In this document: positions 1 through 47,186 of the stretch, one piece after another
Numbering within the stretch: position 1 is the stretch's first letter
Layout: the number at the start of each line of letters is the position of its first letter
Assembly (NCBI GenBank): GCA_046350735.1
Contig: JAXLZU010000001.1
Coordinates: forward strand, 750,462-797,647
Source: Candidatus Saccharimonadota bacterium
GTDB lineage: Bacteria > Patescibacteriota > Saccharimonadia > CAILAD01 > BJGX01
Direction: 5' to 3'
DNA length: 47,186 bases
Notes under the pieces: generated by a model
The model's input: the letters and a program-made list of their open reading frames with translations, nothing else
The model's database searches: none
What the model was told of the DNA's origin: nothing
Made by a program: the position numbers and the translations under genes

Positions 1-2
1 TT

Positions 3-1421
3 ATTATTGTTGGTCTGGCCAATAAAGCAGTAGATGAAGCAAAAGAACGGGTACGTTCGGCACTTAAGAACTCTCGATTACATCTTCCGCCACGACGTAT
101 TACACTCAACCTTGCCCCTGCCGATATTCCCAAGACTGGTTCTAGCTACGATCTTGCTATGGCAACAAGCCTCCTCTTAGCAAGCGGCCAGATAGAAAAA
201 CTTCCTCAAAATGCCCTCTTTTATGGCGAGCTTGGTCTTGATGGTAGCACCCGTGCTGTTTCTGGTGCACTCGCAACTGCCCAGATGGCGGTTGAGCTTG
301 GGTTTACTCAGCTATTTATCTCGGCCGATTCTGCCCCACAAGCTGCAATTATTGAAGGTATTGATGTAATACCAGTCCAAAACCTTTTCGAGCTATACCA
401 ACATCTACTTGGTGAGATTACTTTGGCACCACTCAAAAAAACACTTATTAAGGCAAATACTAAAGTCGCCAGTATCGACATGGCCGAAATCTATGGTCAA
501 CACCAAGCAAGGCGAGCTATAGAAATTGCAGCCGCTGGTAATCATAATATTCTCCTCTCAGGTCCACCCGGAAGCGGTAAAACAATGCTTGCCAAGGCCT
601 TAATTGGTTTACTACCAGAACCCAGCTACTCAGAAATGCTTGAGATTACTCGCATCCATAGCCTTGCGGGACTGAATAATTCTGAGATCGTTACTGCCCG
701 CCCTCTGCGCAGTCCACATCATACAGCTAGTGATATTGCCTTAATTGGAGGTGGAACTCACCCCAAACCAGGCGAGATAAGTTTAGCTCATAGGGGTATA
801 TTGTTTTTAGATGAGCTACCAGAATTTCCGCGTCATGTACTAGAAGTAATGCGTCAGCCACTCGAGGATGGCACAATTACCGTCTCGCGCGCCAGTGCTA
901 CATATCAGTTTCCTGCTCAATTCCTCTTGGTAGCAGCTCAAAATCCATGCCCCTGTGGGTATGATGGCGACCCAAGCAATACCTGCAGCTGTTCACCAAG
1001 CCAAATCAATCGTTATCGTACAAAAATATCCGGGCCATTACTCGATAGAATCGATCTCATTGTCGAGGTTGCTAAGACCGAACGAAAGGCATTATTCGAA
1101 ACTCAGACCGAAGAAGACACCAAAACTGTAGCCAAGCGAGTTAAGACAGCTCGCGAGATACAGGCTAAGCGGTTTGCTAATTCATACTGCAGCTGTAATC
1201 ATGAGATGGATAACAAATTAGTAAAAGAATTCTGCAAGCTAGATGCCGAGATAGAAGAATTAGCTAGTAAAGCTTATAGTCATTTTAATCTGTCGGCGAG
1301 ATCCTACATGAGAGTCTTAAAGGTGGCGCGCACTATTGCCGACCTTGACGGCAGTAAAGATATACGTAAAAGTCACTTTACAGAAGCACTGCAGTATAGA
1401 CCACAGGTGGCCCAACGCTAA
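3..1421 (+). CDS. comM: YifB/ComM Mg-chelatase-like AAA+ ATPase (5' truncated by window edge)
   Basis: Frame is open from position 3 (IIVGLANKAVDEAKERVRSA...LNLAPAD). Walker A GPPGSGKT, Walker B LFLDE, plus PLRSPHHTAS and SGPLLDRID motifs. Confidence 0.93.
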   Translation: MIVGLANKAVDEAKERVRSALKNSRLHLPPRRITLNLAPADIPKTGSSYDLAMATSLLLASGQIEKLPQNALFYGELGLDGSTRAVSGALATAQMAVELGFTQLFISADSAPQAAIIEGIDVIPVQNLFELYQHLLGEITLAPLKKTLIKANTKVASIDMAEIYGQHQARRAIEIAAAGNHNILLSGPPGSGKTMLAKALIGLLPEPSYSEMLEITRIHSLAGLNNSEIVTARPLRSPHHTASDIALIGGGTHPKPGEISLAHRGILFLDELPEFPRHVLEVMRQPLEDGTITVSRASATYQFPAQFLLVAAQNPCPCGYDGDPSNTCSCSPSQINRYRTKISGPLLDRIDLIVEVAKTERKALFETQTEEDTKTVAKRVKTAREIQAKRFANSYCSCNHEMDNKLVKEFCKLDAEIEELASKAYSHFNLSARSYMRVLKVARTIADLDGSKDIRKSHFTEALQYRPQVAQR

Positions 1422-1426
1422 ATTAC

Positions 1427-1759
1427 CTAACCTGAGAAAACACGCAGTATCTGTGTACCGACACTGGTATAGCTCATTAGTAACCAAACGCCAGTATAAA
1501 CCGCTAGGATTATTCCTATTAAGACAAGTGTTTTGGCAATATCTTCTTTTACATAACTTAGTTCAACATCATCATAGATAATCTGATCTTTCGATGGTTT
1601 GGCTTTGCTAACAGATGCCGGAGTAAGAGCTGCCTTCTTAGCACCAGTGTCTTCATTACTTGTGTGTGCTGCAGTGGTAGCGCCCACCCCTGTTGTTTGC
1701 TTCTGCATTCTCTGTTTGCGTGAGCGATTCGATTTACGATGTTTCTTCTTTTTTGCCAT
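1427..1759 (-). CDS. Small protein with Lys/Arg-rich N-terminus and one C-terminal TM helix
   Basis: Likely start is MAKKKKHRKS at 1759, 9 nt after a TACAAT hexamer. C-terminal hydrophobic segment TLVLIGIILAVYTGVWLLM. Confidence 0.65.
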   Translation of the reverse strand: MAKKKKHRKSNRSRKQRMQKQTTGVGATTAAHTSNEDTGAKKAALTPASVSKAKPSKDQIIYDDVELSYVKEDIAKTLVLIGIILAVYTGVWLLMSYTSVGTQILRVFSG

Positions 1760-1826
1760 ATAGCAGTTATTGTACACGGCACTTTCTCTTGTGGCTAGTG
1801 TTATAGCCAGATATAATAAGGGTACT

Positions 1827-2312
1827 ATGCAGATGAGCTTATTTGTTTTGATTCTTTTGGCGTTCATTGGGGTAATTGGTTTTACCCAATGGCGATATTG
1901 GCAATTACAAAAAAAATATGGTGAATTCCTCGAAGGTGCTAGTGCAAAGAAAGTAGAAGACCTTATTAAAGAATATAGTCACAGTGTTGCAGATGCACAA
2001 AACAAAATTGACGAGATGGCCGAATTTGTCGCCAAAATGCACCAAAACTCTAAATTTGCTCTATCCAAGCAAGCTCTCATTCGCTTTAATCCGTTTGGTG
2101 ATACGGGTGGCAATCAAAGCTTTGTTCTTGCTTTGCTTGATAACAATAATAATGGTGTGGTACTTTCTAGCGTGCATGCTCGAACCGGCACTCGTGTGTA
2201 TGCCAAAGAGATACGAGATGGATTAAGTAAGTACAACTTATCAGACGAAGAGACTATTGCCCTACAAAAAGCACTAGATCGAGAAAAGGCACAAAAAGAT
2301 GTGGTGGAATAA
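1827..2312 (+). CDS. DUF4446-family membrane-anchored protein
   Basis: N-terminal TM helix, coiled coil, then RFNPFGDTGGNQSF-LALLD...GVVLSS-H-R...RVYAKEI...LSDEE, typical of DUF4446. ATG at 1827 follows TATAAT. Confidence 0.8.
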   Translation: MQMSLFVLILLAFIGVIGFTQWRYWQLQKKYGEFLEGASAKKVEDLIKEYSHSVADAQNKIDEMAEFVAKMHQNSKFALSKQALIRFNPFGDTGGNQSFVLALLDNNNNGVVLSSVHARTGTRVYAKEIRDGLSKYNLSDEETIALQKALDREKAQKDVVE

Positions 2313-2655
2313 ACAACAAAAATCGCAACATGGCTTTAGTGTTCATCCAGAATTCTTCTTAGGGGCACAAACCATCGCCGCAGGCAGTGTAGAATTTGAA
2401 AGTGACATCTTACTAGATGGACGCTACACCGGTGAAGTTACTACAAGTGGACTAATAGAAGTTGGTAATAATGCCAATGTTAACGCCGATCTTGAGGCTC
2501 GCGTTGGTATTATCGAAGGCAAATATAAGGGCAAAGCGAGCTTCGTTGATGAGGTACAAATAAAAAACTGCGCTAGCGTTGATGGTAATATAGAATCAGC
2601 TAATATTCTGGTTGAGAAGGGTGCACAGCTAAATGCCAAGTGTAAGACTATTTAA
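2299..2655 (+). CDS. Bactofilin / polymer-forming cytoskeletal protein
   Basis: Beta-helix repeats (ILLDGRYTGEV, IEVGNNANVNADL, IIEGKYKG, VEKGAQLNAKC). Confidence 0.85.
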   Translation: MWWNKQQKSQHGFSVHPEFFLGAQTIAAGSVEFESDILLDGRYTGEVTTSGLIEVGNNANVNADLEARVGIIEGKYKGKASFVDEVQIKNCASVDGNIESANILVEKGAQLNAKCKTI

Positions 2656-2660
2656 TTATA

Positions 2661-3479
2661 ATGAGTAATTATCACCTATTTATCGATAATACATCGGCCG
2701 AAAACGAAGCCCTCCTAACATACTTAAAAGATTGGGCAAGCAAGTTAAGTGTGTCGGCTGAGTTTCATGTTGTTGAAGATTTTACCACGATTGGAACAAT
2801 TCTTCGGCAACAAGCCGAGCCAGCTTCGGCTTACATCTGCGTTGGCAAGCAAGACACATTCTCAGCCCTACTCTCATATGCAAAATTACTTGAAGACAAT
2901 GCAGTTATTGGTTATATCCCGCTTACAAAAAATGCACTAGCTCAAAAACTTGGGCTAAAGAACCATAAAGATGCTTGCAAAGCTATTGCGCAGCGTAAAT
3001 TATTTGAGATTACTCTCTGCTCTATCAATCAATATTTTATGCTTTTTGACTATCAGTTAAAAATTACCGATATGCCAGAAGATGGTACAACGCAATTTTT
3101 TATCGATAAAAAACTACAGATAAAATCCCCAACCGGATCAGTTAAATTGCTCAACAAACAGTTTGATAGCATGCACCCCTCTAAATCGCTCGTTATAGAA
3201 GGTTACGAGCAACACGAGCTCGAAACTGAATCGGCTCCAATATTACAAAATCTAGCTATTAAGAATAGTCGTACACAATCAACTCAATTACAATTCCGTC
3301 TACCCTTTAAGGTTGCTCAGATTGAATCGAGTGGCAGTATCCACGATCCCTTTGGTACAGTCCTTAAAAAGCCGGTTTCTATTGGTTTGCACAGCAAAAA
3401 ACTACGTCTCATTGTTAAGCGCGGCTTCGAGCTTACACAAGATCAGGGTGACAAATTATTATCGACTGAAGAGTCTTGA
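2661..3479 (+). CDS. Diacylglycerol-kinase-like protein, degenerate
   Basis: Spacing resembles the DAGK catalytic domain (ICVGKQDTFSALL...IGYIPL...A.KLG), but the GGDG motif is replaced by GKQD. Confidence 0.45.
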   Translation: MSNYHLFIDNTSAENEALLTYLKDWASKLSVSAEFHVVEDFTTIGTILRQQAEPASAYICVGKQDTFSALLSYAKLLEDNAVIGYIPLTKNALAQKLGLKNHKDACKAIAQRKLFEITLCSINQYFMLFDYQLKITDMPEDGTTQFFIDKKLQIKSPTGSVKLLNKQFDSMHPSKSLVIEGYEQHELETESAPILQNLAIKNSRTQSTQLQFRLPFKVAQIESSGSIHDPFGTVLKKPVSIGLHSKKLRLIVKRGFELTQDQGDKLLSTEES

Positions 3480-3504
3480 TTTGCCAAGCTATTCGTGTTA
3501 CTAT
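3476..3504 (+). promoter_or_regulatory. sigma70-type promoter of infC-rpmI-rplT
   Basis: TTGATT-17 nt-TACTAT upstream of an AAGGAG SD (3518-3523). Confidence 0.6.
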
Positions 3505-3529
3505 TGTTTGGAGCTTTAAGGAGAACTAA

Positions 3530-4081
3530 CTGAAAAAACCACGTTTTAAGTTGAATCATGAGATAAAATCCCCAACCGTACGTTTGTTGGGTGCTGATGG
3601 TTCACAGCTTGGCGTCGTAACTCTATCGCAAGCCCTACAAATGGCTTCAGAGCAAGGCTACGACTTAGCCGAAGTTTCTCCTGGTGCGAAACCACCGGTT
3701 TGTAAATTACTTGATTGGGGTAAATACCAATACGAGCAAGAAAAACAAGCTGCTAAGAGTCGTAAAAAGCAGAAGACCATCGAAGTCAAACAGATTCGAA
3801 TGGGATTAAAAATTGGTGATCACGATATAGAAGTTAAGCGCAAAGCTGCGCGTAAGTTCTTAGATGCTGGTAATAAGGTAAAAATTACTGCCCGCTTTAA
3901 GGGCCGTGAGATGACTCATCAAGATTTGGGCCGAGCAGTGCTCACAAAATTCTTTGAAGGGCTCAGTGATATCGCTATTATCGAATCAGATCCAAGTTTG
4001 GCCGGACGCGATATGTCTATCGTTGTCGGACTAAAAAAAGAAGTTAAAAGTCAAAGAAAGCAAGAAGATGCCAAAGATTAA
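3530..4081 (+). CDS. infC: Translation initiation factor IF-3, probable CTG start
   Basis: IF3 motifs (LNHEI..PTVRLLG.DG.QLG, CKLLDWGKYQYE, RFKGRE). An in-frame CTG at 3530 lies 6 nt after AAGGAG and directly after an in-frame TAA. Confidence 0.95.
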   Translation: MKKPRFKLNHEIKSPTVRLLGADGSQLGVVTLSQALQMASEQGYDLAEVSPGAKPPVCKLLDWGKYQYEQEKQAAKSRKKQKTIEVKQIRMGLKIGDHDIEVKRKAARKFLDAGNKVKITARFKGREMTHQDLGRAVLTKFFEGLSDIAIIESDPSLAGRDMSIVVGLKKEVKSQRKQEDAKD

Positions 4082-4262
4082 GACCAACAAAACAGCCGCT
4101 AAGCGAGTAAAAGTTACCGGTAGCGGAAAGGTAATGCACCGTAAGGCCACACGGGCGCATAAGCTTACCCTAAAATCGGCCGCACGTAAGCGCGCCTACA
4201 CTCTCGAGCATGATACTGCTAAGGGTGATACAAAAAATGTTAAGAAAATGTTAGGAATCTAA
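4068..4262 (+). CDS. rpmI: 50S ribosomal protein L35
   Basis: [21 protein letters not shown]; position after infC. Confidence 0.96.
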
Positions 4263-4263
4263 G

Positions 4264-4605
4264 ATGAGAGTAAAACGCGGCGTAACCGCCACCAAACGAC
4301 ACAAAAAAGTACTCAAGCTTACCAAGGGTTACAGCAAAACTCGCCGTAGCAGCTATCGCAAAGCTCACGAGGCAGTCCTAAAAGCCATGAGCTACCAATA
4401 CTGCGATCGTCGTAACCTAAAACGTGATATGCGATCACTTTGGATTACTCGCATTGGTGCTGCTGCCCGTATTAATGGTACTAGCTACTCTGTACTAACT
4501 GCTGGTCTTAAGAAGGCAGAGATAAAGCTTGACCGGAAAACTTTAGCAGAACTTGCTGTTAACGAACCAAAAGCATTTGAGGCAATTGTTAAAGCTGCGA
4601 AGTAA
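4264..4605 (+). CDS. rplT: 50S ribosomal protein L20
   Basis: MRVKRGV...KGY...[16 protein letters not shown]...[10 protein letters not shown]. Confidence 0.97.
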
Positions 4606-4618
4606 GATTACCAGATAT

Positions 4619-4647
4619 AAAACCTATCGAAACTCGGTAGGTTTTTT
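4619..4647 (+). terminator. Rho-independent terminator after rplT
   Basis: aacctatcga-aac-tcggtaggtt hairpin followed by a T run. Confidence 0.75.
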
Positions 4648-4661
4648 GGTACCATACTATA

Positions 4662-5309
4662 ATGAAAGCCAAAAAGAAACCTGCTTCTCAATCTAAACAG
4701 ATGAGCAATAAGCACATAATTATCAACTCCCTACTGGTAGGAGTACTTATTGGATTATTACTCTTTTCCCTGTTTCGTTTTATTACTTACCGACCCAACC
4801 ACACCACTCATTACCACGCTAACTGGCAAGTTTGGATTAATGGACAACAACAAACTTTTCCCGAGCCGGCATTTTACCAAGAGGTTGCTAGTTGCTCGAT
4901 CAATGATGATACCGACCCGCTCCATCGCGCGCATATGCACAATAATGTTTACGATGTTATTCATGTACATGCCAATGGAGTTACCTACACACAATTTCTC
5001 GAAAATATACATTCTGCGGCTTTGCCAGGCTACCTCGTGATTGGCAACAACACATATCAAAATACTGCTGACAAAAAAGTATCATATATCTTAAACGGCA
5101 AACTCCTCGATTCATTAAACGGTATTGTGATAAAACCTGAGGATAAATTGTTGATTAATTATGGCAATGAGCCTGGGGCCGAGCTTATTGCTAGGGATAA
5201 AGCTATTGCCAATAAGGCAGATGATTACAATCATAAACAAGATCCAGCTAGTTGTAGCGGTGATCACGATACAACACTATTAGACCGAATTAATAATATA
5301 ATATTCTAG
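4662..5309 (+). CDS. Membrane-anchored exported protein with three HxH motifs
   Basis: One N-terminal TM helix; HYH, HMH and HVH motifs; two Cys (ASCS twice). Confidence 0.75.
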   Translation: MKAKKKPASQSKQMSNKHIIINSLLVGVLIGLLLFSLFRFITYRPNHTTHYHANWQVWINGQQQTFPEPAFYQEVASCSINDDTDPLHRAHMHNNVYDVIHVHANGVTYTQFLENIHSAALPGYLVIGNNTYQNTADKKVSYILNGKLLDSLNGIVIKPEDKLLINYGNEPGAELIARDKAIANKADDYNHKQDPASCSGDHDTTLLDRINNIIF

Positions 5310-5313
5310 AATT

Positions 5314-6564
5314 CTACAATGCCTTTAAGGCTTGTATAGGACGCTTACGAGCAGCTTTAATGGCCGGAGCAACTCCAAACACAACTCCAACAAACAAACT
5401 TACGCCAAGGGCAAGCAGAAGCGCCTTAAGACTAAATACCGGCGTAATACCAGCAAACTTTTTAACCACCAAGCCTGCGAGGTAGCTTAAGCCCAGCCCT
5501 AACAAACCACCAATTACCGAAAGGATGACTGCTTCTATTAAGAATTGACTAAGAATGTTACCACTGGTAGCACCTATAGCTTTACGAATACCAATTTCTC
5601 GAGTGCGTTCACTTACTGTAACTAACATAATGTTCATAATACCAATGCCACCTACCAGCAGACTAATCGATGCAATAGCCACCACAAAGGCAGTTAATAA
5701 ATCGAGAATAGTATTAAAGGTAGAGAGCAAATCCTCTTGTGTAAGTACACTAAAATCTTCTTGGCCAGAATGGTTCTGTTTTAACTCATCTTTAATGGCA
5801 TTTTGGGTAGAGGTAATATTTTTTGGATCATTAACTTGTACTAGAATACGAAATATTTGATTAGAATTAGTAACTTGGTTGGCGGTATTAATAGGAATAT
5901 AGACAATATCATCAGAACTAGCACCAAAACCAGAACCGGTGTCAGATTTTTTTGTTACCCCCACTACCACAAATTTCTGTCCTCGTATACCAATTTCTTT
6001 ACCTATAGCATCAACATCACCAAACAAATTCTGTTTGGTATCAGCACCCAAAACTGCCACTTTTGTACTATTATCATTATCTTTCGTTGTAAAAAACTCC
6101 CCACTTTCAAATTTAAGCTGGCGGACATCACTAAAATTAGCTGTTGTACCAGTAATAAATGGCGAGCTGGTAGACAAGTCTTGATACACTACATTAGATG
6201 AAACAATATTAAATGGTGCGGTAGATACAACATTCTTGGTTTGCTCTATAGTTGTAACGTCTTGATTAGTAAGTGTTGAGGTACCAACCGAGCTAGCAAA
6301 ATTAAATCCACCACCGCCTTTTTGTTGTTGTCCATTTTTTGCAGTCGTGCCACCGCTTCCGCCAATCTGCCCAGAAGTAACGGTAAGCAAGTTAGAACCC
6401 AAGCTAGAGACTTGGCTAGAAACTTGACTCTTTACTCCATCGCCAATACCTATCATTACTAACACTGCAAAAACGCCAATAATAATACCAAGCATCGTCA
6501 AAAACGAGCGCATTTTGGCCGAGCGAATACTAATAAGAGCCATTTTGATGTTCTGAAATATCAT
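5314..6564 (-). CDS. MacB/FtsX-family ABC transporter permease
   Basis: RSFLTMLGIIIGV at the N-terminus and GGIGIMNIMLVTVSERTREIGIRKAIGA. The start at 6564 overlaps the ATPase stop (ATGA). Confidence 0.92.
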   Translation of the reverse strand: MIFQNIKMALISIRSAKMRSFLTMLGIIIGVFAVLVMIGIGDGVKSQVSSQVSSLGSNLLTVTSGQIGGSGGTTAKNGQQQKGGGGFNFASSVGTSTLTNQDVTTIEQTKNVVSTAPFNIVSSNVVYQDLSTSSPFITGTTANFSDVRQLKFESGEFFTTKDNDNSTKVAVLGADTKQNLFGDVDAIGKEIGIRGQKFVVVGVTKKSDTGSGFGASSDDIVYIPINTANQVTNSNQIFRILVQVNDPKNITSTQNAIKDELKQNHSGQEDFSVLTQEDLLSTFNTILDLLTAFVVAIASISLLVGGIGIMNIMLVTVSERTREIGIRKAIGATSGNILSQFLIEAVILSVIGGLLGLGLSYLAGLVVKKFAGITPVFSLKALLLALGVSLFVGVVFGVAPAIKAARKRPIQALKAL

Positions 6565-7277
6565 ACTGGCACCTTTTTCTTGGTTAAAATACCATCTTTT
6601 ACCCACACAACTTTATTGGCGTACTTGCCTATCTCAGGATTATGCGTAACGAGTACAATAGTTACTCCTTGCTGGTTTAAGCTCTTTAGTAAGTTCATTA
6701 TCTCTTCTCCGGTCTTAGTATCGAGATTACCAGTTGGCTCATCAGCAAGAATAAGACTTGGATTATTAGTGAGCGCCCTAGCAATTGCCGCACGCTGTAC
6801 TTGCCCGCCACTCATTCTGTTAGATCGATTCTTAGCCTTGTCTGCCAATCCAACCTTCTCTAGTACTTCCGCCACTTTTAGCTTACGTTCTGATTTGCTT
6901 TTTTTAGCATAAACCATCGGGAGCTCAACATTTTGAGCGACATTTAGACGTGGTAGAAGATTGAAGCTCTGAAACACAAAGCCAATCTTATCTCTTCGCA
7001 ACTTGGCCAGTTTTTTCTCAGAAAGTGTGGCAATATCTACATCGTCTAGCAAAAATACACCAGCGGTTGGTCTATCGAGTAAGCCGATAATATTCATTAA
7101 GGTTGATTTACCAGACCCAGACGGACCCATAATAGCAATAAAATCACCATCTTTTACTTCGAGGTTAATCCCTTTAAGCGCATCTAAAACGCCCGCCTCG
7201 TCATCGTAACGTTTACTGAGGGATTTCATATAAATAACATTATGTGATGGTTTCTGATTAGTCTTTTTCATATACAA
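6561..7277 (-). CDS. ABC transporter ATP-binding protein (MacB/LolD type)
   Basis: GPSGSGKST, signature MSGGQVQR, ILADEPTGNLD, H-loop VTH. Exact start uncertain. Confidence 0.94.
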   Translation of the reverse strand: MYMKKTNQKPSHNVIYMKSLSKRYDDEAGVLDALKGINLEVKDGDFIAIMGPSGSGKSTLMNIIGLLDRPTAGVFLLDDVDIATLSEKKLAKLRRDKIGFVFQSFNLLPRLNVAQNVELPMVYAKKSKSERKLKVAEVLEKVGLADKAKNRSNRMSGGQVQRAAIARALTNNPSLILADEPTGNLDTKTGEEIMNLLKSLNQQGVTIVLVTHNPEIGKYANKVVWVKDGILTKKKVPV

Positions 7278-8703
7278 AGCTAATTATTGTGTCACTATTA
7301 ATTATAGCATGGAGCTCAGAAGTATTTGCATCAAGTGATACAGTACGATTATCACTACTAGCTACCAAGTGATAGCCAGCTGGAGTATGTAGGCGATACA
7401 CTAAATTGTACGGCCAGCCACCTGTTTGTTTCTGTATAAGAATGTTGGCAGTCACCGTCTTACTCATATCAAAATGTTGCGGTATAGAGTAATTAATATG
7501 AACTACTTGTGGTGGGCCAAGCGGACCAAGCACAGAGATATAATTAAACTGTTGAATCGGTTTTTCATAACTCGTAGTAAGCTTATCTACACCTGAAAAA
7601 CTTTTTAACCGCGAGTCTAGGGGTACCAGCACTTGTATATAAGAGATATTACTCTTTATCAGCCAATCTGGCTTGTTAGTGTATGGGTTGGTATACGGAA
7701 AGCTTTGTGGTTTTGTATGGCGCCTAGAAATTTCAAGAGAAACACTGCTCGTCCCATCAGCAAGAATTGTTTGATCATAATTTACTTGCTGATCGATAAA
7801 TGGACTACTCTTATCAGCACCAAAATTTGCCTCGGTTAATTGAAAGTAATTATAATCTGTCTTCTTAATACTACCTGCCAGCCCTAACTCTTCAATTTGA
7901 GCCTGCACGGTTGGATCGCTACTATAGAGTAAGATATGTTTTTCACTCCCCAATTTTGCAAACAAATCAGAGTAGTGTGTGAGTGACTGAATATTTTGCT
8001 GGGCAGCGAGTCGCTGCATCAATACCTGGGCTAGGCCAGTTAAAATACCCGCTTTTGGGTCTTTACCGGCTATCTTGTCTTTACCTGCCTCAACCTCTAG
8101 TTGCACCTTCTCAAGGAAGTTTTCATCAGTAATAGTAAGATTGTAGTCTTTTAAGGTAACAGGTCCTGTTTGTTTGAGCAATTCGCGCAAAACTTGGGGT
8201 GTTACTTCAATTACCGCATCTACATTATCTCCTGTGTCAGCAGTATAAAACTTCATGGCTTCTTGGGCATTAGTGGGCCAATTATGTACAAGGCCACTAT
8301 CGCGCAAACTTAAATACGGAGCCAAGTACTTCATATACTCTGGTACCGGAATACCCAACTTAGCATTTACAGTATCGTAGTCTATATTGTAGATGTTATT
8401 TACGTCACTTAGGCTAAACTTGCCATTGTTTCCCCGTAGAATGGCGTACGATCCGAGAAACCCGCCACCAAAGCGTTGTTCGGCATTATTTGCGAATAAT
8501 ATAAGTGTCTTGGTAGGCTTAGTTTTACCGCTAAAATATTCATACAAATGGGTATATTTGAGCTCTTTAGGGGTCGATATTGTTGTAGTAATTACCTTAT
8601 TTACCACAAAAACTATCGCAAAAGCCACAAAAATCATTCCTGCCGCAATTGCCATTGCCTGAAAGAGAGTTGGTCTAGGCCGACTTTTGAGCAGTGGCTT
8701 CAT
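7258..8703 (-). CDS. DUF4012-domain membrane-anchored protein
   Basis: N-terminal TM helix; LFANNAEQRFGGGFLGSY, LRDSG...WPTNA, VDAVIEV, EKHILLY, ANFGADKS. Confidence 0.85.
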   Translation of the reverse strand: MKPLLKSRPRPTLFQAMAIAAGMIFVAFAIVFVVNKVITTTISTPKELKYTHLYEYFSGKTKPTKTLILFANNAEQRFGGGFLGSYAILRGNNGKFSLSDVNNIYNIDYDTVNAKLGIPVPEYMKYLAPYLSLRDSGLVHNWPTNAQEAMKFYTADTGDNVDAVIEVTPQVLRELLKQTGPVTLKDYNLTITDENFLEKVQLEVEAGKDKIAGKDPKAGILTGLAQVLMQRLAAQQNIQSLTHYSDLFAKLGSEKHILLYSSDPTVQAQIEELGLAGSIKKTDYNYFQLTEANFGADKSSPFIDQQVNYDQTILADGTSSVSLEISRRHTKPQSFPYTNPYTNKPDWLIKSNISYIQVLVPLDSRLKSFSGVDKLTTSYEKPIQQFNYISVLGPLGPPQVVHINYSIPQHFDMSKTVTANILIQKQTGGWPYNLVYRLHTPAGYHLVASSDNRTVSLDANTSELHAIINSDTIISFVYEKD

Positions 8704-9781
8704 CTATAATCTCTTTCATTTTCATTCTAAAAACAGCTTCTGAGTAGTTATTGGCATGTTTCGCAATATAGCTAGAATCAAATGATGTACTCTCAAATTG
8801 TTGCATTGCAGATACTAGTGCATCCTTGGTCTGTTCGTTAAACAAGATACCTGTTTTGCCATCAATAACAGTCTCAGCCAACCCACCCTTAGCCAAGCCA
8901 ATTACCGGCTTACCTGCTGCCATAGCTTCTACTGGTGTAATACCAAAGTCTTCGAATCCAGGAAACAAAAATGCTTTACAGTTTTTCATGTATTCTACCA
9001 CTGCTGCATCGTCAGCATTGGTATCAAAACGAATTGTTTTGCCAGCTAATTTGCGGAGTTTACGCAACTCGCTACCTTTACCAACCACAACCAACTCTCT
9101 GCCAAGCTGATTACTGGCCTGAATAGCCAAATCGACTCGCTTATATGGTATAAGACGACTTACTACCAAATAATATCCTTCATCTTTTATACTGGTATTT
9201 GCAAACCGAGCTACATTTACTGGCGGGTAAATAACCTTAGCATCGCGATTGTAGTATTTTTTAATGCGTTTGGCCACAGTTATTGAGTTAGCTACCACAA
9301 CATCTGCCCGAGCAGCTGCAGCATAATCCCAATAGCGCATGGTCTTTACCAGTCTTGGTAAAGCCATCTTTACAAGCGGGTTTAGTACACCATAACCTGG
9401 GTTTTCTAGATAATCATCATAGCCGCTCCAGTAATAGCGTGTAGGTGTATGAATATAAGCAATATGTTTTGTATCAGTACTAGTAATTACCCCTTTAGCT
9501 TCAGCACTGGCAGAGGTAATAACCAAATCGTACTCAGAAAAGTCAAAGCTTTCAAAAGCATATCTTCTGAGCGTTGGGTACAACTGGTGTCGCTTCTTTG
9601 AGAATGGCCATCGTTGCAGAAATGAGGTAACAATCTGCTGGTCTGTAAACAAATCTAATCTAGATTGGTCATACACACTAGTATAAATAGGTGCATCAGG
9701 GTACTGTTGGCTTAATACTTCAACTACACGCTCAGCTCCGCCTAAATTTGTCAGCCAATCATGTACAATTGCTACCCTCAT
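8675..9781 (-). CDS. Glycosyltransferase family 4
   Basis: MRVAIVHDWLTNLGGAERV and EDFGITPVEAMAAGKPV. Confidence 0.93.
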   Translation of the reverse strand: MRVAIVHDWLTNLGGAERVVEVLSQQYPDAPIYTSVYDQSRLDLFTDQQIVTSFLQRWPFSKKRHQLYPTLRRYAFESFDFSEYDLVITSASAEAKGVITSTDTKHIAYIHTPTRYYWSGYDDYLENPGYGVLNPLVKMALPRLVKTMRYWDYAAAARADVVVANSITVAKRIKKYYNRDAKVIYPPVNVARFANTSIKDEGYYLVVSRLIPYKRVDLAIQASNQLGRELVVVGKGSELRKLRKLAGKTIRFDTNADDAAVVEYMKNCKAFLFPGFEDFGITPVEAMAAGKPVIGLAKGGLAETVIDGKTGILFNEQTKDALVSAMQQFESTSFDSSYIAKHANNYSEAVFRMKMKEIIDEATAQKSA

Positions 9782-9787
9782 AAAACA

Positions 9788-11209
9788 CTAATATCCGCTT
9801 CTACCAAACAAAACCACTGGAATTGTTCGAAATAAAATAGAGATATCGAGACCCAGACTCCAATTTTCTATATAGTATATATCTAATTTTACCCGTGAGT
9901 CATAATCGATATCATTTCTGCCTGATACCTGCCATAGACCAGTTAGCCCAGGCTTGATATGCAAGAATATTCCTGACTCATCACCATATCGACTCAGCTC
10001 ATTTTCTACAATAGGCCGTGGCCCGACAAAACTTAACTGACCTACTAAAACATTAAAAAGTTGGGGTAACTCATCGAGACTAGTACGACGAAGAAATCTA
10101 CCAATACTGCTAACACGAGGGTCATTCTTAACCTTCTGATCTCGCTTAAACTCAGCTATTAGAGCAGGGTCGCCAAATGTTTGCAGTATCTCCAAATCAG
10201 TTTTTCCTGCATACTTCCCTCCTGTACAATACATCTGTTTCATGCTGCGAAATTTGAGAATAGCTAATGGCTTACCCGAGCGTGTAATCCTTTTATGTGA
10301 ATAAAATATTGGGCCATTGTCGAAGATTTTTATAAGAAGAGCAATTATTGCCATTATTGGTAGGGCCACGCACAATGCAATAAGACACAATAACAAATCA
10401 AGTATTCGTTTTACTACTCGGCCCCAACCATCTAGAGGAGTAGCAATTACTTCTAAGAGCGCCATATCGCCAAGTCGGGCAGTCTTCATAGTAGATCCAT
10501 ACAGCTCTCGAATAGTAGGCACTACATGTAGTTGCACCTGGTTTTGACGACAAAACAATAGTAACTTAGTAATAACATCTGTATTTTCACTATTATCAAT
10601 ATAGAAGATGTCATCTAGGTTATGTTCGCGCTGAAATTCTTGCCAATTTTTGTGTCCTAAAAAACTTTTTGTAGTATTATTTGCAACAATATGATAGCCT
10701 TGGGCCTTATTACTCAGTAGTTTTTCCAATTCTATTCGCGCAGGACCACTACCAAGTATTAGGGTGTTATGAGTACCAAATTGATACCGATACAACATCT
10801 GTTGTAGCAAGAAAAGACTGTATCTTGCCAAACAAACCAAAACCGTAGCAAACAAGAATCCATAGACTGGCACTGCTTTTGAGGGGAATATAGGATTACT
10901 AGAAAAGAAATCAAAAATAATCAATACTGTTGTACCAATTGCTGAGGCCCCGACGATACGACTAAACTCGCTCAGACGAGAGCGATGGGCACTCGTAAAG
11001 CTGTAAAGACCAAAGAAGGCATATATCACTAGCCAGCTTAGCAAAAATAGCAATAGTCCAAGCAGATATTGTCTTCCCGCTATAGAATAAGCAAATGGTT
11101 TGGCCTGACCCTCACGAATTAGATATGCTAGAGCAAAACCAAAAACAATCATCAGATAGTCGATTGGTATATGTATTAGCAGAAATGCCAGCTCGCTGCG
11201 TTTTTTCAT
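9788..11209 (-). CDS. Polyprenyl-phosphate sugar phosphotransferase (WcaJ/WbaP-like priming transferase)
   Basis: TM N-terminus; KFRSM, DPRVSSIGRFLRRTSLDELPQL, VGPRP, KPGLTGLWQVSGR, DIYYIENWS. Confidence 0.92.
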   Translation of the reverse strand: MKKRSELAFLLIHIPIDYLMIVFGFALAYLIREGQAKPFAYSIAGRQYLLGLLLFLLSWLVIYAFFGLYSFTSAHRSRLSEFSRIVGASAIGTTVLIIFDFFSSNPIFPSKAVPVYGFLFATVLVCLARYSLFLLQQMLYRYQFGTHNTLILGSGPARIELEKLLSNKAQGYHIVANNTTKSFLGHKNWQEFQREHNLDDIFYIDNSENTDVITKLLLFCRQNQVQLHVVPTIRELYGSTMKTARLGDMALLEVIATPLDGWGRVVKRILDLLLCLIALCVALPIMAIIALLIKIFDNGPIFYSHKRITRSGKPLAILKFRSMKQMYCTGGKYAGKTDLEILQTFGDPALIAEFKRDQKVKNDPRVSSIGRFLRRTSLDELPQLFNVLVGQLSFVGPRPIVENELSRYGDESGIFLHIKPGLTGLWQVSGRNDIDYDSRVKLDIYYIENWSLGLDISILFRTIPVVLFGRSGY

Positions 11210-11226
11210 GGTTGCCTTATTATACC

Positions 11227-11254
11227 AAAAAAGCCCTATTCAATAGAGCTTTTT
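11227..11254 (-). terminator. Terminator after rnpB
   Basis: Minus strand reads aaaaagctctattgaatagggctttttt. Confidence 0.7.
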
Positions 11255-11260
11255 CTGGTA

Positions 11261-11657
11261 TGAGTTAGTTATAAGCCGAATTCTGTATCTCTCACCATTG
11301 TATGGTGAGAGACCACAATCATCTATCTTCCCGTTACCAGGTGTCCCGCACCATATTGTGGTGTGGGATCATGCGATATATCCTATTTCTCAAGCGAGTA
11401 ACTTGTCTGCCAAGGACAGAAGGATCCATTAATCTTGCAGCCAACAGGGTTTACCAGCTCTTAATTGTCACCAACTAAGATTGTGAGCTCTTACCCCACT
11501 CTTTTCACCCTTACCCCTCACCATCAAATGGTGAGGGGCGGTATAGTTTCTGCGGCACTTTCCCGTGGGTCACCCCAGGTTGCCGTTAGCAACTGCTGTA
11601 CTCTATGCTGTTCGGACTTTCCTCTCGTCTGGAGACGAGCGATTGTGCGCTAACTCA
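11261..11657 (-). ncRNA. rnpB: RNase P RNA (about 397 nt)
   Basis: Minus strand has the universal GAGGAAAGTCCG near the 5' end, GGAAAGTGCCGCAGAAA, GGTAAACCC and 3' ACAGAATTCGGCTTAT. The terminal P1 helix is TGAGTTAG/CTAACTCA. Confidence 0.95.
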
Positions 11658-11690
11658 CATTACTATTTTACTATAATATACCAATATTGT

Positions 11691-12098
11691 CTATATATTT
11701 GCGTCAAGGCATTTATTAACCATAGCATCGGCTTCGGTATTTTTTGCGCGCAAGACGTGAGTAAAAGTTAACTCTAAACCCTCACTAAGTTGCGCTACTT
11801 TTGCAAAAAGCAGCTTCATATCTGGATGCTTTACTTTGTACACTCCACATAACTGCTGTACTACAAGCATACTGTCCAAGTAAAAGTTTGCTTTCACTAT
11901 CTTCATCTCATGTAGTTTTTGTAAAGCTACTATCACCGCCCAGTACTCAGCATAATTGTTGGTTTTTATCCCTAAATATTCACAATATTCACCCAGCACC
12001 TTACCGTCTGTAGTTTTAATTACTACACCAGCTGCAGCGGGACCTGGGTTACCCCTACTACCCCCGTCACAATATACACTTACCTCCTGATTAGCCAT
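11691..12098 (-). CDS. rnhA: Ribonuclease HI
   Basis: YCDGGSRGNPGPAAAG, TNNYAEY, DSMLVVQQL, H..R..N..AD. Confidence 0.93.
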   Translation of the reverse strand: MANQEVSVYCDGGSRGNPGPAAAGVVIKTTDGKVLGEYCEYLGIKTNNYAEYWAVIVALQKLHEMKIVKANFYLDSMLVVQQLCGVYKVKHPDMKLLFAKVAQLSEGLELTFTHVLRAKNTEADAMVNKCLDANI

Positions 12099-12862
12099 AG
12101 TCCAACCACTGCCAATCCAATCACGATTCGATATATTACAAATAACAACATAGAGTGATTTTTAAGATAATCCAATAACCACTTAATTACCACTATGCCA
12201 GCAACAAAGGTAACAACAATTCCTACAAGAATATCAAAGTTAGAAAGTGTTGGACTAGGGTTTTTAATTATTTCTAAGAGTTTATATAGCCCTGCACCCA
12301 ACGAGATAGGCGTAGCAAGTAAAAAACTAAATCTAGCTGCCTCTTTACGAGTAAATCCTAACCAGAGACCGGCAGTAATAGTTATGCCAGAACGCGAAGC
12401 ACCCGGTATAAAAGCAAGTACTTGGGCAAAGCCCACAAATAGGCTTTGCTTTAGTGTAATCTCTTTTTCTTGTTCTTTCTTTTTACCAACCGTATCAACA
12501 TAATAAAGCAATAATGAGAAGAAAATCATTCCTATGCCAACAATAAGTGGTGCGTAACTACTAGCATGTAGAGTTTTCTCGATAAACTTATCACCAAAGA
12601 ATCCAATTATGCCAGCAGGAATTGATGCAACTACTATGTACCACAGAAGTCTATCTTTGGTCTTTACCATCTTCCAAAAGTCTTTCCAAAAGAAGACTAA
12701 CAGTGCAAGTGCTGTGCCGATATGGATTGCAGCATCAAAAGCCAAACCAGGATCAGTAAGATTGAAGGCCCATGGTACCAACAATAAGTGTGCTGAGCTG
12801 CTAATAGGCAAGAACTCAGTTATTGCCTGTACAATAGAGAGCAATATTACTATAAATATCAT
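12080..12862 (-). CDS. uppP: Undecaprenyl-diphosphate phosphatase BacA/UppP
   Basis: QAITEFLPISSSAH, PGASRSGIT, AARFSFLL. Confidence 0.95.
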   Translation of the reverse strand: MIFIVILLSIVQAITEFLPISSSAHLLLVPWAFNLTDPGLAFDAAIHIGTALALLVFFWKDFWKMVKTKDRLLWYIVVASIPAGIIGFFGDKFIEKTLHASSYAPLIVGIGMIFFSLLLYYVDTVGKKKEQEKEITLKQSLFVGFAQVLAFIPGASRSGITITAGLWLGFTRKEAARFSFLLATPISLGAGLYKLLEIIKNPSPTLSNFDILVGIVVTFVAGIVVIKWLLDYLKNHSMLLFVIYRIVIGLAVVGLWLIRR

Positions 12863-12866
12863 TGTT

Positions 12867-13274
12867 TTAAACTCCCTCTTCTTTAATTGTTGTACGAATT
12901 TTTTCTGCTACAGGCTGTAATGTGGTAAATTCTACTGTCTTAGCACTGGTGTGGTCCATATCTTCCATCTTGTAAAACGGAATTACATGAATGTGTACAT
13001 GAGGCACTTCAAACCCAACAATTTCGACACCAACTTTTGGGCATTGATATACTTTTTTTAATACTTTACCCATTTTTTGTACAATATCCATACAATGTAG
13101 GTACGTTTTGCGGTCTAGGTCTTCCCAGTTAGCTACTTGGGCAATCGGTATTACCATTATATGTCCCTCTGTATGTGGCGCAATTGTAGGAATAACAAAA
13201 CAAATATCGTCTTGATAAATAATCTCGCGCGGAATTTCGCCCTTAAGCATCTTAGTAAATACAGAGTCAGCCAT
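12867..13274 (-). CDS. HIT-family nucleotide hydrolase
   Basis: SVFTKMLKGEIP and the HIT motif HVHIH. Confidence 0.92.
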   Translation of the reverse strand: MADSVFTKMLKGEIPREIIYQDDICFVIPTIAPHTEGHIMVIPIAQVANWEDLDRKTYLHCMDIVQKMGKVLKKVYQCPKVGVEIVGFEVPHVHIHVIPFYKMEDMDHTSAKTVEFTTLQPVAEKIRTTIKEEGV

Positions 13275-13304
13275 AACTAATTTAGTATAGCACCTAGGCG
13301 CGTT

Positions 13305-13457
13305 TTAGTGCAGCTGTGCAGCCACTTCTTCGGCATGAAGGTATATGTGAGATATGTTATTAAGATTCTGCATAGCTTGTTGCTGCATATCTGCCATGTA
13401 CTTGCCATACATCAGCAACAACGACGCAATTATGGTAATAGTCATAAGTTTACCCAT
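13305..13457 (-). CDS. Unlisted 50-aa small protein with N-terminal hydrophobic helix
   Basis: MGKLMTITIIASLLLMYGKYMADMQQQAMQNLNNISHIYLHAEEVAAQLH*. It fills the gap between two minus-strand genes and is shorter than any ORF in the track. Confidence 0.55.
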   Translation of the reverse strand: MGKLMTITIIASLLLMYGKYMADMQQQAMQNLNNISHIYLHAEEVAAQLH

Positions 13458-13499
13458 TGGTACTAAACTACTGTCAACGTCGCAAAATGTAAAGCATAG

Positions 13500-14234
13500 C
13501 TATTTTTTTCTAAAAATAAACATACAGTCAACACCCTGTGCCTGTTCAATTACTGATTTACCTTCGGACTCTGCCTGAACAGCTTCTTCCTTACTCAAAC
13601 GGTGAATTTTACCATCTCTATCTACATGGATATAATCTGGAATGAACCATCTCTCCATCTCTGCGGGTTCATAAACCCTATCAGCAATTCCGCCAATAAG
13701 CTCCAATTCTTCAAATTCATGTAAAACATTTGCACTGTCTAGCCAGTTATTAGCTAGTACGTAGCCACCTCGTCTTACCTGGTCGACCAAATGCTTTGTG
13801 GTTGGTCCTGGATTCCAAAAAACCAACACATCGATTGGTTTTTCTGAAACATATGTTTCAGAGCTAGCTTGAATAGCGTTTAACCCATTGTTTTTATAGC
13901 TTTCTACTGCCTCTAAACTTATGTCTAAACCAAGCACATGTTCTTTCCCGAATATCTCTCCAACATTTCCGTCACTGCCACACCCGGCATGAATAACAAA
14001 ATAATCTTCTGGCAATTGCATAAGTTCTTTAGCGGAAATAAATAACTCAGCCTGTTTTCGCACAGGGTTTTCGGCTGATCTGTTTAGTCCACGCAACTTT
14101 TCATCTAACGCATCGGTTGCTTTTTGAGCCCCAACCCTTTGATCTGATACATCGAGTAATTTGTGCCTCAATTCGTCTATATCAGGAGGAAAATCATCAT
14201 ATTTCTTATGTGGCTGTAGTTTATTTTCTTCCAT
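13500..14234 (-). CDS. Class I SAM-dependent methyltransferase-like protein
   Basis: Motif I-like VIHAGCGSDG followed by VLGLDIS. The likely start is MEENKLQ at 14234; the longer tracked ORF runs through tRNA-Pro. Confidence 0.65.
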   Translation of the reverse strand: MEENKLQPHKKYDDFPPDIDELRHKLLDVSDQRVGAQKATDALDEKLRGLNRSAENPVRKQAELFISAKELMQLPEDYFVIHAGCGSDGNVGEIFGKEHVLGLDISLEAVESYKNNGLNAIQASSETYVSEKPIDVLVFWNPGPTTKHLVDQVRRGGYVLANNWLDSANVLHEFEELELIGGIADRVYEPAEMERWFIPDYIHVDRDGKIHRLSKEEAVQAESEGKSVIEQAQGVDCMFIFRKK

Positions 14235-14271
14235 AATATAATAATAACATGCATAATATAATAATAACATG
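14232..14271. repeat. Perfect 20-bp tandem duplication CATAATATAATAATAACATG x2
   Basis: 14232-14251 is identical to 14252-14271. The pair spans from the tRNA-Pro CCA end to the methyltransferase ATG. Confidence 0.95.
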
Positions 14272-14346
14272 GTCGGGGTGAGCAGACTCGAACTGCCGAC
14301 CTCACGGCCCCCAGCCGTACGCGCTAGCCAACTGCGCCACACCCCG
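14270..14346 (-). tRNA. tRNA-Pro(GGG)
   Basis: CGGGGTGTGGCGCAGTTGG...TACGG-CTGGGGG-CCGTG...GTTCGAGT...CACCCCGACCA; cloverleaf with encoded CCA. Confidence 0.97.
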
Positions 14347-14442
14347 ATGAAAAAATTATATCAGATAGCACCAAGAAATTCTGGCAAGACTATTCACATA
14401 ATACTTATGCTATGACATACTGTATATGTAAGAGTAATTTTA

Positions 14443-14979
14443 GTGCAGAATCTAACCAAGTCAGCTCAAATACTAGCATTTATCGCAAAGAAAGACTTAT
14501 TGCGACAGAATAAAATCATTACTGAACCTAGCTTGATTTCGGTATTTTCTGATTCAAAAACCACTACACCATCGAGACGTATAACTGATACACTTGCCCT
14601 ACTTGCTAAGCAGGGCTATCTAAGTGTTGGTATACTCGACAACCAAAAGGTATACACTATTACCCAAAAAGGACTTGGCAAATTACAACGTGAGCAAACT
14701 CGTAGCAGCTTGCCGGGCACTGGACGCTGGGACGGCCGTTACTACCTAGTTACCTTCGATATACCAGAAAGCCAGAAGGTAATCCGCAACCAAATTATTC
14801 TCGATCTTAAGAATGCTCAATTTTATAACTACAGTAAGGGCCTTTGGCTCTCGCCTTACAACCCTATAAAATATATCGAAACCACCAGATCTCGTTACAA
14901 TCTCGGTCAAAACATCAGACTAATTGTAGCTAGCCATCTAGAGGATGAGACTAAAATAAAACGACACTTCCATTTATAA
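14443..14979 (+). CDS. PaaX-like transcriptional regulator (wHTH plus Cas2-like ferredoxin domain)
   Basis: LAKQGYL...YTITQKG wing, then WDGRYYLVTFDIPE...GLWLSPY. GTG start. Confidence 0.75.
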   Translation: MQNLTKSAQILAFIAKKDLLRQNKIITEPSLISVFSDSKTTTPSRRITDTLALLAKQGYLSVGILDNQKVYTITQKGLGKLQREQTRSSLPGTGRWDGRYYLVTFDIPESQKVIRNQIILDLKNAQFYNYSKGLWLSPYNPIKYIETTRSRYNLGQNIRLIVASHLEDETKIKRHFHL

Positions 14980-15182
14980 AAGTGTCGTTTTTTTATAATT
15001 TCTTAAGAGTCCGCATCGCCGCAAGACTAGTATTTTTCCTGAAAAAAGTTCAGGTGGGCATCCGCAACATCATATGGTTTTCCATAAGAGTAATCTAAGA
15101 TTCCCTAGTAAAATGTCTAAGCAGAAAAAATATGTAGCCCATTAATAGCGTGCGTAGCAGAACTCACCCCTATTTTACCACG

Positions 15183-15818
15183 CTAGAGACTCACCGATCC
15201 ACCAACAATAAGATTTAGCAAAAACTGCACACTAGCGGTAATAAATGGCGTAATAAGTGGAAATAGAAAAAGGATAAAAACAAAAACTACCACAATGCCA
15301 TAGTTTTCAATTTTATCCATTACGTCACGTACAGGTGCCGGAGCAATTGCATACAATACCCTACTACCATCTAGCGGTGGGAATGGAATCATATTAAATA
15401 TAAAGAAGGCTAGATTAACTACTACAAACTGTAATAAAAACTGTCCATATACACCAGAAATAGGCACAAAACGTAGATACAAACCAACAACAACTGCCAT
15501 AAGCAAATTGCTAAGAGGTCCAGAAATAGCTACCAACACTACTCCCCATTTATCGTAGCGAACCGCATATGGGTTAAAAGGTACAGGCCGAGCCGCCCCA
15601 AACACCACAGGTGAGCCAAGCATAATAAGCCCTAACGGCAATAGTAGAGTTGTTAGTGGGTCAATATGTGCTAATGGGTTTAATGTCAGCCTACCATGGT
15701 CTTTAGCGGTTACATCTCCTAATAGATGTCCCGCCCAGGCATGGCAAAATTCGTGAATAGTTAAAGCAATAACTAATATTATTAGATACATTGCCAATGT
15801 AATGATATCGATATGCAT
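15183..15818 (-). CDS. Site-2 protease (M50 family)
   Basis: HEFCH zinc motif, GRLTLNPLAHIDP, NMIPFPPLDGS. Confidence 0.93.
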   Translation of the reverse strand: MHIDIITLAMYLIILVIALTIHEFCHAWAGHLLGDVTAKDHGRLTLNPLAHIDPLTTLLLPLGLIMLGSPVVFGAARPVPFNPYAVRYDKWGVVLVAISGPLSNLLMAVVVGLYLRFVPISGVYGQFLLQFVVVNLAFFIFNMIPFPPLDGSRVLYAIAPAPVRDVMDKIENYGIVVVFVFILFLFPLITPFITASVQFLLNLIVGGSVSL

Positions 15819-15914
15819 ACTCTAATAGTACTGTAGTGACGGGCCTCAAGGCAAAAAGAAACCCATGATTATATACTTGAAATTTAATTTATAACCTGTT
15901 ACACTAGTCTGGTT

Positions 15915-16154
15915 ATGTCATACAAATGTGATATCACCGGTAAAGGCAAGCAGTTTGGTAATAACCGCTCACACTCTTTGCGAGCCACTCCAAAAGCCTG
16001 GAAACCAAACTTACAAATGAAAACCCTGGTTATAGATGGCCAGAAGGTTCGTTTAAAGCTAGCCGCTTCTACCATTCGTACACTACGCAAGTATGAAACT
16101 CAGCTTAGCGCCAAAGAATTGGCTGCTGCCACCCAAGAATCTACCAAGAAATAA
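15915..16154 (+). CDS. rpmB: 50S ribosomal protein L28
   Basis: CDITGKGKQFGNNRSHS...WKPNLQ...STIRTL, with a short C-terminal extension. Confidence 0.95.
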   Translation: MSYKCDITGKGKQFGNNRSHSLRATPKAWKPNLQMKTLVIDGQKVRLKLAASTIRTLRKYETQLSAKELAAATQESTKK

Positions 16155-16169
16155 CCCTTACAAACACAT

Positions 16170-16199
16170 AAAAAACCACCTCATACGAGGTGGTTTTTT
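16170..16199. terminator. Bidirectional terminator between convergent genes
   Basis: aaaaaa-ccacctc-atac-gaggtgg-tttttt. Confidence 0.85.
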
Positions 16200-16221
16200 A
16201 TTACCGTTAAGACAGTCTTAG

Positions 16222-16755
16222 CTATTCTAGTACAATAAGCTGCTGATTCTCGATAGAAACATCTTTTTTACTCACCTTTAGCTTGGGGTTGCGAGTAATA
16301 TCTTTACCAAATTCTGCAGAAAGCGATTTTAACTGAGCTTCGTTATAACCAAATGGAATAACAATACTTGGCTCTAGTTCGCTAATTAGTTTATTTAATG
16401 ATTCAGCCTTTTCACCAAAAGCTCTAATAATTAGTATATCAGGATTACCTAAAGCTTCTATCTGTGATTCATCGAGATTATTTTCGTCGGTATCTATAAA
16501 ACTAATACGCAAACCGCTCGAAGTTACAACAAATCCGGTGGTTTTCTGTAAGGCTACCGCATCTATCATTGTATTTTTTACTTCGTATTCACCAGGACCA
16601 TCAAAGAGAATCTGCTCTTTTGTAGGTTTGTAAGTATGCTCTAAGCCAGACTGCAACACTACATCTGCTTTTACTTCTTTATCGGGGTTAATTGCAACAT
16701 CTGCTTGTTTGGCAACAAGCAAGAAGCTATCTTGGTTATTTTTGGTTATTTCCAT
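16222..16755 (-). CDS. Metallo-beta-lactamase-fold-like protein lacking the HxHxDH motif
   Basis: FDGPGEYEVKN...EALGNPDILII...LEPSIVIP resembles Lactamase_B_3-type proteins. The metal ligands are not evident. Confidence 0.6.
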   Translation of the reverse strand: MEITKNNQDSFLLVAKQADVAINPDKEVKADVVLQSGLEHTYKPTKEQILFDGPGEYEVKNTMIDAVALQKTTGFVVTSSGLRISFIDTDENNLDESQIEALGNPDILIIRAFGEKAESLNKLISELEPSIVIPFGYNEAQLKSLSAEFGKDITRNPKLKVSKKDVSIENQQLIVLE

Positions 16756-16792
16756 AAGGTCTTATTATAGCAATATATTAGAGTATTTTCGA

Positions 16793-17827
16793 TTACTTTT
16801 CTATCTTGTCATCATAATATTGTCGCATGCTCGAGAAGATAACCGACAATGCGGCAGTAACTGGCACAGCAATAAGTACCCCAACAAATCCAAGTAACGT
16901 TCCGCCAACCATGGCTGCCAAAAGTACAATCATAGGATGAACGCCTACAGCCTTCTTCATTACCTGGGGCACTATAATATTACCCTCTAGTTGCTGTATC
17001 ACCAAGAACAACACCGCAACTGCAGCAGTTTTCCAGATAGATCCAGTGGTAACAAAGGCAAATGCTACTGCGGGTATTGCACCAAGATATGCGCCAACCA
17101 TTGGTACTGCTTCCATTAGCCCAGCAAATAACGCGAGGGTTAATGCATAGTCTATACCAAGTATCGACATGCCAATATAACTTAGAATAAACACAATAAA
17201 ACACAGTATTAGCTGGCCACGCAACCAATGGCCAAGCTTATTAGACACATCGTGCATAATACTTACAAATTGCATACGCCAAGCTTTTTTGGGTAACAAA
17301 CCCGAAAGAATAACTGCAAACCTGCGACCACTAGCAAGCATATAGATTAAGAAAACAAAGAAAGTAAGAAAGCTAAAGAGCCCACCTGCCAGACTAAGAG
17401 AAATGCTGGTGAGATTGTTAGAGATGCGGCTTGTATTATCGCGGAATAACTGCTCGCCACGCTGATACCCCCAAGACAGGTTGCTATTGTGTGAGGTATA
17501 CTCTTTTAGTTTTGTTTGGTATGATGGCCAATTTTTTGCCAGGGTCTGTGCCTGGGTAATAGTAGTAGGGATTATCAGCCACATAATAAAAGCAAACACA
17601 GCCACAATACTAATAATAACTATTGCTACTGCAAAGCCACGACGAATTTTGAGCTTTTCTTCTAAGAAAGTAACGAGCGGATTAAGTGCAATGGCAAAAA
17701 TACCGGCAACAATAAGAGACAATATTATTCCAGAAAGCTGAATAGTGAGCCAAATTAGAATAATTGCTCCGAGTAAGTATAAGAACGATAATGGTGATAC
17801 TACGACTATGTGACGTACTTTTTTCAC
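16793..17827 (-). CDS. AI-2E family transporter (PerM-like)
   Basis: Multi-TM protein; WLRGQLIL, EAVPMVGAYLG, QQLEGNIIVPQVM, VHP...G.LGFVGVLIAVP. Confidence 0.92.
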   Translation of the reverse strand: MKKVRHIVVVSPLSFLYLLGAIILIWLTIQLSGIILSLIVAGIFAIALNPLVTFLEEKLKIRRGFAVAIVIISIVAVFAFIMWLIIPTTITQAQTLAKNWPSYQTKLKEYTSHNSNLSWGYQRGEQLFRDNTSRISNNLTSISLSLAGGLFSFLTFFVFLIYMLASGRRFAVILSGLLPKKAWRMQFVSIMHDVSNKLGHWLRGQLILCFIVFILSYIGMSILGIDYALTLALFAGLMEAVPMVGAYLGAIPAVAFAFVTTGSIWKTAAVAVLFLVIQQLEGNIIVPQVMKKAVGVHPMIVLLAAMVGGTLLGFVGVLIAVPVTAALSVIFSSMRQYYDDKIEK

Positions 17828-17830
17828 AGC

Positions 17831-18502
17831 TTAAGCCGCCGATTTGGTTACTGCTGAATAATCTTCATTCTGGTCTATAACAGGTATCTTTTCTGGTTGG
17901 TCCTTCTTTTCTTTCTCGAAGATACCAAGACTATCATAGAGAACTGCTTTCTTAGCATCGAGTATATCCATTAGAAATCGGTCGCTTAGGTTGCGGCGAT
18001 AGTCAAAGTCTTCAAGTCGCATTGCAGTATAGTTAAGCTCTCGACTCATTTCTTTTTCGAGATCTGCCACAATACTAGCAAGCTTGGCTTTATTCATGTC
18101 ACCCACAATAAATATATCTATCGATTGGTTACTACCTCGTACAAAAGCACCGCTTAAGAATACCATACGCACATTGCCGGCTTTTTTTAGCTCTTTTAGG
18201 ATATGGTCATCCTCTTTTGTTTGCTTAATAGCCTTTGTTTTTGATGGAATTTTAGAGAAGATAGCCTGCAATTCGTTATGAAACTTATATTTTGGATTTA
18301 CCTCGTAATAGAGCCTGTTACCCTGATTAACCGAACGAACAATGCCGATATTGAGTAGGTTCTGCAACTCTCGTCTAACAGAGTTAATTTGTTCATCGAT
18401 TTTGCGAGTAATCTCGCGGACGTAAAAGGGACGCTCGGGATTGTTATAAAACAAGCTGAGTAGTTTTACACGAGTTTTTGATCCAAACAATTGTTCAAAC
18501 AT
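17831..18502 (-). CDS. wHTH plus nucleotidyltransferase-like regulator
   Basis: LFGSKTRVKLL..F...YVREITR..EQINSVRREL (HTH), then VFLSGAFV...IDIFIVG (Pol-beta-like). AAGGTGG SD. Confidence 0.8.
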   Translation of the reverse strand: MFEQLFGSKTRVKLLSLFYNNPERPFYVREITRKIDEQINSVRRELQNLLNIGIVRSVNQGNRLYYEVNPKYKFHNELQAIFSKIPSKTKAIKQTKEDDHILKELKKAGNVRMVFLSGAFVRGSNQSIDIFIVGDMNKAKLASIVADLEKEMSRELNYTAMRLEDFDYRRNLSDRFLMDILDAKKAVLYDSLGIFEKEKKDQPEKIPVIDQNEDYSAVTKSAA

Positions 18503-18617
18503 CTTCCACCTTATCGCCTTGCATAAATGTGTTCATTTATACGTTTATTCGATATTTACTCCTGATTATAGAGGTAATTGAATAAAAAATCTAGACAGTT
18601 AATATAACTTTTTTCAT

Positions 18618-19340
18618 CTATCTAGGCAGTTTTTGTGCAAAAACATTTGCTTGCTCGGCTAAGCTATCATCAATTTTGTTGAGCCGAAAATTAATATCAA
18701 CTTTTCTCGCTGCCTGAGAAATAAGAAAATCTGCCAGGCTAGGGTTTTTAGGTAATAGTGGTCCATGTAGATACGTACCAATAGCACTTTTATAGATAGT
18801 ACCTTCAAAACCCGATTCTCTATCATTACCACAACCTTGAATTACCCTTGCTAACGGTTGAGCATTTTTACCCAGGCTAGTCGCGCCACTGTGGTTTTCA
18901 AAACCTACAATAGTACCAAATTCGTCACTTACACAAACAACATTACCTATCATTCTTAATTCTGTTGCTTTTGTTACAACATCAAAAATACTAATTCCTG
19001 CAATTTCTCCTGAATCTTTGGTGAGAAAATACTTACCAAAGAGCTGGTACCCACCACATATAGTTAGGGCTGGTACGCCAGATTCAATATGGTCACGTAT
19101 ATGTACTTTTTTGCCTTGCAAATCTTTACCAACAGCTATCTGCCCCCTATCTTGTCCGCCACCCATAAAGATAAGATCGAATTTACCCTGAAGTTTTTCA
19201 CCTACAGTGTTGGTAATATATTCATAGTTCAGACCGTGCCATTCCATTCGTTTCTGCAGGCAGATAATATTCCCAATATCACCATAGATACTCATTCTAT
19301 CTGGATATAGATGAAGAATTCGCAGAGCTCTCATTGCCAA
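18618..19340 (-). CDS. gatD: GatD (CobQ-like glutamine amidotransferase)
   Basis: YGDIGN, GGGQD, ICGGYQL (catalytic Cys), GFENH, YLHGPLLPKNP. Overlaps murT. Confidence 0.9.
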   Translation of the reverse strand: MAMRALRILHLYPDRMSIYGDIGNIICLQKRMEWHGLNYEYITNTVGEKLQGKFDLIFMGGGQDRGQIAVGKDLQGKKVHIRDHIESGVPALTICGGYQLFGKYFLTKDSGEIAGISIFDVVTKATELRMIGNVVCVSDEFGTIVGFENHSGATSLGKNAQPLARVIQGCGNDRESGFEGTIYKSAIGTYLHGPLLPKNPSLADFLISQAARKVDINFRLNKIDDSLAEQANVFAQKLPR

Positions 19341-20716
19341 AACTCCTTGCTTCCTTGATTATTAACCTGGTTAATGAGTGTTCTCAGGGTAAGCATAGCG
19401 GTGTATGTAGGCAATACAATAACTCGCCGACCCTTGGCTAATTTATGTGCTTTCTCAAGTGCGTTTTTTGTATCAGTCTCAAATATCATCTTGCCGGTAT
19501 AGCCAGCATATGCCAGACGTAGCTGCATATCGAGTGCCCTAGTGCCAGTAACAATCACTGGTCCTCTTCTCCTGGCAAAGTCTTCTACAGCACAATCCCA
19601 TAGCCAAGATACATCACGACCATCAGCAATATTATCATTGATAGCAATGAGTAGTGGGCACGCTGTATCTTTTTGTATAAATGATTGTATTACCTGGTTA
19701 AAGCCAGTTGGATTTTTAATAAGATATAGACCAAACTGAGTTTTACCTATCTTCATAGCCTCGGTTCTGCCAAAAGCTGCGCTCAAATTTGCTAGACTCT
19801 GTGTTAACACAGAGCTTTCTATTCTAAAGAGCTGCGCCATAGCAAAGGCCGGCAAAACATTATAAATATTATAGTTACCCGATAGATTTACAGATACAGA
19901 ATGTAATTCTGTTGTAGTTTTTACTTTTATTTTGATAGATTTACTAGTAGTTTTTGCTATCTTTGTAACATCAATTTGTGGCTTTGGACGGCCAAACACG
20001 CCAGACTTTGTACTATACATACCAATATGACCAAAGTACCGGTGCTTATAAACCAAAGATTCTCCACTAAACGGGTCGACAATACTATCTGCAGTGCGAT
20101 CATGCTCTAAGGCGGTAAATGCAGATGTATCAGACACGCCAAAATACAATACTTTTACGCTTCCGCTAAGTTTCATACCCAGACTTGCTACCAAGGGGTC
20201 ATCGGCGTTCAGAACAAGAGTGGTAGAGCGCAAATTTTTAAACGCCTGCCGAAACTTATTAGCAATACTATCTAACTCACCATATCTGTCAAGCTGATCT
20301 CGAAATAGATTGGTAACCACCACCATTTTTGGCTGCAAAGCAGCCGTCACTTCTGGTAGATAAGCCTCATCTACCTCAAATAATCCAACGCGTGCCCTCG
20401 TAAAACCCTTTAGATTTGCTTCGGTTAGTATCGAGCTAATTACACCCCTACTTAGATTAGAGCCGGCACGATTATTTACGAAGCTAATCTGAGCATTCTG
20501 CAGAACATCGGCCAGCACCTTGGTGGTGGTAGTCTTACCATTTGTACCTGTTACTAATATAACGCCGTCAGGAAAGTTAATACTCCCCAGCTTCTTTAAT
20601 AAATTTGGATCGATACGTTCAGCCAAATATCCAGGTGCAGCTGTGGCAGCAGTTTTTTTTACCCGAGAGGCAGACCTAACCAGTTTGGCAGCCAAAATCG
20701 CTGCTGTTTTCTTCAT
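19331..20716 (-). CDS. murT: MurT ligase (DUF1727 C-terminus)
   Basis: VTGTNGKTTT, EVDEA, NLFRDQLDRYGE, LIKNPTG, NDNIADGRDVSWLWD, PTYTAML. Confidence 0.92.
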   Translation of the reverse strand: MKKTAAILAAKLVRSASRVKKTAATAAPGYLAERIDPNLLKKLGSINFPDGVILVTGTNGKTTTTKVLADVLQNAQISFVNNRAGSNLSRGVISSILTEANLKGFTRARVGLFEVDEAYLPEVTAALQPKMVVVTNLFRDQLDRYGELDSIANKFRQAFKNLRSTTLVLNADDPLVASLGMKLSGSVKVLYFGVSDTSAFTALEHDRTADSIVDPFSGESLVYKHRYFGHIGMYSTKSGVFGRPKPQIDVTKIAKTTSKSIKIKVKTTTELHSVSVNLSGNYNIYNVLPAFAMAQLFRIESSVLTQSLANLSAAFGRTEAMKIGKTQFGLYLIKNPTGFNQVIQSFIQKDTACPLLIAINDNIADGRDVSWLWDCAVEDFARRRGPVIVTGTRALDMQLRLAYAGYTGKMIFETDTKNALEKAHKLAKGRRVIVLPTYTAMLTLRTLINQVNNQGSKEFWQ

Positions 20717-20728
20717 AACTCTATTATA

Positions 20729-21595
20729 TCAAAGCCCAAGATAATCAGATACGCCTCTTTCTGCCTCTAAATAATTTTTAACCCAAATAACAGCAAGGTT
20801 ACGCTTAAACCAAGTTAACTGTTTCTTGGCTAGCTTATACGTTGCTGCATTTATTTGTAGTTCTAGCTCATTCTTTGATGTTGGACTATTGATAAAATCT
20901 AATACTTCTTTGTAGCCAGTGGTTTGCAATTGCACACAATTATCGCCATAGTTATCAACTAAATATTTTACCTCTTGTATAAATCCATTGTTCAACATTG
21001 TTTTTGTTCTAATAGCTATATTTTTCTTTAATATAGGAATTTCTGCATGTATACCAAGCACCAAACTTTCAATTTTGTGAGTCTGTCTATTGTTACTTTT
21101 TACAAACCCCTGCTGCAAAATTTGCTCTAGACGGCGCCTATTGTGTGCATCAGAATTATTTAGTTCGATTTCTGGATACTCTGCTTCTACCCTATGTTGC
21201 AATTCTTCTAATGATAAATTTGTAGTATCTATTCTATTTACTCTCCCACTGCGCTCAAATGTGTAGTCGAATAATAATGAGTCTATATACATGCCGCTTC
21301 CACCTACCAAAAATGGTACCTTACCTCGTAACTGGATATCTCTAATGGCTTTTTGGGCAAGTTTTTTAAACTCTACTACACTAAATGTTTGTCCGGGTTT
21401 AACTACACTTAACAGATGATGAGGAATTTCTTTTTGCTCTTCTTTGCTCGGTTTTGCTGTGCCAACATCCATACCTATATAAATAGTACGACTATCAGCA
21501 CAAACAATCTCGCCGTTAAAATGTTTAGCCAATTGTATAGCCATGGCTGTCTTGCCAGAAGCCGTTGGGCCAAGAATAGTAACTAGTTTTGACAT
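20729..21595 (-). CDS. miaA: tRNA dimethylallyltransferase
   Basis: GPTASGKT, ADSR.IY.GMDVGTAKP, VGGSGMY, AKKQLTWF. Confidence 0.96.
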   Translation of the reverse strand: MSKLVTILGPTASGKTAMAIQLAKHFNGEIVCADSRTIYIGMDVGTAKPSKEEQKEIPHHLLSVVKPGQTFSVVEFKKLAQKAIRDIQLRGKVPFLVGGSGMYIDSLLFDYTFERSGRVNRIDTTNLSLEELQHRVEAEYPEIELNNSDAHNRRRLEQILQQGFVKSNNRQTHKIESLVLGIHAEIPILKKNIAIRTKTMLNNGFIQEVKYLVDNYGDNCVQLQTTGYKEVLDFINSPTSKNELELQINAATYKLAKKQLTWFKRNLAVIWVKNYLEAERGVSDYLGL

Positions 21596-21601
21596 TTGTG
21601 G

Positions 21602-23419
21602 CTAATTCAATGATTTTTCAGATATATTTTTCAATAATGTTGTAATAAAAACATTAATCTTTTGTTGGCCTTCGTCGCCTTTTCCGTACCGCCTTACAGA
21701 TACAGAGCGAGATTTCTGCTCGTTCTCTCCTACAATTAGGGCATATGGCACTTTCATCATTTCGACATTACGAATTTTCTTACTTAAAGACTCAGAGCTA
21801 TCATCTGTCTCTACACGTACCCCAGCCTCCCTTAGCTTTAGTGCTACTTCTTTGGCATATTTGTTAAATTTATCCGACACGGGTAATACTCTTACCTGTT
21901 CTGGTGCCAGCCATACCGGAAAAGCCCCTGCAAAGTGCTCTATTAAGAGCATAATAAAGCGCTCAAAAGATCCGAGTATCGCCCTATGGATCATTACAGG
22001 GTGTTTTTCTTTACCTGCCTGGTCGGTATAAACTAGCTTAAAACGCTTTGGCATAGCAAAGTCGAGCTGAATAGTTGCTAGCTGAGTTTCGCGCCCGAGA
22101 GCGTCTTTAAACATAAAATCAAGCTTAGGGCCATAAATAGCTGCCTCGCCTTCCATTTTTTTGGCATCCAGGCCTCGCTCTTCGGCTATTTCTTTTAGCA
22201 TTCGCTCGGCCTCATCCCAATCAGACGGCTCACCAATGTAAGCCTCAGGTTTTTTAGGGTCTCTCACTGAGAGTGATACCCAGTGATTACCCCACAGGCC
22301 TAAGTTTTTATAAAAACTCTCAATAATTTCGGCAATCATCTCAGCCTCGTGTTTTATCTGATCTACCCGACAAAAGGTATGACCATCATCCACGGTAAAC
22401 CCACGAGTACGTTGTAGCCCTCCGATTTGCCCAGGCTTTTCGTCGCGATACTGCATAGTCTGCTCTATATATCGAATTGGCAAATCACGATAACTGCGTG
22501 GCCGTGATGCATATATTTGAGTGTGGTGGGGGCAATTTACTGGTTTTAAGACAAACTCTTGCTTGTAATGACTCTCTACCTTAAACAATTCATCTTCAAA
22601 CTTCTCGGCATGCCCAGAAATCTTATACAAATCGAGCTTGGCTAGATGCGGAATTGAGACCGGTTGCATATCGTACTTATTACTTATCTCGTTAAGTGCT
22701 GCTTTTAGCTGATTAATAAGCACCGTGCCTTTAGGTGTGTAGAGTGGTAACCCCGGCCCTACTAAATCAGAGAATGTAAACAAATCTAGCTGTTGGCCAA
22801 GTTTGCGATGATCTCGCTTCTCGGCTTCAATTACCATCTGGGCGTATAGATCGAGGCCTGCCTTATTCTCAAAAGCTACACCATATATTCGCTGCATTTG
22901 TGGATTATTTTCATTACCTCGCCAGTACGCACCAGCTAATTTATCGAGTTTAAAGCTATCAACATCAATTTCGCTGGTGTTTTTAACATGCGGACCACGG
23001 CACAAGTCTACAAAATCACCCGTTTTGTACACACTAACTGTTGTAATTTTGTCAACTGAATTGTCAATTAACTCTGAATCGCCAGCATCGGCTACTGCAG
23101 TAGTGCCTTTTGTTTTAAGGTCGTTAAGGAGTTCTACCTTAAAATCTTGCTTGTGCTCTTTAAAGTACTTTATTGCCTCCTCTATTGGCCACTCTTCGCG
23201 TACAAAGTCTAGCTTGGCAGATATAAGCTTCTTCATCTCTTTTTGTACTTTCTTCAGTTCTTGCGCGTCTAGAGGATGTTCTAGCTTAATGTCATAATAA
23301 AACCCATTTTCTATTACTGGGCCTACGCCAAACTGAGCATCTTTATGAAGCTTTTGCACAGCAGCTGCCATTATGTGTGCCAAGCTATGACGAATCTTAT
23401 CTAGTTTTGCATCTGACAT
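21602..23419 (-). CDS. thrS: Threonyl-tRNA synthetase (no N-terminal TGS domain)
   Basis: RHSLAHIMA editing domain, DLCRGPH, KPVNCPHH, QRTRGFTVDDGH, IHRAILGSFER. AAGGAG SD. Confidence 0.98.
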   Translation of the reverse strand: MSDAKLDKIRHSLAHIMAAAVQKLHKDAQFGVGPVIENGFYYDIKLEHPLDAQELKKVQKEMKKLISAKLDFVREEWPIEEAIKYFKEHKQDFKVELLNDLKTKGTTAVADAGDSELIDNSVDKITTVSVYKTGDFVDLCRGPHVKNTSEIDVDSFKLDKLAGAYWRGNENNPQMQRIYGVAFENKAGLDLYAQMVIEAEKRDHRKLGQQLDLFTFSDLVGPGLPLYTPKGTVLINQLKAALNEISNKYDMQPVSIPHLAKLDLYKISGHAEKFEDELFKVESHYKQEFVLKPVNCPHHTQIYASRPRSYRDLPIRYIEQTMQYRDEKPGQIGGLQRTRGFTVDDGHTFCRVDQIKHEAEMIAEIIESFYKNLGLWGNHWVSLSVRDPKKPEAYIGEPSDWDEAERMLKEIAEERGLDAKKMEGEAAIYGPKLDFMFKDALGRETQLATIQLDFAMPKRFKLVYTDQAGKEKHPVMIHRAILGSFERFIMLLIEHFAGAFPVWLAPEQVRVLPVSDKFNKYAKEVALKLREAGVRVETDDSSESLSKKIRNVEMMKVPYALIVGENEQKSRSVSVRRYGKGDEGQQKINVFITTLLKNISEKSLN

Positions 23420-23600
23420 GGTATTTTCTCCTTATAAAACAAAAACCGCCCTATTTACCAAGTCCCAATAACTTCTTGGGAGGTTCCACTTGGTTTATCC
23501 ATGGCGGATCTCTCTTTTGCATATGTACGCCATATGCTGGCGAGACTTCGCAGGTTGGTGAGGTCTGCTACTTCGTCTTATGTAGCTGCCTAGTATTATA
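23420..23600 (-). promoter_or_regulatory. Structured ~170-nt thrS leader (T-box-like / tRNA-mimic)
   Basis: TATAAT at 23600-23595. Hairpins gctac/gtagc and gcatatg-GCGTA-catatgc. Fold ccaag-TGGAACC-tcccaa...ttggga-cttgg, closed by ccgcc/ggcgg and followed by a T run. Confidence 0.6.
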
Positions 23601-23700
23601 CCAAGAAGTTATGTATTTGTACAAGAAGGTATTGCAGTTACTTTTATTGCAAATAAAGACAATTTTGCACTAAACAAACAATTTTAACCACTATTTTTTA

Positions 23701-25929
23701 TTATTCCTCTATCTCTTCTGGTTCTTCTTCTTCCTCTTCTTCTTCATATACAGGATACCATTGCCATTTATCTGCAAACTGTGGATACTCTTTTTGGAGC
23801 AGTAACCTCTCACTATGGCTTAGATTGTAGATATGGATTTGCCCGCCGATCGTCTCAGGCAGCTGTAAACCTTCGGCTGTGGTCAGGCTGCTAAGATAGA
23901 GATCCCCGCCGATCGTCTCAGGCAGCTGTAAACCTTCAGCTGTGGTCAGGCTGCTGAGGTAGAGATCATCGCCAATCGTCTCGGGCAGCTGTAAGCCATC
24001 AGCCGAGGTCAGGCTGTCGAGGTCGAGATAACCACCGATCGTCTCGGGCAGATGCAAGCCATCGGCTGAGGTTAGGCCTTCGAGTATGAGATAACCACCG
24101 ACCGTCTTGGGTAGCTGTAAACCTTCGGCTGAGGTCAGGCTTCTGAGGTTGATACCACCACCGATCGTCTCGGGCAGCTGTAAGCCTTCGGCTGAGGTCA
24201 GGCCGGAGAGGTAGAGATAACCACCGATCGTCTCGGGCAGCTGTAAGCCTTCGGCTGAGGTCAGGCCGGAGAGGTCGAGATAACCACCGATCGTCTCGGG
24301 CAGCTGTAAGCCTTCGGCTGAGGTCAGGCTTCTGAGGTTGATACCACCACCAATCGTCTCGGGCAGCTGTAAGCCTTCGGCTGAAGTCAGGCCGGAGAGG
24401 TCGAGATAACCACCGATCGTCTCGGGCAGCTGTAAGCCTTCGGCTGAGGTCAGGCCGCTGAGGTTGAGATTACCACCAATCGTCTCGGGCAGCTGTAAGC
24501 CTTCGGTTGAAGTCAGGCCGGAGAGGTCGAGATAACCATAGTGATAGAGTATATTGCCCCTCAACGCCTCTTCTTTTGTTAGACTAATTTGTTCGGGCTG
24601 TACATCTAATGTAAAGGCCAAATCAACCCTTGGGTTGCGAGTTTGTAATAGCTCGGCAATCCGTGGGTCCTTCATATAACCAAAGCCTTCAATCTTACTA
24701 TCTAGTTCGTAGAGAAATCTCAGCTGGTCTTTGCTAAGCTCGGCACTCGGATTAGCTTTGAGCAGGTTGTCTATCTCGGTGAGGCGGCGCATGTCCTCTG
24801 AGCGTTTCTTGTATTGCTGGGCGCCTTCGGGGTCTATCTCAGCAAGCTTGGCATCGGCAATGGGTACCAACTCAGCTTCCATATTCTGGTCGGCCTCAAT
24901 TCCCCGTACCTCTGCAATGTGTTGCTGGCCATATTCTTCTTGCATACGAATAGCTACACGAGGTACCGAGTACTGACCATCTTCGCTTTTGGTATAGTAG
25001 ACATAAAAGTCACCACCGCTCAGTTGGCTATGCGCCATACCTTCGCCGGCCGTACACCAGCCAGTGCCATAGCCATGCAGTGAGTGGGCTAGCTCTTTAC
25101 TCTTACTCTCATCACTTGTCTGGTCGTACTTTATCCATCGGCCATCGGTAACATTGAGCTGCTCAGCGTGCTTGGGGGCAGCATATTCAATGGCGCGTTT
25201 GTAGAGACTGGCAAAGTTGGCATCTCTATCTAAGAGCGCTTGAGTTTCTGGGTTGATAGCGTCCTTAGGGTTATCTGGGTCAATATCTTTGAGACCATAG
25301 TGTTTGGCTAAGCTGTCTTCCATATACGCCAAGGCTTCGCGATTAATGTCTGGGAACGGTGCAGTGGTAGATTTAGAACGCTTGGGGAACTCACCCTTTT
25401 GTTTGTCGTAGTCGGCCAGACGGGTAATGTTGCGGAAGGTGTAGTACTTAAACCACATTGGGTACGTGGCATCGTCGCTAGTGAGGTAATCTAGCCAGGC
25501 GTCGAGACTACGTTCTTGGTCGGTTCGAATTGTCTCTCTGGCCTCGGCTCGCACTTGGTCGTTTGCTCGGGCCATAATATCTTCAATGGCGCCGTGGCCT
25601 TGCTCGTGGGCAATCTGGGCTTGATGGTGTAAATACCGTTCTATAGAGGGGTCATCAAGACCAGTAATATAGCCGCCCTCTTGGGTTGGACGATGGTAGA
25701 GAGTTTTTATGCGCTCGTAAATTTGTGGCTGCGCGGCTTGGCGGGCCTCACTACCACCTTTACCCGTGTGAGTTCTCTCTACTAACCGAAGCCAAGCTTC
25801 TAGCTTGGGTGCTGGCTCGTTGGGAATACGCTCACCATGCTGACGCAGACGGGCAACCTCGTGCTCTACCGGCTGAGATGTATGTAGCTCAGAGTATTTT
25901 GACTGCAGAGGATGCTTTTCCATAAGCAT
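23701..25929 (-). CDS. Large hypothetical protein: conserved N-terminal domain, 11 LRR-like repeats and a poly-Glu tail
   Basis: 748-aa tracked ORF; the likely start is MLMEK at 25929. GTGWCTAG motif, (GGxLxLxxLTSAEGLQLPETI) repeats and an EEEEEEEEPEEIEE end. Confidence 0.9.
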   Translation of the reverse strand: MLMEKHPLQSKYSELHTSQPVEHEVARLRQHGERIPNEPAPKLEAWLRLVERTHTGKGGSEARQAAQPQIYERIKTLYHRPTQEGGYITGLDDPSIERYLHHQAQIAHEQGHGAIEDIMARANDQVRAEARETIRTDQERSLDAWLDYLTSDDATYPMWFKYYTFRNITRLADYDKQKGEFPKRSKSTTAPFPDINREALAYMEDSLAKHYGLKDIDPDNPKDAINPETQALLDRDANFASLYKRAIEYAAPKHAEQLNVTDGRWIKYDQTSDESKSKELAHSLHGYGTGWCTAGEGMAHSQLSGGDFYVYYTKSEDGQYSVPRVAIRMQEEYGQQHIAEVRGIEADQNMEAELVPIADAKLAEIDPEGAQQYKKRSEDMRRLTEIDNLLKANPSAELSKDQLRFLYELDSKIEGFGYMKDPRIAELLQTRNPRVDLAFTLDVQPEQISLTKEEALRGNILYHYGYLDLSGLTSTEGLQLPETIGGNLNLSGLTSAEGLQLPETIGGYLDLSGLTSAEGLQLPETIGGGINLRSLTSAEGLQLPETIGGYLDLSGLTSAEGLQLPETIGGYLYLSGLTSAEGLQLPETIGGGINLRSLTSAEGLQLPKTVGGYLILEGLTSADGLHLPETIGGYLDLDSLTSADGLQLPETIGDDLYLSSLTTAEGLQLPETIGGDLYLSSLTTAEGLQLPETIGGQIHIYNLSHSERLLLQKEYPQFADKWQWYPVYEEEEEEEEPEEIEE
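23848..24540 (-). repeat. Intragenic tandem array, 11 x 63 bp (21-aa LRR-like unit)
   Basis: The 63-bp period was checked (CCGATCGTC at 24161 and 24224). A 189-bp higher-order match exists between the GGGINLRS units (24141 and 24330). Confidence 0.97.
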
Positions 25930-25966
25930 TATTATAACAAAAAACACCTGCCTGGTGTTTATTATA

Positions 25967-26043
25967 TGGTGGGTCCTAGGGGACTTGAACCTCTGACCTC
26001 TTCCACGTCAAGGAAGCGCTCTAGCCAACTGAGCTAAGGACCC
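25967..26043 (-). tRNA. tRNA-Val(GAC)
   Basis: GGGTCCTTAGCTCAGTTGG...CTTCC-TTGACGT-GGAAG...GTTCAAGT...AGGACCCACCA. Confidence 0.97.
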
Positions 26044-26114
26044 ATCTTAAATCTAAAACTAATAATGGTGCTTCCTTATTTTTCGCCCAGCGCTTCTGAG
26101 TACCATCAATTATT

Positions 26115-26134
26115 CCAACTGAGCTAAGGACCCA
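26115..26134 (-). repeat. 20-bp direct copy of the tRNA-Val 5' end
   Basis: CCAACTGAGCTAAGGACCCA at 26115-26134 is identical to 26025-26044. Confidence 0.93.
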
Positions 26135-26151
26135 CATCTGGTACATTATAC

Positions 26152-27417
26152 CTAATAATTAGCTAAATCAGAAGTCTCTCTAATAATATCGCCGGCAAAA
26201 CCCACCCGTTCTAGGTCTATAAAATCACTATTGTTCAGCCCAAGTGAGCACACCAATTCGGCTTTGTTATATTTTTGCGATATCTTATCGATAGCCGCAT
26301 ACATAGTATTGGCTTTCTTCTGGTGTAGGTAGGTATCAAAATCAAGCTGCCAGCTCTCACTTACCTTGCCCACACCAACCGTTATTTTAATAACCCGCTC
26401 TGTTATTTCTAGTTTTTTTAACAACATTTTTAAATAATTGCTTAATACCAAAGAGTCATTAAATTCTGTAACATTTTTAAACTCGCTCATCTGATAATTA
26501 TTGCTCTCTAAACGAATATTTAGATAGACAGACCTAGCCTTTAAATGCTTATCTCTAAGCCTTCTACCAAGAACATCTGATATCTTTAGTAAATATGTTG
26601 TAATTTTATCTAAATTATCTGGATAACCTGGAATTGTAGTAACTTGATGGCTTAATGAGCGCTGTTTTACCAAAGGACGCTTATCTACCTCATACCCACG
26701 CATACGAAAGTACCACTTCTCACCCTCTACACCCAACGACCTACGCAAAAACAATCGTGATGCACAGTAAAGATCAAATGGTGATAATATACCTATAGCA
26801 TAAAGGCGTCGCCTCATACGATAATTTATACCCGTCAGATCTAAGAGAGAATGATCTGTATAAAATTCTGCCAGCTTATTATGTACTATATAGACACCAT
26901 TTGGCTTTTTATAGCTCGCTGCCATTTTGGCTAGCCACATATTACTCGATACACCGATAGAACAATATATATGTTCGTTATACATTTTATACAAATTAGC
27001 TTTTATTGCTTTTATTAAAGCAAAAACATCATTACGATTTTGCATATAATGCGGAATTCTTAGAACTGCCTCGTCGATGCTTTTGGCCTCTACCATACAT
27101 GGTGTGGCCTGCAAAACAGCCATTATTTGCCGATGAATAGTTCTATACGAATGTGGACTATCACTCACAACAACTATACCCGGACACATGCGACGTGCAT
27201 TCTCTACTTTTACCCCACCGCGTACCCCCATCTGCTTTGCCTCTATAGAGGCTGCCACAATACTAGCACCTATTGTAGTACCAGTTGCTACACCAACAGG
27301 TTTGCCACGCAGTTTAGGATTGTAAAACTGTTCTACCGACGCAAAGAACGAATCCATATCAATATAGAGTGTCGAATATGGCTTGGGTTTTGTTAATTGA
27401 GTAATAAGCTTTTCCAT
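26152..27417 (-). CDS. dinB: Y-family DNA polymerase (DinB/Pol IV-like)
   Basis: IDMDSFFASVEQ, SIDEA, AKMAASYKKPNG; little-finger domain. Confidence 0.92.
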   Translation of the reverse strand: MEKLITQLTKPKPYSTLYIDMDSFFASVEQFYNPKLRGKPVGVATGTTIGASIVAASIEAKQMGVRGGVKVENARRMCPGIVVVSDSPHSYRTIHRQIMAVLQATPCMVEAKSIDEAVLRIPHYMQNRNDVFALIKAIKANLYKMYNEHIYCSIGVSSNMWLAKMAASYKKPNGVYIVHNKLAEFYTDHSLLDLTGINYRMRRRLYAIGILSPFDLYCASRLFLRRSLGVEGEKWYFRMRGYEVDKRPLVKQRSLSHQVTTIPGYPDNLDKITTYLLKISDVLGRRLRDKHLKARSVYLNIRLESNNYQMSEFKNVTEFNDSLVLSNYLKMLLKKLEITERVIKITVGVGKVSESWQLDFDTYLHQKKANTMYAAIDKISQKYNKAELVCSLGLNNSDFIDLERVGFAGDIIRETSDLANY

Positions 27418-27544
27418 ACTGTATATAATTATAATTTTTTATAGATATAAATGCAAACATAATACGAACATACTATTGGTTTTCCCCATAAATCTTATGG
27501 TTTTTCCACTGGTTTTTTTTATAGTATTATGTCAATATATAGAT

Positions 27545-27940
27545 ATGAAATGTGTATTTTGTAGCTCTACCAATACAAGCACTACCAACTCACGCTCTAC
27601 TCGGAGCCAAACTCAGACCTGGAGACGTAAGCATTGTAAGAAATGTAAGCGAGTATTTACTACCTTCGAAAAACCAGATATGAAGCACTTAGCTATTACC
27701 AAAGATAATTCTGCTTCTCCCTATCATCGCTCTCAGCTCTATATGAGTATCGCCCAGAGTTTTCAGGGTAATAATAGAGATTATTCGCTTATCGATATGT
27801 TGGTAGATACGGTAGAAATTAAACTACTAAAGCAAAAGGACACTACTATAGCTAGCAAAGAGCTGGCTAGACTAACCTTGGCAACTATTAAGCCCATAGA
27901 TAAAAAGGCATATCTTCATTATCTAGCCGAACATAGCTAA
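27545..27940 (+). CDS. nrdR: NrdR-like regulator (Zn ribbon plus divergent ATP cone)
   Basis: MKCVFC...NSR...WRRKHCKKCKRVFTTFE; C-terminal AYLHYLAEH. The likely start is ATG 27545. Confidence 0.75.
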   Translation: MKCVFCSSTNTSTTNSRSTRSQTQTWRRKHCKKCKRVFTTFEKPDMKHLAITKDNSASPYHRSQLYMSIAQSFQGNNRDYSLIDMLVDTVEIKLLKQKDTTIASKELARLTLATIKPIDKKAYLHYLAEHS

Positions 27941-27980
27941 TATAAAAAGCACCCCTTGGTGTGCTTTTTATATTAGCTAT
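27933..27980. terminator. Perfect 20-bp inverted repeat, bidirectional terminator
   Basis: ATAGCTAATATAAAAAGCAC-cccttggt-GTGCTTTTTATATTAGCTAT between convergent nrdR-like and rplY genes. Confidence 0.85.
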
Positions 27981-28001
27981 TGTGTCTACTTAACAAAATT
28001 G

Positions 28002-28691
28002 TTATTCGGCAGGTTTTTCTTCTGGGGTAGCTTCTTTAGATTCACCCTCGCCTTCAGCTTCAGGGGCTTCTGCACCTTCTTCGGCAGGCATTTCTTCTAC
28101 AATTTCCTCATTAAGAGCTTCTAGCTCTTCTTCTGAGCGTGGTGGATCTACCTTACAAACAAGCTCTTCGCCGTCATCTAGAATCTCAACACCTTCTGGA
28201 ACTTTAAGGTCTGAAATATGAATTGTTTTTTCGAAGTCATCAAGACCAGAAATATCTACTTCGATATTAGATGGCAACTTGGCTGGTAGAGTTTCTACCT
28301 CTACTTCTTCAATATTAGTAAGAAGTGTACCTTCGTCTTGGTAAACAGCTGGAGCATCACCCACAAAATGAATTGGTACAGAAGTACGAATAGCTTGGCT
28401 CATGTTTACCCGGTAAAAGTCGGCGTGAGTAATATCACCATTAATAGGGTCAGTAGCAATGTCTTGAATAAGAACATTGTCGCTAGCATCTTGGTCTATC
28501 TTAAGATCGATAATAGTATTATGACCAGCACGCGCATAAATTTTGGTAAATTCGTGCGCATTAACAGTTACTGCTTCTGGTTCTTTTTCTTGTCCATAGA
28601 CAATAGCCGGAACATCACCGGCTTTGCGGACAGTACGAAGTTTTTTCCCAAAAACCTCTCGCTTATGGGCTATAAGATTGATTTTTTCCAT
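28002..28691 (-). CDS. rplY: 50S ribosomal protein L25/Ctc
   Basis: RKAGDVPAIVYG, HADFY, VPIHFVG, acidic C-terminal tail. Confidence 0.96.
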   Translation of the reverse strand: MEKINLIAHKREVFGKKLRTVRKAGDVPAIVYGQEKEPEAVTVNAHEFTKIYARAGHNTIIDLKIDQDASDNVLIQDIATDPINGDITHADFYRVNMSQAIRTSVPIHFVGDAPAVYQDEGTLLTNIEEVEVETLPAKLPSNIEVDISGLDDFEKTIHISDLKVPEGVEILDDGEELVCKVDPPRSEEELEALNEEIVEEMPAEEGAEAPEAEGEGESKEATPEEKPAE

Positions 28692-28697
28692 AATAAA

Positions 28698-29078
28698 CTA
28701 AAAATAAGTGTGTAAATCTGTTGAATTATTAGACAAATAGAGGTGAAGGTTAGCAATTTCTGAGCCACTAATCTCGGCCGAACCACTAAACTTTGCTTTC
28801 TCGCCACGTTTTAAATCAGAGCGAAATCGTCGTCGTGGTGTAGCAGCAAAATTAGCTCGTGCACCATCAGCTTTGGCAGATTTTTCTATCTGACTCGCAA
28901 GCAGTACAGTGGCCAAGATTGGCAATGAGCAAGCCTGACAGGTAAGCTGCATAAAACAATGCTCATCTACGCGTCCTAAAAAAGCAATATCCTCGTTACG
29001 GTAATGTGCACCGCAAGAAGGACAGGTGTAAAAGACTTGTAGATTCTTAATTAACTCTTGAAGGTTCTTACCATTCAC
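28698..29078 (-). CDS. Hypothetical Zn-ribbon protein upstream of rplY
   Basis: CPSCG...H-C...CQAC motifs; GTG start; 6-nt gap to rplY. Confidence 0.75.
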   Translation of the reverse strand: MNGKNLQELIKNLQVFYTCPSCGAHYRNEDIAFLGRVDEHCFMQLTCQACSLPILATVLLASQIEKSAKADGARANFAATPRRRFRSDLKRGEKAKFSGSAEISGSEIANLHLYLSNNSTDLHTYF

Positions 29079-29102
29079 GTTTATTTGCCCTCTTACATAG
29101 AA

Positions 29103-29132
29103 ATACTAGCACATCTGGTGCCAAGGTGTCAA
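29103..29132 (-). promoter_or_regulatory. sigma70-type promoter for the Zn-ribbon gene and rplY
   Basis: Minus strand TTGACA-18 nt-TAGTAT. Confidence 0.6.
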
Positions 29133-30206
29133 TTATGGGAGCTGACTTTTATTCTGAGTCTTTCGACGGCGTAATAGCGTAAGAAGCAAGAATAATAACA
29201 TTATTAAGATAACAAGCGAGAAAATTGCTACCAACTTTTGCTCTGGAGAAGCAATAAGGGCAATACCACCAAATACGGCACATAAGGCGTAGATAAGCAG
29301 AGCCGCCTGGCGCTGTGAGAGACCGACATCAAGTAATAAGTGGTGTAAGTGCCCCCTATCCGCACTAAACGGTGAGCGACCCCGCAGAATTCGCCGTAAG
29401 GCAGCCCAGGTAGCGTCTATTATTGGCACGCCAAGTACCAGTGCTGCAGTAGCTAGCTTGGCACCCGAGAAGATTGCTAAGATGCCAAGAGCCATTCCTA
29501 AAAAATAGGCACCAGAGTCACCATTAAATATTTTTGCTGGATGAAAATTGTAGATAAGATAACCAAGACAACCACCAGCCAAAACTATGGCCACAACAGC
29601 AGTTTGGGGCTGATCTACTTTGGGCCCTATAGCCAGTGCAAACATTACAAAAGCAGCAATTGCAGCTACACCACCAGAAAGTCCATCTATTCCATCAACA
29701 AAATTCATAGTGTTGGTCATACCAACCAGCCAAATAGTTGTAATAATTACAGCAATAATATTTATTTGTATGGTGTGATGTAGAAGCGCAAAGGTAATAT
29801 GTGGATCAAAAGCTAATACTCCCTGAGTAAATGGGTTAGATAACCCCTCTATCTGTATACCAAATATAAAAATAGCTACAAATGCAGCTAAGACCTGAAC
29901 AATCAACTTGGTTGTTGCAGGCAAACGCTTAATATCATCTAGCAAGCCTACAGCCATTACAATGGTAGAAGCTGCAATTAGCCCCCAAAACTGCCACCAA
30001 TGCAAACCTATCAGGGCCAAATTAACAATTAGAAAACTTAAAAATATGGCAATTCCCCCGCCTCTAGCCATAGTCTTAGTGTGTATCTTACGGGCTATTT
30101 TACTTGGCTTATCTACAGCTCCTACTCTAAACGCAAAGCGCTTTACTAGCGGCACAAACAATGCTGCCAAAATAAGACTAACTGCAAATCCTACAAGATA
30201 TATCAT
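29133..30206 (-). CDS. MraY/WecA/TagO-family UDP-GlcNAc:undecaprenyl-P GlcNAc-1-P transferase
   Basis: GGGIAIF, GLLDD, NTMNFVDGIDGL, NFHPAKIFNGDSG, ADRGHLHH. Confidence 0.9.
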   Translation of the reverse strand: MIYLVGFAVSLILAALFVPLVKRFAFRVGAVDKPSKIARKIHTKTMARGGGIAIFLSFLIVNLALIGLHWWQFWGLIAASTIVMAVGLLDDIKRLPATTKLIVQVLAAFVAIFIFGIQIEGLSNPFTQGVLAFDPHITFALLHHTIQINIIAVIITTIWLVGMTNTMNFVDGIDGLSGGVAAIAAFVMFALAIGPKVDQPQTAVVAIVLAGGCLGYLIYNFHPAKIFNGDSGAYFLGMALGILAIFSGAKLATAALVLGVPIIDATWAALRRILRGRSPFSADRGHLHHLLLDVGLSQRQAALLIYALCAVFGGIALIASPEQKLVAIFSLVILIMLLFLLLTLLRRRKTQNKSQLP

Positions 30207-31867
30207 CGTTTCTTAACTGCCTTTTCTGTCACATAAAACCCAAGATATTTACCCAACATTAGACGTGTTTGTGCGTTTATTGCTGCAAAAGCCCCAAAGA
30301 CAATTGCGGTAATTGGTACCAATACCCACTGCAATACCATAAAGATCATCTTCCATTTAGGATAATGACTAGGACGTTTTGGAATCATAATAAAACTTAT
30401 CCAGATAGTTGTAAAGAGCCCTATTGTAGCCAGTGTAAGTATACGCGAAGCAATTACCGGTAGCTGGTGAGCAATAACGTTCTGTGAAAAGCTAGCGTTA
30501 AGATACAGCGGTGCCCAAGCTGCAAAGGTTAATATTAATGGTGCGGTAGACCAACTAAGATGGCCTTCGAGCAAGCGGCCTATCTGTATTAGTTTATCTC
30601 CTAGTGGAATATTCTTATTTTTTATAGAATTTTTTACAACATAAGGAAAATCAGATATACCATATGCCCAACGTTGCAACTGCTTAAACTGAGCAATGAA
30701 TGTGCGATGATAATTACTAGCCAGCACTGCATCTTGGTAGATAGGAACAAATAGAGGTTCTACCATGTAATCGCCGTTAAAGGTAAAGTAGCTACGGTAG
30801 AATTGATGTCCATCTTCTACTGGGCTAGTAAGCGACCAAAAATCGGTATCAATAAGAGCTGAGAGACCCTGAGCATGAGAAGCAAAGTTACGCAAACGCT
30901 GCTTACGAACGCTTTCTATCATCACCCAGAATGAGTTACCAACGGCTAATACACGCATAGGCGCAGGAACATCCCAGATATTATTAAAGTACAGAGCAAG
31001 TGGCTGAAAAGAGGTGTGACGGCGATTTGGGTTGATAGCGTAATGGTATGTTAGTGAGCTTAGATATTTCTTATGTACCTTATTATCACAATCTATTGTA
31101 GTAACCACAACATTATCAGGATCTATACCGGATTTAATAATATCTTTTAGTATGATTCGGGCCGCATGAGTAATATTTGGCCCCTTCCCTTTTATTTCTC
31201 CGGCGATACCATCAGGATGCTCGATACTACGATATTTGTAGAACTTGTCGGCATATTTTTCTTCGAGAAGCTTAGCTGTAGTCTTGGTGTCTGCTCCACC
31301 GCGTTCTTCATAAGCCAAGACAAAATACACTTTCTTCATAGAGAACTCAGAGTCGAGAATAGCCTTTAGGGCAGGTTCTACTATCTCTAGTGGCTCGTTA
31401 TACATTGGCATAATAACAAGATGATAAATTTCTTTGGGCTGCATAATAATATTTTCGTTACTAGCAAGTAACTGAAGACGCTCTACTTCAGACTTTAAGA
31501 AATCTAGCTCTAAGCGTCCTATTTTAGAATTAGGAGCCTGTTTTAGCTCGGCCTGTGCTTGTTCGAGACTAGCAGGAATATTACTTAGCTGCTGCAGACG
31601 CATGTTCCAGTCTCTATTCTCTGCTTCTTTAGTGCGGCGATAACCCAGAACCAACGCAAAACTCATTCTAATAGATTTCATTAACCACAAAAGATCGAAG
31701 GCAATAATAAAATAAGCTACAGCAATCGGAAAAACTAAACTCAGAATAATTGGACCAAGTAATATAGACCAAGTAAGCGCCCCAGGTATTATCTCGAGAA
31801 GTCGATAAAACCACCGACTATCGGCAAAAGTAACTGGCTCGATTGTAACTGGTTTGTTAGCTGCCAT
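30203..31867 (-). CDS. Membrane glycosyltransferase family 2 (processive type)
   Basis: MPMYNEP, KGKGPN, TTIDCD, EDG, and a QxxRW-like QLQRW motif; TM helices at both ends. Confidence 0.85.
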   Translation of the reverse strand: MAANKPVTIEPVTFADSRWFYRLLEIIPGALTWSILLGPIILSLVFPIAVAYFIIAFDLLWLMKSIRMSFALVLGYRRTKEAENRDWNMRLQQLSNIPASLEQAQAELKQAPNSKIGRLELDFLKSEVERLQLLASNENIIMQPKEIYHLVIMPMYNEPLEIVEPALKAILDSEFSMKKVYFVLAYEERGGADTKTTAKLLEEKYADKFYKYRSIEHPDGIAGEIKGKGPNITHAARIILKDIIKSGIDPDNVVVTTIDCDNKVHKKYLSSLTYHYAINPNRRHTSFQPLALYFNNIWDVPAPMRVLAVGNSFWVMIESVRKQRLRNFASHAQGLSALIDTDFWSLTSPVEDGHQFYRSYFTFNGDYMVEPLFVPIYQDAVLASNYHRTFIAQFKQLQRWAYGISDFPYVVKNSIKNKNIPLGDKLIQIGRLLEGHLSWSTAPLILTFAAWAPLYLNASFSQNVIAHQLPVIASRILTLATIGLFTTIWISFIMIPKRPSHYPKWKMIFMVLQWVLVPITAIVFGAFAAINAQTRLMLGKYLGFYVTEKAVKKR

Positions 31868-32240
31868 ATTTTATTGCGGTAAACCCAAGTAGTATGGCTA
31901 TAGCCAAAATTACCACCATTAATGCTGTAATTATAAGAAAGATAGAGATTATTCGGTTCTTTTTGTGAAGTAATGTTGCAAAAAATACATTAATAATACT
32001 TACGATAATTGCAATTGCCGGAATTTCGTACAATTGATACCACTTGCCTAGCTCATCAAAGTTAGTAAGGCTGGTAAATCTAATTGGTACGTCGATGTCA
32101 GTGACATGAATATGTGTAAGCGACCATATTACTAGAAAGATTAACCCACTTACTAGAAGAAAAAGTAACACCAAAAACCAGTTGTCTCGAAACAGCTTCT
32201 GGTCTTTTAATTCTTTATTGAGCTTTTTAAAAAAATTCAT
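31857..32240 (-). CDS. Small membrane protein (about 3 TM helices)
   Basis: Hydrophobic segments; overlaps the start of the GT2 gene. Confidence 0.75.
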   Translation of the reverse strand: MNFFKKLNKELKDQKLFRDNWFLVLLFLLVSGLIFLVIWSLTHIHVTDIDVPIRFTSLTNFDELGKWYQLYEIPAIAIIVSIINVFFATLLHKKNRIISIFLIITALMVVILAIAILLGFTAIKYGS

Positions 32241-32358
32241 AAGAGATCTATTCTTTCTTACCCGGCGGAATTTATAATTTCGCCGGAAGAGGAAGATTAC
32301 TGTGATTACTGAAGGTAAATTGATAAAATTTACCGAAAGTATAAACCGTAATCTGACG

Positions 32359-32434
32359 TGGAGCCGATGAGCGGGATCGAACCGCTGACCTACGCTTTAC
32401 GAAAGCGCCGCTCTACCAACTGAGCTACATCGGC
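32359..32434 (-). tRNA. tRNA-Thr(CGT)
   Basis: GCCGATGTAGCTCAGTTGG...GCGCT-TTCGTAA-AGCGT...GTTCGAT...CATCGGCTCCA. Confidence 0.97.
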
Positions 32435-32461
32435 AAAATTTATAACTCAGCTTTTAAGGTC

Positions 32462-32535
32462 TGGAGCGAATGATGGGAATCGAACCCACGTCTCAACCTT
32501 GGGAAGGTCACGTTCTGCCATTGAACCACACTCGC
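32462..32535 (-). tRNA. tRNA-Gly(CCC)
   Basis: GCGAGTGTGGTTCAATGG...TGACC-TTCCCAA-GGTTG...GTTCGATT...ATTCGCTCCA. Confidence 0.96.
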
Positions 32536-32648
32536 CTGATTAAAGATTAACAGATGTAAATGTAGCAAAAATACAAGGCACTTTTTTTATAAAAAGTACC
32601 TTGTATTATATCACACTTATTATGTTCTCTATCTGTTAGTAAAAATAC

Positions 32649-32888
32649 TTAGACAAGACGTTTACTGAGACGACGGCTTAGCTTCTGCCAGGCCTCGTAC
32701 TCGGTTATTTGACGTTCGTTTGGACTTAAGAAGAATGATGTACCAAAACGCGGTTTATTGCCCTGTGCAATTGCACGTACATCAATAACATTGCTACCGT
32801 CTAAAAATGGCACATGTTCGTGCGCGGCAACCACGCGAATTTTAATTTTTCTTGGTCTTGTAACCTGATAATAACTTAAGACTTGCAT
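32649..32888 (-). CDS. Hypothetical 79-aa protein
   Basis: AAGGAG SD, own promoter and a downstream hairpin at about 32563-32608. Confidence 0.65.
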   Translation of the reverse strand: MQVLSYYQVTRPRKIKIRVVAAHEHVPFLDGSNVIDVRAIAQGNKPRFGTSFFLSPNERQITEYEAWQKLSRRLSKRLV

Positions 32889-32977
32889 AATTTTATTTTT
32901 AACTCCTTAATTTCACAAACAAAATAAAAAACCTTGCACCCTCCAAATAGATTGGTACAAAGCTCTTTAACTCACCT

Positions 32978-33006
32978 ATAGTATCAAACTGATACTCTAT
33001 TGTCAA
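32978..33006 (-). promoter_or_regulatory. Near-consensus promoter with an internal dyad
   Basis: TTGACA-17 nt-TACTAT; AGTATCA-aac-TGATACT dyad at 32980-32996. Confidence 0.65.
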
Positions 33007-33092
33007 CGAAAATTGTTATGGTATGTATACTTGTATTTATTTAATAAATATAGTATTATATATTATTATTGCACCGTCCTCTGGGAGTAGAG

Positions 33093-33431
33093 ATGACAAA
33101 TAGATTGCTTGCTTTGGCCAATTTTATCTGTGCACTGTTGTTGGTTTTTGGTCAGTACTGGGCTGTTTTTGCGTTTGTAGGTCTGGCTCTATACCTAATG
33201 GTGGTTGGGCTAGGTTATAATGGAACGATACTTGTTTTCTCTGTTATGAATTTCTGCAGCTGTGGAGCAATTATGGTAGTTAGTATGGTTGCTCTATCGC
33301 AACCTAATGTTAGCCATCCCGAAACTATAGCATTTACTTTTCCTGCTCTCGTTACTTCTGTTGTTCTACTGGTTAGCTATTTAATAAATGATAAAGACGG
33401 CTCAGAAAAAGACACAACTACTCTCAGGTAA
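33093..33431 (+). CDS. Small multi-TM hypothetical protein
   Basis: GGGAG SD before ATG 33093; 3-4 hydrophobic helices; terminator ctctcaggt/acctgagag plus T7 at 33421-33452. Confidence 0.7.
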   Translation: MTNRLLALANFICALLLVFGQYWAVFAFVGLALYLMVVGLGYNGTILVFSVMNFCSCGAIMVVSMVALSQPNVSHPETIAFTFPALVTSVVLLVSYLINDKDGSEKDTTTLR

Positions 33432-33539
33432 CCTAACCTGAGAGATTTTTTTATCATTATTAATATCGACAACTATCCATATTGTGTATATGTTGTTTTT
33501 CTGTTAGAATAATCAGGTTAAAAACACCCATTTTTATAC

Positions 33540-33616
33540 GGGCTCGTAGTGAAGTGGTCTAACACGCCTCCCTGTCACGGAGGAGATCGCCGGTTCAAAT
33601 CCGGTCGGGCCCGCCA
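33540..33616 (+). tRNA. tRNA-Asp(GTC)
   Basis: GGGCTCGTAGTGAAGTGG...CCTCC-CTGTCAC-GGAGG...GTTCAAAT...GGGCCCGCCA; terminator at 33626-33650. Confidence 0.97.
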
Positions 33617-33947
33617 TAAAAAGAACGTCACCACAGGTGGCGATTTTTTTATGATTGGACTTGAATTTGAAACGGCAGTGTAACATGCCGGTTAGTCCGA
33701 ATAAGTCCGGCGCAATTCGAGCGCTACCTGGATCCTGCCAACTTATATTGACTATAGAAGCATTCAAATTTGTAATTAAGATCGTTAACCGTACTCTTCA
33801 TAATGCTGATGAAAACATGAATCCTTTACCCTCAAACACATAATTATTCTTCTACCCAAGCAACTGCTTGGGTTTTCTTATGCTTGAAATTCTTTACTGA
33901 AGACTTTATGATCAACTCATCACCCGCACCTTCAAGCTGGAGTAAAA

Positions 33948-34610
33948 ATGCCACATCTACTAGAAGAGACTGGACGGTTTTTTACAACCGACAATCTAGT
34001 TGGCAGAGATTTAGAAATAAATTTTCGCGGCAGCGGCACCTTATATCGAGGCCCTATACAGTTTGCTACTGTTATACACGAAGAAGGCCGTTTTGGCGTC
34101 CAGACAGAATTTATTGTTCTAACATTAGAATGGTTGGCCGTTCGATATAACCCAAGCAGATTGCCTTTGCGCTCTTCTATTACACCCAGTCCATGGGCTA
34201 AATATGATGGTAGTGAGTTGTTAACACAAAAAATTTGTCTTAATTATCTTCATCCAACATTTGCAGCAGATGGCGTAGCATTTCATGGCAACGGACACAG
34301 TATGCGCGTTTTAACTAATGGTGCACACCTTAGTAAGGACAGAATCTATGGTGAGTTTCATATTGCAGCCAGAATACGTCATTCACTTTATCCACCTCAC
34401 CCATTCGAGGAGATGCTGTGTGTTGGTACGGTTGAGAATGTTTCACCACTAGAGGTAAAGTCTCAGGCTGAGGTAGAAATTACCGAGATTACATTTGTTG
34501 TTTATGCAAAAAGCTATGAGGCAGCTTGCACCTGGGTAAGAGCCGAATGTGCTCGGTTAGAACTGCCAGTTATTTCTCTTAGAAAAAGTCATCTTGTACG
34601 TGGCTGGTAG
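33948..34610 (+). CDS. Hypothetical 220-aa protein
   Basis: TTGAAA-17-TATGAT promoter, GGAG SD, terminator at 34613-34640. No family recognised with confidence. Confidence 0.75.
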   Translation: MPHLLEETGRFFTTDNLVGRDLEINFRGSGTLYRGPIQFATVIHEEGRFGVQTEFIVLTLEWLAVRYNPSRLPLRSSITPSPWAKYDGSELLTQKICLNYLHPTFAADGVAFHGNGHSMRVLTNGAHLSKDRIYGEFHIAARIRHSLYPPHPFEEMLCVGTVENVSPLEVKSQAEVEITEITFVVYAKSYEAACTWVRAECARLELPVISLRKSHLVRGW

Positions 34611-34733
34611 GTATCCTCTCTATACTTGAGAGGATTTTTTATCGAATAAAATATGTATACAAAAACAGGCTCGAGATGTATTCTCGAGCCTAAGTGTTCA
34701 AAAGATATCATTTACGCCTACTTAACAGGTAAA

Positions 34734-35372
34734 TTAGTACTCTTTTGTACTTTCTACCTGGCTATTGCGTATATCTTGGCGAATAATAATTGATACTCGC
34801 TCACCATGAACTGGTGGGTTTACCGCATGCCAAGGTCTGTCGTCTCTCTCGCAAAACCCTGGCCCACGCAGCAACATAAGACTACCCGGGCCAGCCTGCC
34901 ATATCTTTGGGGTACGATTTTCGGGGTCGTCGCCATAGAATTCAAGCGTACAGCAGCCCCTGGTGGTAACCCCCACTATTAGAAAGAGATCGTGACTATA
35001 ATCGCGATGCCGGCCAATACCGCTACTCTCATCGCTATATCGCCACACATTTACGTCATCTGGATAGAAAAGATGGTTATGTGCCCTTGGTACAGAGGCT
35101 GCACGAATTTGCCAACCAATATATTCCACCAGTTCTCTTAGGTGCGGTATAGCAACCTTAGTATCGTATATTCTAGCCCTAAAATCTCTATGACGCTCAT
35201 ACACCTTTGCCTCATCACTAGACTGATATTGGCCATACTCAAGCCCATCAAGCTCTTCATTAAGATAGTCTAAGTACTCTCTAGTGAAGGCCTCGGGTAC
35301 AAATGTACCACCAAAGGTAACTACATCGCTAAGCAGATAATCAAGATTGAGCCCAGGGCGGAAGATTTCCAT
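34734..35372 (-). CDS. 2-oxoglutarate/Fe(II)-dependent dioxygenase (AlkB-like fold)
   Basis: HxD (IGRHRD), distal His (PWHAV) and RVSIIIR. AAGGAGG SD before ATG 35372. Terminator at 34661-34691. Confidence 0.82.
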   Translation of the reverse strand: MEIFRPGLNLDYLLSDVVTFGGTFVPEAFTREYLDYLNEELDGLEYGQYQSSDEAKVYERHRDFRARIYDTKVAIPHLRELVEYIGWQIRAASVPRAHNHLFYPDDVNVWRYSDESSGIGRHRDYSHDLFLIVGVTTRGCCTLEFYGDDPENRTPKIWQAGPGSLMLLRGPGFCERDDRPWHAVNPPVHGERVSIIIRQDIRNSQVESTKEY

Positions 35373-35571
35373 TGTTGCCTCCTTTGAGTTTGGCACAGAG
35401 TTGGTCCCAACAATTGGGATGTATAAGGTAACTACGCTTGCGCACCCTATCTACCAATGGTTCGAAAATCTGGTCTGACTCAAAAGTATGTCCACAGCCA
35501 GAACAGACTTCGCATTGAATAGCCGGGTAGTCGGCTACCTTTACATGTCCTTCACTTTCTATGATATTCAT
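35341..35571 (-). CDS. Small Cys-rich (Zn-ribbon-like) protein
   Basis: CEVCSGCGH and HPNC...C. Start is coupled to the upstream stop (ATGA). Confidence 0.6.
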   Translation of the reverse strand: MNIIESEGHVKVADYPAIQCEVCSGCGHTFESDQIFEPLVDRVRKRSYLIHPNCWDQLCAKLKGGNNGNLPPWAQS

Positions 35572-35978
35572 ATCCCCTCCTTTAGTAGGCCTTCTAGCTC
35601 AGATGTAGCAACTGCCAATTTATTACGCAAACTTCTCAGGTTTTCTTCGAGAGAAGCTCGCTCATCGGCTGTCTGTTTTACACTCTTTAGGCGAGCCTCT
35701 CGTTTAGCTAATGCGGCTCTCCAGCGCTCAGCTATTGCCTCCTCAGCATCAATCTCAGATTGCCGGCGCTCGGTGTAAATAATCAGCTTAACAGGTGGCG
35801 GTGGCTTACCTTCGTCTTGGTCGTAGCCAGAACCATGTATTAAAGTTATGCGACCTTTCGGTGCAATAGCCCTAATAAAAGCCTCAAACTCACCTATACT
35901 TTCCCAGCGAAGATCTCTGGCTACATCGACGTTAAGCTCGGTTTCTACAGATTGACTAACCAACCTGTCTTCAGTCAT
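35568..35978 (-). CDS. Hypothetical protein with C-terminal coiled coil
   Basis: Translationally coupled to both neighbours; heptad-rich C-terminal half. Confidence 0.72.
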   Translation of the reverse strand: MTEDRLVSQSVETELNVDVARDLRWESIGEFEAFIRAIAPKGRITLIHGSGYDQDEGKPPPPVKLIIYTERRQSEIDAEEAIAERWRAALAKREARLKSVKQTADERASLEENLRSLRNKLAVATSELEGLLKEGI

Positions 35979-36360
35979 TGTTATGCTCCTTTTGGTGTTG
36001 TGCCAGCTTGGCTTCTGCTAGGGCTACCTGTTCTGCCAAACGAGCAGTTTCCTCTTGCAGATCAACAATACGGCCACCCCGAAACCGACGCTCATCCGCC
36101 TCTGCAGCTGCCTGGCGCTTTACTTCTTCTATGCGCTTAATGTTGCGCTCTACTAGCAGCTCTTTAAAGGTCTTGTATCGCCAACCTTTAAAGCAAATGC
36201 CATACCAGTCACACCAATAGACATCATCCATTCCACCACCCACAAAAGATAGATAGATATAAAAGTCATTCAGCTCGCTACTGGCTTCTTGTAATATCTT
36301 TAGCATCGTCTCAAAATCGCAATTTCTATCCACCCTCTTGCTGACGAATATTTTGTTCAT
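35971..36360 (-). CDS. Hypothetical protein with C-terminal coiled coil
   Basis: AGGAGG SD; first gene of the four-gene operon. Confidence 0.75.
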   Translation of the reverse strand: MNKIFVSKRVDRNCDFETMLKILQEASSELNDFYIYLSFVGGGMDDVYWCDWYGICFKGWRYKTFKELLVERNIKRIEEVKRQAAAEADERRFRGGRIVDLQEETARLAEQVALAEAKLAQHQKEHNND

Positions 36361-36576
36361 CTTTCTACCTCCTAGTTGTTAAGGTGCCCGCGGGTAACAA
36401 AAAACTGCCCGCGAGGGCAGCTTCTATATCTATTGATATTACGAGTTACTAAAAACCACCCTCCCAAGCAATTTTTAGGCTGTTAACAAACGATGACCAA
36501 GTTGTATGATGTTTATTCAGTAACATTGTTTTAACTCTTATGGTTTTATAGTAACAAGACAAAATCTCTTTGTCAA
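36361..36576 (-). promoter_or_regulatory. Promoter, 25-codon leader ORF and intrinsic terminator ahead of the operon
   Basis: TTGACA (36576-36571)-17-TACTAT (36553-36548). Leader ORF at 36526-36449. Terminator ctgccc-tcgc-gggcag-T6 at 36420-36399. Confidence 0.6.
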
Positions 36577-36625
36577 AAAAACACCCCAACTGGGGTGTTT
36601 TCGCTAGATATATAGTTACTCTAGA

Positions 36626-37693
36626 TTAATTAGGGAAAAAGTACTGAACAATATGAGCCTTAGCTCGCTGGTCGCGCAACCAAGAGTCTAGATCGATTCC
36701 TTTAATAAGAATGTGGCTGGCACGAATTTGATCACCCTGCTTGTCGGTAACCTTGATGATATGGTAACCATACTGGGTCTTAACAATACCGCTGGTTTGT
36801 CCTGGCTGAAGCGCAAAAGCAGCAGCTTCAAAGTCTGGGTCTAGCTGACCCTTGCTAAATAGCCCTAGGTCTCCACCATTGGCGGCACTACCATCTTGGC
36901 TGTACTGCTTGGCAAGAGTAGCAAAATCGGCTCCACCCTGTATTTGTTTAAGAATATCTTCGGCCTGGGCCTTAGCAGGAGCATTGAGACTCTCGTCGGT
37001 TGTAATCTTGTTACCTACTTTTTGTTGCAAGAGACTGTCACGAATTTTTTGCTTAAAGTCGTCTACCGACCAGCCATAGAGCTTATCGAGTGTAGCTTTT
37101 ACCTTATCGAGCCCACCAGCATTCTGTACTAGCTGATTAAACTGATCATCAACCTCTTTGTTAGTAACGGTAATGCCCATTTGTTTGGCTTGTTGCTGTA
37201 TAAGAAGGTTGTTTTCGAGCTGAGTAATAAGGTCGTTCTTCAGCTGTGCAAGCTTGGCCTTGCCTTCAGCACTGGTAAGATCTTGGTTCTGGCTTTGATA
37301 AAACTTTTCTATAGATGCAAGCTCGAAGAGATAATCATTATAAGTAACAGTATTGTATAAAATATTGCCATTTACAGAAGCTACTGGGTAAGGAATGACC
37401 CGACTAGCAATCTTTACCGCACGATTACTCATCTTATATCGATAAATAAGCACACCAAATGTTGTAATAGTTACAATTAAAGCTACTAGGGCTCCGATAC
37501 CTACAATTCGCAGAGTCTTCTTGTTCTTTTCGGGATCTATATTAAGCTTTTTTAGTTTTTCCTGAAAAGATACGTTCTTTGTACCCCTCTGGTCTTTGGT
37601 TGTCTTGCTTGCTTTTGCTGGTCTAGCTTTCTTTACAGAAGGCTTTTTTGCCGCTGCTTTCTTGGATGTTTTAATGTCGGGATCTTTAGCCAT
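36626..37693 (-). CDS. prsA: PrsA/SurA-like parvulin peptidyl-prolyl isomerase
   Basis: N-terminal TM helix; DFATLAKQYSQD.SAANGGDLG, FEAAAFAL, TQYGYHIIKV. AAGGAGA SD; terminator at 36575-36601. Confidence 0.9.
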   Translation of the reverse strand: MAKDPDIKTSKKAAAKKPSVKKARPAKASKTTKDQRGTKNVSFQEKLKKLNIDPEKNKKTLRIVGIGALVALIVTITTFGVLIYRYKMSNRAVKIASRVIPYPVASVNGNILYNTVTYNDYLFELASIEKFYQSQNQDLTSAEGKAKLAQLKNDLITQLENNLLIQQQAKQMGITVTNKEVDDQFNQLVQNAGGLDKVKATLDKLYGWSVDDFKQKIRDSLLQQKVGNKITTDESLNAPAKAQAEDILKQIQGGADFATLAKQYSQDGSAANGGDLGLFSKGQLDPDFEAAAFALQPGQTSGIVKTQYGYHIIKVTDKQGDQIRASHILIKGIDLDSWLRDQRAKAHIVQYFFPN

Positions 37694-37772
37694 GTATTCT
37701 TTATCTCCTTATATAAAAACCTGTCTTATCCATAATACCAGAGTAATCTAGAATTCTCTAGCTTAAGCTCTC

Positions 37773-38315
37773 TTAGCTATTCTCTATACGACTTACTTTA
37801 GAAATACTCTGAGCAAATTCAGCTGGGCCATGAATAAAACGTAGTCGCAGAGGTTTTCCACCCGAGAGAGTCTCGATAGTAACTGTACCAAAGCCAAATA
37901 ATGCCGCCTGAAACCCAGCAACTTTATAGTTAACATTTTGAATATTATTAAGTGTTAGATCGTTAACCTCACGACTAAAGAAGCCATGCTGACTAACAAT
38001 TAGTATCCGTTGATTGGTTAGTACATATACGGTATAGAACCAGCCTACCCAAGCACGAAGCCAAAACCAGAACAAGAATAGTAACCAAGCCGTCATCCAC
38101 CAGTATGTGTAGCTTATCCAATCGTAGCTATTGTAGGTGGCTATTGCCCAGGGTAAAAGCGAGACCGGCATAATAACTAGACCAAAAATAAGTGGTCTGC
38201 GCATTACAATTGGATACTGGCGCTCGACTAATAAGACCTTTTCGCCATCTTCTTGCCCGGCAAAGCTTTTCTTCGCCTTGGCTTTAGATCTATCGCGCTT
38301 GCTGCGTTTTAACAT
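37773..38315 (-). CDS. Membrane protein with bacterial PH domain (bPH_2-like)
   Basis: Two TM helices, then YVLTNQRIL...GFFSRE...IQNV...FGFGTVTIET. The likely start is MLKRSK at 38315. Confidence 0.85.
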   Translation of the reverse strand: MLKRSKRDRSKAKAKKSFAGQEDGEKVLLVERQYPIVMRRPLIFGLVIMPVSLLPWAIATYNSYDWISYTYWWMTAWLLFLFWFWLRAWVGWFYTVYVLTNQRILIVSQHGFFSREVNDLTLNNIQNVNYKVAGFQAALFGFGTVTIETLSGGKPLRLRFIHGPAEFAQSISKVSRIENS

Positions 38316-38366
38316 AGCTACATTGTACACCAAGAAAGCGTAAGAATAAAAAATCCGTCTGATAGT

Positions 38367-38747
38367 TCAGACGGATGAAGGTACACATTCACACAATACT
38401 TCATATGATGTTTTTACAGGCTTAGGTAAAAGATTAAATAACCGCAGTGCTTCGTAGTATTCCTGCCGAGAAGGAAACACATCATCAGCTTGTAGTGGAG
38501 TTTCGTGGCCATCTTGAAAGAAATTAACCAACATTGCAGGGTTCCAGGGAATCCAGCTGTAATTACCACCTTGCTTATTTAGACTGCTCTTAACAATAAT
38601 ACAGAGTCGCTTCTGAGCGCGCTCATCACCAGCAAGAGCGGCCTCTACAATAGTTTTGGCTAAACGAATTCTGGTGGTTTCACGATGTCCTAAGCAAACT
38701 TCTACAACTACATTGTGTGTACGAATCTCGCTAAGAGATCGGTCCAT
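38367..38747 (-). CDS. Hypothetical 126-aa protein
   Basis: Own promoter TTGACA-17-TAATAT near 38790-38817; divergent from tRNA-Arg. Confidence 0.6.
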   Translation of the reverse strand: MDRSLSEIRTHNVVVEVCLGHRETTRIRLAKTIVEAALAGDERAQKRLCIIVKSSLNKQGGNYSWIPWNPAMLVNFFQDGHETPLQADDVFPSRQEYYEALRLFNLLPKPVKTSYEVLCECVPSSV

Positions 38748-38848
38748 AATGAGCCTGCCTTGCTGTAAGAGGTGCGATTGCAGATACTATATTATAATTA
38801 TATCTGTTAGTTGTCAATTATTGATTTAGGGGTTACAATAGCTAAAAT

Positions 38849-38924
38849 GCCCTGGTAGCTCAGTGGATAGAGCGTCTCCGTCCTAAGGAGAGCGTCGGGG
38901 GTTCGATTCCCTCCCAGGGTACCA
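38849..38924 (+). tRNA. tRNA-Arg(CCT)
   Basis: GCCCTGGTAGCTCAGTGG...TCTCC-GTCCTAA-GGAGA...GTTCGATT...CCAGGGTACCA. Confidence 0.97.
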
Positions 38925-38984
38925 TTATTGTAATTATTTTATTTTTATAGTATAATTTGTCGGTCCATCTCCATAGATAAGGAT

Positions 38985-39638
38985 GTGATGCAAATGAATT
39001 CGACTTTGAATCATGCCTTGATGTCGCCAAGAGGAAATAATTTTTTTGAGTTTAATTGTCGGGCTTTTCGGCTCTGCCCCGCTAACGTAAAGGACATGTT
39101 GATTCTCGATGTTGGGGCTAGTAATCTTTCGCTATTTGGCAGGAATGCGGCCCTTCGGGGTGCGAGAGTTGTTGGTATGGATCCAACCTATAAAGATGTA
39201 CTGGTAGACCCTGATATTGCTATTGTTAATATAGAGATTAGTGTTGGTGCAGAAGAATATGATATTCCTACTCGAGAACTACCACCACTCAGCATGAATA
39301 TTGCTGCACTTGGTCAGTCTATTCCTATGCCAGATAATACGTTCGATATGGTGGTATCTTTTGCCTGTGTTGAGTACCTCCCCATAGAAGACTACGAAAT
39401 AACGTTGCGAGAGATGTTGCGGGTAGTAAAGCCTGGCGGTACTATCAGGCTTGCAACTGTTGGCCAAAACGATGAAGTACATCATTTTGGCTACTATAGT
39501 TATAGTTACAGGTATGTAGCGGCAGAATTTGAGAGAGCTCTTGAAAACCTAGAAGCAACAATTGAGTTTCACTTCTTCGATTTTCCAGAAGTTGGTAACT
39601 ATGGTCAACGTGGGGTTATCATTACAAAGCCAATCTAA
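38985..39638 (+). CDS. Class I SAM-dependent methyltransferase (Methyltransf_11-like)
   Basis: ILDVGAS, VVGMDP, PMPDNTFDMVVS, EMLRVVKPGG. Promoter TTGTAA-17-TATAAT (38928-38956); terminator at 39626-39653. Confidence 0.88.
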   Translation: MMQMNSTLNHALMSPRGNNFFEFNCRAFRLCPANVKDMLILDVGASNLSLFGRNAALRGARVVGMDPTYKDVLVDPDIAIVNIEISVGAEEYDIPTRELPPLSMNIAALGQSIPMPDNTFDMVVSFACVEYLPIEDYEITLREMLRVVKPGGTIRLATVGQNDEVHHFGYYSYSYRYVAAEFERALENLEATIEFHFFDFPEVGNYGQRGVIITKPI

Positions 39639-39689
39639 CGGGTTGGCTTTTTTATTTGCAAACTATAATAGTAATTGCTATTCTAAACG

Positions 39690-40078
39690 TATCTAGCCCA
39701 ACCCCTGGCTAGCGATGCACAGTAGGAGGATCTATCCTTGACAACACAACTCAGGTCGTCAAGAAGAGCCAACAACAAGCAGCCTGCTGGTTTTGCCAGT
39801 AGACAGCAAAGTCGTAAACGTCGCGCGCGATTCGCCCACCGTGGTGAACGACCTAGCGGACGTCGGCGCGACCCTGGTACAATTGCGATGGCTGAAGCCG
39901 AACCAATTGTGCTTGCGCAGCGTCGTTTGGCTCTTCAGTACTGATCTGAGTTTGCCCCAAGATGTTTTTCTAGTCGCCAACTAAACAAGTCTGGAGACCA
40001 AATGGAAAGCGGTTAGATAAAAGCAACGTCAGTACTTCCCGCTCATAGTGTAGTAATACATTCTGAGCGGGTTTTTTT
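39690..40078 (+). ncRNA. Candidate structured RNA or structured mRNA of unknown family
   Basis: GC-rich unit between a TTGCAA-17-TATTCT promoter and a cccgctca/tgagcggg-T7 terminator, with at least seven nested helices found by eye. Confidence 0.45.
39738..39944 (+). CDS. Arg-rich 68-aa small ORF
   Basis: AGGAGG SD at 39724-39729 and a TTG start; strongly basic. It could be incidental to an RNA gene. Confidence 0.45.
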   Translation: MTTQLRSSRRANNKQPAGFASRQQSRKRRARFAHRGERPSGRRRDPGTIAMAEAEPIVLAQRRLALQY

Positions 40079-40081
40079 GTA

Positions 40082-40666
40082 TTACTGGGTCATGTGTTTG
40101 TAGTGTATTGTTTCGTAGTCAAATAATTCTTCTGGGTTAAACCACAACTCTACTTCTAGCTTGGCTTCTTCTGGGTTTCCTGATGCGTGTACTAGATTAC
40201 GAATTGGTCGATTAGCCGTATTGGCATAGCCAGATGAGTCGAACGAGTAGTCTCCTCGAATTGTACCAGGATCGGCCTTTGAAGGTAGAGTAAACCCACA
40301 AATCTTTCGTACAACTTCAATGGCATGTGGACCTTCTAACACCAATACCATTACTGGGCTAGAAGTTAGAAAATCTACCAACCATCCCTGTAACATCAAC
40401 CCTATCTCTTTAGGATCATCTGTTCCTAGTTGTTCTTTAGCACTTAGACCTTGCTCTTTGTAATTATCGAGTGTTTTATTGGCCATACCCAAGATAAACT
40501 CTTCTCTATCTTTAGGATAATGTTTGTCAGCCAATGCTTTGTCTACTTGTACCATCTTAGCACCCACTAACTTTAGTCCAACTTTTTCAAACCGACCAAT
40601 TATTTCACCTACCAAGCTACGCTGCATAGCATCGGGTTTGATTATCACTAAGGTTTTTTCTATCAT
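40082..40666 (-). CDS. ndk: Nucleoside diphosphate kinase
   Basis: EKTLVIIKPD, GEIIGRFE, PGTIRGD, RNLVHASG (catalytic His). Confidence 0.96.
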   Translation of the reverse strand: MIEKTLVIIKPDAMQRSLVGEIIGRFEKVGLKLVGAKMVQVDKALADKHYPKDREEFILGMANKTLDNYKEQGLSAKEQLGTDDPKEIGLMLQGWLVDFLTSSPVMVLVLEGPHAIEVVRKICGFTLPSKADPGTIRGDYSFDSSGYANTANRPIRNLVHASGNPEEAKLEVELWFNPEELFDYETIHYKHMTQ

Positions 40667-40671
40667 CTCTA

Positions 40672-41940
40672 TTATTCCTCCATTAATTTTTCAAATTTAT
40701 CTTTGTCATCATAGGGGCCAATTATAGCTAGCCGCAAATCATCCATCTGTAGATATCGATGAGCCGCAGCCAGTACTGCACTCGGTGTAACCGCATCAAT
40801 TTCTGCTAGTGTTTCGGCTAACGAATGAATTCTGCCCGTTAAAAGCAGTTGGCTACCTAGTAAATCTGCCATAGCGGCATTACCCTCCAACCCCATAATA
40901 TACCTTCCTCTTAGCTGCTCTTTGGCCTTGGCAAGCTCTTTTTCTTCTACCTCAGTTGTTTGCACTCGTTTTAACTCATCACGAATTGCCCGAATAGCCT
41001 GGCTCACTTTCTCGTGATTTACTCCTGCATAAATTTCAAATTTACCACTATCACTAAAGCCAGTAGTACTCATATATATTGAGTATGCCAAGCCCTTTTG
41101 CTCGCGAACATTCAAAAATAGTCGCGAGCTCATACCAGATCCGAGCAATGTAGAAAGTACCTTCATCGGCATCTCATCGGCGGCATTGAGATAGGGTGCT
41201 CTACCGCAAACTACCAGATGAGCTTGGTTACTATCTTCATTATGTATATGTACTCGATGTTTTGAGAGGCCACCTTTTACGGGTGCAAACATCCTTGTTG
41301 TTCTATGGTGAATTTTCTGTAATAATCCTTTGGCTAACTCTACAACTTGACGGTGAGTTACATTGCCAGCAACAGATATAACAATATTATTCATGCCATA
41401 CATTTGCTCAAAGTAACTTTTAATAGTTTCTCTATCCATCGAACCAATTATGTGTTCATTACCAATCACGTTAGTTCGTAAGGTACTTTCTGGCCACAAA
41501 AGATCGCCAACAAAGTCATATACATAACGAGCCGGATCGTCTTTAAAAACCTTTATCTCTTCGAGAATTACCTTACGTTCTCTATCTATCTCATCTTGCT
41601 CGAGCAGTGGGTCGGTAATAATATCTGACAAAATATTAAAGGCTAAACCAAAGTAGTTTTTTGGTAATTTAATATAGTAACTGGTGTGGTCTTCGCTCGT
41701 ATAGGCATTCATATAGCCGCCTACCGAATCTATCTCTTCTGAGATAATCTGAGCTTTTGGCCGCTTGTGAGTGCCCTTAAAGAGCAAATGTTCGAGAAAA
41801 TGCGAAGCACCATATTCTTTTTGCATATCCTCATAGCGGCCGCCGGCTCCTACGAAGAAATTAACGGTAACACTCTCAGTATCTGACATGGTCTTGGTGA
41901 CTATTTTTAAGCCATTCGCCAGCTGCGTTATCTCATGCAT
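40672..41940 (-). CDS. M16 family zinc peptidase
   Basis: HFLEH inverted zincin motif, NAYTS, GMSSRLF..VREQKGLAY. The likely start is MHEIT at 41940. Confidence 0.93.
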   Translation of the reverse strand: MHEITQLANGLKIVTKTMSDTESVTVNFFVGAGGRYEDMQKEYGASHFLEHLLFKGTHKRPKAQIISEEIDSVGGYMNAYTSEDHTSYYIKLPKNYFGLAFNILSDIITDPLLEQDEIDRERKVILEEIKVFKDDPARYVYDFVGDLLWPESTLRTNVIGNEHIIGSMDRETIKSYFEQMYGMNNIVISVAGNVTHRQVVELAKGLLQKIHHRTTRMFAPVKGGLSKHRVHIHNEDSNQAHLVVCGRAPYLNAADEMPMKVLSTLLGSGMSSRLFLNVREQKGLAYSIYMSTTGFSDSGKFEIYAGVNHEKVSQAIRAIRDELKRVQTTEVEEKELAKAKEQLRGRYIMGLEGNAAMADLLGSQLLLTGRIHSLAETLAEIDAVTPSAVLAAAHRYLQMDDLRLAIIGPYDDKDKFEKLMEE

Positions 41941-42595
41941 TATGTTTGCCTTGTTTTTTGCGAGAACGGCGTACATTCTTTACTCCAGCGATAATTTGTG
42001 CGCGTCGTTCTTGGTCTTTTAGTAAGTGGAATAAGCTGGGGATTACCGAGAGTAAGACAATAATAATAATTGCCGGTATTAAATACTTATCAACATCTGG
42101 GATAACCGATCCTAAAAAGTATCCCAATAACGTAATCCCGACTGCCCAAATAAAAGCACCCATTACGTTAAAGAATAAAAATCTTTTGTATTTCATTTTT
42201 CCAGCACCAGCTACTATAGGTGCAAATGTACGCACTACAGGTATAAAACGAGCAAATATTATTGCTTTACCACCATGCTTCTCATAAAAACTCATCGCTT
42301 TATCTATATGGTTTTTATTAAACAGTAATGAGTCTTCTTTTTTGAATATTCTTGGACCAGCCGTTTTACCGAATTGATATCCTGCATTATCACCTGCAAT
42401 AGCAGCAATAAATGTAACCAGACATAAAAGAGCAATATTAAAAAACCCTTGGCTCGCCAAGAATCCTGCAGTAAACAATAAGCTGTCTCCTGGTAAGAAA
42501 AAACCTACCAATAACCCAGATTCTGCAAATACAATTGCAAAAATGCCAACATATCCAATAGTTCTAATTAAATTGTCTAGTTCTAGCCCAAACAT
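41933..42595 (-). CDS. DedA/VTT-domain membrane protein
   Basis: AESGLLVGFFLPGDSLLF, ARFIPVVRTFAP..AG. Confidence 0.93.
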   Translation of the reverse strand: MFGLELDNLIRTIGYVGIFAIVFAESGLLVGFFLPGDSLLFTAGFLASQGFFNIALLCLVTFIAAIAGDNAGYQFGKTAGPRIFKKEDSLLFNKNHIDKAMSFYEKHGGKAIIFARFIPVVRTFAPIVAGAGKMKYKRFLFFNVMGAFIWAVGITLLGYFLGSVIPDVDKYLIPAIIIIVLLSVIPSLFHLLKDQERRAQIIAGVKNVRRSRKKQGKHNA

Positions 42596-42664
42596 CGTCA
42601 GTACATTATATCAGGTAGTGACTAGCTTTTAAAAGAGGGGTTAATCAGTAAAACTCGCTTAGTG

Positions 42665-44512
42665 CTAGCTATTTCTCTGTAGGGCATAGGTATGAATTAA
42701 TACTAACTGCATATCAGCAGGAGTAATACCTTGCACCAACAGTGCCTGGGCTACTGTTTCTGGTCTAATCTGACCAAGTCGAGCTTTGGCTTCATTGCGC
42801 AGACCAGTTATCTTCTGATAATCGAGCTGAGGTGGAAGTTTTTGCTTTGCTTTAGTCTGGAGTTGTTTGGCACTACGTTTTTGTCGCTCGAAATACCCAC
42901 CATACTTAATAAGTAGCTCTACATTATCTGCGTACTCACTCGGCGGAATTACACCATAATCTTGTATATCAGATAGGCTATTTTCTGGTCTGGCCAAAAA
43001 TTCAGCTGCCGAAATAGTTTGGCCTGGCAATTTTATCTTGGTTTTTCTCAAGCGAGCAATCTCGTTTGCAATAATATCTTCTTTCTTTATCACCTCTTCA
43101 TAACGCTGCTTTGCAACCAAACCTAACTCATACCCCTTTTTACTTAGGCGTGTGTCGGCATTATCATTACGTAAGAGTAGCCTATACTCGGCGCGAGAAG
43201 TAAACATTCTATACGGCTCCACATGCGTCTTGGTAACCAAGTCTTCAATTAATACACCTATATAAGCTTCCGATCTACTTAAAACAAATTCTGGTTTATT
43301 CAAAGCCTGTAAAGCAGCATTAATTCCAGCCATTAGGCCCTGCGCGGCTGCTTCTTCATATCCGGTAGTACCATTCATTTGGCCAGCAAAGTACAAACCA
43401 CTCACTTTTTTGGCTTCTAGGGTGGTTTTTAGCTGGTGAGGCAAGAAATAGTCATACCGGACTGCATAGCCATACTCTAAGAACTCAGCCTTCTCCAATC
43501 CTTTAATACTGCGGATTATTTTGCGCTGCCAATATGGAGAAAAAGCAGTACTACAGCCTTGCAAATACATTCGCTCCCCATCTTCACCACCTTCTCTACC
43601 AACTGGCTCGATAAAGATAGGGTGTCTTTCTTTGTTAGGAAAGTTTTTCACCTTTAAGTCTAAACTTGGGCAACTACGTGGGCCAGTTTCTGTAATAAGA
43701 CCAGATATGTTTCCCGAACGATGATAATTGTCTAATATCAATCTATGTGTAGTCTCGTTAGTATATGTTAGCCAACACAGTTCTTGTTGTTCTAGTGGTA
43801 TTAGCTCTTTATCTGGGTGAGAAAAACTGATTTTTCCGGACATTCCCGGTGCTTCTTCGAGCTTAGTGTAGTCAATACTACTACGTTTTATACGCATCGG
43901 TGTGCCGGTTTTTAGTCTACCTTTTTCTAAACCTAGACTAGTTAACGATTTAGAAAGTAAGTCAGAAGAAGTTTCGTCCATTCGGCCACCCTTCTTAATA
44001 ACTTTGGGCCCTAAGATAATTTCTCCATTGAGAAATGTACCAGAACAAATAATTACTGTCTTAGCTGCTATATTACTGTGTTCTTTTGTACCAACACCAG
44101 TTATTTTTTTCGTCGTTGTTGTAACTTCTACAACTTCATCTTGAATTAGATCGAGATTTTTAACAGCCAAAAGCTCTGCCTTCATATTCTTGTTGTATAA
44201 GCCACGATCTAGTTGTGCACGATACGCACGCACAGCAGGACCCTTAGATGTGTTCAATTCTTTTATCTGAATTGCCGAGGCATCAGCAACCCTTGCCATT
44301 ACCCCGCCTAGGGCATCTATCTCGCGTACTAAATGGCCTTTACCTGGCCCGCCAACAGAAGGGTTGCATGGCAAAGCCGCCACTTTATCTAGATTAGCAG
44401 TAATAAGAGCTGTCTTAGCACCTAGACGAGCACTGACAATTGCAGCCTCACAGCCAGCATGGCCAGCACCCACAACAACTACGTCATATTTTTTTGATCG
44501 TGTCGCTTTCAT
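42665..44512 (-). CDS. mnmG: tRNA uridine-5-carboxymethylaminomethyl modification enzyme MnmG/GidA
   Basis: [70 protein letters not shown]. Confidence 0.97.
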
Positions 44513-44583
44513 ATTCGAGTTGAATTATACCAAGAAAACAATGAATTTTCCAGATATACAAGCAATTTGCAAATATCGCGTCG

Positions 44584-44611
44584 CACAATCATAATTATAC
44601 TTATGTTTAGC
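44584..44611 (+). promoter_or_regulatory. dif-like 28-bp site overlapping the xer start codon
   Basis: CACAATCATAA-TTATAC-TTATGTTTAGC has the 11-6-11 layout with a CATAA-N6-TTATG core. Confidence 0.4.
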
Positions 44612-45514
44612 GAATACATGAGCGACTTTTTAGAATATTTAGAAGTAGAGCGCGGTAGAAGTCTTAAAACTATCGAAAACTACTCTCTTTATCTAAATAG
44701 ATTCTTAGAATTTAGTAATGACATCAAAGTAAGTAAGATTAGTAGTCAAACAATTAGTAAATGGCGGCAGTGGCTTAATAGATATAAAACCGAAGATGGA
44801 CGCAAAATCGGCCCAGCAACCCAGAATTATCATCTTATAGCTATGCGTAGCTTCTTAAAATACCTTGCACGTCGAGATATAGATAGCTTGGCACCAGAAA
44901 AGATAGAGCTAGCTACTAGTGCCAGACCCAAAGTAGAATTCTTGTCTCAAGAAGAAGTTATCCGGCTCATTGAAGCCGTAGATACCAAGACAAATATTGG
45001 CCTGCGAGATAGAGCAATATTAGAGCTGCTCTTCTCTACCGGTTTACGCGTTAGTGAGTTGGCAGCCCTAAACGTTTCTGATGTAGATGTTAAAAATGGT
45101 GAGTTTGCTGTGCGCGGTAAAGGTCAAAAAGACCGGCCAGTCTATGTGTCAGAAGCAGCTATTGCATCGCTTCAACGCTACCTAGTCACCCGCAAAGATG
45201 ACTTTACCCCACTCTTCTTGCATTTTAGGGGTAGTCAGTCAGATTTTAATGGCGGTGAATACACACGTCTCTCTGTGCGTTCTATACAGCGACTTGTAGA
45301 ACGTTACGCCAAAAAGGCCGGCATTGCCAAGCATGTTACTCCGCACACCCTGCGACACAGCTTTGCTACCGATCTTTTAACAAATGGTGCCGACTTACGC
45401 AGTGTACAGAGCTTACTCGGGCATGCGAATATCCAAACTACTCAGGTTTATACGCATGTTACTGACCCTCGCTTACGAGAGGTTCATAACAAATATCATT
45501 CTGGTAATCAATAA
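44603..45514 (+). CDS. Tyrosine recombinase XerC/XerD family
   Basis: Catalytic set STGLRVSE, GKG, HTLRHSFATDLL, LLGH, TQVY; N-terminal SAM-like domain. The likely start is MFSEY at 44603. Confidence 0.93.
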   Translation: MFSEYMSDFLEYLEVERGRSLKTIENYSLYLNRFLEFSNDIKVSKISSQTISKWRQWLNRYKTEDGRKIGPATQNYHLIAMRSFLKYLARRDIDSLAPEKIELATSARPKVEFLSQEEVIRLIEAVDTKTNIGLRDRAILELLFSTGLRVSELAALNVSDVDVKNGEFAVRGKGQKDRPVYVSEAAIASLQRYLVTRKDDFTPLFLHFRGSQSDFNGGEYTRLSVRSIQRLVERYAKKAGIAKHVTPHTLRHSFATDLLTNGADLRSVQSLLGHANIQTTQVYTHVTDPRLREVHNKYHSGNQ

Positions 45515-46618
45515 TTAGTCGTTAATACCGCCACAGTTGTTTTTGCCATCACCTACCGACGGACTAGATGTATGGTCGTCATATACAACTAAATTTTTGC
45601 AAATTGAGCCACCAGAATATAGTACACTATCTAGAAAGCTCAGATTACCAATTGGCTGTTCAGCTTGTACTCTTCGGTATAAATTACCCACTTTTGCTGT
45701 TACATCAATCACTGCCTTTGTGTTTTGTACATTGGCGGTTGGTGGGTTGCCAACATACTCTGAGGTAGTCTTATAAAAAAGTGCTTGATAAGTAGCCTGT
45801 GCATACCGTGCAGTTATACGCATAGCGATATTAAATACAGAAGGATTAATACCTAAATTATTAATGGTGTTTGGATTGTTAGTATCGAGAATTAAGTAAC
45901 AATTATACTCATCGACAAGAGAACTTGAACAGTTAGAGGTGACAATACTATTCCCATTTATTCTATGGCTGCTCAAATCTGATTGGTCTGAATTGCCAGG
46001 CATAACGTAGAAGGTTTTTATGCCAGGAGGGGCATTCACACCAGATTTTGGCCAATATACAAAACTCAACTCTAGGCCAGCTGCATTAGAATACCCACTA
46101 CTCGCAGGGTAAATAGTGCCGCTATACCCAGGATTGACAGAATCTACACCTTCTTTATTCCAAACTATGCCAATACGAGCAACACTGTCTAATGTAAGGA
46201 GAATTTGTGTATCTTCATCTTTTTTGAGTTGACCTGATATAGATGGTGCAGTTGAGACCAATGTGCGACACACAATTTCTGTTTGGTTACCTGTATCGGC
46301 CGAAACAACTGGACGTGTAAATTTTACTGCTTCTGCAGAGCTAACCGTACCTACTGAATTACGTGCCCCGCTACCATTACAATTTGGATAATTAATCTGT
46401 GGGTCATTTAGTGCCGCGAGGGCTGCATCTTGAGTAGCCGATTTTGCGGCAGCTAAGGCACGATTACTGAGATCGGTATTGAGAGCCTGTCTACTTTGCC
46501 TAATAGAAAGTGTCGTTATACCAACTACAATAGTAATAAGTATTAAAGATACAGCTACTACAATGAGTAGTGAGGTTGCACCCTTGGGATAATTCTTTTG
46601 TGATTGAAAGGTCTTCAT
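45515..46618 (-). CDS. PilX-like minor pilin
   Basis: Class III-like signal PKG|ATSLLIVVAV..., then QSRQA...RALAAA. Confidence 0.75.
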   Translation of the reverse strand: MKTFQSQKNYPKGATSLLIVVAVSLILITIVVGITTLSIRQSRQALNTDLSNRALAAAKSATQDAALAALNDPQINYPNCNGSGARNSVGTVSSAEAVKFTRPVVSADTGNQTEIVCRTLVSTAPSISGQLKKDEDTQILLTLDSVARIGIVWNKEGVDSVNPGYSGTIYPASSGYSNAAGLELSFVYWPKSGVNAPPGIKTFYVMPGNSDQSDLSSHRINGNSIVTSNCSSSLVDEYNCYLILDTNNPNTINNLGINPSVFNIAMRITARYAQATYQALFYKTTSEYVGNPPTANVQNTKAVIDVTAKVGNLYRRVQAEQPIGNLSFLDSVLYSGGSICKNLVVYDDHTSSPSVGDGKNNCGGIND

Positions 46619-46657
46619 ACTTATGCTTATTCTAAACGCTCCACATTATTACTGCAA

Positions 46658-47186
46658 TCATCTTGTACTTTCGTTAGCAGCTGTAATAAAAAATGCTTGA
46701 TTGCAAAAATTATCACTGGGTTTACACTTGCCTGTTGTATCCGGCAAGCCATTAGTAACTTCTAAGTTAATAGTTACGGTTTGACGCAAAGGCGGTGTAC
46801 AAATTGAGCTAAGACACCTGTTACCGGTTGCGCCCCTAACAACAGTGAAATCTAACAGATTTATCGTTAGACTTGGGTTAGATACGATTTCTTCTGACAC
46901 TAAATTGAGTGGGTTACAACTAGGTGAACCAAGTAGCTTCTTGTGTACCTGGTGATTTGAATCTAAAAAATAATATATTGATTTTGCCTCAATACTATTT
47001 GGGGTATTAATACATATTGAGCCTGCCCCAGCACTATCCACTACACCAGACTGTATATCTTTAGTTATATTAGTTAAGAGTTGTCTTGAGGATATTTGGT
47101 TTGCGTTAATTGTTTGCGACCACAAATAAAAACGAAATACACCCAAGAAGGTAACTAAAACCGTAGTAAGCATAAAAGATATCAGT
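46658..47186 (-). CDS. Type IV minor pilin (PilW/PulJ-like), 5' truncated
   Basis: Frame is open to the window edge; hydrophobic N-terminal helix, ITKDIQS, several Cys, TVTINLEV; upstream of the pilX-like gene. Confidence 0.65.
   Translation of the reverse strand, partial: LISFMLTTVLVTFLGVFRFYLWSQTINANQISSRQLLTNITKDIQSGVVDSAGAGSICINTPNSIEAKSIYYFLDSNHQVHKKLLGSPSCNPLNLVSEEIVSNPSLTINLLDFTVVRGATGNRCLSSICTPPLRQTVTINLEVTNGLPDTTGKCKPSDNFCNQAFFITAANESTR

Follow-up and report, generated by a model that had tools for sequence, protein, structure and literature searches.

T-box riboswitches are a model system for RNA-RNA recognition and have been proposed as an antibiotic target. Class I representatives (RF00230), such as those of tyrS, thrS and glyQS in Bacillus subtilis, reside in the leaders of aminoacyl-tRNA synthetase genes. 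They carry a specifier codon followed by a purine, the RRRxG-Stem III-AA signature, and a hairpin in which a 7-nt UGGNACC bulge lies between helices A1 and A2, with the base N fitting the discriminator base of the tRNA. Their default fold is a terminator hairpin followed by a U-tract. All of these features recur in the thrS leader described here, in which termination is a prediction from the sequence. The discriminator signature, written 5′-RRRxG-Stem III-AA-3′, comes from Li et al. 2019 as summarised in a 2020 review (PMC7583486). According to the same review, textbook T-boxes take the 5′ strand of the terminator from the 3′ strands of A1 and A2, and they sense the aminoacyl group mainly through a G.U pair at the base of A2. 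Class I members also carry a Stem II S-turn and a IIA/B pseudoknot with the F-box, features that are absent in glycine T-boxes (PMC7583486).

Transcriptional T-boxes generally need a long Stem I with a platform that binds the tRNA elbow, and a very short Stem I has so far mostly been described for translational T-boxes (PMC7583486). The current view, as given in that 2020 review, is that terminator-type T-boxes require the long Stem I to capture tRNA fast enough. The ileS T-boxes of Actinobacteria, including those of Mycobacterium and Nocardia farcinica, have an 'ultrashort' Stem I and belong to class II (Sherwood et al. 2015, cited in PMC7583486). They resemble the thrS leader in having a very short Stem I that lacks the elbow platform, the same discriminator core, and an aminoacyl-tRNA synthetase gene downstream. 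They differ from it in that they are specific for Ile rather than Thr, sequester the SD, and keep a long S-turn Stem II with a IIA/B pseudoknot that reinforces codon reading. The thrS leader, in contrast, carries a single short hairpin between Stems I and III and ends in a helix and U-tract upstream of a free SD.

For thrS itself, another mode of control is established in E. coli, where ThrRS binds anticodon-arm mimics next to the SD of a translational operator. To our knowledge, almost no gene regulation has been characterised in CPR bacteria. The comparisons reported below indicate that the leader of thrS from Candidatus Saccharimonadota is a real, stripped-down T-box that is missed by the standard Rfam model. 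Its predicted stop signal would compete with Stem III, unlike that of textbook T-boxes. The initial annotation, made from the sequence alone, had proposed a Thr-sensing T-box-type leader with a UGGN bulge, and this proposal is borne out: conservation extends to the codon, the bulge, the helices on either side of it and the Stem III signature, with covariation where bases pair, and the base N fits the discriminator of tRNA-Thr.

Table 1. Features of the thrS leader and its surroundings. Positions are those of the window, and paired strands are given 5′ to 3′ on the minus strand.
Feature	Position	Strand	Basis
Predicted sigma-70-like promoter, TGTACA-17-TATAAT, with TG before the −10 hexamer	23595..23623	-	10/12 consensus match
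Very short Stem I, base helix AGAC 23578-23575 / GUCU 23546-23543	23543..23578	-	covariation
Stem I inner small hairpin, 23568-23565 / 23553-23550, with an 11-nt terminal loop	within 23543..23578	-	pairing in the 70-leader alignment
Specifier ACC (Thr) and 3′ purine A, in the Stem I terminal loop	23556..23559	-	aligned position in relatives
Stem II-region hairpin GCAUAUG-GCGUA-CAUAUGC with conserved CGN loop, F-box-like	23519..23537	-	sequence and relatives
Purine string GAGAG (RRRxG motif 5′ of Stem III)	23510..23514	-	RRRxG in 64/70 leaders
Stem III, AUCC 23509-23506 / GGAU 23500-23497, loop GCCAU, then AA 23496-23495	23495..23509	-	covariation
T-box hairpin: A1 23494-23489 / 23462-23457; bulge UGGAACC 23488-23482; A2 23481-23476 / 23468-23463	23457..23494	-	covariation
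Putative nested intrinsic terminator: CCGCC 23507-23503 / GGCGG 23450-23446, then UUUUUGUUUU 23445-23436	23436..23507	-	covariation
SD AAGGAG 23433-23428 and thrS (ATG 23419, 605 aa), the gene presumed to be regulated	21602..23433	-	TIGR00418, Pfam

The locus is located on the minus strand of the window, which is the whole stretch of 47,186 nucleotides that was analysed. Positions 23623-23417 hold, in order, a promoter, a leader of ~165 nt, an SD and the ATG of thrS (Table 1). Promoter-like hexamers of similar sequence are found at the same distance in relatives, and the transcript is predicted to start a few nucleotides 5′ of Stem I. The 605-aa product is a threonine--tRNA ligase, as judged from its match to TIGR00418 (thrS; 640.7 bits against a cut-off of 383.65) and from its Pfam domains tRNA-synt_2b, HGTP_anticodon and tRNA_SAD. 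With thrS directly downstream, the RNA occupies the position typical of T-boxes, the 5′ leader of an aminoacyl-tRNA synthetase gene. Folding of the single sequence gives only a modest z-score of −2.3 relative to shuffles, and therefore the case for structure rests on comparison with relatives rather than on folding energy. An ORF on the plus strand (23377-23673) is treated as spurious because it matches no NCBIfam family and overlaps the covarying RNA.

A search for ThrRS in 60 related genomes yielded 30 loci. Two alignments were analysed: a plain MAFFT alignment of 28 leaders, and an alignment of 70 thrS leaders from the class Saccharimonadia to a covariance model, termed R1, that was derived from those 28 relatives. 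The second alignment is model-fitted and thus biased towards the structure, and the E-values of R1 are rough. Every readable thrS leader among the 30 loci has GUGGNACC, in the form GUGGAACC in all but one (L009), which has GUGGGACC. This element usually lies 59-82 nt 5′ of the assigned thrS start codon. In the 28-leader alignment, the fold is 88.7% paired with compensatory change in 25 of 30 pairs; none of 500 shuffles was as good, and controls in which the pairing was slid all drop to 22-45% paired. The 70 leaders fit one covarying fold, with 95.4% of cells paired overall in the model-fitted alignment. Alignment quality is lower for the inner hairpin of Stem I and the CGN hairpin than for the 3′ domain. 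Run against the genome from which the window derives, R1 has the thrS leader as its sole match (133.7 bits, E 6e-27).

Within the 3′ domain, the initial annotation had described the arrangement CCAAG-UGGAACC-UCCCAA...UUGGGA-CUUGG, and these elements are indeed found at 23493-23458, with one extra pair extending A1. Helices A1 and A2 are each 98.8% paired in the 28-leader alignment, with compensatory change at 5 of 6 pairs in each, and 99.3% (A1) and 95.4% (A2) paired in the 70 leaders, again with compensatory changes. The segment immediately upstream reads GAGAG-AUCC...GGAU-AA, in agreement with the RRRxG-Stem III-AA signature. Stem III is 100% paired in the 28-leader alignment and 99.2% paired in the 70 leaders, where all four pairs show compensatory change, and the AA on its 3′ side is present in 70 of 70. 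Stem III is variable in canonical T-boxes; here 26 of the 28 own-order leaders share an identical Stem III sequence, as would be expected if the strand must satisfy two pairings.

The bulge is UGGAACC in 68 of the 70 leaders and UGGGACC in the other two. In this genome, each of the three tRNA-Thr genes has U73-CCA at its end, complementary to UGGA. The tRNA-Thr of four relatives, including both genomes with a UGGG bulge, likewise ends in U73-CCA, such that UGGG would give a G.U pair. Second matches of R1 are located upstream of genes whose N-termini best match ileS. The bulge of these sister leaders, which include the genome's own ileS leader outside the window, reads UGGU, in keeping with A73 in the tRNA-Ile encoded here. 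Several of these ileS leaders have AUC or AUU in the Stem I loop, as read by eye, with the codon placed in only some of them. Codon and bulge thus both change with the amino acid, which is the classical argument for a T-box. Because UGGA fits the U73 of tRNA-Thr and the UGGU of the ileS leaders fits A73, the thrS leader would be a T-box specific for Thr.

The 5′ domain is much reduced. No canonical Stem I had been recognised initially, and this is correct for the long form: the distal interdigitated T-loop platform is absent, and the region comprises 36 nt (23578-23543) with one small hairpin. A very short Stem I does exist, with the specifier in its terminal loop rather than in an internal loop. 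Its base helix is 98.2% paired in the 28-leader alignment, with compensatory change at 4 of 4 pairs, and 98.9% paired in the 70 leaders, whereas the inner hairpin is 91.4% paired in the latter, model-fitted alignment. The conserved loop consensus is CUAACCAAC.

Three ACC triplets had been pointed out in this region, and the segment that holds them, gACCtcACCaACC, is present at 23565-23553 of the minus strand. The conserved codon position of the relatives corresponds to the middle triplet only (23559-23557, with A23556 as the next base). A Thr codon occupies this position in 69 of 69 readable leaders (ACC 63, ACU 4 and ACG 2), and together with the next base the sequences are ACCA 54, ACCG 9, ACUA 4, ACGA 1 and ACG- 1. 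In another CPR class, ACA is found at the specifier position. Such synonymous changes among ACC, ACU, ACG and ACA are what a specifier predicts, and a tRNA-Thr(GGU) gene is present in the genome. A K-turn at the base of Stem I was also considered. Most relatives have UUUGAG...AA at this site, but this genus has GAAGUAG...CGAA, and hence no K-turn is claimed.

The perfect 7-bp hairpin with a GCGUA loop that had been noted between these two domains is present, and its position is conserved among relatives. In the loop, C and G never change, unlike the third base: the triplet is CGU in 53 of the 70 leaders, CGC in 10, CGA in 5 and CGG in 1, with GAG in one misaligned row. Conservation is accordingly uneven among the elements singled out initially, in that the UGGAACC bulge (68/70) and the Thr codon (69/69) are maintained, but of the GCGUA loop only CG is kept. 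The loop is a pentaloop closed by G:C that has no U33-like base, and its size differs among relatives.

The initial annotation had read this hairpin as a mimic of the tRNA-Thr(CGU) anticodon arm, which would bind ThrRS and act as part of a hybrid leader alongside the T-box-like bulge. The prevalence of CGU in the loop, here and in 53 of the 70 leaders, and the presence of a tRNA-Thr(CGU) gene within the window speak for such a mimic, and the E. coli operator resembles this locus in regulating the same gene with a hairpin that has a CGU loop. However, 16 of the 70 leaders, apart from the GAG row, have C, A or G as the third loop base, and U36 is an identity element for ThrRS. The variable loop size and the G:C-closed pentaloop, with no equivalent of U33, are also at odds with an anticodon arm. 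Unlike in the E. coli operator, there is no second mimic domain, and the hairpin lies ~85 nt upstream of the SD, too far to act in the way that operator does. Moreover, ileS leaders of the same lineage have the same CGUAA or CGUUA-type loop, indicating a generic, F-box-like T-box element rather than one specific to an amino acid. Between Stems I and III, at the corresponding site, the Rfam T-box consensus shows CCGUUA, the F-box (PMC7583486). These observations point to sensing of tRNA rather than binding of a protein, and we regard the hybrid as barely conceivable. On this comparative evidence, the CGN hairpin is a generic structural element of these T-boxes and not a Thr-specific anticodon mimic.

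Elements of a full Stem II were also sought. No S-turn was found in the leader, whose one hairpin in this region, with an invariant CG and an F-box-like loop of the CGUNA type, could correspond to Stem II or to Stem IIA/B. A candidate for a IIA/B-like pseudoknot would pair an upstream CG (23542-23541) with the CG of the loop (23529-23528). Its geometry is plausible, its bases never vary, and their neighbours show no consistent covariation.

At the 3′ end of the leader, a CCGCC/GGCGG closure followed by UUUUUGUUUU just before the SD had been reported, and both are present where they had been placed. This U-tract helix had been taken to be nested around the bulge fold and not mutually exclusive with it. 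The first part is accurate with respect to A1 and A2, and the A1-bulge-A2 hairpin is common to both predicted folds. The helix is exclusive, however, with Stem III, which had initially been overlooked, because CCGCC lies in Stem III. The terminator 5′ strand combines the loop of Stem III with the 3′ half of that stem's 5′ strand, and in L029 and some other leaders it spans the whole of Stem III. The base helix, CCRCC/GGYGG, is 95.7% paired, with a central pair that is A:U in 18, G:C in 4 and G:U in 4 leaders. Other covarying registers are CCAGUU/AGCUGG (in L008) and AUCCAG/CUGGAU (in L023).

The nested terminator is the unconstrained MFE structure in 23 of the 28 leaders, in which the Stem III fold is 3-8.5 kcal/mol less stable. 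For the remaining five, the MFE structure is the nested fold in a shifted register. This greater stability agrees with the general working of T-boxes, in which the tRNA has to keep a more stable OFF state at bay for a time (PMC7583486). A base helix of 5 bp that closes an insert of ~60 nt is unusual for an intrinsic terminator, and a simple terminator scan flagged nothing because the stem is interrupted. A canonical terminator pairing of GGGCGG with the CCUCCC of A2 was rejected, as it has a constant central mismatch and no covariation. The sole covarying partner of GGYGG is the CCRCC in Stem III, and the textbook wiring through the 3′ strands of A1 and A2 is not found.

The leader thus has a conserved, covarying fold that obeys the codon and bulge rules and contains mutually exclusive pairings. 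We consider it very probable that this RNA is a minimal Thr-specific T-box riboswitch that acts by transcription attenuation, with Stem III trading places with the terminator. In its default state, a long interrupted hairpin with CCGCC/GGCGG at its base, beside the U-tract, would stop transcription before thrS. Uncharged tRNA-Thr would pair through its GGU anticodon with the ACC in the terminal loop of the very short Stem I, and through its free 3′ end (U73-C-C-A) with the UGGA of the bulge between A1 and A2. The purine string of RRRxG-Stem III-AA, together with Stem III, would then pack around the tRNA-bulge duplex. Because the terminator draws its 5′ strand from the 5′ strand and loop of Stem III, a Stem III stabilised by tRNA would withhold CCGCC from GGCGG and allow RNA polymerase to pass the U-tract at 23445-23436. 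The A1-bulge-A2 hairpin would be present in both states, unlike in textbook T-boxes. Binding of tRNA by this leader, termination at the U-tract, and the role of Stem III as the switching element are all steps that we infer.

The same sensor might also be coupled to expression in a different manner. A tRNA bound at the bulge could block termination directly, either through its bulk or by slowing the closure of the base helix near RNA polymerase, or pairing in cis between the UCCR of Stem III and UGGA could take part. Such coupling is conceivable in that the terminator encloses the T-box hairpin and is compatible with it, while Stem III has just 4 bp and shares with the terminator strand only two paired bases and the loop. 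In addition, the Stem III 5′ strand of own-order leaders is UCCA or UCCG, which is complementary to UGGA, and thrS leaders from other families of Saccharimonadia have a separate terminator sharing only 2-3 nt with A1, suggesting that a weak overlap is tolerated in this lineage. Nevertheless, the terminator 5′ strand always falls on the 5′ strand or loop of Stem III, it does so in several covarying registers, and in some leaders (L029) it spans all of Stem III. The near invariance of Stem III in the own-order leaders also argues against this alternative, which we judge to be unlikely. An exchange between Stem III and the terminator remains our preferred mechanism.

A translational T-box, or a constitutive leader, would differ more fundamentally, in that the RNA would control ribosome access or mRNA stability, or would sense no tRNA at all. 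The very short Stem I has its precedents mostly among translational T-boxes (PMC7583486), and in this genome the CUCC of A2 could pair with the GGAG of the SD. Yet this complementarity is not conserved in relatives (for example, L029 has CCCCCC with AGAGGAG), and sequestration of the SD by A2 was rejected on these grounds. Furthermore, all own-order leaders have the helix and a tract of 4-6 U, with the SD 10-15 nt beyond it and unpaired. A leader without a sensory function is also at variance with the conservation of the codon and bulge rules. We therefore consider either possibility very improbable relative to transcription attenuation by a T-box. The predicted folds leave the SD, 3′ of the U-tract, unpaired and thus not sequestered, so the leader does not group with class II.

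Nor does the leader conform to class I, from which it departs in its RF00230 score, the lack of a long Stem I, the wiring of the terminator, and the G.U sensor. Its Stem I consists of a 4-bp base and a hairpin of 3-6 bp with the codon in the terminal loop, and it has neither an AG bulge nor the distal-loop platform for the tRNA elbow. An S-turn in Stem II or a IIA/B pseudoknot is not recognisable, apart from the candidate pairing between the two CG dinucleotides. Whereas the basal pair of A2 is G.U in class I, the thrS leader has U:A, the 34 own-order leaders all have either U:A or C:G, and G:U occurs in only 16 of the 70 leaders across the class. Finally, the terminator encloses A1 and A2 and takes its 5′ strand from Stem III, rather than from the 3′ strands of A1 and A2.

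These differences are reflected in the database searches. Rfam 15 yielded no T-box in the whole window at the gathering score, and the thrS leader had no match to RF00230 even at E<=10 on a 341-nt region, where only chance-level matches such as freshwater-2 and snoRNAs were returned. On the whole genome, RF00230 finds another leader elsewhere (41.6 bits) but not that of thrS. Among the thrS loci of 14 relatives, it gives one full-length match, at 24.8 bits (cut-off 93), which may count as a weak indication of homology to T-boxes. TBDB was built by combining RF00230 with a class II model that was applied to Actinobacteria and to those RF00230 hits in which Stem I is truncated. Reliance on RF00230 and a class II model restricted in this way is why surveys in the style of Rfam and TBDB miss the thrS leader. 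A full-text literature search for papers that link T-boxes with CPR, Patescibacteria, Saccharibacteria or TM7 returned none.

A broader proposal is that Saccharibacteria and some other CPR lineages possess an uncatalogued class of minimal transcriptional T-boxes of ~145 nt. Members of this class would make a co-transcriptional decision without an elbow platform, an S-turn Stem II or, in this order, a G.U sensor; Stem III would swap with the terminator, and the hairpin that receives the tRNA 3′ end would be preformed in both states. We consider the arguments for and against such a class to be evenly balanced. The thrS leader by itself would extend tRNA-sensing riboswitches to ultrasmall CPR bacteria, and a naturally minimal T-box linked to a terminator would offer an experimental test of the rule that a long Stem I is needed. 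Such an RNA would also be a compact construct for structural studies, and would show that the discriminator can be linked to an expression platform in a second way.

Matches to R1 are found in 57 of the 60 listed own-order genomes (G000-G059), and in every own-order genome that was cross-checked (about 30) the best match is directly upstream of thrS. Within the class Saccharimonadia, 133 of 301 genomes have matches. Among 301 Patescibacteria sampled, 20 genomes outside the class also have matches (of 25 matches in total, 5 fall within the class). When 185,579 species genomes were scanned for the exact pattern, 36 further sites emerged, all in MAGs that are labelled Saccharibacteria, Saccharimonadia or Patescibacteria or that have no taxon label. 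Expression platforms vary among CPR leaders: some are nested, some have a separate hairpin that overlaps A1 by 2-3 nt, and some show the canonical overlap. Of ten loci inspected outside the class, six have thrS as the first downstream ORF, and the others start with a short ORF.

The basal pair of helix A2 (positions 23481/23463 in the window) is U:A or C:G in all 34 thrS leaders from the window's own order that are included in our alignment of Saccharimonadia leaders, and the same columns hold G:U, G:C or A:U in other Saccharimonadia. In published descriptions the aminoacyl group is sensed mainly by a G·U pair at the base of A2, and therefore the U:A or C:G pair suggests that leaders of this order may sense tRNA charging differently.

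An additional pairing could form between the UGGA of the bulge (23488-23485) and the 5′ strand of Stem III. The sequence of the latter strand is UCCG in the window (23508-23505), and most leaders of the order have UCCA. The strand resembles the 3′ end of tRNAThr, but is supplied in cis. Judged from sequence, this complementarity could create a third, self-inhibited conformer, or it could be a mere by-product of the other two pairings.

Features near the thrS leader and T-box candidates elsewhere in the same genome. C1 coordinates belong to the same genome and lie outside the window; L001 is a locus of that genome.
Feature	Position	Strand	Remarks
98-aa ORF	23377-23673	+	GTG start; antisense to leader and thrS start
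748-aa gene	23701-25947	-	Upstream of thrS; Pfam Glutaredoxin2_C, sub-threshold
miaA (IPP transferase) and MurT-like ligase gene	19331-21595	-	Close behind thrS, same strand
Full-length T-box	C1:647382-647618 (L001:1501-1737)	-	Canonical-looking; RF00230, 41.6 bits
ileS leader, T-box-like	C1 ~612510-612800	-	Bulge, loop, CGUAA motifs, terminator

The 748-aa gene, whose sole Pfam match scores 27.6 bits (cut-off 32.8), ends 78 nt before the thrS promoter. Since miaA and the MurT-like ligase gene lie close to thrS in the same orientation, control by the T-box may extend beyond thrS, provided that they are co-transcribed with it. The antisense ORF is probably not a gene, because it matches no NCBIfam family and overlaps the covarying leader RNA.

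The full-length T-box, which scores under the 93-bit RF00230 cut-off, carries a UGGC bulge, and its terminator uses the 3′ strands of A1 and A2. Downstream is a 100-aa ORF with zero matches in an NCBIfam search, and ~150 nt beyond this ORF an ABC ATPase-like protein is encoded. The ileS leader, which is matched by neither RF00230 nor the thrS covariance model, includes a UGGUACC bulge, an AUU within a small loop and two copies of the CGUAA motif. Its terminator is separate and located downstream, sharing 2-3 nt with A1.

Follow-up and report, generated by a model that had tools for sequence, protein, structure and literature searches.

In hok-type mRNAs, fold-back inhibition acts through fbi and tac elements and the full-length form is stable; the products of the Hok family are hydrophobic membrane peptides under the control of an antisense RNA and of 3′ processing. 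Few bacterial cases of communication between the two ends of an mRNA are known, hbs and icaR being the examples to which we refer here. A 14-bp interaction that links the 5′-UTR to the 3′-UTR in hbs mRNA from B. subtilis, together with initiating ribosomes, governs the access of RNase Y and RNase J1, and this end pairing ties mRNA stability to translation initiation (Braun, Durand & Condon 2017, PMC5737220). In the S. aureus icaR mRNA, pairing of a UCCCCUG motif in the 3′UTR with the Shine-Dalgarno (SD) sequence lowers initiation and makes a double-stranded RNase III substrate (Ruiz de los Mozos et al. 2013, PMC3868564).

Here, we analyze a self-contained transcription unit in a 47,186-nt stretch of Saccharibacteria DNA, the whole of which we refer to as the window. 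An earlier, sequence-only reading of the same DNA had proposed that the unit is an undescribed large non-coding RNA, a dual-function RNA, or a fold-back-regulated small-protein mRNA organized like type I toxin messages. In our analysis, it is probably a monocistronic gene of Saccharibacteria (TM7) that encodes a 68-residue, basic and largely disordered protein confined to a narrow clade, and whose mRNA folds back on itself in a conserved manner. The feature that relates it to the systems above is a pairing between the early coding sequence and the stop codon region, which persists in lineages that have diverged too far for their sequences to be aligned.

Locus organization and transcription signals

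The unit is placed between a class I methyltransferase gene and the convergent gene for nucleoside diphosphate kinase, ndk (Table 1). It is convergent to ndk in all four lineages of the set defined below as group A, and the methyltransferase gene is present in some of these lineages and missing in others. The GC content is 0.55–0.57 across 39700–39999 and about 0.35–0.46 in the flanks, in agreement with the GC-rich tract described by the sequence-only reading. The promoter (TTGCAA, a 17-nt spacer and TATTCT), the intrinsic terminator, and the AGGAGG SD with a TTG start that opens a 68-aa Arg-rich ORF were likewise found where that reading had placed them, the last of these conserved in four lineages.

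A TG at 39676–39677 makes the promoter an extended −10 promoter, and both TTGCAA and TGnTA(T/G)TCT are retained in four of four group-A lineages. An automated promoter scan missed it because it matches the consensus at only 8 of 12 positions; similarly, an automated scan missed the terminator because its loop is 18 nt long. The T-run lies 3′ of the terminator stem on the + strand only. Among all helices of the unit, the terminator is the sole one that clearly covaries: both partners have changed in four of its pairs, and 100% of the cells are paired. The leader hairpin shows a single C-G to U-G change among the relatives, and L096 retains it as CTAGC/GCTAG at a shifted place in the alignment.

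A search of the whole window against Rfam 15 returned RNase P RNA and five tRNAs, all outside the unit. At the gathering score, no match for the unit was obtained within 39550–40150, and a permissive search of the same interval (E ≤ 10) gave three matches at chance level (14–19 bits compared to thresholds of 39–66). ARAGORN found no tmRNA in the unit. No Rfam family therefore accounts for the unit, be it tmRNA, 6S, SRP, a riboswitch or a large non-coding RNA of the OLE, ROOL, GOLLD or raiA kind.

Table 1. Features of the unit and of its neighbors, in positions of the window. SD, Shine-Dalgarno sequence; P1/P1′ and P2/P2′, the two helices of the panhandle.
Feature	Position	Strand	Sequence elements or extent	Basis or remark
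Class I methyltransferase gene	38985–39638	+		own terminator at 39626–39650
Promoter	39656–39684	+	−35 TTGCAA (39656–39661), 17-nt spacer, extended −10 TGcTATTCT (39676–39684)	read from sequence
5′-proximal leader hairpin	39693–39712	+	CTAGCC/GGCTAG	5–7 bp in 4/4 group-A lineages
Translation initiation region	39724–39740	+	SD AGGAGG (39724–39729), spacer CTATCC, TTG (39738–39740)	conserved
CDS, 68-aa Arg-rich protein	39738–39944	+		third-position excess, dN/dS, intact frame in four lineages
Panhandle, 5′ arm	39748–39772	+	P1 AACTCAGGTC (39748–39757), P2 GAAGAGCCAA (39763–39772)	codons 4–12; starts at +11 from TTG
Panhandle, 3′ arm	39927–39952	+	P2′ TTGGCTCTTC (39927–39936), P1′ GATCTGAGTT (39943–39952)	RNAduplex, RNAalifold
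3′UTR	39945–40037	+		sequence and length unconstrained beyond first ~8 nt
Intrinsic terminator	40038–40078	+	CCCGCTCA/TGAGCGGG, inner hairpin, T7	8-bp stem; covariation
ndk	40082–40666	−		convergent to the unit

The unit is protein-coding

We collected relatives of the ORF and compared their substitutions by codon position. Exact copies of the ORF product occur in 26 contigs, and one relative shares 76% identity with it; a word-indexed protein search returned nothing beyond these. Group A comprises four lineages, namely the window, L001, L014 and L096, of which the third was obtained with tblastn on loci fetched through the neighboring ndk gene and the fourth through a metagenome scan with back-translated patterns, from which it was the sole new lineage. 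The loci fetched through ndk assign the organism to a Saccharibacteria (TM7) lineage for which metagenome bins are the only source.

Between the window and L001, first, second and third codon positions differ at 7, 7 and 37 sites, respectively, and the other counts determined within group A are 14, 11 and 34, and 19, 6 and 33. The ratio dN/dS is 0.04–0.26 in all six pairwise comparisons, with synonymous sites near saturation (pS 0.53–0.72). The reading frame is intact in the four lineages, with zero frameshifts and with indels exclusively in multiples of three, and the three SNPs that separate co-occurring strains within the CDS (39845, 39896 and 39917) all fall on third codon positions. Averaged over pairs of lineages, codon positions 1 and 2 are 81% identical and codon position 3 is 50% identical, compared to 70% for the promoter, 63% for the leader and 32% for the 3′UTR, so that conservation tracks codon position; conservation independent of frame was not found, nor clear helix covariation in any element except the terminator.

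Together, these data show that the unit is protein-coding and under purifying selection. The third-position excess, the low dN/dS and the indels in threes therefore refute the proposal of an undescribed large non-coding RNA, as do inner helices that keep only about 70% of their pairs (see below). More generally, codon-position statistics can decide between a protein and an RNA with as few as three or four relatives.

The start codon is fixed by the surrounding sequence: an in-frame TAG lies at 39723, and the ATG called as the start in L001 is out of frame in the window, which leaves TTG as the start. The SD sits 8 nt upstream of the TTG at 39738 in the window and 8–9 nt upstream across group A. 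The SD, the CTATCC spacer and the TTG are invariant in the four lineages despite the near-saturation of synonymous sites, and ribosome-binding site and start codon are conserved at proper spacing. GAGGA (39726–39730) can pair with TCCTT (39735–39739) in a weak SD/anti-SD mini-hairpin. The predicted unpaired probability of the SD is 0.04–0.28 in group A, where the value for the window comes from a transcript ended at an internal T-run.

Most inner helices of the transcript are not maintained in relatives

The 389-nt unit has a folding energy of −140.6 kcal/mol, compared to −112.9 ± 5.7 kcal/mol for dinucleotide shuffles (z −4.9), and none of 100 shuffles folds as well; the sequence of the unit therefore contains structure beyond chance, and this comparison came out in favor of the sequence-only reading. 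The reverse strand of the unit gives a folding z of −4.3. All ten complementary segment pairs listed by that reading are present at the positions it gave. Of the multi-helix structure it assembled from them, the relatives keep the 5′ hairpin, the closing helix and the terminator, and do not keep the inner helices. One pairing of the minimum free energy (MFE) structure between the 5′ end and the 3′UTR, UAUCUAGCC with GGUUAGAUA, was set aside, as it arises from the palindromic CTAG motif; it is absent from the predicted folds of the relatives.

The fate of the inner helices bears on the alternative that fares best among those we considered. Here, the unit would be an ordinary small orphan gene, and its panhandle and helices would be functionless products of an Arg/Ala-rich, GC-rich CDS in an AT-rich genome. 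We hold this to be rather unlikely, and several results fit it. The helices H4, H5, H5i, H6, H6i and H7 exist in the window and are not maintained in relatives: 37 of the 53 pairs of H2–H7 are retained in each relative (about 70% per relative for H4–H7), which by our own rough estimate is about what is expected at about 75% identity without selection for pairing, and H7 (agtactga/tcagtact) keeps only 3–5 of its 8 pairs. Likewise, the folding z over the CDS, determined against dinucleotide shuffles and synonymous-codon permutations, is −2.8 and −3.8 in the window, −0.9 and −1.9 in L014, and 0 and 0 in L001, with a value of +1 in the more distant lineage L093. The excess folding of the entire CDS is thus not conserved.

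The same alternative is in line with the base composition. GC1, GC2 and GC3 of the CDS are 0.65, 0.60 and 0.43, respectively, compared to about 0.54, 0.34 and 0.35 in the adjoining genes, so that the excess lies in codon positions 1 and 2. It is set by the amino acid composition, with 15 Arg, 10 Ala, 4 Gly and 4 Pro among 68 residues, and on our preferred reading too, the GC richness and many of the inner helices are by-products of the codons for these amino acids.

Whole transcripts nevertheless exceed their shuffles in four of four group-A lineages (z −2.9 to −5.1), and in our reading the terminator, the 5′ hairpin and the panhandle supply much of this excess. The covariation term of RNAalifold for group A is only −1.9 kcal/mol.

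A predicted panhandle joins early codons to the stop codon region

The panhandle is predicted to consist of two helices, P1 and P2. Its 3′ arm covers the last five codons, the stop codon TGA (39942–39944) and the first 8 nt of the 3′UTR. P2 (39763–39772 with 39927–39936) is the closing helix of the sequence-only reading and is retained by RNAalifold. P1 was absent from that reading; here, RNAalifold pairs CTCAGGTC at 39750–39757 with GATCTGAG at 39943–39950, overlapping the stop codon. The panhandle is found both in the single-sequence MFE structure and in the RNAalifold consensus, has an ensemble pairing probability of 0.34–0.86, and leaves the SD outside the long-range helix.

We quantified the panhandle as the best RNAduplex pairing of the early CDS, taken as +4 to +45, with the stop region, taken as stop −30 to +30. 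The result was expressed as a z-score relative to dinucleotide shuffles, and 49 of the window's other genes, scored in the same way, served as background (mean −0.16, sd 1.08, minimum −2.81). The duplex of the window has an energy of −33.5 kcal/mol and about 20–22 bp over two helices, and the four group-A lineages gave z-scores of −3.75 (window), −3.38, −3.71 and −3.52.

Within group A, the core of P1, CTCRGGTC/GAYCYGAG, has eight of eight positions paired in all four lineages. It carries a compensatory A-U to G-C change in L096 and a G-U to G-C change in L001 and L096, and the pairing is held although the remaining 3′UTR is unalignable and the stop codon of L001 differs from that of the window. 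In L001, L014 and L096, 8 of the 10 pairs of P2 are retained; there are double changes from C-G to U-A, and each relative has 1–2 mismatches. In total, three panhandle pairs are changed on both sides; such counts are small because group A has only four lineages, and to this extent they favor the ordinary-gene alternative. Third codon positions are 71% identical in the arms compared to 46% outside, and 6 of 13 are invariant in the arms compared to 11 of 54 outside, a trend only (Fisher p = 0.08).

More distant Saccharibacteria share the architecture

A second set of loci, group B (L016/L094, L018, L021 and L093), comes from more distant Saccharibacteria whose ndk is 69–75% identical. At the same place and convergent to ndk, these carry a basic ORF of 62–65 codons, similar in size and charge to that of group A. 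It has a GGAGG SD and starts at a TTG, and both a 5′ hairpin and a terminator accompany it; the hairpin occupies the same leader position and has a different sequence. The ORF has a coding signature of its own (L018 compared to L021: 14, 10 and 24 differences at the three codon positions, dN/dS 0.21). An hhalign comparison of the group A and group B proteins yielded no detectable similarity (probability 0.3%), and we therefore do not claim homology; the treatment of A and B as one system rests on synteny and architecture. Another small basic ORF near ndk, in L041, was rejected: its context is different and the panhandle is absent (z +1.5).

The panhandle test was run on the group B mRNAs of L016, L018, L021 and L093, with L094 left out, and gave z-scores of −6.14, −5.34, −4.92 and −3.16 for the four mRNAs. 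Their panhandles are built of sequences unlike those of group A, and the 3′ arm lies on or just past the stop codon. L018 and L021 have a common 5′ arm and different 3′UTR arms.

These results argue against functionless pairing in an ordinary orphan gene. Across eight of eight lineages, the panhandle duplex exceeds both its shuffles and all 49 background genes (z −3.2 to −6.1 compared to −2.81 at the lowest). In each of the eight, the early CDS pairs better with the stop-centered segment than with any other downstream segment, and the start of the 5′ arm is constant, at +9 to +13 from the TTG (+8 to +12 for group B in the numbering of RNAduplex). In addition, the panhandle is rebuilt from other sequences in group B, where L018 and L021 use 3′ arms that differ, and the 8 nt past the stop codon are conserved in group A while the remaining 3′UTR is 32% identical. 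The unit thus has 5′–3′ complementarity of the hbs and icaR type that is conserved and beyond chance. For the fold-back small-protein mRNA suggested by the sequence-only reading, this means that the core holds: the closing helix and P1 are conserved, and their pairing is unusual in all eight lineages.

The unit is recovered from RNA-labelled assemblies

Next, we considered contigs from seven runs of two studies (wastewater, 2024–25, and activated-sludge metatranscriptomes, 2014), for which the RNA label is a guess. The contigs cover 39609–40137, including the 3′UTR, and none from these seven runs covers the methyltransferase gene or ndk. Two runs also cover sequence beyond 40785, in a peptidase gene, and a conserved tRNA is covered as well, possibly from other organisms. 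Run X8, whose library type is unrecorded, covers the whole stretch evenly. One RNA-run contig begins at 39687 and another ends at 40075, in agreement with the predicted promoter and terminator. The data are assembled, strandless contigs without true depth, from RNA runs that can contain some DNA, and with these properties they suggest at most that the unit is more abundant in RNA-labelled runs than its immediate neighbors; the message of the small protein seems to rank with the more abundant transcripts that the organism makes in wastewater communities.

This abundance relative to the flanking methyltransferase gene and ndk, and the strong structure of the transcript in all four group-A lineages, would also suit a dual-function RNA, that is, an mRNA whose structured body or 3′UTR has a second task in regulation or as a scaffold. 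We consider such a second role improbable. The 3′UTR is unconstrained, with low identity and a length that varies between lineages beyond the 8 conserved nucleotides after the stop; synonymous sites are near saturation outside the arms; and neither a conserved single-stranded seed is visible nor an Rfam match present.

The protein is a basic orphan

The 68-aa product contains 15 R, 2 K and 4 D/E (pI 12.0, net charge about +13), has a GRAVY of −1.18, and lacks a hydrophobic segment. Searches of Pfam and NCBIfam (E ≤ 1 to 10) returned no family, and a profile search of the PDB (E ≤ 10) returned no chain, ribosomal chains included. When 1.84 billion cluster representatives were searched exhaustively with HMMER, the sole match besides the protein itself was P0003, which was rejected as spurious, being a repeat protein. 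A literature search for a Saccharibacteria-specific ribosomal protein gave nothing relevant. Where the protein or its group B counterparts carry a database name, it is "hypothetical protein". By these searches the protein is an orphan restricted to a narrow Saccharibacteria clade.

The AlphaFold2 model is of low confidence (pLDDT 65, pTM 0.26) and contains two short, amphipathic or basic helices, a basic one at residues 19–34 and a second at 57–66, with residues 21–30 as the most confident block; the protein is predicted to be largely disordered. The invariant core reads RQQSRKRRA.FAHRG...RRRDPGT. Judged by composition, the most likely role of the Arg-rich helix (residues ~19–34) is to bind nucleic acid, RNA or the ribosome. 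Lambda N and HIV Rev and Tat are examples of arginine-rich-motif RNA-binding peptides. With such peptides and with small basic proteins of the ribosome or associated with it, the present protein has in common a short Arg-dense helix, SRQQSRKRRARFAHRG, in an otherwise disordered chain, and a net charge of about +13; it differs in that it has no sequence or profile match to any Pfam, NCBIfam or PDB family, and its RNA binding is putative.

The nature of the product also weighs on the comparison with type I toxins drawn by the sequence-only reading. As a module of that type, the unit would be a toxin mRNA whose translation is locked until processing activates it, with an antisense RNA as its control. 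A small, self-contained gene with a long-range fold-back, a weak start and an SD that is maybe partly paired would suit such a module. However, the product is hydrophilic and highly basic, without a hydrophobic helix, the SD lies outside the fold-back, the locus is a fixed housekeeping one beside ndk in every lineage, and the gene appears highly expressed in situ. A minus-strand scan inside the unit found no convincing pair of promoter and terminator, and no conserved antisense promoter or terminator; the RNA contigs are strandless. Neither what is known of the product nor the scan for an antisense partner, none being evident, supports the comparison, and we regard a toxin module as very improbable. 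To a structured non-coding RNA of a new class with a fortuitous ORF we assign next to no chance, since the GC-rich island in an AT-rich genome, the folding excess and the unit's own promoter and terminator, which would suit it, are set against protein-type substitutions, a conserved ORF, SD and start, unconserved inner helices and the small RNAalifold covariation term.

A possible coupling of message stability to translation

On the preferred reading of a small-protein gene with a conserved fold-back mRNA, the panhandle, the 5′ hairpin and the terminator hairpin may close this short mRNA into a compact form that resists nucleases, in keeping with its apparent abundance. The predicted long-range helix begins at about +11 from a weak TTG, beside an SD that is able to pair with the conserved spacer. 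A distance of about +11 is roughly where mRNA enters an initiating ribosome. In this arrangement, initiation would be restrained and opening of the panhandle would depend on translation, so that, by analogy with the B. subtilis hbs mRNA, message stability might be coupled to translation.

A bolder version is a closed-loop mRNA, paired from ~+11 to the stop codon, whose survival or re-loading with ribosomes depends on translation, combined with a new Arg-rich family of nucleic-acid-binding proteins that is possibly Saccharibacteria-specific, associated with the ribosome or nucleoid, and autoregulating through the leader. We think this combination unlikely as a whole. The protein is a candidate component of the ribosome or nucleoid, specific to its lineage, in bacteria whose genomes are reduced. 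If the panhandle does couple stability to translation, 5′–3′ communication in bacterial mRNAs as in hbs and icaR would extend to the CPR, and into the coding sequence.

Comparison with known systems

Overall, we see in the unit a new orphan gene for a small protein, whose mRNA shows a conserved variant of an architecture that is already known. With hok-type mRNAs it shares the format of a small, self-contained transcription unit with a compact full-length message closed by 5′–3′ pairing, which is a prediction in our case. It differs from them in its hydrophilic pI-12 protein, and neither an antisense RNA nor a mok-like reading frame was seen.

Like icaR, the unit pairs 5′ and 3′ regions within one mRNA, and in our estimation its ~22-bp coaxial P1 and P2 would be long enough for an RNase III substrate. 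In icaR, however, an anti-SD motif far inside a long 3′UTR forms the 3′ arm and masks the SD (PMC3868564), whereas in the unit the long-range helix leaves the SD free and takes in the stop codon with its 3′ arm.

The likeness to hbs is that each is a short and abundant monocistronic mRNA that encodes a small basic protein of nucleic-acid-binding type, a property that is putative in our case, with a structured 5′ end and ~14–20-bp pairing between the ends of the message. The hbs pairing links one UTR to the other and overlaps a leader site for RNase Y (PMC5737220), whereas in the unit the early CDS (+11 to +35) pairs with the last codons and the stop, and the encoded protein is unrelated to HU.

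Genes around the unit

In a comparison with related loci, the window, L004, L006–L008 and L014 have a methyltransferase gene preceding the unit; L001, L003, L005, L009, L012 and L096 lack it. The final ~45 nt of the gene, together with its terminator, are retained in L005 (2662–3000) and L012 (1470–1800), immediately after tRNA-Arg. Because these remnants persist, the gene seems, as judged from sequence, to have been deleted in the L005 and L012 strains rather than acquired in the window. The 126-aa ORF was without a Pfam match, and it was called at the equivalent place, upstream of tRNA-Arg, in every related locus extending that far; it looks like a second conserved orphan of the unit's neighborhood. 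Contigs assembled from the RNA-labelled wastewater and activated-sludge runs cover the tRNA-Arg(CCT) region, but their flanks mismatch the window, and from these non-window flanks the identical tRNA sequence seems to be present in further genomic contexts or organisms of the sampled communities.

Positions of the features discussed
Feature	Sequence	Positions	Strand	Remark
126-aa ORF	window	38367-38747	-	upstream of tRNA-Arg
tRNA-Arg(CCT) region	window	38848-38925		
Methyltransferase gene	window	38985-39638		upstream of unit
ndk (nucleoside diphosphate kinase)	window	40082-40666	-	194 aa
Peptidase M16 ORF	window	40672-41976	-	ORF-finder listing
DedA/VTT-domain ORF	window	41933-42595	-	ORF-finder listing
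Group-B small ORF	L016	3143-3340	-	
Group-B small ORF, close relative of L016	L094	3001-3198		

In the ORF-finder listing, the peptidase M16 and DedA/VTT-domain ORFs overlap by 44 nt in the window (41933–41976), whereas the corresponding called genes of L001 abut without overlap; the true M16 start in the window may therefore lie further downstream than the ORF-finder start. Elsewhere in the window, a bacterial class A RNase P RNA (11256–11658, minus strand) gave a full-length Rfam match of 226.9 bits.

Group-B small ORF

The small ORF of L016 gave the top structure signal among all, with z = -5.3 for the CDS fold and z = -6.1 for the panhandle, the predicted pairing of the early CDS with the stop-codon region. 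Its mRNA is predicted to form a 10-bp helix, TACACAGATC/GATCTGTGTA, ending at the TAA stop codon.

Long nucleoside diphosphate kinases

The long NDK form is common to the Patescibacteria loci fetched. A Patescibacteria-type long ndk, 48–65% identical, also occurs on nine contigs (L037, L039, L042, L047, L067, L074, L083, L091 and L092) titled Gammaproteobacteria, Weeksellaceae, Clostridia, Symbiobacterium, Nanoarchaeia or Aenigmatarchaeota, which suggests that these MAG contigs are mis-binned or mislabelled; alternatively, the gene was possibly transferred. Two separate stretches of the window NDK are matched by the Pfam NDK model, and its 194 aa exceed the ~140–150 aa of typical bacterial NDKs.
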